Source of the DNA: Eledone cirrhosa
Lineage: Eukaryota
Assembly (NCBI GenBank): GCA_964016885.1
Contig: OZ024743.1
Location: 220,906,001 to 220,970,000, forward strand
Reading direction: 5' to 3'
Length of the DNA: 64,000 nt
The translations under genes were made by a program, and so were the position numbers. Shown piece by piece: positions 1-64,000 of the stretch (positions are counted from its first letter, which is position 1; each line of letters opens with the position of its first letter). The notes beneath the pieces were generated by a model. The model made no database searches, was not told where the DNA came from, and saw only the letters and a list, made by a program, of their open reading frames with translations.

Positions 1-1564
1 TGGTCGGATAATGTGTGATGGTAATGGATTACTGTGATTCGTTTTAGTATTGATAGTGACAATATTACATCATAACTTTCATCGTCATCGCTTTGCTTAC
101 ATCAGTAAGAGAACTATGATTAATGTGCTCTTTGAATGTTATATGGAGATGGTGATGTTGATTGTACGGATGTTTAACAACAGTGTAGCACCAATAGACC
201 AGAGATATGATTAATAACGTTCACACCAGGACCAGCTTCACTTTCCTGCATGTCTAATTTATACATTATTCTACTTGTCCTTCTCTTTTTGCAAGGAGGT
301 AGAAGATTGTGAAGTGACAGAGATTTGGCTACTCTTCCTAACAGGCAGAGCTACCAAATATGGTGTTAATGATAGTAGTCGTATTGGTAATAGCAATAAT
401 ATCGGTGAGGTAACTCCAATAGCATTTCGTGATGGCCCACTGAAATTTTATTGAGTCGGGTCACAACTCGTCAAAATTTCTCATTTCTAAATAGAGCTAG
501 ATAGGTTGTGACAGATGATACTCCTACACAATGAAGTACTTTAGGAGTTATCACACCAAGACTACTACCACATGCGCTACATTTATGCGAGGAAACATTT
601 GCTAATGTTATAGCACAGTAATTAGAACTCTATCCTCCACTCATCAGATTTACATTCAAGCTAGTGCCAACCAATAGCTTTGTAGTTTTCCCTACTGAAA
701 TTACCTTGTATCGACCTTCCAACTATATGCACCGTTGACTATATATAATCTGTGAACTACTTCAACTGTTAACATTGTCAAATAGATATCATAATATACC
801 TATAGTTTCAATCTTTCTCACCCATGCTTACAAATATTATTTTGTAGATGATAAGATGAGTTTCCAGGTTATTGTCGTTGTTGTCTTCTTCATCTCAGCC
901 ACCTCTTACGATCGAGTAAACCTATGCTCAAAATATTTTCAGCCATGACACTTTACTATAAGCTATCTGGTAGTTTTCGTTGCTACATCTCACTGGCGTA
1001 TTTTACAATTGACTACATAAAAACACATCTCACGTCTAATATGGTATTGCTTCATCATTTGTTTGTTAGTTAGATTTTTTTGTTATTCTTCGTTATATTC
1101 TTTCCTTCTATTTCAGTCTTCTCATGTCTTTCCTTATTTCAAACATTTCCTTATTTCTACGTATGTGAGAACTTGTGATTGTAAAGAAAGGATTTGGAAA
1201 TATTTTTTTTTAAATAGGTTCTGGAGACGAACAATATTTGAACGACTTCCCAGAGTCAACGAAGAACAAGAAAATCTATTCAGCGGGAAAGATGAACAGA
1301 AATATAAACAATAAACCAAACCAAACAATAAAAAGGAAAATGAGAGAGAAATAACATTGAAGAGGTAGAGAAAACATTGTGAGATAAAATGCTATTAGAA
1401 AAGTAAACAAGTTTTGGAAATATATTTTTTCCTCGCGTTGTATGAGGCAACAAGCCGAGTTAGAAAAATATGAGCCACGCATATGCAGTCAATACACACA
1501 CACACACGCACACACATATATAAATGTATATATATATATATATAAATAAATAAATAAATAAATA

Positions 1565-1630
<66 letters not shown>

Positions 1631-2089
1631 GTGTGTCTGAGGTGTGCTTGTGTGTGTGTTTGTACGTGTAGGTAGGGCCATTAATATACGCATATGTAGT
1701 GTTAAATGTATGGTATACGGATATGTCGGACAGATGCTAGAGGTAACAGACATATGGGCCAACACTCCTGAGTACAAAGGAAGTACATAATATTATATAA
1801 TGCACAGTAAAATGTAAGAGATGTTGATGGCTACGACAGCACCATTGATAATATTTGCTCAATCAAAGTCGACCTCTGACTAATACATTGTAATTACGTG
1901 GATTTAATTAATATAAGGTAGTAACTAGATTTTCACTGATGTAAACGTAATAACATGGCTTTGAGTAATAATAGTATGTAATTACTTGACTTTGAATATT
2001 ATAATGCAATTTGTATACTGATGTGACACAAACATTTTGTTATGTCACCCAAGTAAGTCCTGGCTCCTCATTATTATAATTAGAAACGA

Positions 2090-2304
2090 GGGCGGTGGAT
2101 TAGCAGTATCGGTAGAGGGTCGGACGCCATGCTTTCCAGCATATAGTTACGGCTCTTTATGATCTGAGCTCAAATCCCACCGAGGTTAACTTTGCCTTCC
2201 ATCCTTATGGGGTCGATAAAATAAAGTACCAGTCACGCACTGGGGTAGATTTAATCGACTTTCCTGTCCCCCCCCAAATTACTCCTTGTGCCTATATAAG
2301 AAAC
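2090..2304 (+). mobile_element. tRNA-derived cephalopod-type SINE, full length, with 21-bp target-site duplication
   Basis: A-box-like ggcggtggattagcagtatcggtag, B-box-like gagctcaaatccc, body gttaactttgccttccatccttatggggtcgataaaataaagtaccag. Direct repeat cattattataattagaaacga at 2069-2089 and 2305-2325. Confidence 0.85.
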
Positions 2305-2425
2305 CATTATTATAATTAGAAACGATCAAGTTATGACTATCTTGCCTTTCATTCAGACATGGATTATGACCCAGATTTGTGGATTCCCCGGTCTCAGCAC
2401 CACAGAATTTCAATATATACATACC

Positions 2426-2520
<95 letters not shown>

Positions 2521-2638
2521 TTGTGTGTGTGTGTTGGGTAATTCCGAAGAAAAAGCGAAGGAAAGAGGGTCCTGAAACCTTTGGTAATAGAGTAGTTATA
2601 TATTGTGTTGTTCACTTTTTAATTATATATATATATAT

Positions 2639-2925
<287 letters not shown>

Positions 2926-3100
2926 AGGACGTACTGTTGTACATACGAAATGTGTATAATAAAATGAAATTGATCAAAAGAACATCTATTTTATTAATAT
3001 TTGTATTTTAATTTATATATATATATATATATATATATAAATATATATAAACATTATATACGTATACTATACATGAATATATATATACCTATAGATATAT

Positions 3101-3142
<42 letters not shown>

Positions 3143-3465
3143 ACACACATACAACATACACAAAATAAAAACAAAATGCGATCTCACAAAATGCGACTCT
3201 TCCGCGTACACATATAAGTACAATAGATCCACAGACTCTGATACCACCTCGACACGACACACTATCGTGCACACCGGACTACTTTATCCATCCTGATAAA
3301 CACTTATTCCCCTTCAAAGTTTCTTCAACTTCTCCATTCTCCTTTCTCCTAAATTTACTTCTGGCGAAGGATTAACATTGGATACTTTGAGACATTCCTT
3401 TTCCAACAAGCTGTAAATTAATGAGACATCGTGAGGTTGTACACTGTTTGTCTTTTATAATCTCA

Positions 3466-3497
<32 letters not shown>

Positions 3498-3499
<2 letters not shown>

Positions 3500-3707
3500 C
3501 GAAGGAAATGCGGTAAGGACCCAAGTGGACCATAACGCACCAAAGTACTCAATACTTAGGGTAGTAGAGTGGGTAATAGGAACGAGTAGGACCCCGACGG
3601 CTGAGCTCAAGCCGTTTCGACGGCTAATTCTGGACTAAAATGATTTTAGTCCAGAATTAGCCGTCGAAACGGCTTGAGCTCAGCCGTCGGGGTCCTACTC
3701 GTTCCTA
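3498..3707 (-). mobile_element. Fold-back half-hammerhead element (family A), copy 1, in (TA)n
   Basis: Near-perfect palindrome 3576-3708 plus a ~78-bp unique tail; contains GAAACGGCT-TGAGCTC-AGCCGTC; (TA)n on both sides. Confidence 0.85.
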
Positions 3708-4302
3708 TATATATATATATATATATATGTGTGTATATATATGCATAAAGTGCTCTTTTACAGGGCGTCATAAAAAGGATGATAGATCTTTTACTATAAT
3801 CATTCTTCAGAACCTCACTAGCTTGAGTAGCAAAACCTCAATAATGAACTGCTTCATTCCATTCCTAAGAACTTTGTATCCTCATCTTTATAAATAGATT
3901 ATCATTCTCCTTTTATGCACCTTGGATTTGAACTTGAAATGTTACTCAGCAGGTCACAAGCTTATCACCTGTGTCGTCGCCGGTGAACAGCCCCACTCCT
4001 AAACAGGCGCTAATCAGTAGTAGCTTCAATCGCTGGTACTGATTTAGCTTAAGAAAGATGGACAAGAGAGTCATGAAATAAAGTGACTTACTCGAAAAAA
4101 AAAGCACTGTTCGCTCCAGAAATAGATCTTGGGTCTTTAGTGACACGAACACAATACTATAAACACCTGACCGCACTCCTTCACTCATATAGGTTAATAA
4201 GAGTATAAATAATTAGTAATAATAATAGGATTGGTTGTATACATACACACACACATATATACATATATTATATATATTTTATTATATATATATATACATA
4301 TA

Positions 4303-5010
4303 CGATCTCGCTGAAATTATATTTGTATTAATCTTCCGTGCCTATTAGTTAATACTATTAGACTATTCTATTGACTAATTAATTGCTTAAGTTTATTTAA
4401 AAACATCTGGTCGAGAGCTTACTTCCATTTGTGCAGTCTTTTGCAATTCTTGCAATAATTTTACACATTTTGAATGCATCCGCCAAAAACCGGGGTTACC
4501 TCCCGCTCAGGGTAAACACGTGGTGTAGTCACTCCACCATTACTACTGCACTGGAACACGCCCGCCCGCCGGCTGAGAACAAAATATCTGTTGACGAAAT
4601 GGCAGCCTTGTTCGATTGTTATACCAAAAGCTTACAACGAAAGCAGGCAGTATAATTGATTTAAATGTCACAGAAACCTGCCACTGGATTCTACCATCAA
4701 TTTCCAGGAGATCCATGTAAATTCTTTTGTTAACCTGTTTAGCTTTCTTCGTTTTTTTTTTGGCTCAGGTGGCTGATAGCTTCACGACCACTGTTTTCCT
4801 TTTGTCTGGCGTCTATAACGTATGTTAATTGCTCTGGTCTTCTTTTAGTCCATGGAGCGCTTGCCCCATATCTCAAAAACTGCGTCTCGCTTTGATTTTG
4901 GCCACCGCCGAAATACAATCTCGCTGAAATTATATTTGTATTAATCTCCCTGGCCTAGCAATTAATTAGTTAATTCTATTAGACTACGATCTCGCTGAAA
5001 TTATATATTT
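4303..5010. mobile_element. Unclassified interspersed element with repeated termini
   Basis: atctcgctgaaattatat occurs at ~4305, ~4918 and ~4989; inverted actaattaattgct/agcaattaattagt at ~4373 and ~4957; (TA)n flanks. Confidence 0.35.
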
Positions 5011-5174
5011 ATATATATATATATATATGAATGGCAGTTCTGATGAATGTAAAATGCAATAAGCAAATTCTGCAATGCAAAAGGTTTGGACTTGTTGCGC
5101 ATGCTTGTGTACATTTTCATTTCTTTCTCATCCCTTTCGGTAGACTTTCTGTATGCAACTCTCTCTCTCTATCT

Positions 5175-5261
<87 letters not shown>

Positions 5262-5287
5262 TTGTATAAAACAAAAATAATAAATAA

Positions 5288-5412
5288 TTGTTTCTACTTT
5301 TAGCACGAGGCCAGCAATTATCCCACTGTATTACCGGTACTTTATTTTATCGACCCCGTAAGAATGAAAGGCAAAGTTAACCTCGACGGGATTTGAACTC
5401 AGACCGTAAATA
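5288..5412 (-). mobile_element. SINE (same family as 2090), partial
   Basis: ggtactttattttatcgaccccgtaagaatgaaaggcaaagttaacctcgacgggatttgaactcag is the reverse complement of the SINE body. Confidence 0.8.
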
Positions 5413-5533
5413 ACGATAAAATGCATCCAACAACTATATGGAAAGAATTATCCCCATTAACGTATTGGGAATAATAATTGAAAAAGTTTAAATCCTGAAA
5501 AGCTTGGAATCGGAAAATTTAATTTATTCGGTT

Positions 5534-5535
<2 letters not shown>

Positions 5536-5600
<65 letters not shown>

Positions 5601-5673
5601 GCTGCTGCTACTGCTGCTCTGTTGCTGCTGTTCCTTCTACTTCTACTACTTCCACTAATACTACTGCTGCTGT

Positions 5674-5741
<68 letters not shown>

Positions 5742-5748
5742 TTACTAC
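5536..5748. repeat. (TAC)n/(TGC)n trinucleotide microsatellites
   Basis: Direct reading. Confidence 0.95.
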
Positions 5749-6687
5749 TTTACCGAGTCGTAGCTATTATGTACATAATAAAGATTTCCAATCAATAAAA
5801 TATGCCTCAATTATTGACCATTATTAATATTCAGTAATGCACTGGATAATTGCTGGCCTTGTGCCAAAAGTAGAAACAATCATTAATATTACTACAACTA
5901 CTACCATTATTATTATTATTATTTTCATTGTTATTATTATCATCATCATCATCATCATCGTCGTCATCATTATTGTTATTAATATTATTATCTGTCTTTT
6001 TCACCATCCTAATTTCTTGACATTATATTCTGTGTGATGTGTTGCGTTGTTCTGTTGTTGTTATTTCTGTGACTGTTTGTTTGTTTTGTTTTTTTCAACA
6101 TTAATTTTGTCCGTGTTGTTTTATTTTATTTTATTTTATTTTATTTTATTTTATTTTATTTTATTTTATTTCATTTTATTTTATTTTATTTTATTTTATT
6201 TTATTTTATTCAAATTTTATTCTATATCGACATAATTTTATTTGTTATTTATTTTATTTGTTAATATTTTTTTTTGTTTTTCTATTTTTTTTTTTGTATC
6301 GTTTTCTTATTCTGGCGGGTTTCTGGTAATTAGAAACTCTGTTGTTGATCTTTTGTTCGGAAGATATCTGCCATCGTTAGCCTGGCAATGTTCGGCATCA
6401 AAGAGAATCAATTAGATATCACTTGACTCGTAAAATAGAATGATACAAAAAAAGTATAATAATAATAAAAACTAATGAATAAATAAATAAATAAATAAAT
6501 AACAAAATAATAAATCAATAAAAAAAAATAAATGAATAAAAAAAATATGAAACAAAAGAAGGCAAATGAAAGAAAATGAAAAGTGTGAACAGATGTAAAC
6601 AAGTCGTGTTTCGTATCGTTTCCTATCGTTTGTTATAAAACTAACGCTTCCCTTGTATTTATCAGTTCCACACTATTAAAGACGGCA

Positions 6688-6688
<1 letters not shown>

Positions 6689-6768
<80 letters not shown>

Positions 6769-6787
6769 AAAATATATAATATACATA

Positions 6788-6833
<46 letters not shown>

Positions 6834-7126
6834 ATCTGTATAAGTATGTATCTATATATATATAGAAATATATATATATGTATAATTATATAAATGTATA
6901 TGTATATATGTATATATATATTATATATATATATATATATATAATATATATTTATACATATATATATATATAAGTGTATATATACATACATATATATATA
7001 TATATAATGTATATATATATATATATATAATGTATATATAATGTATATATATATATATATATATATACATATATAGTATATATATACATATATATATTAT
7101 ATATATATATATGTGTATATATATAT

Positions 7127-7199
<73 letters not shown>

Positions 7200-7300
7200 C
7201 TGCCGTCACACACATAATATATATATATGTGTATGTATGTTTGTACTCATGTATGCATATATGCATATGTACATATGTACATATGTACATATGTACATAT
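6689..7300. repeat. Compound (TA)n/(CA)n microsatellite
   Basis: Direct reading. Confidence 0.95.
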
Positions 7301-7514
7301 GTACCTTACGGCGGGTAGGCTTGCTGCTCCCAATAGGTTGAGATTAAATTTGGCGATATTTGGCTGCGCTTTCTAGCAGCAAGCCTACCCGCCGTAAGCA
7401 ACCAATCACATTCTTTCTCTCTGGCTTGACCACAGCCACATAGCGATTCTTAGCCATTTTTGAATCTATTTTTGGCGGGATCGGATTGAAAAACTAGATG
7501 TCTGATTTTGAGTT

Positions 7515-7593
7515 TGTCTCCTGATGAATCCTAACTCAGGACGTTCCTATTATTTGGATGTCTAAAAATAAGGAAGAAACCATGGTAGAGATA
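7515..7593 (+). ncRNA. Type I hammerhead ribozyme with enlarged stem II region
   Basis: tgtctc CTGATGA (7521-7527), a-tcct...agga-a, GAAAC catg GTA gagata; 6-bp stem I, palindromic stem III ACCATGGT. Confidence 0.65.
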
Positions 7594-7944
7594 TAATTAC
7601 GGTATGTGCGCATTTCTTCTAAGTTTAATTTTACACCTAATTGTGTATGGTTGATGGTATATTTAGTCAGTTTCTCCATGCTGTCGAAATGTTGGATAAA
7701 TACTCGATTGAGGCCGCCGCGAAGAGGCTACGTTCGGTTATTTGTTGGAGATTTCCCCATAAGAGCTTTCATTCTTATAGCTTGTTCTAATTGTTTTTTA
7801 TATGGTTAGTTATGCTAATTAGAAGAAGAAATAGTATATATTTTATTATCTGATGATTCTAAAGACATGATTTATGATATATATATATATATATCCCTTA
7901 TATATCCATTAGGTTGAGAAATCAATTTAACGCACGGCACTAAC

Positions 7945-10267
7945 ATGGAAAGACACTATATAGGAATGTCCTTAAAAAACATACCTATACCTACAAATAA
8001 GGAATATATGCTCGGTATGATACAAATAACTAATGACTTTATCCGTAGAATCAGATGGAAAGCATATCATTACGTCAAAGGACATAATAATAGTGATAGA
8101 AATAATGGGTCAACCAGTGAAAAATATTGGTTTAGATCCTGCAAAAATCCACCAAGCAACCCACAACTTATGCCTTTGAACTTGACCTCATGAACATGAT
8201 AAAAAAACTAAATTAAAAAAACGAACACACCATAACAAACTGCAAAATAACATCAATGCACTACTAAAAAAATTGCGTAACACCAACGGTATTTTAGTAA
8301 TGGCAGACAAAACATCAAATGTATAAACCATGAGCCTTAATACATACAACTTTATACGCCGGGAATTATATAAAAAATACAAGAAAGCTACAGTCTACAC
8401 TCAATAGCATAAACAAGCAAGGTTTTAACAAAACTTAAAATATCTGATAGAACCGAACCTCTAACCCCCTGTAAACCCACTTTTAATCTGAAGGATCATA
8501 AATGTAACTTCGAAACTAACCCTACTATTAGATTAATATGTCCATCAAAATCAGATATAGGCAGAATTAGCAAGTTTATACTAGATAGTATAATACCACA
8601 AATTAAAGAACAACTAAAAATTAAGCTCTGGGGTAAGACAAATGAAGCAATAGATTGGTTTAATAAATTAGACAATAGAGAATATTCCGACTTTATACAA
8701 TTTGACATAAATGAGTACTACTGTTCTATTTCCCCCAGTAACCCGAAATAAGGCACTATCCTTTGCACAAAAAAACTCTGACCTTTCAGCAGATGAAATT
8801 AAAATAATACTAGCTGCTAGAGGAACAATCATTAAATTCGACAATAGTTACTGGGGGCGAAAAAATAGACAGAATAACTTCGATATAACTATGGGATCAA
8901 ATGATTCAGCCCAAGTTACAGACATTGTCGGAATTTATATAGCACATTTCTTACATAGGGAATTTGATAACCTACAAGGAGGAATCTATAGAGACGATAC
9001 ACTCCTTTTAGCTAAAAACCTAAATAATCAAAACTTAGAAAGATTAAGGAAAAAGATTAGAAAATTCTTTAATAATTTAGGCCTTAACATCACTTTTGAA
9101 CCCAACTCTAAAAATGCTAACTTCTTAGATGTATCGCTCAACCTTAACTCAGGACTAATAGAACCCTTCCATACAAATAATGAAAATTTAGCTTACATTG
9201 ATTATAACTCTAATCACCCTCGATCCATAATTAACTCCATAGCACATAGTATATCCCTTAGAATCTCGCGCCTATCTTCTAACCTAGAGATTTTTAACGA
9301 ACACGCTAACTACTACAACATAGCTTTACTTAAGGCAGGCCATAAAGAGAGACTCAAATACATACCAGATACAAAAAATAACAACACACTTAATATTAAT
9401 AGTACTATCCACACCTATAAAACAACAAATCTAGGACTAAACATAGACATTGGCAACAAGCGCGTAAATTAAATGAACAGAATACTAATATAAAGACCAC
9501 TAATAACTATAGAAGATGCAGAAATAGAAATTACTTATGGTTCAATCCAATGTTTAACTCCTCTATAAAAACAAAACTACCTTACACTTTCTTCAAATTA
9601 GTTGACAAACGCTTCCCTAAAATTCATAAATATCATAAAATCTTTAATAGAAAAACTATCAAACTATCATACTCCACTGCCAACAACATAGAATCACACA
9701 TACATAAAATTAACTATAAAATAATTTATAATACGAGTGGCCCGCAAATAAGTACCATCATTATCACAACCAAACACACGTCAGAACACATCACCACAAT
9801 ACATCAACAAACCCAATTCTCAGCCCATACATAGCAACCTACAAAACCATATCGAAGAACCGGCGCATAGAAAAGCATCTAAATATAACTGCCATCTACC
9901 TGACAAATGCCCTTTACAAAATAGATGCCTAGAGACAAATATAGTATACCTATGTACTATAGATTCAGGTAGCTCAGCATGGCATTACATTGGTTCCACA
10001 GCTGGGGGGTTTAAGAAAAGGTGGTACGTACGTAGACACTCTATGATTAACAGGAATCTCTTAAGTACAACGACTCTCGCCAATAAAATCTGGCAACTCA
10101 AGGATGCAAATGCCTATCAAATTGGTATGTCCCACTGCGGTCTCTGTAATATGGAACTTTTCCAAATTTTAAATTACAACAAAATGTTTCTTAACAGTAA
10201 AATTGAAAGAACTATTTCCTGCCGACATAAATCGGCGATCAAATTTGAGAACTTTAGACCAGTTTGA
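7945..10267 (+). pseudogene. Penelope-like retroelement ORF (reverse transcriptase + C-terminal GIY-YIG endonuclease), disrupted by frameshifts and stops
   Basis: Motifs across frames: SLKNIPIP, FIRRIRWKA, ADKTSN, RLICPSKSDIGRISK, FIQFDI, MGSNDSAQV, catalytic YRDD, NFLDVSLNL, SNHP, WFNP, KIFNRKTIKLSYS. From 9881: YNC-x5-CPLQNRCLETNIVY...YIGST...FKKRW...IWQLK...CGLC...LN...CRH. Confidence 0.93.
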
Positions 10268-11080
10268 TTCCATCTCATCTATTCCATAACCCAGATTGTA
10301 CCACTTAGATCTATTGTAATATCACATTATCAGCACCATCATCATTATAATTTTGATTATAATTATAATTGTCATCATCTATCAAAGTACAACATCAACC
10401 TCTTATATTTACACTCTTATTTTATATATCTCTATCTTTCACTCTCTATCTTTATATTTCTCTCCCTAAATTTATTTCATCTCTGACATTTATTTTATCA
10501 TAATATAACTTAAAACTAATTAATTAATTAATTTATCAACATAACCAATATAAATATATTTAACTTTATCATATTTTTACCTTCATATCTCTCCTTATAT
10601 TTTAACAATTCTCAAAAATCACTCTCAATAATTTTAATATGTTTAAATATTCTTCGCACATTTCTACTTCTTTTACGTATTTATTTTCATTTTTCATTTT
10701 TCACCTTTTATACCATTTTATATCACGTTAGATGTAATTTATTTATTTATTTATTAATTTATTTATTTTTATCTATTTTTTATATATTTATTTTTATTTT
10801 TATTTACATTTATCCATGTATTAAAGTTTATTCATTTATTGCTGATATCATTACTTTTCCCTCTATCCTACGTTACTCCTCCTTATGCCTGTCTCTCTTC
10901 TGTCTACCATAATTTTCCATATATTTTCTTCTCTTTATATTTTTCTCTGTATTCATTTCTTCTTCTTCTTCTTCTTCTTCTTTTTTCTTTTTCCTTTCTT
11001 TTCTTTCTTTACTGTATCTATCTCCCTTTCTTCCTTCTTTTCTCTCTCTATCTTTATTATTAATATTATTATTGATGATG

Positions 11081-11272
11081 TAGGGCGGTGGATTGGCAGT
11101 ATCGGTAGAGGGTCGGACGCCATGCTTTCCAGCATAGTTACGTCCCTTTACGATCTGAGTTCAAATCCCGCCGAGGTTGACTTTGCCTTTCATCCTTACG
11201 GGCTCGATAAAATAAAGTACCAGTAATGCACTGGGTAATTGCTGGCCTTGTGCCTAAAGTAGAAACAATTAT
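11081..11272 (+). mobile_element. SINE (same family as 2090) inserted in the PLE 3' region
   Basis: ggcggtggattggcagtatcggtagag...gagttcaaatcccgccgagg...ccttgtgcctaaagtagaaacaattattatt. Confidence 0.88.
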
Positions 11273-11354
11273 TATTGGATGTGTTAATGTTATTATTGAT
11301 GATGTAATTTGAATTTGTAAATTTGCCGGTTATATATATTTTGTATTTTTTATA

Positions 11355-11466
11355 ACAGTATCCGAAGATCTGATCGAGCTAACATCGTATTTAAAATCGA
11401 GTGGCACTACCTCTAGTGTTCAGCAATTTTTAGACATCTTTATCAGTGAAACAATTGTTAGACTGT
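11355..11466 (+). ncRNA. Type I hammerhead-like motif, CCGAAGA core variant, long stem II loop
   Basis: acagtat CCGAAGA t-ctgat...(~65 nt)...atcag-t GAAAC aatt GTT agactgt; second, more decayed copy at ~17114-17223. Confidence 0.6.
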
Positions 11467-11521
11467 AAAAAAATGCCCTTTTTTGTACTGTTGGCGATGT
11501 TACTCTCCACTTTTTCAATTT

Positions 11522-11557
<36 letters not shown>

Positions 11558-11558
<1 letters not shown>

Positions 11559-11737
11559 GTAGGTCCCGGGTTGAGTCGGGGATAACCACAGTAAGTAAGG
11601 TACTCAATACATGGCAGAGTAAATTTTTTTATTTTATAGAAGGAGCTTCTACAGGACTAGTACTGTTTCATTCAGATGAAATCTTCAGGAAGCTGGGTGT
11701 CATCTGAATGAGACAGTACTAGTACTGTAGAAGCTCC

Positions 11738-11744
<7 letters not shown>
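11558..11744 (-). mobile_element. Short hammerhead element in (TA)n with an inverted partial copy
   Basis: 11635-11679 is repeated in inverted form at 11700-11744; (TA)n on both sides. Confidence 0.75.
11644..11694 (-). ncRNA. Type I hammerhead ribozyme, apparently intact
   Basis: Minus strand reads agcttc CTGAAGA t-ttc-atct-gaa-t GAA ACAG tactagtc CTGT A gaagct: 6-bp stem I, 4-bp stem III, GUA cleavage triplet. Confidence 0.85.
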
Positions 11745-11798
<54 letters not shown>

Positions 11799-11933
11799 TA
11801 TATACATATATTATATATATACATATATACATATATATATACATATATTATATATATACATATATACATATATTTACATATATATATATATTATATATAT
11901 ATATATATATATATCTACCTATCTATCTATGTA

Positions 11934-11979
<46 letters not shown>

Positions 11980-12564
11980 TGTGCTCGAGTGTGTGCGTCT
12001 ACTTTTCTATTTTTGTTTATGAATCTACATATAAAAAGAAAGAGAAAGGAAATATATTTAGAAAGTATTTAAATTAAATTAAGGTGATTGAATATCAATT
12101 GAATTTGATGAGTACTTCCACTTAGCAAGCAGTTTCATCTCAAATAATTATTGTTCGGAGACGAGAAACCTTGCATTATTTTTAATTTCTCAGTAAGACA
12201 GAGACGACATCTTTAGGTACCATCCGCGTAAACTCCGGATCTTAATATATTTTCTTTCTCTTTGATACAATACATTTTTTTTACTATGCTACTCTAAACC
12301 TTAATAAATATTACCAACTCTATATTACATATCACCACATAATACCATACATATAATTTCAATTTATATCTTGGAGTTATTTCCCTTTGTTATAATACGT
12401 TTTCTGCGTTTTACCCCCTACAATTTTAACGGCATCTTAAGAACTCGTATAAGCACCTGAAGATTAGTTCATAATTTTTATCCCTCTTACAAGATGGGGA
12501 GATAATACCAATATTCGGCCTTGAATATAAGTTGCGCTTTTACTCCTTGTATGATCATAAATAT

Positions 12565-12624
<60 letters not shown>

Positions 12625-13018
12625 AGTGTGTATGTGTGTGTGTATGTGTGTGTGTATGTGTGTATATCATATATATATATACATGGGGCGAATGCCCTAT
12701 TTTAAATGTATAATAAAAACCTCGATGAATAAATCCGTCACCTCAATATTTTAATGATACAGTTATGTCATAAACCTACAGCAGTGGAAGAATAGTAACA
12801 TATTTATCAAGTGTTTTAAAAACCTTACAGATAAACAACATTCCCGAATAACAGAAATAGATATCATTGATTTGTATCTCATCATATCATCTCTCCTAAG
12901 TAAGGCACTAGATGTAGAAAGGTTATTGTGATCTTTTCATATGCTAAGAAATCTTTACTTTTTGATAAAAAAAAGAATGTTACTTAATTATAGAGTTTTA
13001 TGTCAGTTTAGATATATA

Positions 13019-13170
13019 CTAGCAGAATGGCCCGGCGTTGCTCGGGATTTGCTCTGGGGTTCTTATATATTTGATATATATTTATCCTTATCGAGCCTCG
13101 TGAAATAAATACGTTTGTTTATATTTTGTTATTGTGTATGCAAAAATATCTGTACACGAACATATAATTA

Positions 13171-13265
<95 letters not shown>

Positions 13266-13669
13266 CAGATTAAAGTTTAAGCGAAGAATCGCTGCTTTCA
13301 CCCTTAACGGGATCTTCTGAAACTAAAAAAATCAATCTGTGAACGCAGAAGTAAATATTTCGAAAAACACGTAATAAATATATATATATACACACACTAT
13401 ATATATACATGTATACACACACAGATAGCGTCATAATGTCGTAATGCAGACAGCCAGACATACAAACAGATATTATAAGGCCGCAACCTCGTAGCTATGT
13501 ATCTATCTAAAAAGAAAGACTAAGAATTATAGCGAGATCGCTATAAATTGTTTTTGCTCAAAACACTGACACGACCATAAGTTTTACGTGTAAAGTTTGA
13601 GAACAATCGGTTGGGTGGTTCTCGAGTTTTAGGGAGTCAGACAGACATTCTCTGTTTTAGATATATAGA
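13019..13669 (-). mobile_element. Non-autonomous Helitron, copy 1, carrying PLE pseudo-LTR fragments
   Basis: On the minus strand: 5' TCTATATATCTAAAAC, 3' hairpin cccgagcaacgccggg about 8 nt before terminal CTAG, inserted between A and T, no TSD; second copy at 47340-48011. Confidence 0.85.
13274..13324 (-). ncRNA. Hammerhead-like motif with CAGAAGA core inside the Helitron
   Basis: agttt CAGAAGA t-ccc-gttaa-ggg-t GAA AGC...GCT T aaact. Confidence 0.55.
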
Positions 13670-14809
13670 TGATCTCCCCAGCCTAAACATTTTAGGACGT
13701 GTTGAAAAAGAAAGTTCACAATGACATCATTGCCATATATAGAAATAACGGATTACGCGTGATCCCTCACACTAATAGACACAAATTTAAGAAGTATCTT
13801 ATCAACATTTTTTGTACGCTAGTTTTGAAACAAAAAAAAGTCAATCTTTAAGAGAATTTCAGGCACAATATCACCTTTAATATAGAAAATATATCTTATT
13901 GCAATGAGATACTAATATATTCAAACAGAAACACTTAAATAGTGTTTATGAATCGAGGATGAGATATGAAATATATTACTGTGCATTAGCCGATCATGAG
14001 TCTGCATATCTTATTTTTTTAAACGAAACTTGCAATAAGTATAAGCCGACAAGATGGCGCATATCCCCTCTGTTGTACGTCTCTATAATCATATAAAAAG
14101 AGCCATGTATTTTATGTTTGATGTTTATAATATTGTGATAATCCCATGTAATACACTTTCAAACCTGTTTATGTATTTCTAAGTGGTATGGTGTGTCCGA
14201 TGCATTTTGTATAGATTATTCGATTAATTGGATGCATTATTCGAATTTTTTGAATATATTGTATAACTACTATACAAAATAAGCAACCCATGTCAATTTT
14301 ACCTCCTTCTGAAGATCAGATTATGAATGAATAGAAAATCTGTTGATGGATTTAAGAGGTTTATTCTAAAAAAAATTGTAAGTAAAACATTCATAATTTT
14401 CCTTGCTCGTCAAAAAGGAAAATCTATTCCTCCAACACACACACTCACACATGCACACATGCACACGCACACACACACGCATACACACACGCACACACAC
14501 ATATGTATATATATCTATATATATATATAGTGTAAACTTCATCATCATATATTTCTACATTCCTTACTTGTCAAATAGGAAAATCTATTTCCCAATTCCC
14601 CAACACACACACACACAAATATATATACATGGGGGTGGTTATATATACACACTTTATCATCAGATATATTCATACATATCCTGCTTGTTTGAAATGTATT
14701 GCCCGAGTGTCGGTAAGATAAGTATCACCCTTATACTGATATTGATTTACTCGAGTATGTCTTATCAAAAATATTGCCATGAAGTGCCTAGTTTATAAAT
14801 CGCCCTTAG

Positions 14810-14863
<54 letters not shown>

Positions 14864-15691
14864 CAATGGCCAGCATAAACTTTGATCATAATACATTTAG
14901 TTGTTTTTACTTGAACACACAACGTTTCGAATTGTTAAGAAATTCGTATCGCAATCATTAGGTCATGAGTTTTACAGTGAGTGACATCTTGGGCAAGTTT
15001 TATTTATTTTTTATCTCTAGACAGGGGTTGATGCATTTTGAGTGAAATTGGGAAGACTGAAATCGTTTATAATTCCATCGTATTCAGTGAGCGTCAAAGG
15101 GCCAGCCATGTCACATACTGAACTAGCTGACTCACCCTGAGGATTATATTAAGGGCACGTATAACTGTGGAGTGCTGAGCCATTAATCTTATTAGCAGGT
15201 TGTTCAGGTCACTGAACTATTAGAAGATTATCCCTGAAAGCGAGGTGCATTTTCTTCTCAAACATTTCTTTACATCTCCAGTTCAATTGAATTTCATTGT
15301 TTCGTCGTTGATAAAATGAAATGATCTCACTAATGCGGTTTCCATTATATTAAAGAAAGTTAATCAATATTAAGATTAAAAAACCCTACACCTATACCAT
15401 CTCTGAGATATCGAAGATCATTAAAGAATCTCTAGGTCATGCTGACATTCCTCTATATGTTGGCTAGGAATCTAACAACCGTAGATTTCTGTATATTCTT
15501 TCAGCATCATATTTGAACATTAACAAAATATCCTCCAGTGATGTAAGCCGCAAAGTTCAACGTTGCATTTTATCATCTAGTAGGTCGATAAACCAGTTTA
15601 GCACCTGGGTCGATAATATCAAATTTACACTTCACCTAAAATATGTTGTTCTAGTGTCTGAATTACAATTCATTCTTATTACGTCTGGTAA

Positions 15692-16110
15692 GAGGGCAGT
15701 GGATTGGCAGAATCGTTAGTGCGTCGGACAAAATGCTTTGCAGCATTTAGTTACGGCCCTTTATATTCTGCGTTTCAAATCCCACCAAGGTCAATTATTT
15801 CTACCATCATTCTTGTGTCGATAAACGAAGCACCACTCGAGTATTGGGATGGATATAATCGAATTTCCCCTCCCATCAAATTATTAACTTTGTGCCAATG
15901 TCAGAAACGAATATGACGTCTATAAACGAAGACTATTTGGATTGCAGAGTCGTTAAAATGACGTATAAAATGACATGATGGTTTCAATGCTACCAAGATC
16001 AACTTTGCAATTCAACTTTCTGGCATCAACAATAAAATACCAGTAAACTACTGGTTGTATATTATCAACTACCCGCAAATTTCTAGTCTTGTATCAAAGT
16101 TAGGAATAAT
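15692..16110 (+). mobile_element. Two tandem diverged SINE copies (family of 2090)
   Basis: gggcagtggattggcagaatcgttag...tcaaatcccaccaagg; second head ggattgcagagtcgttaaa at ~15940. Confidence 0.7.
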
Positions 16111-16579
16111 AATTACTGTATCAACAACGAACTGTTGCCTCTGAAGTTGTTGTTTATCTTGTTTTTGTTGTTGTCATTGCTTTAGCTTTTAGTCATACAT
16201 GAAGGAAAATGCATATCATTAAATGAGTTTAAAGCGGGAAATATATCCATGCATTTAAAACAGCATCAACTGTTTTGAGGAGGGATTTGACATTTGTTTC
16301 TAGCAGGTCGTCCGGAAAACAACATTGAGACTCCCTCTAGTCTGGTTTGATACGAGGATGGAATAAGAAGATAAATTTGATAGAGATACGGTCATTTGCA
16401 CAATGTTAGATTGTGAGAGCACTTAGGAAATTATTTCTCAATCATTGCTATCGGTTTCCATTGTTTTAATTAATGAAACAGATAGACCAGTTGAACATAC
16501 GGTGTGTTGCGCTGCTTATGATAAGAGGATATGGTATAGTGGTTACAACGTCCGATAATGGATAGTCTGGATAATGCGA

Positions 16580-16663
<84 letters not shown>

Positions 16664-16839
16664 GTGTGTGTGTGTGTGTGTATAGATCCATATATAATAC
16701 AGGATATGTGTATACACATACAGAAAGATACCCACGCACGAACACACACACACACATATGTATGTATATATATATAGTTAAATATTAGACAGGAACAAAA
16801 TACAGAGAGACTGTACAAATGGTAGTTTATTAGGTTCAG

Positions 16840-16996
16840 AAGTAAAACACTGGAAGATAATATCCGTAGTGGTAGAGCACTCAGTCCAAGGGATGAGTTA
16901 GGTAGCAGTGGTAACACAACAGTTAGTTTACCATACCGAGAACAATTGTTTCACGTTAGCGGATCATCAGCTGAGGGTACACTAAGGTGAAACAAT
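16840..16996 (-). mobile_element. Family B hammerhead element with short inversion
   Basis: Homologous to 2639-2778; HHR motif 16937-16974 (CTGATGA...GAAAC aatt GTT); inverted ctaaggtgaaacaat at 16982-16996. Confidence 0.65.
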
Positions 16997-17002
16997 ATAC
17001 CA

Positions 17003-17043
<41 letters not shown>

Positions 17044-17111
17044 CCAGTTAGAGGTTGTGAATACTTCTTATTATGGATAATTTTAGCGTACGGCGTTGTT
17101 TGATTCAACAA

Positions 17112-17273
17112 GAGGTTTCCGAAGATCTTGTCGAGCTGACATCGTATTTAAAATTGAGTTGCACTGCTTCTAGTGTTCAGCAATTTTTAGACAACTTTAT
17201 CAGTGAAACAATTGCTAGACTGTAAATAAATCCCCTTATTTGTATTGTTGACCATGTTATTCTCTACTTTTTC

Positions 17274-17278
<5 letters not shown>
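17112..17278 (+). mobile_element. Solo copy of the PLE terminus at 11355-11522
   Basis: Alignable along its length with 11360-11522; ends at (TA)n at the same position (actttttcaatt). Confidence 0.8.
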
Positions 17279-17318
<40 letters not shown>

Positions 17319-17323
<5 letters not shown>

Positions 17324-17590
17324 GGAAGCAGAACATTTCTTATTGTAATCCAGGCCAGTTTAATGGACGGTTTCAACGTACGGCTAGGGGTAACTCCACA
17401 AGTTTGTAAGAATCACGTTCAATCTTGGAGTGTAAAGGATAAAAGAGAAAACACAGGTAAGCATTAAAAAAAGGATTTTATCCAGGTATTTACGACCGTT
17501 TCATTGGTAAGTGCGACCTTATATTGCTATACTGCAAATAGCAGCCACTCAATAATAATTGTTGTACACGTCCAAATTTTCAAAATAGTG
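17319..17590 (-). mobile_element. PLE-type terminus with decayed hammerhead
   Basis: Minus strand tatt TTGAAAA...ccaat GAAAC ggtc GTA aata (17486-17587); abuts (TA)n. Confidence 0.4.
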
Positions 17591-17875
17591 AATAAGTTAC
17601 TCTTAACAAGTTCTTAATATATAGAAAAACATTTTTTGGAATTGTATTTGCTAGTATAGAGAGAGAGAGGAAAGGAATTAGAAAGTGGAGGGTCAAAGGG
17701 AGTAGTATAGAGATGGAGGAATGGGGAGATGAATTAGGAAGTAGGGTGACAAACTGAGATGAAGGGAGCGGTGGCGGTGGAAGGAATCTTTGATCAGTTT
17801 TGATATATGTAGACATGATGTCGTCGATTTAGAGTGTAGTGAGGTAAAGAGAATTAAATTGTTTATAGTAGGAGG

Positions 17876-17942
<67 letters not shown>

Positions 17943-17953
17943 AGAGAGAGAGG

Positions 17954-18035
<82 letters not shown>

Positions 18036-18119
18036 AAAAAGACGATCGACTTTCGTCAAATCGGACCGAGGGAACAATGTTTCCGTTGGTCTTTCCAATT
18101 GCTAATACTATCTATCGGT

Positions 18120-18250
18120 CGCAACTCCAGGTAGAAGGAGCAACGTGAAATAAAGTGTCTTGCTCAAGGACATAACGCATCGCCTGGTCCAGGAATCGAA
18201 CTCACAACCAGGCGATTGCGAATCCAATTCTCTAACCACTCAGCCACACG
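18120..18250 (-). mobile_element. tRNA-head CORE-type SINE, 5' part
   Basis: Minus strand gtggctgagtggttag (A box)...gagttcgattcc (B box)...tgtccttgagcaagacactttatttcac (CORE-like). Confidence 0.8.
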
Positions 18251-18277
18251 CCATTATATATATAATAATAATAATAA

Positions 18278-18555
18278 GGGTTGACGGACCCAGCATATTT
18301 ATCAATGCCAGTACCGGTTGTATCTCAGCGTACTCAATGGGCAATGTAAGATACATTACCAGAGTAGACACATAGTTATTTGCCTCAACACAACACGCGT
18401 AAAACGGGTGCCTATAAGGTTCCCGGACTCGAGTTTCTGCAGCACTAATGCAGCAGTAAGGTGCACTGCACCATCTGTCTGCATATATTATGCAACAATG
18501 CACAATCGGCTTAAGCGGCTTCATCAGCGGGTATCGCCTAATCAATAACCAATCG

Positions 18556-18558
<3 letters not shown>
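18278..18558 (-). mobile_element. Short hammerhead-bearing element between microsatellites
   Basis: HHR 18422-18531; ATTGAGTAC motif at 18330-18338; (TAA)n/(TA)n flanks. Confidence 0.65.
18422..18531 (-). ncRNA. Type I hammerhead with ~83-nt multi-hairpin insertion in place of stem II
   Basis: Minus strand cccg CTGATGA ... GAAAC tcga GTC cggg; canonical GUC triplet, palindromic stem III; closing helix of stem II not obvious. Confidence 0.6.
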
Positions 18559-18591
<33 letters not shown>

Positions 18592-18724
18592 CTCTATTTG
18601 TACTTCTGAAGAAGGGCTTAAGCACGTCACCTCGACCCTTCACTCCAATATAAAGCGTGAAACTAATAAGACCTTTCGTACGTCTGTTTGTTAGCTCCTA
18701 TATATATATATGAGCCTCATGTCT

Positions 18725-19000
18725 AAAGTCTATCCCAAGCCCCGAGACTCATTAGGTCGGTGCTTATACCAGTTTCCTTGCCATTAAGGGAGCGTGAGTA
18801 GAAGACTCTGCATTTCTACAATGGGCAGGGCAGGGGTCCATCGCAGGTTTAAACACCCGGCTACTGCTAGTATTCAGGTTTAGCTGAGAATACCGGAACA
18901 ATGTGAAATGAAGTATTATACTCAAGAACGCAATACACAACTCAGAAGTCAAACCCGCGACCTTATCATCGTAAATCCAACACTCCAACTACTAGGCCAC
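18725..19000 (-). mobile_element. Diverged tRNA/CORE-type SINE
   Basis: Minus strand gtggcctagtagttggag...gggtttgacttc...ttcttgagtataatacttcatttcac...aacctgcgatggac. Confidence 0.55.
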
Positions 19001-19014
19001 ATAACGTCACGTAT

Positions 19015-19193
19015 ATAGGAAAATATTTAACCCCGACGGCAGAGCTCAAGCCGTTTCGACCGCTATTTCTGGACTCAGTTCCGAAATAGCCGTCAAAACG
19101 GCTTGAGCTCTGCCGTCGAGGTTAAACATTTTCCTATTACCCACTCTACTACCCTAACTATTGAGTCCATCTGGTTCCTTACCACACTTCCTT

Positions 19194-19196
<3 letters not shown>
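19015..19196 (+). mobile_element. Family A fold-back element, copy 2 (internal deletion)
   Basis: Same hairpin and tail as 3498-3707, opposite orientation; ends in (TA)n. Confidence 0.8.
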
Positions 19197-19280
<84 letters not shown>

Positions 19281-19852
19281 TTTATCGTATATAAATATAT
19301 AATATATACTTGGCGTGTATATGAAAGCATATACTATATGATTATATACAATAAACGTTACTTAAATTTTTTTTTTTCTTGAACACATTATAGATACGTC
19401 CGTCAGTAGTAGTCGGGAATGCCAGATTGCGCTGTTTGAAGACGCAAAAATCTCTTGTCAGTAACATTCACTGAACTGATAGAGACAAGTTCGCACTATA
19501 TGCAAATGGTCATTTCCAGCGGATGGTTTTTATTTACTGTATACGAATGAGCCTTTCCAGCAAATGTTCATCAAGCAAAATCTATATAGACTCCAGTTTA
19601 TGTCCGTCCCTGTCAGTAAGGGTTGAGTGAATATCATTTATATGAGTCTAATGAATCATGAAACAGCACTGCCTGGCATTCTTCATTAATACTGACATAA
19701 CTGACGTATAGTATTCACTGAGAAAAGGAGAAAAATAAATTTTTTCCATTTTTTTTTTGTCTTTGACAGCGATTCTTACATATATTTATCGTATATAAAT
19801 ATATAATATATACTTTCATATACATCCTACAGTTGTCTCAGTGCTAGACCCA

Positions 19853-19885
<33 letters not shown>

Positions 19886-20419
19886 GTTTCTACTTAGACA
19901 ATAATATTATATTATTTAAACTTGATTCATATGCATTGTATGCTGATTCAGTTAATATTCCAATGTTTTCTACACGCATTCTAATATCATTTTTCAACCT
20001 ACAATTTTGAATTAAAAATATCTTATCGAAGGATAAAAAGAACATTAACCATAGAAATTAATGTTCAATAACATTTCAAAATATAAAAGTAATTTTTGTT
20101 CTTTCACACAGAATATAAAATAATAACCAATGTTGCTTCAGGGCATGATGTCATTGTATGAGGATTATAAACTTCTTTTATTGTAAGTGGTTGTTTTTTT
20201 TTTTTTAATACTAGCAGTGAGACTTTCAATACCTATTTGTGACCTTTTTCCTTTAGGTAACGTAAATGAAGATTCCTTTTCTGGTAATCGTACCTGTGAC
20301 GTAATGACGTCATACATTTTTAACTGAGGTTAGGTAAAGAGAGTAAAAAGACACATTACGAAAATTGTTAAGCTCTAAATTTATTTGTTTCTCATAGAAA
20401 CATGTTAATCTAATTTGTG

Positions 20420-21199
20420 AGAATGAGCAGCAGTGTTGTCATGTTGGATAATATATTGGCAGCTTCGTTAGAATAAAAATATTTGTGTGAAATTGCTTCA
20501 TTTTGTCTGAATATGTACGAAGATGCCTGAATGGTGTTCTATTTTTTAGCTTAGTCAATCAGTATAGCAAGATCTTTGGCAAATGAATGCAGCGCAATAT
20601 TGCTGGTTTTGACGAGGAACAGCAGTTGGAACGCTCCTACTGGTATGAAACAAATTTAATCTACGCTGTTCAAATCAAGTGTGACAAAATTGCCTGACGA
20701 AGTTCACAACAATTCAAACGATTTAGCCACCACTATAGAGACACAATAGAGTGTTTGTGTCCGACGCGTTAGCTTTAGCAATGTATCCTTCTCCAAGATT
20801 CCAGCAACCTCTGACAACTATATAATGCAGACCAAGCAACCACATAGATAATCGGATAAATGGAAACATTCAGGGGTCAAACTAAATGCTTTCCATTCCT
20901 CTGAATCTGGAAGCTTCTACTGAAGATAGAATGGGTATTCCAGTGGCTCTGGACCCCTCTTTGTAGCAACAACATTTTCTCTATTCTCCTGAATCTAAAA
21001 TTCCTGCTAGGGATGGAATTAATATTTCAATAACTCTGAATCCTCTTTGTGGCAAAGAAACAAGGTCAATGTTGATGATTTCTTCTAAGAAAAAATACCA
21101 AAATAGATATTTTTAGAAGCAACCAAGCCCCTTCCCCCCGGTCAACTCTAAGGCGCCCCAGCCTTTCAAACCAATCCCAGCCAAATCATGTATCCCCTG
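20420..21199 (+). mobile_element. Possible highly decayed hAT-type transposase remnant
   Basis: Short traces across frames: NIAG, EEQQL, TNL, and LCPTR* (cf. LCPTRW) at ~20755; weak. Confidence 0.3.
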
Positions 21200-21630
21200 T
21201 TCAAAGGGTCCCACATAGCAGTCTGCAACCACAACAACCATCCCCTGCCTCCTCCCCCTCTTCCCCCCCCCCCTGCTTCTACCCTCTCCAGTCACAAGCA
21301 AGCCATTAGCAGAGAAGGATGGGCAGACAAATTGATTTTCTTCTCTGAAATGTGCAAATTAACTTTTCTTCCCCTCTCTCTCTCTCTATATATATATATA
21401 TTGTTTGTTATTATCATTATTTTCAATATTTGTACAAATATGCAACTTAAAAATATTCTGCATATCCGCAATTGACAATGCATTTAATGCTGAAACCGGT
21501 ATGGTAAATAAATTAATGCTTTGAAATTTCACTAAAAAATCTCTTCAACATTTTCTACTGAAAAAATCTTTTTCCTTTCTACTATTTGTTTATATATATA
21601 TATATCAATTGGTGTGTTACCTTTCTACAT

Positions 21631-21730
<100 letters not shown>

Positions 21731-22040
21731 GAGAGAGAGAGATCTTTAATCTTTCATTTCTAAGAAATCATTTCTATATCAAAGTAAGGAAGCCTACACT
21801 TTACTGACGTACTAAGTACATATTTTAGCTATATACATCGGGAATCCACATATTATATATATATATATATATATATATTGAGTTGTAATAAAATGAAAAC
21901 GAAATTTCATTTCTCACTCTTAGCACGGCACTTACTTACGGCATACATTCAGGCTGTTCAGTTTGTTTTCAAACGAACAAAGCGGGTGCTATAATAAGCG
22001 TACTGATGCCTACATATACGTATGTGTACCTGTATGTGTA

Positions 22041-22124
<84 letters not shown>

Positions 22125-22360
22125 TGCTACTGTACGTCTGTATACATATATGTATGTACGTATACATACATACTTACATTTAAGTAAGTGCCGTACTAAG
22201 AGTGAGAAATGAAATTTCGTTTTCATTCTATTACAACTCATCGTTTTCGGTGCGCCTGACCGATTTAACTCACTCAATATGCAAATTAGGCTGCTCAGCC
22301 GTTAATTTTCATAACAAAAGTATATACTTTCGAACGTTCAACTATCTGGCAGATGGGTAT

Positions 22361-22403
22361 ACGGTGCTGATGATAGCTAACAAGCTTGAAACTAGTACAT
22401 CGT
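22361..22403 (+). ncRNA. Minimal type I hammerhead ribozyme, apparently intact
   Basis: acggtg CTGATGA t-agc-taacaa-gct-t GAAAC ta GTA catcgt; palindromic stem III ACTAGT. Confidence 0.85.
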
Positions 22404-22553
22404 TCCTGTGTGAGTGTTGAACAAAAAGGTGACGTGGTTGCCTTAACACCGTGCGGCATAAATTCAGGCTGTTCAGTTTGTTTACAAACGAACAAAGCGG
22501 GTGCTATAATAAGCGTCCGCTAAACTGATGCGTACATATATGTATGTGTACCT

Positions 22554-22620
<67 letters not shown>

Positions 22621-22624
<4 letters not shown>

Positions 22625-23080
22625 GAATCTCAAATTGTAATACGTGACGTATTCTATTCTATAGCGATTAGGTCTTCAAAATGTTTATTATAAACATACA
22701 GAATATTTTCGAATATTCTATGTTTGTCTTCACATATATATCGCTATTTCGGAGCATTAAATCCAAATTCTAATTTCTGCCGGACCGGCAACCCCTCTTT
22801 CAAACCAGTTCCTGTACACAGCTAAGTATTCTATAAGTCTCTAGCTGTGTCATTCTCGATAAAAGCATTGGATATGTAATCCTGATGATTTCAAATAAGA
22901 ATGAAACGCGTAGGTTACTTCCCTTGCTTTTATCGAGAATCTCAAATTGTAATACGTGACGTATTCTATTCTATAGCGATTAGGTCTTCAAAATGTTTAT
23001 TATAAACATACAGAATATTTTCGAATATTCTATGTTTGTCTTCACATATATATCGCTATTTCAGAGCATTAAATCCAAAT
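22621..23080 (+). mobile_element. Nested 312-nt retrozyme-like element (about 1.5 units) inserted in the (TA)n of the 504-nt unit
   Basis: Direct repeat 22621-22768 and 22933-23080 (period 312); single HHR between; (TA)n on both sides. Confidence 0.85.
22876..22918 (+). ncRNA. Minimal type I hammerhead ribozyme, apparently intact
   Basis: gtaatc CTGATGA t-ttc-aaataa-gaa-t GAAAC gc GTA ggttac; palindromic stem III ACGCGT; flanks ttctcgataaaagca/tgcttttatcgagaa can pair. Confidence 0.85.
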
Positions 23081-23337
23081 ATATATATATATATATATGC
23101 ATGCTACTGTACGTCTGTATACATATATGTATGTACGTATACATACATACTTACATTTAAGTAAGTGCCGTACTAAGAGTGAAAAATGAAATTTCGTTTT
23201 CATTTTATTACAACTCATCGTTTTCGGTGCGCCTGACCGATTTAACTCACTCGATATGCAAATTAGGCTGCTCAGCTGTTAATTTTCATAAGGAAAGTAT
23301 ATACTTTCGAACGTTCAACTATCTGGCAGATGGGTAT

Positions 23338-23380
23338 ACGGTGCTGATGATAGCTAACAAGCTTGAAACTAGTGCATCGT
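23338..23380 (+). ncRNA. Minimal hammerhead, cleavage triplet changed to GUG
   Basis: Identical to 22361-22403 except GTA>GTG. Confidence 0.75.
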
Positions 23381-23539
23381 TCCTGTGTCAGTGTTGAACA
23401 AAAAGGTGACGTGGTTGTCTTAACACCGTGCAGCATAAATTCAGGCTGTTCAGTTTGTTTACAAACGAACAAAGCGGGTGCTATAATGAGCGTCCGCTAA
23501 ACTGATGCGTACATATATGTATGTGTACCTGTATGTGTA

Positions 23540-23605
<66 letters not shown>

Positions 23606-23841
23606 TGCTACTGTACGTCTGTATACATATATGTATGTACGTATACATACATACTTACATTTAAGTAAGTGCCGTACTAAGAGTGAGAAATGAAATTTCG
23701 TTTTCATTTTATTACAACTCATCGTTTTCGGTGCGCCTGACCGATTTAACTCACTCGATATGCAAATTAGGCTGCTCAGCTGTTAATTTTCATAAGGAAA
23801 GTATATACTTTCGAACGTTCAACTATCTGGCAGATGGGTAT

Positions 23842-23884
23842 ACGGTGCTGATGATAGCTAACAAGCTTGAAACTAGTGCATCGT
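23842..23884 (+). ncRNA. Minimal hammerhead, cleavage triplet changed to GUG
   Basis: Identical to 23338-23380. Confidence 0.75.
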
Positions 23885-24163
23885 TCCTGTGTCAGTGTTG
23901 AACAAAAAGGTGACGTGGTTGCCTTAACACCGTGCAGCATAAATTCAGGCTGTTCAGTTTGTTTACAAACGAACAAAGCGGGTGCTATAATAAGCGTCCG
24001 CTAAACTGATGCGTACATATATGTATGTGTACCTGTATGTGTATATATGTATATATATATATATATATATGCATGCTACTGTACTTCTGTATACATATAT
24101 GTATGTACGTATACATACATACTTACATATATATATATTAATATATATATATATATATATATA

Positions 24164-24497
<334 letters not shown>

Positions 24498-25239
24498 TAT
24501 AGTTTAATAAATGAACAGAGAACAAAAAACAGAGAGACAGTACAAATGATATACACACACACATATATATTTACATTTGTATCCATATCTATATAGATAC
24601 ATTCAAATATGTGTTGCGTATATATATATATATATGCTGCTGATGACGATAATGATGAAGATGATGAAAATATGAATGACGTGTATTTTTGATATTTCCG
24701 TCCATCAAACATCACTTGCAACTATTTTTATGTGATGTTACATTATACAGTGCAAACACAAAACAACTTTCAATACTATGCCACATTCTCAGTGGTTATA
24801 ACTGAATGTTTTATATATTTTACTTCATATCAGAGAATTATTTAATATGATAGTGTACATCATGAAAACTATGCTTTTCTCTATGTCCTTTATTTAATAA
24901 TGTACTTTTGGTTTGGTTAGATTATGTACAGATCATTTAATATAATAAAATGATAACATTCGCTAGTAAGGTAAATGTTATGTTTTATTGTAACATAACA
25001 GTAAGATGAACTTATTAAAGTTGTGTTATTGCACTCATGACTTTAATAATATATGCCTATATTATTAAATATGTGTGTGTATATATATATATATCACCAC
25101 GAAGGAGAGAAAAACACAACTGTATATATAGATACAACTGTATATATATATAGATACAACTGTATATATATAGATACAACTGTATATATATATAGATATC
25201 ATGCATAGATATCAGCAGTATCTATGGTTTCACATGGAA

Positions 25240-25655
25240 GGAAGAAGTCTGTAATGAAGTGATGTTCCATAAATGAGATATATAAAGCATAGATGCCATG
25301 TTAATAAAGTTTCAATTAAGATAAACTGACCATGTTGCTAGGATCAATGATGCCTAAAATACACTTATGACCAACTTCAAGCGGGAGTGCGGAATTTAAG
25401 AAGACCCCTTCTTAGATGGAAGGATAAACTGAAGAATAATATCAAGCATATTGGAATACAACCATCAGAATTTGAGGAATGTGCGGTTAACGTTAATAGG
25501 TGGAGGAAAATCAGTCAAAATGGCATCAGGAGCAACACAATGATTGAGTACCTGGATGATTTAAAGCAAGTTGAAAGGAATGCAGTTTCTGGTGAATGAT
25601 TTGTGTGTGAAGAATGAAGGGCAGGTTTAGTGTCTCACAGTAGGCACAAATACTA
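25240..25655 (+). mobile_element. RTE-clade LINE 3' fragment
   Basis: HVARINDA...RRPLLRWKDKLKNNIKHIGI...WRK...FVC...AGLVSH, typical of the RTE C-terminus. Confidence 0.75.
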
Positions 25656-25732
25656 AAATGCGGAGTAAAGGGATAGAAAAATCGCTTGGCCATCATGCAT
25701 CAAACACGACGAGAGAGTTCACCATACACATA

Positions 25733-25952
<220 letters not shown>

Positions 25953-26068
25953 AACACACACAGACAACACACACACACACACACGGCATTGGTATAAGCA
26001 TGTTCGTAAGCTTGAGCTGGTTTATTGTATGCATCAGCAATATTTTATTCAGGGATGGAGAGAGAGGG

Positions 26069-26108
<40 letters not shown>

Positions 26109-26347
26109 GCAGCGGGGGATAAAAGCGAGAGAGGAAGACATGGGAATTATGATGTACTACGTTAGTGATAGGGAATAGGAAGTAAAATTTAGTGTAAGAA
26201 ATAAGAGAGAATTGAAATGTGACAAATATACGAAATGAGGGATAGAGAAAGCGAGTTGCAGAGAGACAGAGACAGAGAGACAACAGAGAGAGAGAGAAAG
26301 AGACAGAGACAGAGAGGAAGAGAGAAACAGAGAGAGACAGATGGACA

Positions 26348-26380
<33 letters not shown>

Positions 26381-26582
26381 AGAAGAGTCGGAGGGAGAGA
26401 GTGTGATAAGGTAAAAGCAAAAAGGGTGTGAGCCAATGAATGTATCAAGAATCAACAGAGGAATTGCTTTTAATTAAAATATCCCAAATATAATATTTGA
26501 AATTGAATATTTTAATATTTGCCTTACTACCAATACTGTTATATCACAACTAGGGCTATAATAATAATGATAATGATAATAA

Positions 26583-26794
26583 AGGTTTCTTATATCGGCA
26601 CAAGGCCAGCAATATTTTTGGGGAAAGTCGATTCAATCGACCCCAGTGCGTGATTGGTAATGTATTTTATCGACTTCGTATGGATGAAAGGCAAAGTTAA
26701 CCTTGGCGGGATTTGAAATCAGAACGCAAAGTGCCATAACTCTATGCTGCAAAGCATGGTGTTTAACGCTCTACCGATACTACCAATGCACCGC
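26583..26794 (-). mobile_element. SINE (family of 2090), full length, in (TAA/TGA)n
   Basis: Reverse complement of the SINE consensus, ending caccgcc. Confidence 0.85.
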
Positions 26795-27344
26795 CAATAA
26801 TGATAATAATGATACTGATGATGATGAGGGTTTTGATATTAATAAAAATGATTTCAACAGAAAGAGGACAAAAGGCAAGGACAGTGGGATTTTACAATAA
26901 AATCGAGTAAAAAGCATAATAACAGTAACAAATAACAATAAAATACAACAATAAATTTCCCCATGAGGGGATCACTCTCGCCTTCTTTCTCTGGAAGAAA
27001 TCTGGTTAATTCAGGCCTGGAGAGGAGATGGGATCTTCGAGGTTTAAAAAATGCCCAACAAACGCCGTATTTTACAATGGCGCCCCGAAGACTCCATCAG
27101 AAGTTAAGGTGTATACATACATAGCGGCATTATGATTTTAATTGTAACTAGGATTTGTTTCAATACGCCGAAGCTTATGAGCATATTGTGTGGGCATGTG
27201 TGTATGTACATATGCATACATTTATATGTTTCAGTTTATAAATATAAACGCGTAAACACAGACACAGTTTCAAAAATACACTCTCAAAGACATACATTCA
27301 CACAAATGCACACAGACACACACACACACAGACAGACACATACA

Positions 27345-27417
<73 letters not shown>

Positions 27418-27515
27418 TTACATAAATACTCACACGCAGCATAGCAAATGGAATGCTAGCCGCTGTTTTGCTATAGTTTTTTCACCATCTCCTTCCTTTT
27501 TTCTACACACACATA

Positions 27516-27598
<83 letters not shown>

Positions 27599-27634
27599 TG
27601 TGTGACGGACGGAAGTCGCTCAAATTTATACATA

Positions 27635-27960
27635 GATGATGGTTATATAGTAATATCCTGAGTTTAATTATGATGACAGTCACGATGCGGTATCGTGAGT
27701 TTAATTGTTTTGACGGTTATATAACAATATCACGAATTAAATTTTTATTACGGTTATATAGCAATATCGTAAGTTTAATTGCGACGACGGTTGTATAGTA
27801 ATTTAATTAGTTTAATTATATTGGCGGATATAATGCAGTATGATGTGTTTAATTGTGTAAGCAATATAGCAGTGTGATGAATTTTGATGACGGTTATATA
27901 GTGATGGCATATGTGACTATATAACCGTAACGGTTGTATAGCAATATCACGGGTTTAATA
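27635..27960. repeat. Diverged minisatellite, unit about 38 bp
   Basis: Repeated gacggttatatagcaatatcgtgagtttaatt variants. Confidence 0.75.
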
Positions 27961-28337
27961 GTTGCACGGCAGTAATAGTCTCATTTATGACATTCTGCCG
28001 AAAGTTTCTAAACTAATTATACATGGCTTTTATATTTTTGGATTAAAGAAAATGATTCTTCCTTATTCTTGCTAGATTATCTCAAAGTTATTTTTTGTGT
28101 ATTTTTATTGAATTGATATTATATTCTCTTATAAAGGAGATAGTCAATTAAATCCTCATTTCTTATTTCTACCCCTCCTCTCTTGCTCTCTTCTTTATGT
28201 ATACGTAATCACATAACCAACTTTTCCTTCTGCTTTAAGGATATATATATAACTCGTTTACTCCTTTACCTGTTCCAGCCGACTAGTTGAAGCCATATAT
28301 ACACTACTCCTGTAGAAATCATTTCGATATATATATA

Positions 28338-28437
<100 letters not shown>

Positions 28438-28760
28438 TTATCTATAAAAGGTAGATTGTTGTTGTGTGTGTGTGCATGTTCCATGTTTATACATTTGCAC
28501 GATTTTAAACCGATTCGACTCAAAGTCTGTATGAATGTTCTAAATGGTGTACCTTAGGTCAACGACTATTTGTTTCTAACTCACCCACAATTACGGAAAT
28601 AATCGATAAAACTAAATACAATAAATCTGATTTCCTCTCTCTACTCCCCTTAAAATTCGATAAAACTACATACATGCTGCAACTTTCTCTTATATACGCT
28701 TAAATCCCCACCTTACAAACTTCCTTTAGTAACGCCCAAGAGAGAAGAGAGAAAGAGATG

Positions 28761-28912
<152 letters not shown>

Positions 28913-29531
28913 GAGAGAGAGAGAGAAAGAAAAAGAGAGAGAGAACGTTTGTTTTTGAGTGTGAAACGGTCAAACATTTATTTATTTCAATAACAACGAA
29001 GAGAACTTATTACATTTCATACGAAACAACAATTATTCAAAAGCAACATAAATTTATTCAACAACAAAAAAAAAAAGCGATAAATCTTTTTTAAAACATC
29101 TCTCAACGAACCTGGAAGAAAGAAGTATCAGTTTATTTACTATACACAATAATATCCTCTATGAGGTCACTAAACCTGGTAGAAACAGCAGCTAACTCTC
29201 CCCCATATCACACCCCTCCCTACTGTCTTAAATTTAGAAGACACATATCCCCTATGAGGTCACTAAACCTGCAGAACAACTCCACCGCAGCTCTGTTGTT
29301 CGGCTGGCATCGTCTACGCGCGTGTTGCGCAGGTACTGTGAAACAATAAATTTCAACACTTCTTTGCATAGAGATAATATCCATAGGCGAAATTCGAAAC
29401 TACAATTGTCACTGCTGGCGAAGCTCCTGCTTCGGCAGTCCAGGTCTGCAATTCATTCACCCAGTGCCTGACAGACAAAAAAGTGCCGCCATAAAATGGG
29501 TGGTGCAACCTAACTTTGGTAACTTACTGAC

Positions 29532-29558
29532 CCCGAGCAACGCCGGGCTTTCGTGGTA

Positions 29559-29559
<1 letters not shown>
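29532..29559 (+). mobile_element. Helitron 3' terminus (5' boundary not resolved)
   Basis: Same hairpin cccgagcaacgccggg as the 13019/47340 elements, followed 8 nt later by GTAG-T (decayed CTAG). Confidence 0.55.
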
Positions 29560-29608
<49 letters not shown>

Positions 29609-29682
29609 ATGATATTAAACGGAACCTGAACCGATAAGGTCTGGTTTCTGAGATATGTCACTATTTATAAAATAAATTTTGT

Positions 29683-29741
29683 ATTTTATCTGATGAGTGC
29701 GTACCAAAGTTTTGGTACCCTTGAAATATATATAATAAAAT
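29683..29741 (+). ncRNA. Type I hammerhead ribozyme in a (TA)n-flanked element (~29607-29875)
   Basis: attttat CTGATGA gtgc-gtacca-aagttt-tggtac-cctt GAAAT atat ATA ataaaat; 7-bp stem I, palindromic stem III. Confidence 0.65.
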
Positions 29742-29892
29742 AAATCTGCTTTTATAAATATAGTTTCCATTTATTAATATCATTGGATATTATACTCCAG
29801 GTACACTGTTGAGTGCTTCGAATCTGTGGTAAATAAATTTGTTAAATTACCAACAAATTAAATATCTCTTTGCTTATATATATATATATATA

Positions 29893-29945
<53 letters not shown>

Positions 29946-29946
<1 letters not shown>

Positions 29947-30356
29947 TGTATACGTACATACATATATGTGTACAGACGCACAGTAGTATGTATATATATA
30001 CATACATGCACACATATATGTATGTACGTATGAGTTTACCGAACATTAATTATAATGTTCGGTTTGTTTGTTATCAAACAGCCCGAATTACGCCGTACAG
30101 TGCTCGGCAACGATCGTCGCCCTTTTGTTCAACACTGACACAGGAACGGTGTACTAGTTTCAATCTTATTAACTATCGTTAGCATCGTATACCTTTCTGT
30201 ACGATGATTGAACGTCTGAATGTATATACTTTCCTCATGCATATTAACGGCTGAGCAGCCTAATTTGCATATCGAGTGAGTTAGTCGGCCGGGTATACCG
30301 AAAACGATAAATGGAAAAGAATGAAACGAAATTTCATTTCTCACCCTTAGTACGGA
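29946..30356 (-). mobile_element. Diverged monomer of the 504-nt retrozyme-like unit
   Basis: Alignable with the reverse complement of the 22190-22560 and 23100-23150 parts of the unit; decayed HHR at 30146-30188 (CTAACGA...GAAAC ta GTA). Confidence 0.8.
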
Positions 30357-31255
30357 TCCTTCTACACTAGGGACTGATCAGTCTGATCAGTAGCTTAGCG
30401 TCGTTTTGGAGTTTTAATAAGCTGGTAGAACATCGGTAGCCTGCTGTTTTTAGTGGTGGAATTGGTTTCGCCTTCTCCCTAGCAAAGACAAAGCCAATTT
30501 CAACAGTAGAATGATAAAGCTACCAACTAAACTGGCATATCCTTTGTCTGTTCTGACTATTAGACGGTAATCCTCACACACTCACTTATATGTCGTCTTT
30601 GAAATCTTCAAATACTAATGATTTTTTAACAATATCGTATTTTTATGTGTACAGTGGGATGCAGTCGCATATCTCTAATTGTGTAGATATACCTGTTGCG
30701 TATTTTTGCTGCATTTTTCCATGTGAACACAATGTCATCTTGTAAAGTAACGTGCGTGGCAGGAACGGTATAGTAGAGTGAATGTAATAATTTATTCAGT
30801 TACCTCCCTTGGTGTTATGAGTTCAAACCTCGCGGGGATGGACTTCTCTTTGATCCTTCCAAAATCGATAAACCAAGTACTAATAAAACACTCTGCAATC
30901 TTTTAAATCGAGTCCTCATCTACTGAATATTGACAGTCTTGTGCCAATTGAATCAATCTTTATATTCCAATACATTACAGCGATGGATTGCCTTCAATAT
31001 TATGGCATTAGATTAAAGATAATATCCGAGTATTCTCTCTGTGTGTGTTCGAAGTTCAAATACCACCAGAGGTACATGTCTTTTATAATTCAGATATTAT
31101 TCTGCATACGTACGTGTGTCATATATCACATATCTCTATGTAAACGTTAGCCCTCTACAATTCATATGATTGGTGTGAAGTTCAATACACCAGGGCGTAC
31201 GTGCGTGTTTCGTTTCCTCAGAAACCATATTTTTATGGAAATCAGTCCCATAAAT

Positions 31256-31316
<61 letters not shown>

Positions 31317-31347
31317 GTATTTTCACAGCAGTTACTTCACCATTTCT

Positions 31348-31388
31348 GAGAACAATTGTTTCACCCACCTTATACGGATCATCAGCTC
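31348..31388 (-). ncRNA. Minimal type I hammerhead (family B related) in a ~100-bp element between microsatellites
   Basis: Minus strand gag CTGATGA t-cc...gg-t GAAAC aatt GTT ctc. Confidence 0.6.
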
Positions 31389-31414
31389 GAGATGAGAGTG
31401 TGTGGAAAAGGAAA

Positions 31415-31518
<104 letters not shown>

Positions 31519-31870
31519 ATGTGTGTGTGTGAATAGCACATGCATTTTATGTTTGTGCCTAACGATTTTTTTCTATTAGTCCTGCTTATTTCTTTTATTT
31601 CTTTTTGTATTTTATATTATAAAATAAACTTATCTAAGGTGCTATACAATGCGACTGAACACGAAACCATGTGACACATCACAACATCAATACCGTGTAA
31701 CAATTATAATAGTTTCTGTTTTAGACACAAGGCCAACAATTATTGTGAAAGGAAAAGTCGATTGAATCAATCCCACTGCGATACTGGTACTTTATTTCAT
31801 TGATACCGTAAGGATGAACGGTGGGACTTGCAATAAATAAATAAATAAATAAATATATATATATACATAT

Positions 31871-32054
31871 ATAGGTAAATGTTTAACCCCGACGGCAGAG
31901 CTGAAGCCGTTTCGACGTCCAGAAATAGCCGTCGAAGCGACTTGAGCTCTGCCGTCGGGGTTAAACATTGTCCTATTACCCACTCTACTACCCTAAGTTT
32001 TGAGTACTCTGGTGCATTATGGTCCATCTGGTTCCTTTCCACACCTCCTTCGTT
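31871..32054 (+). mobile_element. Family A fold-back element, copy 3
   Basis: Hairpin with shortened centre plus tail; (TA)n flanks. Confidence 0.8.
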
Positions 32055-32161
32055 ATATATATATATATGTATATATATATATACGTGTATATATATATAT
32101 ATCTATAATAATATTATTTATAGTTATATATACAATATATACAACTATATACAATTGTGTA

Positions 32162-32256
<95 letters not shown>

Positions 32257-32790
32257 ATACGAGGGCGTGCGTGTGTGTGTGTGTGTCTGTGTGTGTTTGT
32301 GTGTGAGTGTGTGCATGTGTTGGTTATACGATATATCAAAGTAATTAAGAAAAATGTTTTTGGCAACTTTTTCAATATCTATTATAATAATAGAAGTAGG
32401 AGAATCAGCACACAGCACAGAAATAAAAATGTTAAAATAAATATATGGAAACAAAGCAATAAAATAATAACAAAATATATAAGAGAAATATAATTGAATT
32501 TAGTGCCACATATATCTGCATGGGTTCGTTAAATAAAAGTTATCTGCGTTGGGAATTTATCAAAATATTAGGCTGTCTCGACATATTTTCATACAACCTA
32601 TATCAACCTATTCAAAATAAACCTGACTAAATAGTACGTTAGCATGGGGTACACTATACGATGTCTCACACACACCCCCAAAAATTATTTCACTTCGCTT
32701 TCTAGAAATCTTTGCTTCAATAATCCCTTACTCTCCATCCCTCTTATCATTTTCCCTCCCAGATTCCATTCTCTCTCTCTTTCTCTCTCA

Positions 32791-32868
<78 letters not shown>

Positions 32869-32982
32869 GTGTCTGTGTGTGTGTGTGTACGTCTGTGTGG
32901 ATTTATACAGGCACGCCTTCTCTCCCTGTTTCTCTGTACCCCATTCTCTCTCTATCTCACTCTCTCCCTCTCTCTATGCATA

Positions 32983-33016
<34 letters not shown>

Positions 33017-33564
33017 CATATATATATATACATATATATACATATGTATATATATACATATGTATATATACACATATATATATATACATATATATATATA
33101 CATACATATATATACATATATATATATATACATATGTGTGCGTGTGCGCGCATCTGTGTGTGTTTGTTTGCGTGTGCACGTGTATATGTCAGATACATGA
33201 GAGCAAAACGTAAAAGAGCACACCTTACTGCAATGATATATTTCCTCTAGCACTTGAGAGAGATGGTAAAGTGTCCGAATGTTTCGGACGTCACTCCGTC
33301 ATCGGAGAATAGATACAGAAAAAGAGTGAATGCTTGAGAGAGAAACGAAAAAAAAGGAATACAGGCGAGGGAAAAAGATTGAGACCGAAAGAAAAAAACA
33401 TGTGCAGATGGTAATCCGTCTCTCACCCCCCCCCCCCACACACACACATTCTCCTACAGCTTGATATAACTCGCTGTCTCCTTCAAAGTTTACTGTGTTT
33501 CAGCAGTGACTCATATAAATGACGATTAAGCCATATGAGGTAACACTTTATTTCTAAACACAGC

Positions 33565-33610
<46 letters not shown>

Positions 33611-33786
33611 GTGTGAATGTATATGTTGTAAGTAGGTATTTTGTCTCATATCATATTGTGTAGCTAATATAAACATGGCATGCTTTCTGATAAGTCATAT
33701 CATAAAAGAAAACACAGAGACGTGTAACAGTAATCCTTAGAGAAAGCTCTTCTACCTATTCTCACAGCTGCTGCTGCTACTCCTCT

Positions 33787-33825
<39 letters not shown>

Positions 33826-33849
33826 AGCTGCTGTTTTTACTACTAATAA

Positions 33850-34835
33850 TTGTTTCTACTTTAGACACAAGGCCAGCAATTTAAAAGAGAAGGGAAAGTC
33901 GATTAAATCGACCCCAGTGCATTATTAACTATGCTTTCCAGTCTAGTTACGTCCCTTTACGGTCTGAGTCCAAATCGCGCCGAGGTTAACTTTGCCTTTC
34001 ATCCTTACGGGGTCGATAAAATAAAGTACCAGTAATGCACTGGGTAATTGCTGGCCTTGTGCCAAAAGTAGAAACAATTATTAGTCTCTTATTTTATTGA
34101 CCTCGTAAGGATAAAAGGTAAAGCTGAGATCAGTTGAATTTGAAGGGTCGTAACTATATATTACAAATCACACCAACGCTCTACCGATTCTGCCAATCTA
34201 CCGCTGTTACTGCAAGTAATAATACTTTCAAATTTAGGTACATAGCCAACTATTAGGGAGGAGGGAGAATAAGCCGAATATGTGAGTGTTTGACTAATAC
34301 TTTATATTATCGACTCTAGAAGGAATGAAGGAGGAGTTAACTTCACCGAGATTTGAACTCGGTACATATTGAGCCAAAACAAACACCACATGACTATTTA
34401 TCTGACACTCGCGACGATTCTGCCAATAGACCATTCTTTAAAGCAGCTTTATAATTTAGGCACAAAGCAAACAGTTTGTGGGGAGGTATAAGTCAACGAT
34501 ATCGACCCTAATACTTACGGGTACACTAATGTATTTGGAAAGGATCAAATGCAAAGAAGACATTGGTCGGATGTAAACACAAAACACATAGAATATGGCA
34601 AAGTAATTTGTCCGAAGATTTATCCATTCTGCCAATACACAATTAACAATGTTTCTATTTTTGGCACAAGGCCAGGGATTACCCAGTGCATTACTGGTAC
34701 TTTATTTTATCGACCTCGTAAGGATGAAAGGCAAAGTTAACCTCAGAGGGATTTGAACTCAGATCATAAAGGGCCGTAACTCTATGCTGCAAAGCATGGT
34801 GTCCGACTCTCTGGCGACACTGCCGATCCACCGCC
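33850..34835. mobile_element. Cluster of nested and tandem SINEs (family of 2090), both orientations
   Basis: At least five partial or complete copies; 34651-34835 (minus) is flanked by an imperfect ~20-bp duplication ccaatacac(a/c)attaa(c/t)aatg. Confidence 0.8.
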
Positions 34836-34949
34836 CAATACACCATTAATAATGATCTTAATCTCTTTACATATATAGGATATAAATGTATGAATGTGAA
34901 TGTTTATAGGCGTATCTGCCTACCTGCTTCTATATATATATGCGAGAAT

Positions 34950-35235
34950 GTGAAGGTGCATAGCTTAGAGCTTAGAGTGATAGCTTCAAGATCTTACTTC
35001 AATTGGATTCCCAGAGCACATTAGGGCCTTGAGTAAGACTCCTTAATTCATGTTCCTCCAGTTCACTCAACTGGAAGAAATGTATTGTAACTTTAAATCG
35101 AAGAGCCAGCCTTATCAAGACCCGTGTCACACTGAATCTCGTTGTGAATTACATTAAGGACATACAAGTGCGTTAATATACGGTTAGGCTGTTCCATCGT
35201 CCGAGTGACGGGAACACTTATCGTTGGTACCAACA
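34950..35235 (+). mobile_element. Diverged second SINE family (CORE-like)
   Basis: ccttgagtaagact...gttcactcaactg...aagagccagcctt...tacattaagg; related to ~14900-15230 and ~40150-40385. Confidence 0.5.
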
Positions 35236-35314
35236 GAGGTCCAGCACACACCTTTATGTGTGTGTCCATGTGTGTGTCTGTTTCTATGTACAACCTGGAA
35301 CGCACAAACATGCA

Positions 35315-35388
<74 letters not shown>

Positions 35389-35393
35389 TATAT

Positions 35394-35591
35394 AACGAAG
35401 GAAATGTGGTAAGGAACCAGGTGGACCATAACGCACCAAAGTACTCAATACTTAGGGTAGTAGAGTGGGTAATAGGAACGAGTAGGACACCGACGGCTGA
35501 GCTCAAGCCGTTTCGACGACTAATTCTGGACTACTAGTCCATAATTAGCCGTCGAAACGGCTTGAGCTCAGCCGTCGGGGTCCTACTCGTT

Positions 35592-35595
<4 letters not shown>
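35394..35595 (-). mobile_element. Family A fold-back element, copy 4
   Basis: Nearly identical to copy 1 but with a different hairpin centre (ggactactagtcc). Confidence 0.85.
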
Positions 35596-35660
<65 letters not shown>

Positions 35661-35677
35661 TGTATATATATATATAT

Positions 35678-35838
35678 AACGAAAGTGTGGTAAGGAACCG
35701 GGTGGACCATAACGTACCAGAGTTCTCGATACTTAGAGTCAGGACCCCGACGGCTTAGATTCGGCAGTTTCGACAGCTAGAGTTCAGATCTAGCTGTAGA
35801 AACGACCGGAGCTCTGGAGTCGGGGTCCTCACTCGATT

Positions 35839-35842
<4 letters not shown>
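35678..35842 (-). mobile_element. Family A fold-back element, copy 5 (divergent, internal deletion)
   Basis: Same tail start aacgaa...gtggtaaggaacc and hairpin remnants; (TA)n flanks. Confidence 0.7.
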
Positions 35843-35886
<44 letters not shown>

Positions 35887-36384
35887 ACATTAAATTAAAT
35901 TATTCCCTGTGATTGTTTCATATTTAAATATATATATATGTCAATCAATTTCTAGTTGATATATATATATATATTAATGTGTGTATGTGTGTGTGTATGC
36001 TGTGGGTGTGGGTGTATATAGGTGTAACCATGTTATACATATTTATATGTTATACACATTTACATATACATGGGGAGCTACATAAACACGTAGAAATGAT
36101 GCTTGGAATTATTGAAGTATTTGTCGCATGATTCATTTTCTCATCAAATACAAGTTTAAGCCGATACTTAATACATGTACTTAACATCACTTCGCACTTT
36201 ACTTAGCTTCAATTTGTAAAACAAGCAACAGTAAAAGCAAATGAGAAAGAATATTTAAATAAATAAATATATTGTGAAAACGTGGAAACCATTTTGTCAG
36301 TGTACAAAATCAATTGAGTAAATCTATTCTTTCAAGCTTTCAGTGCATATGTAAATATATGCGTACACACACAGACGCACGCAC

Positions 36385-36473
<89 letters not shown>

Positions 36474-36576
36474 CATATAGTTATATATATATACATATAT
36501 ATATATATATACATATGTATATATATTTATGTATACATATATATATATATATGTATATGTATGTTTACATATACAA

Positions 36577-36614
<38 letters not shown>

Positions 36615-37244
36615 TTGTTTGTCGCAAATTTGTATCCATGTATATTTGTATGGCAAACTGGTTAATTGCAATGCATGCACCGATCATGATGTCACCATGA
36701 TGATATATGTTTGTCTTTCACTATAAAAATTAGGCTTTGAACTCTCCTATAAACACATGCAAACAGATGTGCACTGCGCCATCTGTTGGCTAAATTTACA
36801 GGACTGTTTACCTTTCGTTTTGGTTCTTTTATATTTGCACTCTACATTTAGAAAAATGATAATTGGTTGTGAGACGCATACATATAATGTTGATTTGACA
36901 GCCACGGGCACAAGTGTGTAGTTTTAGGAAGTAATTCTCTTTGTAGCCACGTACGTTCGAGTTCATTCCTACTGCATGATATATTGGACAAATCTCTCCT
37001 ATAGCCTCTAATTAACTAATATCTTGTGAGTGATAATTGGTAGATCGAAACTCCCGAAACCCCTCGTGCATTAATGTATGTATATAGTTGTCGTTATTTA
37101 TTCAACTGTTTATTTCTGAGTATTGTGTTTGAATTATCTTCGTAAATAAACTAGGTGTAAGTAGGATGGAGCCCTCCACGTCAGTAGAATGTGCCCACCA
37201 TTGATGTGGGATTGTGCAATTACATACGTCTTAAAGTTTAATCG

Positions 37245-37289
<45 letters not shown>

Positions 37290-37380
37290 TTGCGTGTGTG
37301 TGTCTGTGTGTGCGTGCATGTGTGTGAGTGTGTGTGTATAAATAAATAAATCTCACTCTTTCGCTCTCTTTCTCTCTCAC

Positions 37381-37461
<81 letters not shown>

Positions 37462-37588
37462 AGGAGGTGAGTAATATTGTACAACAATAAAACCATGCAT
37501 ATATCAGATAAGTAGCACTCAACAGTTGGTAGAACTGGAGTATATATTAAAGAAGAAATTAAAAGATGGTTAAAAATAATCCATATAT

Positions 37589-37652
37589 TTTATTATGCGC
37601 ATTTCGAAAAGAACATCATCCTGGAACAAAAATTATGTTCTCATCAGATAAA
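37589..37652 (-). ncRNA. Atypical type I hammerhead-like motif in a PLE-type terminus (~37458 onward)
   Basis: Minus strand tttat CTGATGA gaacat...atgttc ttttc GAAAT gcgc ATA ataaa; related copy at 46730-46796. Confidence 0.55.
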
Positions 37653-37827
37653 GTAAGGTAACATAATATGAGGAAAGTCTACAGTCTACATATGACAAAA
37701 ATATAAGAGTAAGAGAAAAATAGGAAAAATGAAGAAAAGGTAAGAAAAAGGAAAAAGAAATAGAAACGAGGAAAAAAAAGAAAGAAAGAAGGAGGAGAGA
37801 GAAAGAGAAAGAGAGAGAGAGAGATAG

Positions 37828-37886
<59 letters not shown>

Positions 37887-38203
37887 CTTTTGATCAGGAA
37901 CGTTGTCAAAATGAAGAACAGCTGTAAATAACAGTTAAAAAATAAATTGTTGAGGTGTATGTGCGAATATTACAGATGGTATTCAAATATTAGAGGTCTA
38001 GAATATAGAAACTGGGTATATTGGGTTTAAATACTAAAAATTGGATTAAGAAGTGTAAAAATGTATTAATAAAATAAAATAAAATAAAATAAAATAAAAT
38101 TAAATTTAAATAATTATAAAAAAGGTTTTTAAAATAAAATAAAATAGAATAGAATAAAAAAAATAAAAATAAGAATAGTCTATCTATATCAAAATTAAAA
38201 ATG

Positions 38204-38280
<77 letters not shown>

Positions 38281-39239
38281 ATAGATAGAGGGAGATAGAG
38301 GGAGATAGAGAGATAGATAGATTGATAGATAGAGAGAGAGAGATAGAGAGAGAGAATGGGCAGACCCGCGTGTTTGTAGTACCTAAAGATTGTATATTTT
38401 ATTTACCCTAAGCTATAACACACCTTATGGGGAATGTCTTTGGTAGTGTGAAATTTATTTTGTTTGCAACATTACGAAGTGCAACAGGATATTGAAGGTT
38501 AATGCTAACAACACTAGCGCATATTCGACGTATTTCTAATAATTCCTGACTATTTCACATTTAAACCCGGCGAATTGAGATAGTAGAGTCATGAATTAAT
38601 ACACTATGGTGCGTTATGCTGCAGCTCTCTACTTTTCAGACTACACTCACGCCAAGGTCAAATTTACCTTTCATCCTTTCTGTATCAATAAATAAAGTAC
38701 CCGTTTAGCGGGGAGATTGGAGAACTTATTAAACTGTCACACTAGATATCTTCAGCATCTGTTCCGAATCTTTTTTTAGTTCAAATCCTGTCTCTTCTGG
38801 CTGGTCAACTGGTGATGCTTCTCCTATGTGTTGTGACCAAGTGATAGAATTAGCAGCAGAAAACGAATGGAAATTTAATTTCCTTGTTTCGATCTGAAGA
38901 TCAGTTTCTTTTCTTCGGTTTTCTTTTCAGATTTTCAACACGATTTGATTTAGATACATCATTCATACATACAATATCTCTTTTATAAATTAATATCAAA
39001 ATTTATTAAAATATTCATCCTACACTCTGGCGTATTTACTTTTAGAAATAAAACAATGTAACGGGAAAATAATTGATTCGTTTTGGTGTATGTGGAGTGT
39101 TAGTTCATGATTCATGGGAGAAAGATTATTTTTATTTTTGTAATCTATTTTGTGAGATAGTCCTTGACAGGATTGACTAATGATTGAATAAACAGTGAGT
39201 CAAACAACGCACTGAAAGATCGTCAGGTCGTACTCCAAC

Positions 39240-39810
39240 GTCTCTATTGTGATTTATCTATGGTCACTGCATTTGTCTCACGCTTGGCAAGTTTATGAAA
39301 CTTGAGATGAACACCATGAATTATCCTGTAGCACTGTATTGTTTCTATAGTCAAGGTATTAGATTTTCCTCGGTGTATAAGAAACTAGACTGAAAACGAG
39401 CATCGTGAATTAACTGACAGTACTGTAGTATATCTATTATCGGGACAATTGTTTCTCGCTCAGTAGGTGTAACAGACTAGATATAAAGTGAACACTATGA
39501 CTTTACGGAGAATACTATAATGTCTATATGAAATCAAAGTATTCGACTCTTGCTCCGCAGGTTTAACAAACCGATTTTAAAGTGAGTGCCCTAAATGAAC
39601 ATACAATCCTGTAGTCTTTTTATATAAACAAGATATTTGACTCTGTGTAGATTTAACAAACTTGGCATAACATGAGCACCATAAATCACAATATAGTACT
39701 GTAGTGTGTCTATGAAATCAACGTAACTCTCGCTTGGTGGGCTTAATATTCTAGACATGAAATGAACACCATAAATTGACAGATCCTGGTATTACTGTGT
39801 ACAGAACAAG
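39240..39810. repeat. Old tandem repeat, about 90-bp period, about six units
   Basis: ga(a/g)caccat(g/a)aat variants at ~39309, 39398, 39490, 39583, 39674 and 39764. Confidence 0.7.
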
Positions 39811-40877
39811 GGATCGTTATAAGTAGTGAGTATTTTGTCAGCAGGGAGTGTTGAATTCCTATCCTTCCATCAGTATAACATCTAGTTCTACTAGACTGAC
39901 CTCCCATACACAGAAAATACGAAGATTGTTCTCTCTGTTGTATTGTTCAGCTTCTATGCAAGACTGACGTACAGGACCTATAATAAAAAAAACGTTCCAG
40001 CCGTATCAAAGCCTTTTCCCCAGATGTCCTATACCTAGAAATACGCTATTCAATTGTACTCAAGACGTTAGATATAGCTGGTATTTACAACTGGTCAAAA
40101 GACCCGTTGTTAGCTCATTATTATGTATTGCTTGGTCTTGATGGATGTGGGCATGGCTGAATGATTAAAACATTTGCTTCACAATCATGAGGTCAATAGT
40201 TTGATCCAACTCTGTAACATGTTTTTTATAGCCACGGTTCACCTCAAGCCACGTGAGGGTGATTGTCAGATGGATTGTGTGGGTGATTGTCAGATAGATT
40301 GTACTTGTAATTCTAAGGTCCAAACCTGTCACAGATTGTGTAGCAGTGAATCGGTTTAAGAATGACTTGTCTGGAGAATACTCAATTCCTTTATTTCCAT
40401 CTCATCTGTTTAGCTGTAACTATTTCATATCTACCAGTCCAATTGACTGTATAGTCTTTCAATATATAGATCTCATCTCCAGCAAGAGTCAGGTTCTCTG
40501 AATGGGCTTCAGTTTTATCGTCTACAGTGTAAATTATTTAAAGAAAAAAAGAAAGCAACACAAAGAAAATCTGAGTTCCCATTTGCATAAAACCAAACTT
40601 TTTTTTGTAGGTTTCCTCTTTCGAAGATTAAAAAGAAACACGACACAAACATGACAAAAATATGTCATTGATTTCAATCAGTTATTTTTCTTTCTTCTCA
40701 AAAAAGCAAACAAACTGAATTTGTATACATTAATAGACATTTTGATAAGCTTTTCAGAAACAAGTTGCTTTTAGGCAGTTTGCCAGAAATCGCTTATTAT
40801 TCACATTTACAACCATCATTGATACAATCAAAATAAGAATAACAATAATAACAATATTATTATTATCAATAATAATA

Positions 40878-41083
40878 ATTGTTTCTACATTAGGCACAAG
40901 GCCAGCAATTTTGGGGAGGGGAAAGTCATTTAAATTGACCCAATGCATTATTGGTGCTTTATTTTATCGACCTCCTAATGGCGAAAGGCAAAGCTAATCT
41001 TGGCGGGATTTGAACTTAAAGCATACAGGGACGTAACTCTATGATGTTAAGCATGTTATCTAACGCTCTACCGATACTGCCGC
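40878..41083 (-). mobile_element. SINE (family of 2090)
   Basis: Reverse complement of the consensus, preceded by (TAA)n. Confidence 0.8.
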
Positions 41084-41084
41084 A

Positions 41085-41600
41085 TCACAAAGATCAAGCA
41101 ATTTGAACATACTATGTGAAATATATCGTCTATGAAAATGCTGAATTACCCTGGTTTAAACTTTATGATGAAAAGAGAGAAAGCCGTAGCCACATAGTGG
41201 GCGAATACAATAAACTAACACAAAGAGAATAAAAAAAGGATACACGATAATATTACGTGCATTGTTTATCTAAATTCATGTGGAGAATATTTTATGGATG
41301 GAGCTTGTGGGTAGTCAAAACAGTAACTTAATGCAGTGAATGTAAAGTAAAATGCTAGGTTGCAGTCGTATTTCAACATCCAATGGAACAGAGAGGGAGA
41401 TTGTGAAATACTAAGACATGAAAACCAAGGTTAAAAGTGTGAGGAGCATAAAATGGACATAGAAATTGAACCAGTGATCGTAGGAGTTCTTGTTAAATTC
41501 ACAAAGAACAAATTAAAATCATGTATAAAATGGTTTGGGATCAAAGTTCAACAGATCTATTATTAGGGTCTTCTAAGGATGGTTCTAAAATTTGAGGTGA
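41085..41600 (+). mobile_element. Decayed 3' fragment of an RLE-type non-LTR retrotransposon (R4/Dong-like)
   Basis: Traces across frames: QDQAI, SHIVGEYNKLTQRE, HDNI, IEIEPVIVGVL. Confidence 0.5.
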
Positions 41601-42044
41601 TGAAAGGATACAAAATAATCTTAGTCATTGAATATAACAAATGATATAAGAATTAATAACAACTGTTTCAAATTTAGGCACAAAGTTTGCAATTTTGTGG
41701 GAAGAGGGAAGTTTATTAATGATAAACTTAATAGAATGAAGAGAAGACAAGATAACGAACGGAAACAAGGTAAAACGAAAAACAATATTTTGAAGGGGAA
41801 ACCTTAAAAAATAAATTTTTGAATATATTTATATTCGAAAGACACAGAACTCCAGAGTCTTCACCCGCTGAGATGGACTTTTGCAGTTTCGACCCCAACC
41901 GATGGTACTGTTGGTACAGCCGGGGTCTCGCGTCTGACACAAGCTAAATCATTGTTCATGGAGTAATAGACAAGACAAAACAATAACTTATAACTCTTAA
42001 ACTATGAAATGCTCTCATATAATTTTATGTGACGTCAGTTAGAA

Positions 42045-42420
42045 GTTATTAAATTGACCTCAGTTTTTCAGTGGTACCTTATTTTATCGATCTCGGAAGG
42101 ATGGATAGACAAGTTAACCTCGACAGGATTTGGATTCAGAACGTAAAGGGCTGAAACTAAATAAATAAACGTTTGGATCGACGCGCTAATGACTCTGCCA
42201 ATGCCATCCCCTAACAACATCAACAGCAACAACAATACTAGTTATTTCTACTTTTGGCAGAAGGTCAATAATTTGAAGGTAAGAGGAAAGTCAATTAAAT
42301 CGAACCAATGCTTTATTGTTGCTTTATTTATCGACTCCAGTAGGATTAAAGGCAACAGTGACCTCGGTGGGCTATGAACATAAAGAGTTATAAGTAAATG
42401 TGGCAAAGCATTTAATAATT
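42045..42420 (-). mobile_element. Two diverged SINE copies (family of 2090)
   Basis: ttttatcga...aagttaacctcgacaggatttggattcag and a second copy from ~42240. Confidence 0.65.
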
Positions 42421-42613
42421 ATCAGATAATTGGTGAGAATGTACTTACCCAATGACTGTTCCATCGATTTGTAACAAAAGCTGGTCCTAATGATCGTGCA
42501 GGGTTTAACGAAGAACTTGTATATCGATACTGTAAGAGACATTAAAGATAACATGAGTTTGTACACAATGATAATAATAATACATACATACATATATATA
42601 TATAATATATATA

Positions 42614-42731
42614 TAGTAATAATAATAAATTTGAAGACTAAAATCCAAAGAGGGCTCGATAAGGATAACTATATATCAAATATATAAGAACCGTAGAGTA
42701 AATATTTATTAAAATAACAGATTAAAGTTTA

Positions 42732-42732
<1 letters not shown>
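42614..42732 (-). mobile_element. Solo 3'-terminal fragment of the PLE at 57174-59381, in (TA)n
   Basis: Near-identical to the reverse complement of 59263-59381. Confidence 0.9.
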
Positions 42733-42827
<95 letters not shown>

Positions 42828-42899
42828 ATTATTACATCCAAAGTTAAGGATATCATAATTGAACATATATATATAACATTTTAATAGGGATTTAACCGA

Positions 42900-43660
42900 C
42901 CACGGTTGTGCAATTTACACTCTTGTCGGTCATCGGCAATGTAAATATGTTGATACGCTCAACGACATGTACAAATAATACAAACCGGAACATTAGTACC
43001 ATTTATCCGAACTCAAATATACGGGGATTCGTATAGAAACGCCAGGGCAACAAAAAACTGACCATTGAACCCATACTCCTGAAGAACCCCCCGCAGCAAG
43101 TCCCGAGAAACATTGTCATATGCCTTTTCGAGGTCTACAAACAAGAATATGCCTCTTGGCAATACTCACAAGATTTCTCGAAGACCTGCCGCCGTGTGAA
43201 TATTTGGTCCGCAGTGCTGTGTCCGGAACGAACACCGCACTGCTCATCAGCTGCTTGGACTCGACAATCTCCCTGCATTTCTTTAACAAACATTTAACGA
43301 AGTCTTTACCATGGAGGCTTAACAAGATATCCCTCTGTGATTACAACAATCTCTTTTGTCATCCTTTTTGAAAATTGGGATTGTCACTCCCGGTTGCCCT
43401 TGCTTAGGTGCCATTCCTGAGATCCTGGCCACCTTGCACACATGAGTCAGCCAGAGAATACCTTCTCTATATAAAGCTTTTAAGATCACGGACCGGATTT
43501 CATCTTCCCCAGTGGCCTTGTCACAATTGAGCTCTTTAACTGCTCTTTTGACTCCAGCCTCTTGTGATTTTGTGTACCTAAAAAGATGCTGTTATTATCG
43601 GGTATAGGGGATCATCAAAGTGTTTTCTCCCCCTCACGAAGATGCACCTCGCTTATTACA
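42900..43660 (-). pseudogene. RTE-clade LINE reverse transcriptase fragment
   Basis: Minus strand, across frames: KKDDKRDCCNHRGIS, LSLHGKDF, EQCGVRSGHSTADQIF, VDLEKAYDNVSR, ADD. Confidence 0.85.
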
Positions 43661-44340
43661 GCTTAAATTTTGCTACCTTATCCTCGGGCAACCCAACCAG
43701 CACAGCCTCAGCTAGCCCAGCCACATTTAGCCTCAGCCAGCTCAATGAATCCACTGAAGGTCAGTAAAACCAGCCTGTCTCAAGCAGCCCAGCAAACCAG
43801 CCTGTCTCATTACAGCTCACCTTTGCCTGCTCAGCCTGAATTAATCCAACCATCCCAGCCGTAATTTGTAGTTTCTTAGATACACAATCACCTCGAGTAT
43901 TCACCTTACTATAATGCCAATATTTTGATTTCGAATATGTCACAACATATATTCATTTAACTTACTTCAAATGAACGTCTGCCGTCTGTGTGAAATTTCA
44001 ACGGGTTATAAGAAATCACAAATGTCAATGTAAAAACAGGAAACAAGAATCTATTATCGTTTAGTTGATAGATATATTTGTGTCGAGATTATTATTATAT
44101 TATATTATTGATTTTCATCCCTAGAATAATAAATCACATACCGGTATCAAATCATATGTACACGCACACACAAGCAAAAATACAACACAGATACACACGC
44201 ATCTCTCTCTCTTTCTCTCATTCTCTGTATATATATATATATAGAGAGAGAGAGCGAGAGAGGGGGGGGGGGGGGGCAGTGACAGAAATAAATATGATAT
44301 ATAGACAGACAGATCTATCTATCTATCTATCTATCTATCT

Positions 44341-44734
44341 TTTTTTCAAATACCACTTTGGAAGAAGAATCATGATGGAGAGAGAGGTGCTGTACCCCAG
44401 CAAGTTTTATGAAAGGTGGGTGAAAGTGGCGAGAATGGCCCGAGTGAATGGGCCTTCTCTTTATATCAGCCTGTAGGTTGAGGAAAAGGAGGAAGAGTGG
44501 AAAGGGGTACAAAATCTTCATACTCCTGGAGATGAGGGTTGCACATTTTTTCAGGGGTATGTGTTACCCATATGAAATGTCTCCCCCTATTGGAGAAAAT
44601 CGATTAACTTTTCAATTGCATTTGTGATAATATTTTACACGTTTTTATTGTATGTAAACTTCCCCCTTTGTATTTTCCTCTTCTTTTGTGCCCCTGTGGC
44701 TAATAAAGAAACACATCTAATAAAGAAACATATC
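44341..44734 (+). mobile_element. Tx1/L1-like LINE 3' end in (TATC)n/(TC)n
   Basis: C-terminal peptide FFKYHF...EREVL...FYERW...*, 3' UTR ending gcccctgtggctAATAAAgaaac (terminal 17 bp duplicated). Confidence 0.6.
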
Positions 44735-44761
44735 TATCTCTCTCTCTATATATATATACAG

Positions 44762-45385
<624 letters not shown>

Positions 45386-45585
45386 AGGGGGGGGGGGGGC
45401 ATAGATAAAAGAGTTCGGAGCTTGTATATTTTCTCTTTTATTTTAGCAATATCGCTTCTATTCCATCTTTAAATCCACCAGCCTATCTCTTACTTCTTCG
45501 AAGTTTTATATCAGTATAGTTGATGACAAATATATCTATAGCTATGATATATATATATATATATACATGTATATATTGTTATATT

Positions 45586-45833
45586 TGGGAGGGTCATGCT
45601 GCCAATGAAAACACGCACCTGTTAGGGTTCACTCCAATTTATGATAAACTCTCAGTCGGTTAGTTTATTAAACTGATGGTCGTTTAATCGTTGATTGTCA
45701 AATGTCTTTCGTCACACATTGGACGACATACTCAGTAACTACCTTTGTTGTTATTTTGTGTCCCTCCTTTGTCCTGTCCTACACCATCTTGAACAAACAA
45801 CGTGTGTTTTTATTCGCAGCATGACCCTCCCAA
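45586..45833. mobile_element. ~250-bp element with ~25-bp terminal inverted repeats
   Basis: ttgggagggtcatgctgc...aaaacac versus gtgttttt...gcagcatgaccctcccaa. Confidence 0.55.
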
Positions 45834-46620
45834 AAGGAGGAACTCAGGAGAGTCAACGGCAATCCAATTATCTATCTTCCGGGAGAGGTGGAGTGAGAGA
45901 TCACCAGTCTTCATTAAGACATCTCTCTAGGAGAAGGGCACTCTGATGTAAAAACCTGCGACTTTGTTCGCATCCAATAATCAGTTCTAATTTTTAGGTA
46001 TAATGTATTCGATTATCAGAATGGAATTGGATCCGTGCAAAGCCTTTTCTCACTTACAAAAGCTTCAAGCACAGACATCTTTTGCATTGCATGGCATGTC
46101 CAGCAGTATGCAAGTCCCTAGCTAGCAGGACTAAAAAGCTACGTCCGTGCTGCTCATGCTTAAGTATCAGGCGATAGCATTACTCGAAATCGAGTTACGG
46201 CCATCATCATGTATGTATGTGTGCTAGCAAGCGTCATTTTAGACACTAAAAAACATACAGAAAATATTTACTTTACATTAGATATATCATTTATTTCATT
46301 GTATCAAATTAGCTTATCATACTCTTTCGGTCCTGGTTAATGTTAAGTTTTTGTAACTCTTGAAATAACGTGAATGACATATCCACGTAGCAATTGCTTT
46401 AGTTTCTACACACTATTTCAGATCATGTCACTTGTCTGCTAAGTAGAAATGCGAAATATAAATTCATTATTGTTAAATTAAGTTTATTATATTTCCAATC
46501 CAATACAGGACCTTCTAATTCCTATTGGTGGAACCCCTCCCTGGTTGACTTTCATTGCTTTCTCTTTGGTGTTGATCATGTCTTCAGGGCTATGTTATAT
46601 ATATATACATATGTGTGTGA

Positions 46621-46699
<79 letters not shown>

Positions 46700-46729
46700 A
46701 TCAAAAGATGGTTAAAGGAGTTCCATGTA

Positions 46730-46796
46730 TTTTATTATGCGCATTTCAAAAACAAACATCATCATGCAATAATATTTGTGTTTTCATCAGATAAAA
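46730..46796 (-). ncRNA. Hammerhead-like motif, relative of 37589-37652
   Basis: Minus strand ttttat CTGATGA aaacac...atgttt gttttt GAAAT gcgc ATA ataaaa; element abuts (TA)n at ~46697. Confidence 0.5.
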
Positions 46797-46953
46797 CAGG
46801 AGAACATGATATGAAGGCTAAAAAACACTTGTGGATAGTGCAGTTTTAAATCAACATATCATTATATTATGCATACTCCAGTCCTACAAACTGTAGAGTG
46901 CTTCTTATCCGATATCTGCATTGCTTTATTGTACTACAATAAAACTCACCTCC

Positions 46954-47005
<52 letters not shown>

Positions 47006-47118
47006 TGAGTATATATATATACATGTGTGAGTATATATATATATATATGCGTGAGTATATATATATATGTGTGTGAGTATATATATATATATGTGTGAGT
47101 ATATATATATGTGTGTGA

Positions 47119-47165
<47 letters not shown>

Positions 47166-47339
47166 TGTATTTATATATACATATGGGGTACGTGGCAACT
47201 TTATTGTAAGCACATATCTTAATAACATTCAATTTATTTTATATACAGTTTTCGGATGAAATTAAATACAAGTAAAATTAATCTAAACAACTTAACCCTC
47301 GTTCAGAAATTACTAGTTTTAAGTCTAAATTAGTAACTA

Positions 47340-47485
47340 CTAGCAGAATGACCCGGCGTTGCTCGGGATTTGCTCTAGGGTTCTAATATATTTGATATAT
47401 ATTTATCCTTATCGAGCCTCGTGAAATAAATACGTTTGTTTATATTTTGTTATTGTGTATGCAAAAATATCTGTAGACGAAAATA

Positions 47486-47579
<94 letters not shown>

Positions 47580-48011
47580 TAACAGATTAAAGTTTAAGCA
47601 AAGAATCGTTGCTTTCACCCTTAACGGGATCTTCTGAAACTATAAAATCAATCAGTGAACGCAGAAGTAAATATTTCGAAAAACGTTACACATTATAAAT
47701 ATATATACACACACTATATATACATATATACACTCACAGGTAACGTCATAATGTCGTAATGCAGACAGACAGATATTATAAGGGCGCAACGTTATAATCA
47801 TGTATCTATCTAAAAAGGAAGACTAAGTATTATAGATTGTTAAATCGCCTAATGCGGTCCCTAGGGCATTGAACATTTGAAATATTTTTTGCTCATAACA
47901 CTCACGGGACCATAAGTATTACATATGTAAAGTTTGAAAACCGGTTGGGTGGTTCTCGAGTTTTAGGGAGTCAGACAGACAGACAAACATTCTCTGTTTT
48001 AAATATATAGA
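47340..48011 (-). mobile_element. Non-autonomous Helitron, copy 2, with CAGAAGA hammerhead-like motif at 47591-47641
   Basis: Colinear with 13019-13669; same TC...hairpin-CTAG termini, inserted between A and T. Confidence 0.85.
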
Positions 48012-48950
48012 TTACTAAGAAGAGTTCATGGGAGTTAAGTTGTGCTAATTGTATAGCTCCAGATTCAAGACTGCTATTCACTTCTGAGTTTGACTTTAAC
48101 GCCAGAGAAATGATCGTGATACATCTGGTAGCTTTTGAAATATCTATTCCTATCCCCTATAATCCTGTATCGGCCCTCGTACTAATATAACTAATCAATA
48201 TGTGAAAATACTGATAAAGTATAGATCTTTATTTCATGAATGTTCTAATTCAACGCCAAATCTTGCGTATACTTGTGTTCTTCAAGTCCATGCGATCCAT
48301 AGGCTGGAAACTGACGATGGAGCCGTGGGGAGGGGGGGACATATGGTGTGTCTTGAGAATGTTAAATCTGGGGCAGCTCATCATTCTCCGAGCCTGATTT
48401 CTTCCGAAGAAAAGACACAGAGATAGCGAGAGAAGAGGAATACGAGATAGGAAGGATGAGAGAGAGAGGGGGGACGAGAAAGATAGAGGGGGGGGGGGAG
48501 ACAATACATAGTCCCAGTACAAAACTGGTACTTTATTTGCCGGCATCGAAAATATGAAAGGCAAAGTTAACCTCGACGGGATGTGTTCTTAGATTGAATA
48601 ATACGATCTCACTATTCCGCCAATTCGCCGTAGTTATTGAAGAACACACAGACAAAAACGAAAACATAATACATTTCAGCTCAGCTGACATAAACTCTTT
48701 CTTTAATTAAAAAAAAAATAATAATAATAATTCGATGCCAAATTCCCCGTTGAAAGGATTCGAACTTTGTATCTTAATAAGAAATCGGCATCAAATTCCA
48801 GCATCTACTTCAATGTAAAACAACAACAACAAAGATCTCGAATGACATTTTATACAATCATTTCCAGTAAAATTAAATTGAAAATAATAATGCCACATAA
48901 ATTGTATATATATACATTTTATGTATATATATATATATTTATGTATATAC

Positions 48951-48993
<43 letters not shown>

Positions 48994-50589
48994 ATATATA
49001 TAGCCTCGTTTTCTTGGGAATAATTATGTTTCAGTTTCAGAGAATCAATTTAATTATCTTTTTTTTTTTTGCCCTTGTTGTTTCCCCTTGTTTTATTCTT
49101 CTTTTCTTATAATCAAAGTCAATTCGGGGGGAAAAGATTTTGATATTTACTACTTGAATGTCTGAAAAAAAAAAAAAAATTTCAACTTTTTTCCTCTGTT
49201 TTTGAAGATTTTGTTTCTGAAGCAAATTCTTCTAAAGAAAAAAATTCATAGCCTTCTTTTGATTGATTTCTTTGGTATCAAGTGAAACTGTTTGATAAAC
49301 TTCTTAGATGTTAGTTATTATTTTTCACTCTTTTATTTTTCATCACCGAGTGGAGGTAGAGGTTTAAATAAATCTATGAACTACTGATAAAGTTTTAATT
49401 TTGCTTTTTATTATATTATATTATATTATATTACTTTATTTTATTTTTTTGTTTCTTCGCCGAGACATAAAATTAAGGGCTGAGCAATGTTTCATTTTAC
49501 AAATTCACTTTCTCAGCTTGTACTCACAAATAAACAGTAACTCATAAATATATACACACATGCACACTTGCAGAGAGAGGACATATACACGCACAAAGGC
49601 ACGCACACATACGCACAGGCACACACACACAGATACATAATGACATAAGCACACGTACCGACTTAAACATAAAAACATTTGCACATAAGCGCGCGCACAT
49701 TAACTTAGCTGTAAATACACACATGTTTTGGACTAGTAGTACGTCATGAAATGTTATAAATTTATTATGGCAATATTCTAAAGCAGAATACCGATATGTG
49801 ACAACAGCGTTAGTTTCCAACTGAGAACATCGATTGAATTTGCTTCCTCTGATCCGGTATCAAAAGGTTAATCTATCAACATCATGCCAGTATGATGTCT
49901 TCCCCGAGTTACACATCACATTAAGCAACGCTAAAAGTTACTTTGGGGCATTAAACGTTGACATCATATGACATTTATACGCGGAAGTTTGGTGGTGGTA
50001 AGCTCTACTTAAATAACTTGGGGAAATTATGTTATATTACACTATTTAATGTCTATCACGGTGTGTTTGTAAATACCACTTAAGACATTTATGCTTGCTA
50101 TCCATCATTAATGATAATTTATGCTGAATTATAAAGATTCATTAGCCTATAGATAGAAATAGAATATTGTTTGTAGTTAATAGTTGAAAATGGCGCTTAT
50201 TTTTCGTTTCAAGTATATATGTAATCCGTAGGAAATGATTGATGATTATTATCATATTTATTGAAAAAGCGTGTTTAGTTAAGATGTAAATATAATAAAT
50301 TATACGATCGTTATTTAATTCTACAACTAAAATTCTTAATGTTCTAGCATTTTCAGGTTTTCTCCGGACAGTTGCTTCTACAGACACTCATCACCATGTA
50401 CTGTAATTTTTATGGAGTTGTTATATCTCTTGTATTGCTATGCAAGACCACAAATTTATTAGGGAGGTGTATCACCGATCAGACATGACACAGTCCATCC
50501 AGGTACTTTATTTTCTTGTCAATACGAAATGAAATGAAAATGAGTCAGAATAAAGTGGTGTTCAAAATATACTATAAAATAAGTCTGTT

Positions 50590-51160
50590 AACGCGCTGAT
50601 GCTTCAAATCCCACCGATGACTGTTTTGTCTTTTATCCTCACAGGATCTATAAAATAAAGTCTCATTGAAATACGAGGAAGAGAGAAAGAAAATCAACCA
50701 TTCCCTCCCTTATATATATGGTTTTATGTCTATATTGGAAACCATTATTTATGTGGAGTCCTTAGAGCGTATTTGTTCCACTTCCTCGGTTCTAAGTACC
50801 CGTCAAATACTGGGTTTGATTTAATTTCAGTTCCTTTCACACCAAATTGCTAGCCTTGTGCCTAATTTGGTATATATTCAGAAAATCAGAAAAAAAACAA
50901 ACAAACGCTTTCCAGTGTTTATGTACTCTCTGAGTTTTAAATCCGTCGTGGTCAACTTTGCACCCATCCCTATGAGCTTGATAAAATAAAGTACACTTAA
51001 ATGCTAGGGTTGATTTAATAGACTTTCCCCTCCCACCAAATTGTTGGCCTATTGTATAAATATAGAGCGGTGAATTGATAGAATAGTTAGTTTCGGAACA
51101 AATGCTTTGCGGCATTTGTTCCGAGTTTTTACCGTCTGAGTTCAAATCCCACCAAGGTCA
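50590..51160 (+). mobile_element. Cluster of decayed SINEs (family of 2090)
   Basis: Repeated tcaaatcccacc, ataaaataaagt, ccttgtgcc motifs; head gcggtgaattgatagaatagttag at ~51067. Confidence 0.6.
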
Positions 51161-51767
51161 TTTGAAAAAGGAAAAAAGTCTATTACTTTACTTGGAATAA
51201 TGGTTTCTATGTCAATGAAATGTATCCGAGTAATTGACTGGTATTTCCTTTGAACGGCACCTAATGGATACCAGTTGAAACCAGTGACATCTAAAGTTGA
51301 TACCAGCGAGATTTGAGTGTAAAGAGCAGAAGCATCCTCTATAATGGTGTTGGTGATGATCAGCATCATTATGATTATATTCATCATGATGACGGCGACG
51401 ATTACAGTGATGGTGCTGTTGATCATCGCGATGTCAGTGTTGGTGGTAGTAGTGGTGGTGATAGTGGAGGGTGCCAGTAATGAGAGCGATCAGGTTTAAA
51501 AACACACAAAAAAAAAAAAAATCAACCAATGCCAGAGTAGTACAAGAAATCACAGCATGCAGTGTCATCTAAATTGTGTGACTTATAAAAATGTTCGTTG
51601 GTATTTCTCTCTGCTTCTAAGTGGAATTCCCAACGGCATGTATTCTACTTAAGAGACTAAAATACTGAGGGAAAGTTACTGTACACACACACACTCTCAC
51701 TCACGCACACACACACACATATATATATATGTATATATATATATATATGTGTGTGTGTGTATGTGTG

Positions 51768-51817
<50 letters not shown>

Positions 51818-52402
51818 CTTTCATATATATATGTATGTGTGAATATAAGTGTGTGTCTCTGTGTGTGTACGTTCTTTACGTTGACATTTCAGTTAGAAAT
51901 ATGAAACAATACCATTGTTTCTCTCTTAACATTTTGCATACCTGACTTGAAAATCCTTTTTGTTTTCTCGTCACAGTACAATACATGTGAACGAGTTGCT
52001 GTCGTTGGTAATATATACTAGAGGCCATGTGTTTGTGTGGTTAGGGTGTCCTGCATATATTCCTAACTTCATCAGTTCAATTCTTGTCTCCACCTTATGT
52101 TCTTCAGCTAAATACTTTATTCCACGTTATTTCAATTCACTCAACTAGGAATAAATGGGCACAGGTTATAATAAAAAGGGCTTTGGGGGATACTGTGCAG
52201 CGATGTATCTCCATCAGAAGTACGATGGGGTTTCACGTATCTGTGGAGGGTTCAGCAGCTGGAACACTTGTCGGCCGGGTCGACGAAAAACAACATATAA
52301 TCATCTATATATATATATGAATTTACACCGACACACACATATATATATGTGTTTATGTGTTTACACCGACACACACACAGACACAAACAAAAATAGACAC
52401 AT

Positions 52403-52474
<72 letters not shown>

Positions 52475-52677
52475 ATATATATATACACACATGTATGTAC
52501 CTACATAGATACATGTATATATAATATGTATATGCCTGCATATATACGTTTATATACATATATATAATGTGTGTTTTGTGTGTGTACATCACTAGAAATA
52601 CACACAAAGGCCTGCATATATTTGTTATCTATGTTTCTTTATATATATATAGAGAGAGAGAAAGAGAGAGACAGAGA

Positions 52678-52741
<64 letters not shown>

Positions 52742-53227
52742 GAGAGAGGGGGCCTAGGAAGGGTTGAGAGAAAGAGGAAGAATTGACAGAGAGAGAGAGA
52801 GAGAGAGAGGTGAGGTACAGAGAGAGATAGGAGCTGGAGGAATATCAGATTAGCTTATCAATCAACACGTCTAGACGAAAATGAAATGTACCTGAGAGAG
52901 AGTGCAATGAATATTTACAGATAATAATATATTATCTAGTGTTACAACACAACACTATATATATAGTGATGGTACTCCATATAAAGAGAAAGGAACGTGC
53001 GTTCGCTTTCTTACGCAACTAGCAATTGTTTTTATAACCATTTATTTCATTAGGTGGTGCGATTAGTGACTGGATATAAAACAGACAACAAACATTATAT
53101 ATAAATCTCTCGTAAGGATGAAAGGCCGAAGTTAACTTTGCCTTTCATCCTTACGGGGTGGATAAAATAAAGTATCACTGGAATGATTGCTGGCCTTGTG
53201 CCAAAAGTAGAAACAATTATATATAAA

Positions 53228-53265
<38 letters not shown>

Positions 53266-53345
53266 CAGTATATATATATATGTGTGTATGTGTGTATGTG
53301 TGTGTGTATAGTATTTCCGTGGAAAAGGTAAAGGAAAGGAGAGTG

Positions 53346-53384
<39 letters not shown>

Positions 53385-53425
53385 ATATATATATATATAT
53401 ATATATATATTGTATAAGGAATTTA

Positions 53426-53522
53426 GGTTAACTTTGCCTTTCATCCTTACGGGGTAGATAAAAGAAAGTACCAGTAATGCACTGGATTATTGCTGGCCTT
53501 GTGCCAAAAATAGAAACAATTA
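53426..53522 (+). mobile_element. SINE 3' half (a similar piece with a short inversion lies at 53110-53218)
   Basis: ggttaactttgcctttcatccttacggggtagataaaagaaagtaccag...agaaacaattatt. Confidence 0.8.
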
Positions 53523-53606
53523 TTATATAAGGAATTTGTAGTTTAATTAGTGAAAGTAGAAGATCGTTCCAGTACACCATATATATATATATATATATAT
53601 TTGTAC

Positions 53607-53686
<80 letters not shown>

Positions 53687-54086
53687 ATGTATATGTATAT
53701 ATATGGATATATATATCCTATATATTTATATATATATATATATATATAGTTCTGCCTCACCCTCTCCTTCTCCTTCTTGTTCTCAGTATCACAGTCTCAC
53801 TCTAGATATGTAAGTGTATGTTTTGTATACGTCTGCCTGAACATAATATATGTACGTGTCCTCTAAGTAATGAGAGCTGTAAAACACATATATCATCTAA
53901 GTTTTCTAGGTAAATTATGGTTATTCAATAAACGTTGCCTTCACTAGAAATCTCTCTTTCCTTTCGAACTTTCTGTGTCCCTCTTTCAACCACACTCTCC
54001 CTCTCTATCATTTTATTTCACTCTATTTCTCTCGCACACGCACACACACACACATATATATGCATATATATATATGTATATATATA

Positions 54087-54160
<74 letters not shown>

Positions 54161-54304
54161 TATATATATATATATATGTATATATACTATATACATATAT
54201 GCATATATATATAATTATATATATATATATACATATATGCATATATATATAATCATATATATATATTATATATATATATATATATACATATAAGGATATA
54301 TATA

Positions 54305-54353
<49 letters not shown>

Positions 54354-54403
54354 TTATATATATAATTACATATACATATACATATATATATATATATATA
54401 TGC

Positions 54404-54435
<32 letters not shown>

Positions 54436-55023
54436 ATGTATATAAGTGTGTGTGTGTGCACATATATATACATATCTATATATCTATCTATCTATCTATC
54501 TATCTATATATCTATATATATATATGTATATATATGTGTGTGTGCGTATATATTCATATATATATATATATATATATATCTACCGTATATGGTTATATGT
54601 ATATATGTGTATTATGTTTATACATACATACATACATACATACATACATACATACATACATACATACATACACACATACACCGACCTACATGCCACACAT
54701 CAACATATATATCATACCTTCCACCGAGTAAAGAGCTTCCAATACTCTATAGAAGCCACATACTTTTCATACCATTCATTTATGACTATTTCACTTCATC
54801 TGTTTTATGAAACCCGACGCTACATTTAGCAAATACGTTCGCGCTTGTTTATTTTCACTGGGAGACCTAAACGTATTCAAATATTTCTTAAAGTAGACTC
54901 ACACGCCCATGAACACAAATACATCTATGTGTGTATAAGTATATATATATATATATATATATATACAAACACACACATATATATATGTATATATATATAT
55001 ATATATACAAACATACACATATA

Positions 55024-55055
<32 letters not shown>

Positions 55056-55315
55056 CAAACACACACATATATATATGTATATATATATATATATATACAA
55101 ACATACACATATATATATGTATATATATATATATATATACAAACACACACACATATATATATGTATATATATATATATATATATATTTAAAAGAATAGAG
55201 GTGTAACACACGAGTTATGATATATTGGTAAAAGGAAAAGAAAATGCTGACAAATTGTTCCCAGTGAAAAATAGTTTAATTAGGAATAAGTAAAAATTAG
55301 TATATATATACAAAG

Positions 55316-55365
<50 letters not shown>

Positions 55366-55379
55366 ATATATATTGATAT

Positions 55380-55423
<44 letters not shown>

Positions 55424-55427
<4 letters not shown>

Positions 55428-55626
55428 AGGTATGAACCCGACGGCAGAGCTCAAGCCGTTTCGACGGCTATTTCAGGACAGCTATTTCATATCCTGAAAT
55501 AGCCGTCGAAACGGCTTGTGCTCTGCCGTCGAGGTCATACCTTTTCCTATCACCCACTCTACTACCTTAAGTATTGAGTACTCCGGTGCGTTATGGTCCA
55601 CCTGGTTCCTTACCACAATTCCCTCG

Positions 55627-55628
<2 letters not shown>
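55424..55628 (+). mobile_element. Family A fold-back element, copy 6
   Basis: Hairpin with centre ttcaggacagctatttcatatcctgaa plus tail; (TA)n flanks. Confidence 0.82.
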
Positions 55629-55674
<46 letters not shown>

Positions 55675-55783
55675 CTGTGTATATATATTTATATATGTAA
55701 GGATATATATATATATGTGTGTGTGTGTGTATATATTTATATATATATGTATATATATATGTATATATGTATATATTTATATT

Positions 55784-55823
<40 letters not shown>

Positions 55824-55844
55824 TATATATATATACATATATAC

Positions 55845-55877
<33 letters not shown>

Positions 55878-56425
55878 AGTCCCAGGTTTATTTAGGGGTT
55901 ACTACAGTTTGTAAAGTACCCATACATTAGTAGAGTGTAAACATCAAGCTTAATAAAGAATGTGAACCTTGACCTTTATCTGTGTCGTAGTACTATTGTG
56001 TATATATCTAAAACTAGTTTTTTTTTCCAAATAATCCTTGATCTTTATAGCCCCTTGCCTTTCCATGTAAGAACATTCCCTGTAGATTATATGATATCGA
56101 AGAGAGACTCTCCTAACCACATGGGAGTATATGTGCTTAATATTTTTTTTTTCTTAAAACAATTAATATAAACATTATAAAGATTCCGATTATATGTTTA
56201 TTCAAACGAAATGAAAAATATTGATTGCTGTTATCTTTACTTGATTTAACGAAACATAAGATGTAAAGATCAGATTTAAGAATTCATCAATAATAATGTA
56301 AAATTGTCTCTATTTCCAGAGAATAGCTATTTATTACGGGCTCGTTATTTTACCTCCAACGCTAAAATCAGATCAACCTATTGTGTTTAATCATGAGCTC
56401 TCAAACAGTGATTATATATGAAATA

Positions 56426-56618
56426 TACGAGGATCAGCAGAAAAGTTCAATGGCTGACTACGAAGGATTGATTTTAGAGCTGTGAAATCATGCAAGCATT
56501 AATTTCATCTCTTCTTTTTAATAACTGCATTGTTTCTCTCCAGGGACTATGTTGAAAAATAAAATTCATTTGGTCATTCCATGAGAGTATCTTGGTTAGC
56601 CTATGAACTTTCACCCTA
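56426..56618. mobile_element. Possible Tc1/mariner-type MITE remnant
   Basis: TA-CGAGG...gaaaagttcaatggctgac at left; imperfect inverted gttagcctatgaactttc at right. Confidence 0.4.
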
Positions 56619-56857
56619 TCAGGTTTTCATTTGCCCCATCGTAACAAATTACCTACAGTTAATCAGACTCATTAACTGCTTAATGAACACAACCACAAGG
56701 ATATTATGATACATAATTACTTTTAATCCACCAAGTACTGTCAATTAAATCAGTAACGCCCAATTGGTCAATTTGCTAATCAATGCATCCTATGTATGTG
56801 TATATATATTTGTGTGTGTGTGTGTGTGTGTGTCTGCGTGCGTGCGTGCGTGCGTGC

Positions 56858-56942
<85 letters not shown>

Positions 56943-57173
56943 TGTGTTTGTGTGTGTGTGTGTGCGTGTGTGTGAGAGAGATGTTTTTCATCCAATAGGA
57001 AAGACGACCCCACGAACCAGAAACACACACACACACACAATACATATATATATATATTTATATTTATATATATATACACAAACGCACATCTATATATGTA
57101 TATATATATATATGTATATATATTTATATTTATATATATTTATATTTATATATATTTATAAATATATATATTT

Positions 57174-59381
57174 ATAATAATAAATTTGAAGACTAAAATC
57201 CAAAGAGAGCTCGATAAGGATAAATATATATCAAATATATAAGAACCGTAGAGCAAATATTTATTAAAATAACATTAAAGTTTAAGCAAAGAATCGCTGC
57301 TTTCGCCCTTAACGGGATCTTCTGAAACTAACAAAGTCAATCTGTAAACGCAGAAGTGGATATTTCAAAAAACGTTGCAACCGGAGGAAGACAGGAAGAC
57401 GATACTTTGGTTCGTGGAAACGTTCCCTGGCAAAGAACGGCAAAAAACGAATATAATACGAGCAGTGTTCAGGCTTTCCCGTCTATCTACTAACGAGCAT
57501 ATTTTCAACGACCATTCCACTTATTACAATGAAGCTCTTGCTCGGAGTGGATTTGTCGATAAGGTAGCATATACAGAGTACGAAAATAGACCTAGAAGAA
57601 ATAGATCCCGTCGCATTTGTTGGTATAACCCACCATATAATATGGAGGTGGCCACACCATTAGCTAAGATCTTTCTTTCCCTTATTACGAAGCATTTTCC
57701 CCCTACACATAAATATAGTAAAATTTTTAATAGAAATACTATTAAAATGTCTTACTCTACGACTCCTAACCTTGTACATAACATCACAGCTTCAAATTTA
57801 GTTAAACTACCTAGCCGTAGGAACACGTGCAACGCTGTAGTTAGTACTAACTGTATTGTAGGAATCGGGTTGATTGGCCCCTATCCGGGAAATGCCTCTC
57901 TAGTAACATTGTCTACAAATGTAAGGTTGAAACACCCACGTCCCGTAGGGCCTACATAGAGTTAACCGCCAATAGATTCAAGCAGCGTCTTTACATGCAT
58001 ACCCATTCTTTTCGTTAACCTCTAAGAAAAAATATGACGTCACTTTCAGCTTATATCTGGAGTCTAAAAGACAACAACACCAAATATAAGTTACACTGGG
58101 AGACCCTAGCTAGCGCTAGATCGTATAACGGAAATAAAAGACCATGTGACCTCTGCGCCGCTGAGGCCCTGGAAATACTCTACGCCACAGACCACATCTT
58201 AAACAAAAACCTGAGGCAATTTCGGCTTGGAAACATAAATTGCATAAAACTTTCCTGTATTACAGCCCCACGTTTTACCCTAACGGATAGTACGATCTTT
58301 ACGTGGATATTTTACGTCTTGATGTGGTAGCTAAGTATATGTTTTGTTTATACCATTACTTATTTGCATAGGTAAGTATATATTACCTGTATGTTTTGTG
58401 AAGGTACGTATACCTTCTCGTACGTATATTTGATTGTATATGTTATGGCGTATAATTTTATATTCTCTGGTACATATGGTTTGGTTATGTGTATACGGGT
58501 GTTTTGCGTCTGTGTGAGTATGTAGGTTCGTACGTATGTAGGGTGTGTGTATATATCTACTTCATGTTTTGGTTGACTTACGTCTCCGAAAATTTGTGTA
58601 TTTACATGTAGGCATGTGTGTGCGCTTGTTATATACGTATTTATTTATTTATATACGTTTATTTAATTATTTATTTATTCGTATACACGCATACACACAC
58701 ACACATATTTATATGTGCGTGGTTTTGTATACCTATGGTAAGTGTTTTCGCGTATGCTTGTGTTTGTACGTATTTGTATGCGTGTATGTATTTATTTAAT
58801 TTCTATTACCTCTGTATTGTATTTATTTACTTTGTTCTTAACTCTGAAGCGGAGATTCTTTCGGTCTCCTAGTTAGAATTTTAGTCTACGACTTCTTCTA
58901 TACCTTTTACGTGGTTTTGTCTTTGCGTGCAATTGTTCTCCACGCTCCCCATAGGACGTATTATCTTCGTTTTTTGGGTTCATTGCCAGAGAACGTCTCT
59001 ATGAACCACCTAAGAGAACATTAGTCTACCACCTCTTTTATACCATAAACGTGGTTCTGTCTTTGCGCGTAATTGTTTTTCACCGCTCGTATTATATTCG
59101 TTTTTTCCCGTTCTTTGCCAGGGAACGATTCCACGAATCAAAGTATCGTCTTCCTGTCTTCCTCCGATTGCAACGTTTTTTGAAATATCCACTTCTGCGT
59201 TTACAGATTGACTTTGTTAGTTTCGGAAGATCCCGTTAAGGGTGAAATCAGCGATTCTTTGCTTAAACTTTAATCTGTTATTTTAATAATTATTTGCTCT
59301 ATGGTTCTTATATATTTGATATATATTTATCCTTATCGAGCCCTCTTTGGATTTTAGTCTTCAAATTTATTATTATTACTA
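57174..59381 (+). mobile_element. 5'-truncated Penelope-like element with an inverted pseudo-LTR copy at its 5' end, in (TA)n
   Basis: Inverted repeats 57174-57467 and 59081-59376; PLE coding remnant between; HHR-like motifs at 57279-57329 (-) and 59219-59269 (+). Confidence 0.9.
57468..58245 (+). pseudogene. PLE RT-thumb, Cys linker and GIY-YIG endonuclease remnant
   Basis: RLSRLS...YYNEAL...WYNPPY...KHFP...KIFNRNTIKMSYS; after a frameshift C-CRNRVDWPLSGKCLSSNIVYKC...YIELTANRFKQR...H..SF; LSAYIWSLK...W...CDLC...LN. Confidence 0.92.
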
Positions 59382-59412
59382 TTTATATATATATATACAC
59401 ACACACACACAC

Positions 59413-59443
<31 letters not shown>

Positions 59444-59474
59444 TTTATAGTTATACACACACACACATACACAC

Positions 59475-59618
<144 letters not shown>

Positions 59619-59697
59619 CTATTCATTGCCGCCTATTATTCGAAATTCTAGTTTTGAAATATACACTAAAAATGTTTATGAATCAAGAACATATACA

Positions 59698-59758
<61 letters not shown>

Positions 59759-59836
59759 CACACAAACACACAGATACACACACACAGTTATAAATATATA
59801 TATATATACATATATATATATATTATATATATATAT

Positions 59837-59867
<31 letters not shown>

Positions 59868-59947
59868 GATATGAAACAAAATATATATATAAATATATAT
59901 ATATATACACACACACATATATATATATGTACATATATATATACATA

Positions 59948-60086
<139 letters not shown>

Positions 60087-60104
60087 ATGTATATATATGT
60101 ATAT

Positions 60105-60507
60105 ATAAATTAATAAAATAATTAATAAACAAAGAAACAGTTCCTTATATTAAAAAAATTCATCATTTTACGATCGTTTCTAGGATATATATGTGTTAGA
60201 GTTGGTTTGCATATTCTATAGATCTATGTACAATATTTATACAAACTATCAGAGGGAATATACATACCTACACATATATATGCTGTCTTCAGAAATAATC
60301 CTTATTTAATCATTATATCTGAAGACAGCATATATATGTGTAGGTATGTATATTCCCTCTGATAGTTTGTATAAATATTGTACATAGATCTATAGAATAT
60401 GCATACCAACTCTAACACATATATATCCTAGAAACGATCGTAAAATGATGAATTTTTTTTAATATGAGGAACTGTTTCTTTGTTTATTCATTATTTTATT
60501 AATTTAT
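60105..60507. repeat. ~400-bp palindrome made of two divergent hammerhead-bearing arms
   Basis: Arms 60105-60293 and 60318-60507 are near-perfect reverse complements, with a ~24-bp spacer. Confidence 0.93.
60162..60299 (-). ncRNA. Type I hammerhead with ~105-nt stem II domain (mirror copy 60312-60449 on +)
   Basis: attattt CTGAAGA cagc-atatatatgtgt...acacatatatat-ccta GAAAC gatc GTA aaatgat; 7-bp stem I, palindromic stem III. Confidence 0.65.
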
Positions 60508-60642
60508 CTTGACTCTGTTTTCCGTTTATTTATCACCGAAAGTAGTTTTTGAATGCATCTACTCTTTTCATGATATCCGGATTACATTGAGTTCTTCATA
60601 CGGATTGGACACTACCGTAAACTTTTGGTAGATTTATCTACA

Positions 60643-60683
<41 letters not shown>

Positions 60684-60685
<2 letters not shown>

Positions 60686-60872
60686 CGAAGGAAATGTGGT
60701 AAGGAACCAGGTGGTCCATAACGCACCAAAGTACTCAATACTTAGGGTAGTAGAGTGGGTAATAGGAACCAGTAAGACCCCGACGGCTGAGCTCAAGCCG
60801 TTTCGACGGCTAATACTGGACAGTACTAGCCGTCGAAACGGCTTGAGCTCAGCCGCCGGGGTCTTACTGGTT

Positions 60873-60876
<4 letters not shown>
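60684..60876 (-). mobile_element. Family A fold-back element, copy 7
   Basis: Hairpin centre ctaatactggacagtactag; both arms share the copy-specific accagtaag variant. Confidence 0.85.
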
Positions 60877-60935
<59 letters not shown>

Positions 60936-61249
60936 GTATATGTATTATAAATACATATACGAAGAACTTTAATATTCTGATTGTTATTTGATTCCCTCGT
61001 ATATTCCCACAATACGATTTCCAACTGAAGAAATGCCTTCTCACGCATTAGTTGCATGGCAAATTCTATTTAAAATTTAAAGCATCGACATTAGTTGTTA
61101 TTGAAACATATTTTCGTCGTCTCACTGAAATCGTGATAAATTCAATGGTTTCAACAAGATTTCATAGGTAAACAGTTTCTATTCTGATATATTATTTTGA
61201 ATATATGAATATATGTGAATATGTCTAGAAGTACAACACCAGTAAACAG

Positions 61250-63069
<1,820 letters not shown>

Positions 63070-63313
63070 TATAAGGGAGAGGATTAGGAGTGTGTAACAC
63101 TCCACTTATCCAATATTATTTTTCAATGTTTATTTTTTATTTCTTCAATGTTTATTTTTTACTTTTTACTATTCTTTATCCTCCAATTTTATTTTCTACA
63201 CTATCTCACTCTATTCACTCTACTCTTTAAACTCCTCCCAACTTATGGCATCCCCATATATATTCTTCTGTCTTGGCTTTGTTAATGCTTGTGTAATACG
63301 TACTCACTCTTTA

Positions 63314-63359
63314 TGCTCTGATGAGTCCCACTTATAGTGTGGACGAAACACTGTTAGCA
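63314..63359 (+). ncRNA. Minimal type I hammerhead ribozyme in a (TA)n-flanked island (~63067-63405)
   Basis: tgct CTGATGA gtcc-cac-ttata-gtg-t-ggac GAAAC act GTT agca; canonical G-C at the base of stem II. Confidence 0.8.
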
Positions 63360-63401
63360 ATTAAAGATATACCTATGTTCTAAGCGTTCTTTGTTGTTAA
63401 T

Positions 63402-63879
<478 letters not shown>

Positions 63880-64000
63880 TAGAAAATAGAATTCGCTTTC
63901 ACCGTATTTTTTGACTAAAGAAATTTTAGTTTGATAATGGGGTTTAGAACCCTCAGATAAATAGAAAATAGATGAGTTTTGACGTACATTTCTTTAGTAA

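Follow-up and report, generated by a model that had tools for sequence, protein, structure and literature searches.

How does a genome come to carry many short hairpins that hold one half of a hammerhead ribozyme and lack the other? The question is raised by the window, the whole 64,000-nucleotide stretch of Eledone cirrhosa DNA analysed here, in which an earlier note, made from the letters alone, described seven hairpins beside TA tracts, each holding half a hammerhead and turning in stem II. All of this was found as described. The seven copies were located at their places in the window, with a TA tract on either side of each; every copy consists of an arm with a tail and a shorter inverted arm and contains the GAAA / stem III / GUC half of a hammerhead, the 5′ core being absent. 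Positions within the element are numbered on the RNA-sense strand with the G of the ribozyme GAAA as 0 and negative numbers lying 5′; site 1 is the end at +121 and site 2 the end at +43 (cctat), both treated below as starts of reverse transcription (RT).

3498..3708, no strand given: copy 1, whole head-to-head insertion in (TA)n; the site-1 cDNA comes first on the plus strand
3498..3575, minus strand: copy 1, 78-nt tail of a Penelope-like element (PLE), bounded by RT start site 1 (3498) and site 2
3576..3639, minus strand: copy 1, long (site-1) arm, with the stem I 3′ strand, GUC, stem III, GAAA and the stem II 3′ strand to −21
3636, minus strand: copy 1, initiator-like A(−18) of the long arm
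3640..3644, strand not applicable: copy 1, junction insert of 5 nt; the surrounding 21-nt centre is found at 76 loci, in both orientations
3645..3708, plus strand: copy 1, short (site-2) arm, with A(−18) at 3648, GAAA at 3666-3669, the cleavage triplet GUC at 3686-3688 and the site-2 end at 3708
19013..19196, plus strand: copy 2, both arms to near −18 with one additional G between; internally deleted tail
31869..32054, plus strand: copy 3, site-1 arm to −17, site-2 arm to about −4
35394..35596, minus strand: copy 4, both arms to −19, single base between
35678..35842, minus strand: copy 5, of the older subfamily 3; site-2 arm (−18) more 5′ than site-1 arm (−10); internally deleted tail
55424..55628, plus strand: copy 6 (listed as L201), arms to −16 and −17, separated by a 12-nt insert for which an arm was the template
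60684..60877, minus strand: copy 7 (listed as L001), site-1 arm to −17, site-2 arm to about −8

The seven centres are all different, and all lie inside the 3′ strand of stem II. The tail, which the earlier note took to be fixed at about 80 nt, is indeed 78 nt long, but those of the copies at 19015 and 35678 have internal deletions. An Rfam scan of the window placed no hammerhead among the best 150 of 514 matches, these being mostly sub-threshold microRNA hits, and one window copy itself scored a sub-threshold microRNA match.

Relation of the hairpins to a Penelope-like element

Among the 30 closest relatives of the copy at 60684, three (L008, L018, and L020) extend 5′ beyond the hairpin zone and through the whole ribozyme, and L008 and L018 lead into a frame for reverse transcriptase and endonuclease. 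Long relatives with upstream PLE sequence exist for every window subfamily examined. The frame is intact in L325, a partial tandem with a 3,118-bp unit, where it encodes 719 amino acids (L325:4580-6739), laid out as reverse transcriptase followed by a C-terminal GIY-YIG domain (YRDD and IY...YIG read by eye). The protein has DKT and WFNPP motifs, a CxCx5C linker and C-terminal CxxC and CxH motifs, lacks CCHH, and has RWR where the Hydra clade has an N-terminal RWK. Pfam and PDB searches with this open reading frame gave no match; it has 2,054 homologues, most of the best 120 matching at about 40% over about 97% of its length, and the top homologue carries PF01541. Three tandems (L325, L334, and L033) and more than 20 long inversions show the partially tandem pLTR and the inverted 5′-truncated copy. 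These features fit a Hydra-type PLE as the parent, the clade being assigned by comparing motifs with the published description; the unit of 3,118 bp exceeds the "generally under 3 kb" of the Hydra clade, itself only a tendency.

The small hairpins are the shortest head-to-head insertions of this Hydra-type PLE. The parent adds a new family to a known clade; its structural traits have been published before, so that it is no new kind of element, and its value lies in the very numerous miniature copies and in their junction statistics.

Three other assignments were considered and rejected. Membership of Naiad was dropped because the endonuclease of the 719-aa protein is C-terminal. A MITE is not indicated, given the unequal arms, the varied centres and a partner that is a reverse transcriptase and not a DNA transposase. 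A non-LTR retrozyme was rejected because the copies stand head to head with only the 3′ half of the ribozyme, and not head to tail with whole hammerheads.

The hammerhead of the long copies

Long copies contain a complete type I hammerhead in their 3′ part, and a 19-nt motif of its 5′ half has 5,050 exact matches in the genome. The earlier note had foreseen longer members with a full upstream core, which exist, but it expected CUGANGA, and the core reads YUGAKAA. The canonical C3-G8 pair is absent; among the first 100 matches listed, read by eye, the pair is U3-A8 in 77 and C3-A8 in 23, the former being a variant reported in PLEs (PMC4209133). In an alignment of 16 related sequences, 88% of cells are paired in a three-way junction of stems I, II, and III, and there are three two-sided pair changes, all in stem II and mostly reflecting one subfamily split. 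Minimum-energy folding yields the junction in two of five copies, with energies no better than those of shuffled sequences and z-scores that are not significant. Self-cleavage of the long-copy hammerhead is a prediction.

Cleavage would remove both RT start sites, and nearly all copies must therefore derive from uncut RNA. The arms contain GUC and sequence on both sides of it, in agreement with the earlier note that reverse transcription crosses an uncut cleavage site. One copy, at L149:2408, has its two arms terminating at +23, the predicted cleavage site, and is possibly an insertion from self-cleaved RNA.

Family size and fixed ends in (TA)n targets

The genome contains 23,267 exact matches to a 29-nt stretch of the core and none to its reversed control, far more than chance would give. 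We counted 12 insertions in the 328 kb of 33 stretches picked regardless of copy content, which extrapolates to about 100,000 to 110,000 insertions in the 3.0-Gb assembly from a small sample, half of it beside the window. By a similarly rough extrapolation, the copies amount to about 20 Mb of cruciform-prone DNA in TA microsatellites.

Arm statistics are from 168 pairs at loci that were selected for resemblance in core or tail or that came up by chance, with the GAAA core required on both arms; loci picked by their centre (L171-200 and L291-320) or for long arms were left out. A TA run is present at either end of most of them. The short arm joins it at +39 to +43 in 152 copies, at about the same cctat site that the earlier note had named, and the long arm joins it at +119 to +122 in 140. 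The retroelement origin with a fixed RT start proposed in that note is borne out. Small pairs (n = 171) comprise one site-1 and one site-2 arm in 168, two site-1 arms in one, and other arrangements in two, the tail being confined to one arm in the same 168. The RNA reads UAU at site 2, and AU continues after site 1, so that 2 to 3 nt overlap the target at both, as expected from the microhomology to (TA)n that had been noticed. Site 2 also terminates kilobase-long arms and is for this reason taken as an RT start and not as a chance stop of second-strand synthesis. Rare insertions (L006, L020, L176, and L295) have the tail on both arms, site 1 having been used twice.

Relative lengths of the two arms

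Either arm can be the longer. Among the 168 small copies, 47 have a site-1 arm that extends 5′ beyond its partner by more than 2 nt and 43 a site-2 arm that does so, the remaining 78 being level; an earlier parse of 71 copies gave 19 and 18, respectively. Twenty-four long inversions were examined, of which 18 were resolved (one is untyped, and five have more than 120 nt unassigned), and the site-2 arm is the longer in 12 and the site-1 arm in six, with differences of up to about 3 kb. The arms of long inversions abut directly, and their lengths have no significant correlation. In L350, a 1-kb site-2 arm lies beside a site-1 arm ending at −21, and in L125 a poly(A) run is present solely on the cDNA of the short arm. 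Where the site-2 arm is the more 5′, later deletion would have to be assumed to rescue any single-strand model, including self-priming (PMC3846280): sequence missing from the first strand is not available to a fold-back for copying, and the tail lies out of reach of a strand primed at site 2. The 78 symmetric junctions do not discriminate between models.

The arms nonetheless tend to be long or short together. Unselected small pairs include 110 that are short-short, and in 17 distinct pairs with an arm past −25 the partner also passes −25 in 14 and ends at −1 to −21 in three (binomial p = 2e-7 for an assumed long-arm share of 0.22). Several of these 17 loci had been chosen because one arm is long, without regard to its partner, and apparent pairs with neither arm passing or with a TA tract between the arms were set aside. 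Arms of two different common subfamilies are combined in only 2 of 181 pairs. Because the arms are both long or both short and seldom of mixed subfamilies, both cDNAs were likely made on one tail of one RNA.

A model for the insertions

The reading that we consider probable is that two RT runs start from both strands of a cut (TA)n target, likely both ending at the RNA 5′ end and likely being joined end to end. The enzyme would cut both strands of the target, one reverse transcription starting at site 1 and another at site 2 of the same RNA tail, each by 2 to 3 nt of AT/TAT pairing. With a tail near the RNA 5′ end, either in the 5′ UTR of the mRNA or in a short transcript of any copy that keeps the promoter, short cDNAs of about 60 and 140 nt would result, running off the template at a start site within an initiator-like YYANWYY motif. 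In the main family this start site would fall inside stem II, and the 5′ half of the ribozyme would never be on the template; use of the 3′ tail of a long RNA would give kilobase arms that span the complete uncut ribozyme. Both single-stranded 3′ ends would then be trimmed and joined, bluntly, at 1 to 4 nt of microhomology, or with short untemplated or templated inserts (the latter by brief snap-back), by host end-joining or by the RT itself. Transcripts of small copies could in turn be used as templates for further two-arm insertions. In vitro, a Poseidon PLE protein cuts and extends both strands, uses two internal starts that bound the tail, and is modelled as a dimer (PMC11167929).

Positions at which the arms stop

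The furthest arm end lies at −18 in 63 of the 168 copies, at −17 to −22 in 132, and beyond −22 in two, which amounts to a hard limit near −23 for small arms; the arm parser itself halts at −26, and L102, read as −48, has subfamily sequence upstream that is outside the profile. Solo arms, which are not inverted and join TA directly, end at −14 to −22 in 11 of 16 cases. The context of A(−18) is TTAGTC/T or TCAGTC. The initiator consensus is YYANWYY, which this context fits, the match being post hoc, and no convincing DPE was found at +28 to +32. An extra G stands immediately 5′ of −18 at 16 of 42 insert-bearing ends there, against an extra G at 23 of 126 ends elsewhere (p = 0.011). Such a G is a mark attributed to the cap (PMC9341517), but C is the commoner base next to −18 (22 of 42), which leaves the cap signal weak.

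Two unrelated PLE families, here families 2 and 3, have their turning zone outside stem II. Mini-palindromes of family 3 keep CUGAUGA, with stem II at −11 to −2; of 57 ends, ten fall on the A of CCAGATT or CCAGCTT, which is the commonest position and lies 5′ of the entire ribozyme core, and three are beyond it. In family 2, 15 of 20 ends lie on the A of TTAGTTT or 3′ of it, four of them exactly on the A with G next in three, although the numbers are small. Because these families turn outside stem II and solo arms of the main family stop in the same zone as its inverted ones, the turning zone tracks the initiator-like A and not stem II, and the earlier suggestion that stem II dictates the turn is not supported.

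An alternative to the start-site reading keeps two cDNAs and attributes the stop at −18/−22 to stalling of RT at upper stem II or loop II, or at a bound protein. There is a second peak of ends at −21/−22, in register with the predicted loop II of the main subfamilies (starting at −22/−23), and A-runs at −21 look like slippage on a U-tract, as stalling would predict. Independent stalls would, however, give many mixtures of short and long arms, and only 3 of 17 pairs are mixed; subfamily 3 has the same mode at −18 (12 of 26), though its predicted loop II lies further 5′, at −24 to −33; and families 2 and 3 stop outside stem II altogether. Stalling as the general cause is unlikely, and structure at loop II may contribute to the −21/−22 peak.

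Judged from these DNA ends, A(−18) is likely the transcription start of the element. Penelope has a promoter with an initiator and a transcription start inside the pLTR (PMC2377424). Contigs from four runs whose kind is not recorded show a rise in summed depth at about −18, which we do not count as evidence, since contig depth is not copy number and one run may be from the assembly's own sample; no RNA run was listed with a match to the pLTR-ORF junction. Tandems L033, L325, and L334 run across −18 of the upstream pLTR, for which read-through RNA or strand transfer is needed.

cDNA ends at −15 to −19 are joined to the ATG region (about +207 to +220) at L007:286 and L007:1620-1856, and likewise at a contig joint in run X1 (L095, 1780 to 1554). 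These joins suggest template jumps from the RNA 5′ end.

Junctions and centres

Junction parsing is uncertain by 2 to 3 nt and hinges on the subfamily references. The 168 junctions include 35 that are blunt, 36 that overlap (mostly by 1 to 2 nt), and 97 with added bases; a 6-mer from the arms occurs in 23 of 40 inserts of at least 7 nt, in mirror-image forms from either arm, a count that has no chance control. Polymerase-theta end joining joins two 3′ overhangs, and the junctions resemble its products or those of RT template switching.

A second alternative is that longer perfect palindromes were inserted and their centres later deleted by cruciform processing. Palindrome centres are unstable, and some arms (L126, L152, and L057) have lost stem III between its 7-nt direct repeats. 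Yet centres are no shorter in copies whose arms have diverged more (rho −0.05, p 0.55, n = 163; medians 30, 33, and 33), later deletion would not stop at a single base in each of three families, solo arms share this end point, and bases have been added at 97 junctions. We give this explanation only a slim chance.

The third alternative is that of the earlier note, in which a single site-1 cDNA snaps back on stem II and copies itself as far as the first TA microhomology; it is akin to the self-priming on an antisense template that has been proposed for PLE inversions (PMC3846280). It would account for small junctions that all lie in the stem II 3′ strand, for the arm-derived 6-mers in inserts, for the loop being on the long arm in 47 of 168, and for the same extra A/T on both arms of the centre found at 76 loci. 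We nonetheless consider it very unlikely. Sequence absent from the tail arm is present on the tail-less arm in 43 of the 168 small copies, in 12 of the 18 long inversions and in the window copy at 35678, which contradicts snap-back unless nearly half of all copies later lost part of the long arm; the loop orientation is symmetric at the 76-locus centre; and solo arms and other families halt at motif A without stem II. Snap-back thus seems to survive in a brief form, as short templated inserts at junctions, and not as the source of the short arm.

The arms had also been said to share copy-specific substitutions. In 140 pairs there are 12 shared variants, of which only five are private to one locus; the sharing is mostly of subfamily markers, and 215 differences are unshared.

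The claim that every copy has its own centre is correct for the window and for 119 of 130 centres in the loci sampled, but not genome-wide, as the centre of the copy at 3498 recurs exactly at 76 loci. At first sight this is the shared identical centre that the earlier note named as evidence for a master copy. In 30 of these loci that were fetched, the tail is on the left in 13, on the right in 14, on both sides in two, and on neither in one; three of the 30 fall in another subfamily. Both arms bear the same extra A/T, and a search for a full-length source carrying this centre gave only four mutated palindromes. The 76-locus centre is a recurrent junction and not a clone, which agrees with the earlier view that junctions are made at insertion; the recurrence is unaccounted for by the two-cDNA model. 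That a master palindromic MITE or SINE was copied whole is scarcely credible, for although this one centre is common to 76 loci and the 30 best relatives of the copy at 3498 have the same or a near-identical centre, the tail may lie on either side of it, it is found in two subfamilies, most sampled centres are distinct, and long relatives that extend into upstream PLE sequence exist for each window subfamily that was examined.

A −18 end joined to a −12 end is also frequent (L004, L024, L382, and L396), in both orientations and in subfamilies of different sequence, a join for which the two-cDNA model does not account. At L357:1416-1842, both arms end at −18 with a symmetric 4-nt extension, around about 390 bp of foreign sequence that includes a SINE-like piece.

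Comparison with known systems

L1 twin priming, ascribed to Ostertag and Kazazian in 2001, reportedly has both target strands prime cDNA and leaves an inverted junction with microhomology. There the cDNAs are said to copy adjacent, non-overlapping parts of the RNA, whereas here the same part is copied twice and a palindrome results.

Among PLEs, partial tandems, an inverted 5′-truncated copy, a tail and (TA)n targeting are established traits, with an origin that is called undefined (PMC8557442). The Hydra clade, including Hydra-1_Obim, shares with our element the C-terminal GIY-YIG domain, DKT, CxCx5C, CxxC, CxH and WFNPP motifs, the absence of CCHH, (TA)n targets, a hammerhead in the 3′ part and partial tandems, and inverted 5′-truncated copies are seen both here and in Penelope-13_HM (PMC8557442). 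There are also differences from that description: File S2 gives canonical short hammerhead motifs for the Hydra clade, whereas here the core pair is U3-A8 or C3-A8, stem II is about 55 nt and stem III 6 bp; the unit is 3.1 kb with a 78-nt tail, against a published PLE tail of 30-40 bp; and palindromes of about 200 bp dominate here, unlike in the clade as described (PMC8557442).

In Anolis Poseidon, too, a pair of internal RT starts delimits the tail, the targets are AT-rich and the template is uncut RNA, and both target strands are extended in vitro, inversions not being addressed in the available text (PMC11167929). No homology was found at the Poseidon start (PMC11167929), whereas here there is a 2- to 3-nt AT/TAT overlap and one arm per site in 168 of 171 pairs. 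The inverted pLTRs of Drosophila virilis Penelope and Adineta vaga likewise have a head-to-head arm, a one-sided tail and a pLTR promoter with an initiator (PMC2377424, PMC3846280); they were read as products of self-priming (PMC3846280), whereas the two-sided asymmetry seen here argues for two cDNAs. Non-LTR retrozymes are similarly short non-coding PLE derivatives with type I hammerhead sequence, but they are arrayed head to tail with whole ribozymes, while ours are dispersed, head to head and with half a ribozyme (bioRxiv 10.64898/2026.07.22.740005). The miniature form is not described in the available text of that 2026 preprint or of the giant squid paper, and we found no report of it or of PLE twin priming in a literature search whose scope excluded most subscription papers, Repbase and bioRxiv supplements.

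Tens of thousands of near-identical events provide a genome-scale test of how PLE inversions form. The junctions favour two cDNAs on one RNA and so relate what is seen in the genome to the two-site, two-strand result obtained in vitro (PMC11167929). Promoters of PLEs could be mapped from assemblies alone if the ends mark start sites. The half-ribozyme motifs are also explained, and such hairpins may elsewhere be mislabelled as MITEs or microRNA precursors. More tentatively, and with rather less than even confidence, we suggest that double-ended priming is obligate in PLEs, a dimeric enzyme opening both target strands and copying one RNA twice from the ends of its tail. The inverted arm, the one-sided tail and the pseudo-LTR (by strand transfer at the capped end) would follow from this, and the mini-palindromes would be a fossil 5′ RACE library that maps promoters and may propagate as a palindromic SINE-like class.

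Other elements in the window

Further PLE sequences lie in the window. A family 3 mini-palindrome occupies 11522-11740, with a tail and a canonical hammerhead on its long arm; 66 arms of this family were found in the 2 Mb of genome DNA examined. Family 2, with a hammerhead-like motif that has a CAGAAGA core, is present at 13265-13370, 47575-47690, 57174-57960, and 59081-59376, and its copy at 57174 leads into a piece of a Hydra-type open reading frame with 49% identity over 134 aa to the parent protein. A frameshifted remnant of a further Hydra-type PLE reading frame lies at 8711-10267. Other TA-associated inverted repeats, with arms of 50-200 bp, are found at 60108-60504, 21879-22240, and 24167-24462 and are possibly inverted insertions of further PLE families. 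An abundant dispersed SINE-like repeat family is represented at 2068-2318 and in at least 10 more places.

What the first reader, a model, noticed from the sequence alone, without database searches (positions are those of the whole stretch)
22621..23080. A second retrozyme (312-nt period, ~1.5 units) nested in the first one's (TA)n
Seen: 148-bp direct repeats 312 bp apart differing at about one base, with an intact minimal HHR between them. A 15-bp helix (ttctcgataaaagca/tgcttttatcgagaa) encloses the ribozyme, and the host unit continues correctly on both sides of the split TA tract. Inference: a greater-than-unit-length, circularly permuted copy is what rolling reverse transcription of a 312-nt circle (or a 5'-to-3' template jump) would leave. 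It is also direct evidence that the internal TA pad is used as a target.
Basis: partly seen in the sequence, partly recalled or inferred. Interest (0 to 1): 0.76.

Follow-up and report, generated by a model that had tools for sequence, protein, structure and literature searches.

The report
Ribozyme mini-retroelement with Penelope-type insertions
A 462-base, one-and-a-half-unit copy of a small hammerhead-ribozyme repeat sits in the TA-repeat of another such repeat, and its relatives across the genome carry the insertion marks of Penelope-like retrotransposons, which likely copy it: an ordinary member of a recently described class, but an unusually clean record of how that class lands.

Summary
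Window 22619-23080 holds 1.47 units of a 312-nt repeat, with 150-nt direct repeats that are 99% identical. It has a complete type-I hammerhead core closed by a 16-bp stem, and it splits the (TA)n tract of a 504-nt hammerhead repeat array.

I examined 40 genomic insertions of the same family at 97-99% identity:
- They lie in (TA)n.
- Their 5' ends vary.
- Their 3' ends are of two fixed kinds, at about q121 and about q148, 27 nt apart.
- 32 of 40 consist of two head-to-head inverted arms.
- In all 28 of 28 regular two-armed insertions, one arm carries the 27-nt "tail" and the other does not.

This matches the published signature of Penelope-like elements (PLEs): partial tandems, an inverted 5'-truncated copy, a one-sided tail and microsatellite targets. 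The genome holds over 10,000 GIY-YIG candidates. One abundant PLE family shows the same behaviour and is fused to a 312-nt array in one chimera.

The element is therefore an animal-type non-LTR retrozyme, likely mobilised by a PLE. It is not shown. The scan has reported similar PLE-type structures in other genomes.

The parts
22563..22618 (.). Left part of the split (TA)n target tract, which belongs to the host 504-nt repeat unit
   Evidence: TRF finds TA x29.5 at 22563-22621. The host body ends at 22560.
22619..23080 (+). The whole insertion: 462 nt, or 1.47 units of the 312-nt repeat. The 5' end is at unit position q311 and the 3' end at q148 (tail-type end). It has a single arm and no inverted copy.
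   Evidence: L001 1499-1960 corresponds to window 22619-23080.
22621..22932 (+). Complete unit (q1-q312). It carries two private changes, q131 G and q174 C.
   Evidence: 159 of 161 genomic units have A at q131 and 129 of 131 have G at q174.
22933..23080 (+). Partial second unit (q1-q148), identical to the family majority
22852..22940 (+). Hammerhead domain closed by a 16-bp stem (22852-22867 with 22925-22940)
   Evidence: Sequence; the circular MFE fold keeps this stem.
22876..22918 (+). Type-I hammerhead core: helix I 6 bp, CUGAUGA 22882-22888, helix II 22889-22902, GAAA 22903-22906, palindromic helix III ACGCGU 22906-22911. The predicted cleavage is after 22912.
   Evidence: Sequence. The Rfam HH9 alignment covers the full model at 20.1 bits, below the gathering score. 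142 of 144 genomic units keep the core motifs.
22993..23031 (+). Two hairpins of the 3' module (q61-77 and q80-99), just upstream of the tail-less start site. The same module also lies at 22681-22719.
   Evidence: In the alignment with related family B, each stem shows compensatory changes. The hairpins are also present in the MFE fold.
23042..23053 (+). Region of the alternative, tail-less 3' end (q110-121, CACATATATAT). It is used as the 3' end in other insertions but is internal here.
   Evidence: (C113>T and C111>T occur only in terminal units).
23054..23080 (+). The 27-nt 'tail' (q122-148) that ends this copy: ...AATCCAAAT followed by (AT)n
   Evidence: a tail-type end at q145-154 is present on exactly one arm in 28 of 28 regular double-arm insertions.
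23081..23099 (.). Right part of the split (TA)n target tract
   Evidence: The host body resumes at 23103.
21879..21938 (-). Inverted, 5'-truncated arm of the host 504-nt retrozyme array (host positions 56-115). Its outer end, the host's own tail end, abuts (TA)n.
21941..24128 (+). Plus arm of the host array: a partial unit, three full bodies (22126-22560, 23103-23537, 23607-24041) and a final 54-nt piece ending at the host's tail-less end. It is interrupted by the 312-nt element.
   Evidence: (D6-D8)

Best explanation
The 462 bases are a young, 1.47-unit copy of a 312-nt non-coding tandem-repeat element that carries a type-I hammerhead motif (an animal-type 'non-LTR retrozyme'). It was most likely inserted into the (TA)n tract of another such element by the reverse transcriptase-endonuclease of a Penelope-like element (PLE), through target-primed reverse transcription.

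Shown by the sequences:
- The family lands in (TA)n.
- Its 5' ends vary.
- Its 3' ends fall at two sites 27 nt apart (about q121 and about q148).
- Most insertions consist of two inverted arms whose truncated 5' ends meet in the middle with 0-9 nt of shared bases.
- Every regular two-armed insertion has one end of each kind.
- Both arms usually carry the same private variants.

Inferred:
- The PLE enzyme nicks both strands of the TA tract, and each 3' end primes cDNA synthesis at one of two internal start sites next to a conserved double hairpin.
- Synthesis runs over more than one unit because the template is a circular or multimeric 312-nt RNA. I judge a small circle somewhat more likely, about 55:45.
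- The two cDNAs are joined by microhomology.

In the window's copy only one arm, the tail-bearing one, was made or kept, and its 5' end joined the TA tract at a 2-nt TA overlap.
For: (1) Anatomy of the window copy.

(2) Family census. There are 242 matches from the 40 of 473 candidates that were scored. 40 distinct insertions were read (37; 3 more).
- 32 of 40 are head-to-head double arms and 8 of 40 have a single arm.
- In 28 of 28 double-arm insertions with regular, readable ends, one end lies at q145-154 and the other at q119-121.
- Four were dropped: L010, L019 and L043 as irregular, and L030 because it is cut by the locus end.
- Among the 29 centre junctions of the first 37, overlap is 0-9 nt in 26, 17 nt in 1 and a 2-3 nt filler in 2.
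- TA flanks: both sides in 26 of 37, at least one side in 36 of 37.

(3) Both arms share private or subfamily variants. Examples are q96G in 11 of 11 and 8 of 8 units of L032; q88C plus q106T in 3 of 3 and 3 of 3 units of L046; q170T in L041; q50G in L038; and q147T in L127.

(4) The published PLE signature matches. It comprises 5' truncation, partial tandems, an adjacent inverted 5'-truncated copy, a 30-40-bp tail often at only one end, and (TA)n targets (PMC8557442, passages read). A purified PLE protein cleaves and extends both strands, starts at two adjacent internal RNA sites whose spacing is the tail, and prefers AT-rich DNA (PMC11167929, main text read).

(5) PLEs are abundant here.
- There are 10,596 first-look GIY-YIG candidates, and 150 of 150 scored passed the cut-off.
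- Open frames of 844-1096 aa carry RVT_1, one of them also GIY-YIG.
- Family 'PLE-Y' has 2,797 first-look candidates at 95-97% identity. Among the 8 downstream stretches printed it ends in (TA)n at two sites about 62 nt apart, 4 tail-less and 4 tailed.
- Its frame aligns with an RT+GIY-YIG frame at E 3e-13.

(6) Physical links between families. In L006/L093 a 312-nt array is fused co-linearly to the 3' UTR of a PLE-Y copy, at a point where all 29 other PLE-Y copies continue differently. In L037 a 312-nt arm is joined head-to-head to an arm of another hammerhead element.

(7) Related family B keeps the 3' module (75-82% identity), with compensatory changes in both hairpins and the same two kinds of end.

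(8) Evidence for a small template copied repeatedly.
- The q96G 27-mer occurs 19 times in the 3.0-Gb assembly, all in L032.
- 0 of 67 arm 5' ends fall within 3 nt of the cleavage site.
- Arms reach 10.9 units.
Against: - No autonomous PLE with sequence similarity to the 312-nt unit was found. blastn against 30 GIY-YIG loci, 10 loci of 9.9 kb and 29 PLE-Y 3' regions gave nothing beyond a 28-nt hammerhead-core match (26 of 28) to a non-autonomous element.
- The window's own copy lacks the inverted arm, so for this copy the PLE signature rests on the TA target, the tail-type end and the partial tandem.
- The insertions sampled are the best-scoring 40 of 473 candidates, so long young arrays are over-represented.
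- Against a simple one-circle template, some arms are internally heterogeneous: L007 (3 of 5 units share two linked variants), L048 (q170T in 3 of 6), L038 (q177G in 3 of 5) and L124 (q165T in alternate units).
- Two insertions have arm-specific variants (L044, L047). The L047 variant is a subfamily marker found at 6 other loci, so the two arms can come from different RNAs.
- In vitro the PLE enzyme showed no difference in start site between the two strands (PMC11167929). The strict one-tail rule seen here is therefore not explained by published biochemistry.
- Hammerhead self-cleavage and RNA circles were not tested.
Confidence: 0.8

Rival explanations
1. The structure is a template-switch chimera rather than a later insertion. 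While the host 504-nt RNA was being reverse-transcribed, the enzyme would have jumped at the host's (UA)n tract onto a 312-nt RNA, copied 1.47 units, and jumped back. The nested structure would then have arisen in one event, and the TA pad was never a DNA target.
For: - Template switching between families is documented at 2 of the loci read (L037; L006/L093).
- Both known nestings of a 312-nt array inside host-family arrays (window and L048) are single-armed and co-oriented with the host. No anti-oriented nesting was found by pattern search.
- The host units left and right of the insert differ at 8 fixed positions, 4 derived on each side.
Against: - Only two cases exist. Co-orientation in 2 of 2 has p = 0.25 by chance.
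- The 312-nt copy differs from the family majority at 2 of 462 bases, whereas host unit 2 differs from units 3 and 4 at 8-11 of 435. This fits a younger insertion into an older array.
- Both junctions look like those of ordinary insertions: a tail-type 3' end and a 5' end with a 2-nt TA overlap. Six other single-arm insertions lie outside host arrays.
- The pattern searches covered pads of at most about 64 nt with exact anchors, so they could have missed cases. They did miss L048.
Confidence: 0.12
2. The repeat behaves as a DNA-level satellite. The 1.47-unit structure and the longer arrays arose by unequal crossing-over, replication slippage or integration of extrachromosomal circular DNA, with no reverse transcription.
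For: Tandem 312-bp units can expand by unequal exchange. Some arrays contain blocks or alternating variants (L007, L124). A 342-nt Logan contig that wraps the 312-nt unit is equally compatible with tandem or circular DNA.
Against: - Dozens of dispersed insertions on many contigs are 97-99% identical.
- Their 3' ends are fixed and polar while their 5' ends vary.
- The arms are always head-to-head, never tail-to-tail.
- Tail asymmetry holds in 28 of 28.
- One array is fused to a PLE messenger 3' UTR.
None of this is expected from DNA recombination, and all of it is expected from target-primed reverse transcription.
Confidence: 0.04
3. The structure is an assembly artefact: a collapsed or mis-joined repeat in a TA-rich region.
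For: TA microsatellites and tandem repeats are hard to assemble. PLE-type structures are known to trouble assemblies (PMC8557442, passage read).
Against: The same architecture recurs at 40 loci with different flanks and unit numbers. The host array is in register on both sides. The two copies of the 148-nt part differ at one base, which would not be expected from a simple duplicated mis-join.
Confidence: 0.03

Closest known systems
Metazoan non-LTR retrozymes (Cervera & de la Pena 2020, PMC7229834, passages read; review PMC7761336, passages read)
   Same: - Tandem repeats of 150-450 bp, each with a type-I hammerhead.
- Low GC (34% here).
- No LTRs and non-coding.
- A strongly self-paired predicted RNA (circular MFE -73.2 against -47.7 for shuffles).
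   Different: Circular RNA and self-cleavage were shown for those families and were not tested here. The passages I read in those papers do not describe inverted arms, a one-sided tail or microsatellite targets: a word search for 'inverted' and 'microsatellite' found nothing relevant. The review states that the repeats show no motif that identifies the mobilising element. Here the insertion architecture supplies that link.
Insertion architecture of endonuclease-positive Penelope-like elements (Craig et al. 2021, PMC8557442; Frangieh et al. 2024, PMC11167929)
   Same: - 5' truncation and partial tandems.
- An adjacent inverted 5'-truncated copy.
- A short extension ('tail') at one end only.
- (TA)n or AT-rich targets.
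- Two adjacent internal start sites.
- Both DNA strands cleaved and extended.
   Different: - The unit is 312 nt and encodes nothing, so the 'partial tandem' becomes a true multi-unit array of up to 10.9 units per arm.
- The tail is 27 nt, against 30-40 nt in the published cases.
- No sequence homology to a PLE terminal repeat was found in this genome.
- The one-tail rule is absolute in my sample (28 of 28), whereas the papers say 'often'.
Non-LTR retrozymes as derivatives of PLE pseudo-LTRs in Xenopus (Li, Clavereau & Pollet 2026 preprint, 10.64898/2026.07.22.740005; abstract, section 14 and word-search passages read)
   Same: The conclusion is the same: animal retrozymes depend on PLEs. Retrozymes and PLEs co-occur in the genome.
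   Different: Their evidence is co-occurrence and sequence similarity to pLTRs. Mine is the insertion signature and chimeric copies, without detectable similarity to a pLTR. The words 'tail' and 'head-to-head' do not occur in that text. Its supplements were not available to me.
Twin priming of LINE-1 (recalled: Ostertag & Kazazian 2001; only the search listing of PMC2837659 was seen)
   Same: Two cDNAs are primed from the two target strands and joined by microhomology, giving an inverted 5' part.
   Different: - In L1 it affects a minority of insertions, and the second priming site is arbitrary.
- Here 32 of 40 insertions are two-armed and both start sites are fixed.
- There is no poly(A).
- The enzyme family differs (GIY-YIG PLE, not APE-type LINE).
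Plant LTR retrozymes (Cervera et al. 2016, PMC4918200; search listing and abstract only)
   Same: They are non-autonomous, carry hammerheads, and are proposed to spread through circular RNA.
   Different: The plant elements have type-III hammerheads inside LTRs, a PBS and PPT, 4-bp target duplications and Gypsy-type mobilisation. None of these is seen here.

Membership tests
Type-I hammerhead ribozyme (metazoan 'canonical' form) | Conserved core: CUGAUGA, GAAA, and a cleavage-site triplet ending in H (not G) | tested here: met
   CUGAUGA 22882-22888, GAAA 22903-22906, GUA before the predicted cut after 22912. The Rfam HH9 alignment shows all core positions. 142 of 144 genomic units keep the core.
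Type-I hammerhead ribozyme (metazoan 'canonical' form) | Helix I of about 6 bp, open towards the ends; helix II of about 4 bp; helix III of 1-2 bp capped by a small palindromic loop, so that it is active as a dimer (PMC4209133, passage read) | tested here: met
   Helix I is GUAAUC/GGUUAC (6 bp, one G-U). Helix II is UUC/GAA plus a U-U at its base. Helix III is ACGCGU, a 6-nt palindrome allowing only 2 bp in cis. The MFE dimer fold did not reproduce the trans helix, so the dimer form is inferred.
Type-I hammerhead ribozyme (metazoan 'canonical' form) | Score at or above Rfam's gathering threshold | tested here: not met
   HH9 scored 20.1 bits against a gathering score of 52. The clear hammerheads of other elements in this genome were not reported either. 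I therefore take this as a limit of the models for short-helix-III variants.
Type-I hammerhead ribozyme (metazoan 'canonical' form) | Self-cleavage | not testable with these tools
   No RNA run was listed for the stretch.
Metazoan non-LTR retrozyme | Tandem repeats of 150-450 bp, each unit with a type-I hammerhead; no LTR; GC below 50% | tested here: met
   The period is 312 nt with seamless unit junctions and arms of up to 10.9 units. GC is 34.3%. No terminal repeats other than the unit itself were seen. PBS and PPT were not searched for.
Metazoan non-LTR retrozyme | Expressed as small circular RNA | not testable with these tools
   No RNA holder was listed. A 342-nt contig that wraps the 312-nt unit cannot distinguish tandem DNA from a circle.
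Metazoan non-LTR retrozyme | A self-contained short unit, not merely the terminal piece of a longer coding element | tested here: met
   In the insertions read, every arm longer than one unit continues into another 312-nt unit. The one copy that runs into a PLE (L006) does so at a point where 29 other PLE copies continue differently.
Element mobilised by endonuclease-positive Penelope-like elements (insertion signature) | 5' truncation with fixed 3' ends; partial tandems | tested here: met
   The 67 arm 5' ends are spread over the unit. The 3' ends fall at about q121 or about q148.
Element mobilised by endonuclease-positive Penelope-like elements (insertion signature) | An adjacent inverted 5'-truncated copy | tested here: met
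   Present in 32 of 40 family insertions. Absent from the window's own copy.
Element mobilised by endonuclease-positive Penelope-like elements (insertion signature) | A short extension ('tail', 30-40 bp) at only one end | tested here: met
   A 27-nt tail (q122-148) lies on exactly one arm in 28 of 28 regular double-arm insertions. It is slightly shorter than the published range.
Element mobilised by endonuclease-positive Penelope-like elements (insertion signature) | Microsatellite or AT-rich target | tested here: met
   (TA)>=4 lies within 20 nt on both flanks in 26 of 37 insertions and on at least one flank in 36 of 37.
Element mobilised by endonuclease-positive Penelope-like elements (insertion signature) | Sequence similarity of the non-autonomous element to the terminal region (pLTR) of an autonomous PLE in the same genome | tested here: not met
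   No similarity was found to 30 + 10 GIY-YIG loci or to 29 PLE-Y 3' regions. There is only a 28-nt hammerhead-core match to a 636-nt non-autonomous element. Only a small part of more than 10,000 candidates was looked at.
Autonomous Penelope-like element | Encodes RT and GIY-YIG endonuclease | tested here: not met
   The 312-nt unit has no long open frame and is non-coding. It is therefore not a PLE itself.

The most novel reading that the evidence does not exclude
Each complete insertion is made by one two-headed PLE particle working on one small circular RNA. The two reverse-transcriptase heads are primed by the two strands of the cut TA tract. They start at two fixed sites 27 nt apart on the same RNA module and follow each other round the 312-nt circle. 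This produces two multimeric cDNAs that meet head to head: a 'double rolling-circle' form of target-primed reverse transcription.

This would explain three things at once:
- why exactly one arm has the tail (28 of 28);
- why both arms carry the same private mutation (19 of 19 units in L032, absent from the rest of the assembly);
- why arms run to many units.

It would also account for the long-puzzling tandem, inverted and tailed structures of PLEs in general.
Probability: 0.22. Interest if true: 0.8.

Novelty: new member of a known kind. Interest (0 to 1): 0.48.

Why it matters
Which enzyme moves animal retrozymes has been an open point. A 2020 review states that the repeats show no motif that identifies the autonomous element they use (PMC7761336, passage read). 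A 2026 preprint argues for PLEs from co-occurrence and sequence similarity.

This family adds a third, independent kind of evidence: the landing marks themselves. It is small, young and abundant in a chromosome-scale assembly. That makes it a compact system for studying the still unexplained PLE integration cycle:
- priming from both strands;
- two start sites;
- a one-sided tail;
- microsatellite targeting;
- template switching.

The strict one-tail rule and the sharing of private variants between arms are constraints that any model of that cycle has to meet.

For the window itself the finding is ordinary: one more selfish insertion, with no sign of a host function.

Tried and rejected
- **RNA evidence.** No RNA holder was listed for the stretch. 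Laying Logan contigs of four runs showed only that the family is very abundant in two runs, and that one run has a 342-nt contig wrapping the 312-nt unit. This cannot distinguish a circle from tandem DNA.
- **Rfam on six PLE-bearing loci.** It returned only spurious microRNA matches in TA/TG-rich tracts and no hammerhead, even where one is plain by eye.
- **Window ORFs.** Seven of the 26 frames of at least 150 aa, chosen by hand, had no Pfam match.
- **Search for an autonomous partner by similarity.** This failed. A 910-aa frame near one hammerhead element proved to be a LINE-like RT with C2H2 fingers and is unrelated. The 'PLE-X' hammerhead element turned out to be a 636-nt non-coding element, not an autonomous PLE.
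- **Pattern searches for further nested copies.** They found only the window's own locus and no anti-oriented case.
- **Fold-back (hairpin-primed) origin of the inverted arm.** Rejected, because the arms are unequal in length and their outer ends differ.
- **Two independent insertions into one TA tract.** Rejected, because the arms abut without TA between them, are always head-to-head, and share private variants.
- **Loss of the tail by slippage between the element's own TATATAT and the flanking (TA)n.** Rejected, because independent loss would give tail/tail and tail-less/tail-less insertions, and none was seen (0 of 28).
- **The 312-nt unit as merely the end of a longer PLE.** It is rejected here, because the arrays close on themselves with a 312-nt period.
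- **MFE dimer folding.** It did not reproduce the expected trans helix III.
- **The q157T variant of L007.** The one other genomic occurrence lies on a different haplotype, so it is not a source copy.
Full report
**The observation**

The window holds a direct repeat of 150 nt (22619-22768 and 22931-23080), 99% identical and spaced 312 nt apart (D9). This gives 1.47 units of a 312-nt repeat. The single difference is at unit position q131.

Between the copies, on the + strand, lies a complete type-I hammerhead core (read):
- helix I: GUAAUC/GGUUAC
- CUGAUGA 22882-22888
- a short helix II
- GAAA 22903-22906
- a 6-nt palindrome ACGCGU in place of a stable helix III
- predicted cleavage after 22912

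Rfam's HH9 model aligns end to end but scores only 20.1 bits against a gathering score of 52. A 16-bp perfect stem (22852-22867 with 22925-22940) closes the ribozyme.

The element interrupts a TA tract that belongs to a 504-nt repeat array. The bodies of that array continue in register on both sides.

**The family**

The window lies in a 3.0-Gb assembly (G000, contig C4). The unit has at least 242 matches at 97-99% identity, and only 40 of 473 first-look candidates were scored. I read 40 separate insertions: 37, and three more. One further locus, L124, is cut by the end of the fetched stretch and is not counted. The sample is the best-scoring part of the family, so long, young arrays are over-represented.

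- *Target.* (TA)>=4 lies within 20 nt on both flanks in 26 of 37 insertions and on at least one flank in 36 of 37.
- *3' ends.* There are two kinds. The 'tail' end lies at q145-154, mostly q148 (...AATCCAAAT followed by TA repeat). The 'tail-less' end lies at q119-121 (...GTCTTCACATATATAT running into the TA repeat). At tail-less ends the terminal unit often reads T for C at q113, and sometimes also at q111. These changes are seen almost only in terminal units. The target's TA end therefore overlapped the element's own CACATATAT.
- *5' ends.* The 67 arm 5' ends are scattered over the unit. There is a modest excess in the hammerhead/stem region (21 of 67 in q249-311). None falls within 3 nt of the cleavage site, and none in q115-145.
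- *Arms.* 32 of 40 insertions consist of two arms in inverted, head-to-head order, with the 3' ends outside and the truncated 5' ends meeting in the middle. The 29 centre junctions of the first 37 insertions show 0-9 nt of overlap in 26, 17 nt in one (at a palindromic hairpin) and 2-3 nt of filler in two.
- *The one-tail rule.* In all 28 double-arm insertions whose two ends are regular and readable, one end is of the tail kind and the other is tail-less. None is 148/148 or 121/121. Four were dropped: L010, L019 and L043 as irregular, and L030 because it is cut. If ends were chosen independently with equal odds, this would have a probability of about 4e-9.

The eight single-arm insertions, the window's among them, end either way: three tail and five tail-less.

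**What this matches**

These are the published hallmarks of Penelope-like elements.
- Craig et al. 2021 (PMC8557442, passages read) describe high 5' truncation and partial tandems. They also describe an inverted 5'-truncated copy adjacent to the 5' end, a 30-40-bp 'tail' often present at only one end, and (TA)n targets in some clades.
- Frangieh et al. 2024 (PMC11167929, main text read) showed that a purified PLE protein cleaves and extends both DNA strands and prefers AT-rich DNA. It starts reverse transcription at two adjacent internal RNA sites, and the stretch between them is the tail.

The 312-nt family fits all of these points, with a 27-nt tail.

The unit is not simply the end of a longer PLE. 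Every arm longer than one unit continues seamlessly into another 312-nt unit, up to 10.9 units per arm. It therefore meets the definition of an animal non-LTR retrozyme (PMC7229834, PMC7761336, passages read): a tandem 150-450-bp unit with a type-I hammerhead, low GC (34%) and no LTR.

**PLEs in this genome**

GIY-YIG candidates number 10,596 at first look, and 150 of 150 scored passed Pfam's cut-off. Open frames of 844-1096 aa carry RVT_1, one of them also GIY-YIG.

One locus, L006 (extended as L093), gave a lead. There a 312-nt array, from q121 at the TA tract back to q12, runs co-linearly into the 3' UTR of a PLE copy. That copy's 474-aa open frame aligns with an RT+GIY-YIG frame (E 3e-13). 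By eye it shows YVDD, a CX4CxxC motif and a GIY-YIG-like motif; Pfam reported only a weak RVT_1 match.

This 'PLE-Y' family has 2,797 first-look candidates at 95-97% identity. All 29 other copies examined continue differently from the fusion point, so L006 is a template-switch chimera. Among the 8 downstream stretches printed, PLE-Y's own copies end in (TA)n at two sites about 62 nt apart, 4 tail-less and 4 tailed. PLE-Y is the best candidate for the mobilising enzyme. It shares no detectable sequence with the 312-nt unit, so the assignment is an inference.

A second chimera, L037, joins a 312-nt arm head-to-head to an arm of a 636-nt non-coding hammerhead element through an 11-nt 312-derived piece.

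**A likely recognition module**

A related repeat family ('B'; loci L052, L043, L081) has a different hammerhead region but keeps q41-148 at 75-82% identity. It includes two hairpins (q61-77 and q80-99) that show compensatory changes, and the same two kinds of 3' end. I take this module, which sits just upstream of the start sites, to be what the enzyme recognises. That is an inference.

**Template: circle or multimer?**

Within an insertion the units are nearly uniform, and private or subfamily variants are shared by both arms.

The clearest case is L032. The variant q96G is in 11 of 11 units of one arm and 8 of 8 of the other. The 27-mer carrying it occurs 19 times in the whole assembly, all of them in this insertion. 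A single small template copied many times, feeding both arms, explains this most simply. A multimeric transcript would need a homogeneous source array that the assembly lacks.

Points against a pure one-circle model:
- Some arms hold blocks or alternating variants (L007, L048, L038, L124).
- Two insertions have arm-specific variants (L044, L047). The L047 variant is a subfamily marker present at six other loci.
- The enzyme studied in vitro used unprocessed RNA.

No RNA data could be had. I put a circular template at about 55%.

**The window's copy and its host**

The copy has a tail-type 3' end at 23080 and a 5' end at q311 that shares TA with the target. It has no inverted arm. It differs from the family majority at 2 of 462 bases.

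The host array is itself a retrozyme insertion of the same style:
- an inverted 60-nt arm (21879-21938) whose outer end carries the host's 61-nt tail;
- a plus arm (21941-24128) that ends at the tail-less site.

A second, independent nesting of a 312-nt array (6.4 units) inside another host-family array (L048) shows that these internal TA pads are hit repeatedly.

Both nested arrays are single-armed and co-oriented with the host. The host units on the two sides of the window insert differ at 8 fixed positions. A one-event template-switch origin is therefore a live rival (about 12%). The lower divergence of the insert favours a later insertion.

**Standing**

This is a new family of a known kind. 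The link between animal retrozymes and PLEs has been proposed from co-occurrence (PMC7761336) and from similarity to pLTRs in Xenopus (2026 preprint; abstract, one section and word-search passages read, supplements not available). In the texts I could search I did not find the insertion signature described for retrozymes. That is no proof that it is not in print.

Earlier notes of this scan reached PLE-type readings for similar structures in other genomes.

Noticed in passing
window 21879-24128: The host 504-nt hammerhead repeat array has the same insertion style. It has an inverted 60-nt arm with a 61-nt tail (host positions 55-115) and a plus arm of about 4.3 units that ends at the tail-less site (position 54). 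Both outer ends lie in (TA)n.
   Followed up: partly
window 23374 and 23878 (compare 22397): Host units 3 and 4 have G at the hammerhead cleavage-site position 17, which should block cleavage. Unit 2 and all four units of the L048 array have A. Units 3 and 4 share 4 derived changes, and unit 2 has 4 of its own. The array is therefore two haplotypes that meet at the 312-nt insert.
   Followed up: partly
L086 578-1213 (also L091, L092, L083, L090, L037): There is a 636-nt non-coding element running from (TA)n to (TA)n. It has a TATA-like box about 35 nt upstream of a full hammerhead (4-bp helix III), two 3' ends 68 nt apart, and the same 5' start in the two full copies compared (L091, L092). Its hammerhead core is 26 of 28 identical to that of the 312-nt unit. 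L090 8033/8045 is a tiny head-to-head insertion of it, with one tail.
   Followed up: partly
L037 977-1767: This is a chimeric head-to-head insertion. A 312-nt minus arm (tail-type end) is joined to 11 nt of 312-nt sequence in plus orientation (q56-66). That piece then joins a plus arm of the 636-nt element (positions 345-636, tail end). Both outer ends are tail-type here, unlike in same-family insertions.
   Followed up: partly
L006 1380-3312 and L093: A 312-nt array is fused co-linearly to the 3' UTR of an abundant PLE family ('PLE-Y'). PLE-Y's hammerhead has a 7-bp helix II. Its ends lie in (TA)n with a tail of about 62 nt. Its frame shows a CX4CxxC motif before the GIY-YIG-like motif.
   Followed up: partly
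L052 2420-2900; L043 1930-2450; L081 270-740: Related repeat family 'B' has a different hammerhead region and the same 3' module. Its insertions are also head-to-head, with one tail.
   Followed up: partly
L124 1286-3101: In an array of another 312-nt subfamily, the variant q165T appears in the 2nd and 4th full units only. This alternating pattern would fit a dimeric template or a duplicated 624-bp block.
   Followed up: no
the 312-nt family, all loci read: None of the 67 arm 5' ends falls in q115-145, the stretch between and just before the two start sites (about 6.7 expected if uniform). The gap was noticed after the fact and is unexplained.
   Followed up: no
window 29945-30355 (- strand): A diverged copy (79%) of the host 504-nt repeat lies here.
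   Followed up: no
window 24128-24501: There is a 187-nt-arm perfect-centre palindrome (93% complementary) made of TA/TG-rich sequence, directly after the host array (I1).
   Followed up: no
window 21600-25950 and PLE loci: Rfam microRNA models (mir-297, mir-1277, mir-3149 and others) give dozens of sub-threshold matches in TA/TG microsatellites. These are composition artefacts.
   Followed up: yes
runs X1, X4, X6: The 312-nt family reaches very high summed contig depth in runs carrying other organism codes, at 90-99% identity. One run assembles it as a 342-nt contig that wraps the unit. The family is therefore shared by, or abundant in, related organisms.
   Followed up: no
L112, L110, L120, L107, L127: Copies of different hammerhead families (host-504, the 636-nt element, PLE-Y, the 312-nt family) repeatedly share one TA microsatellite. 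TA tracts thus act as common landing pads that grow by nesting.
   Followed up: no
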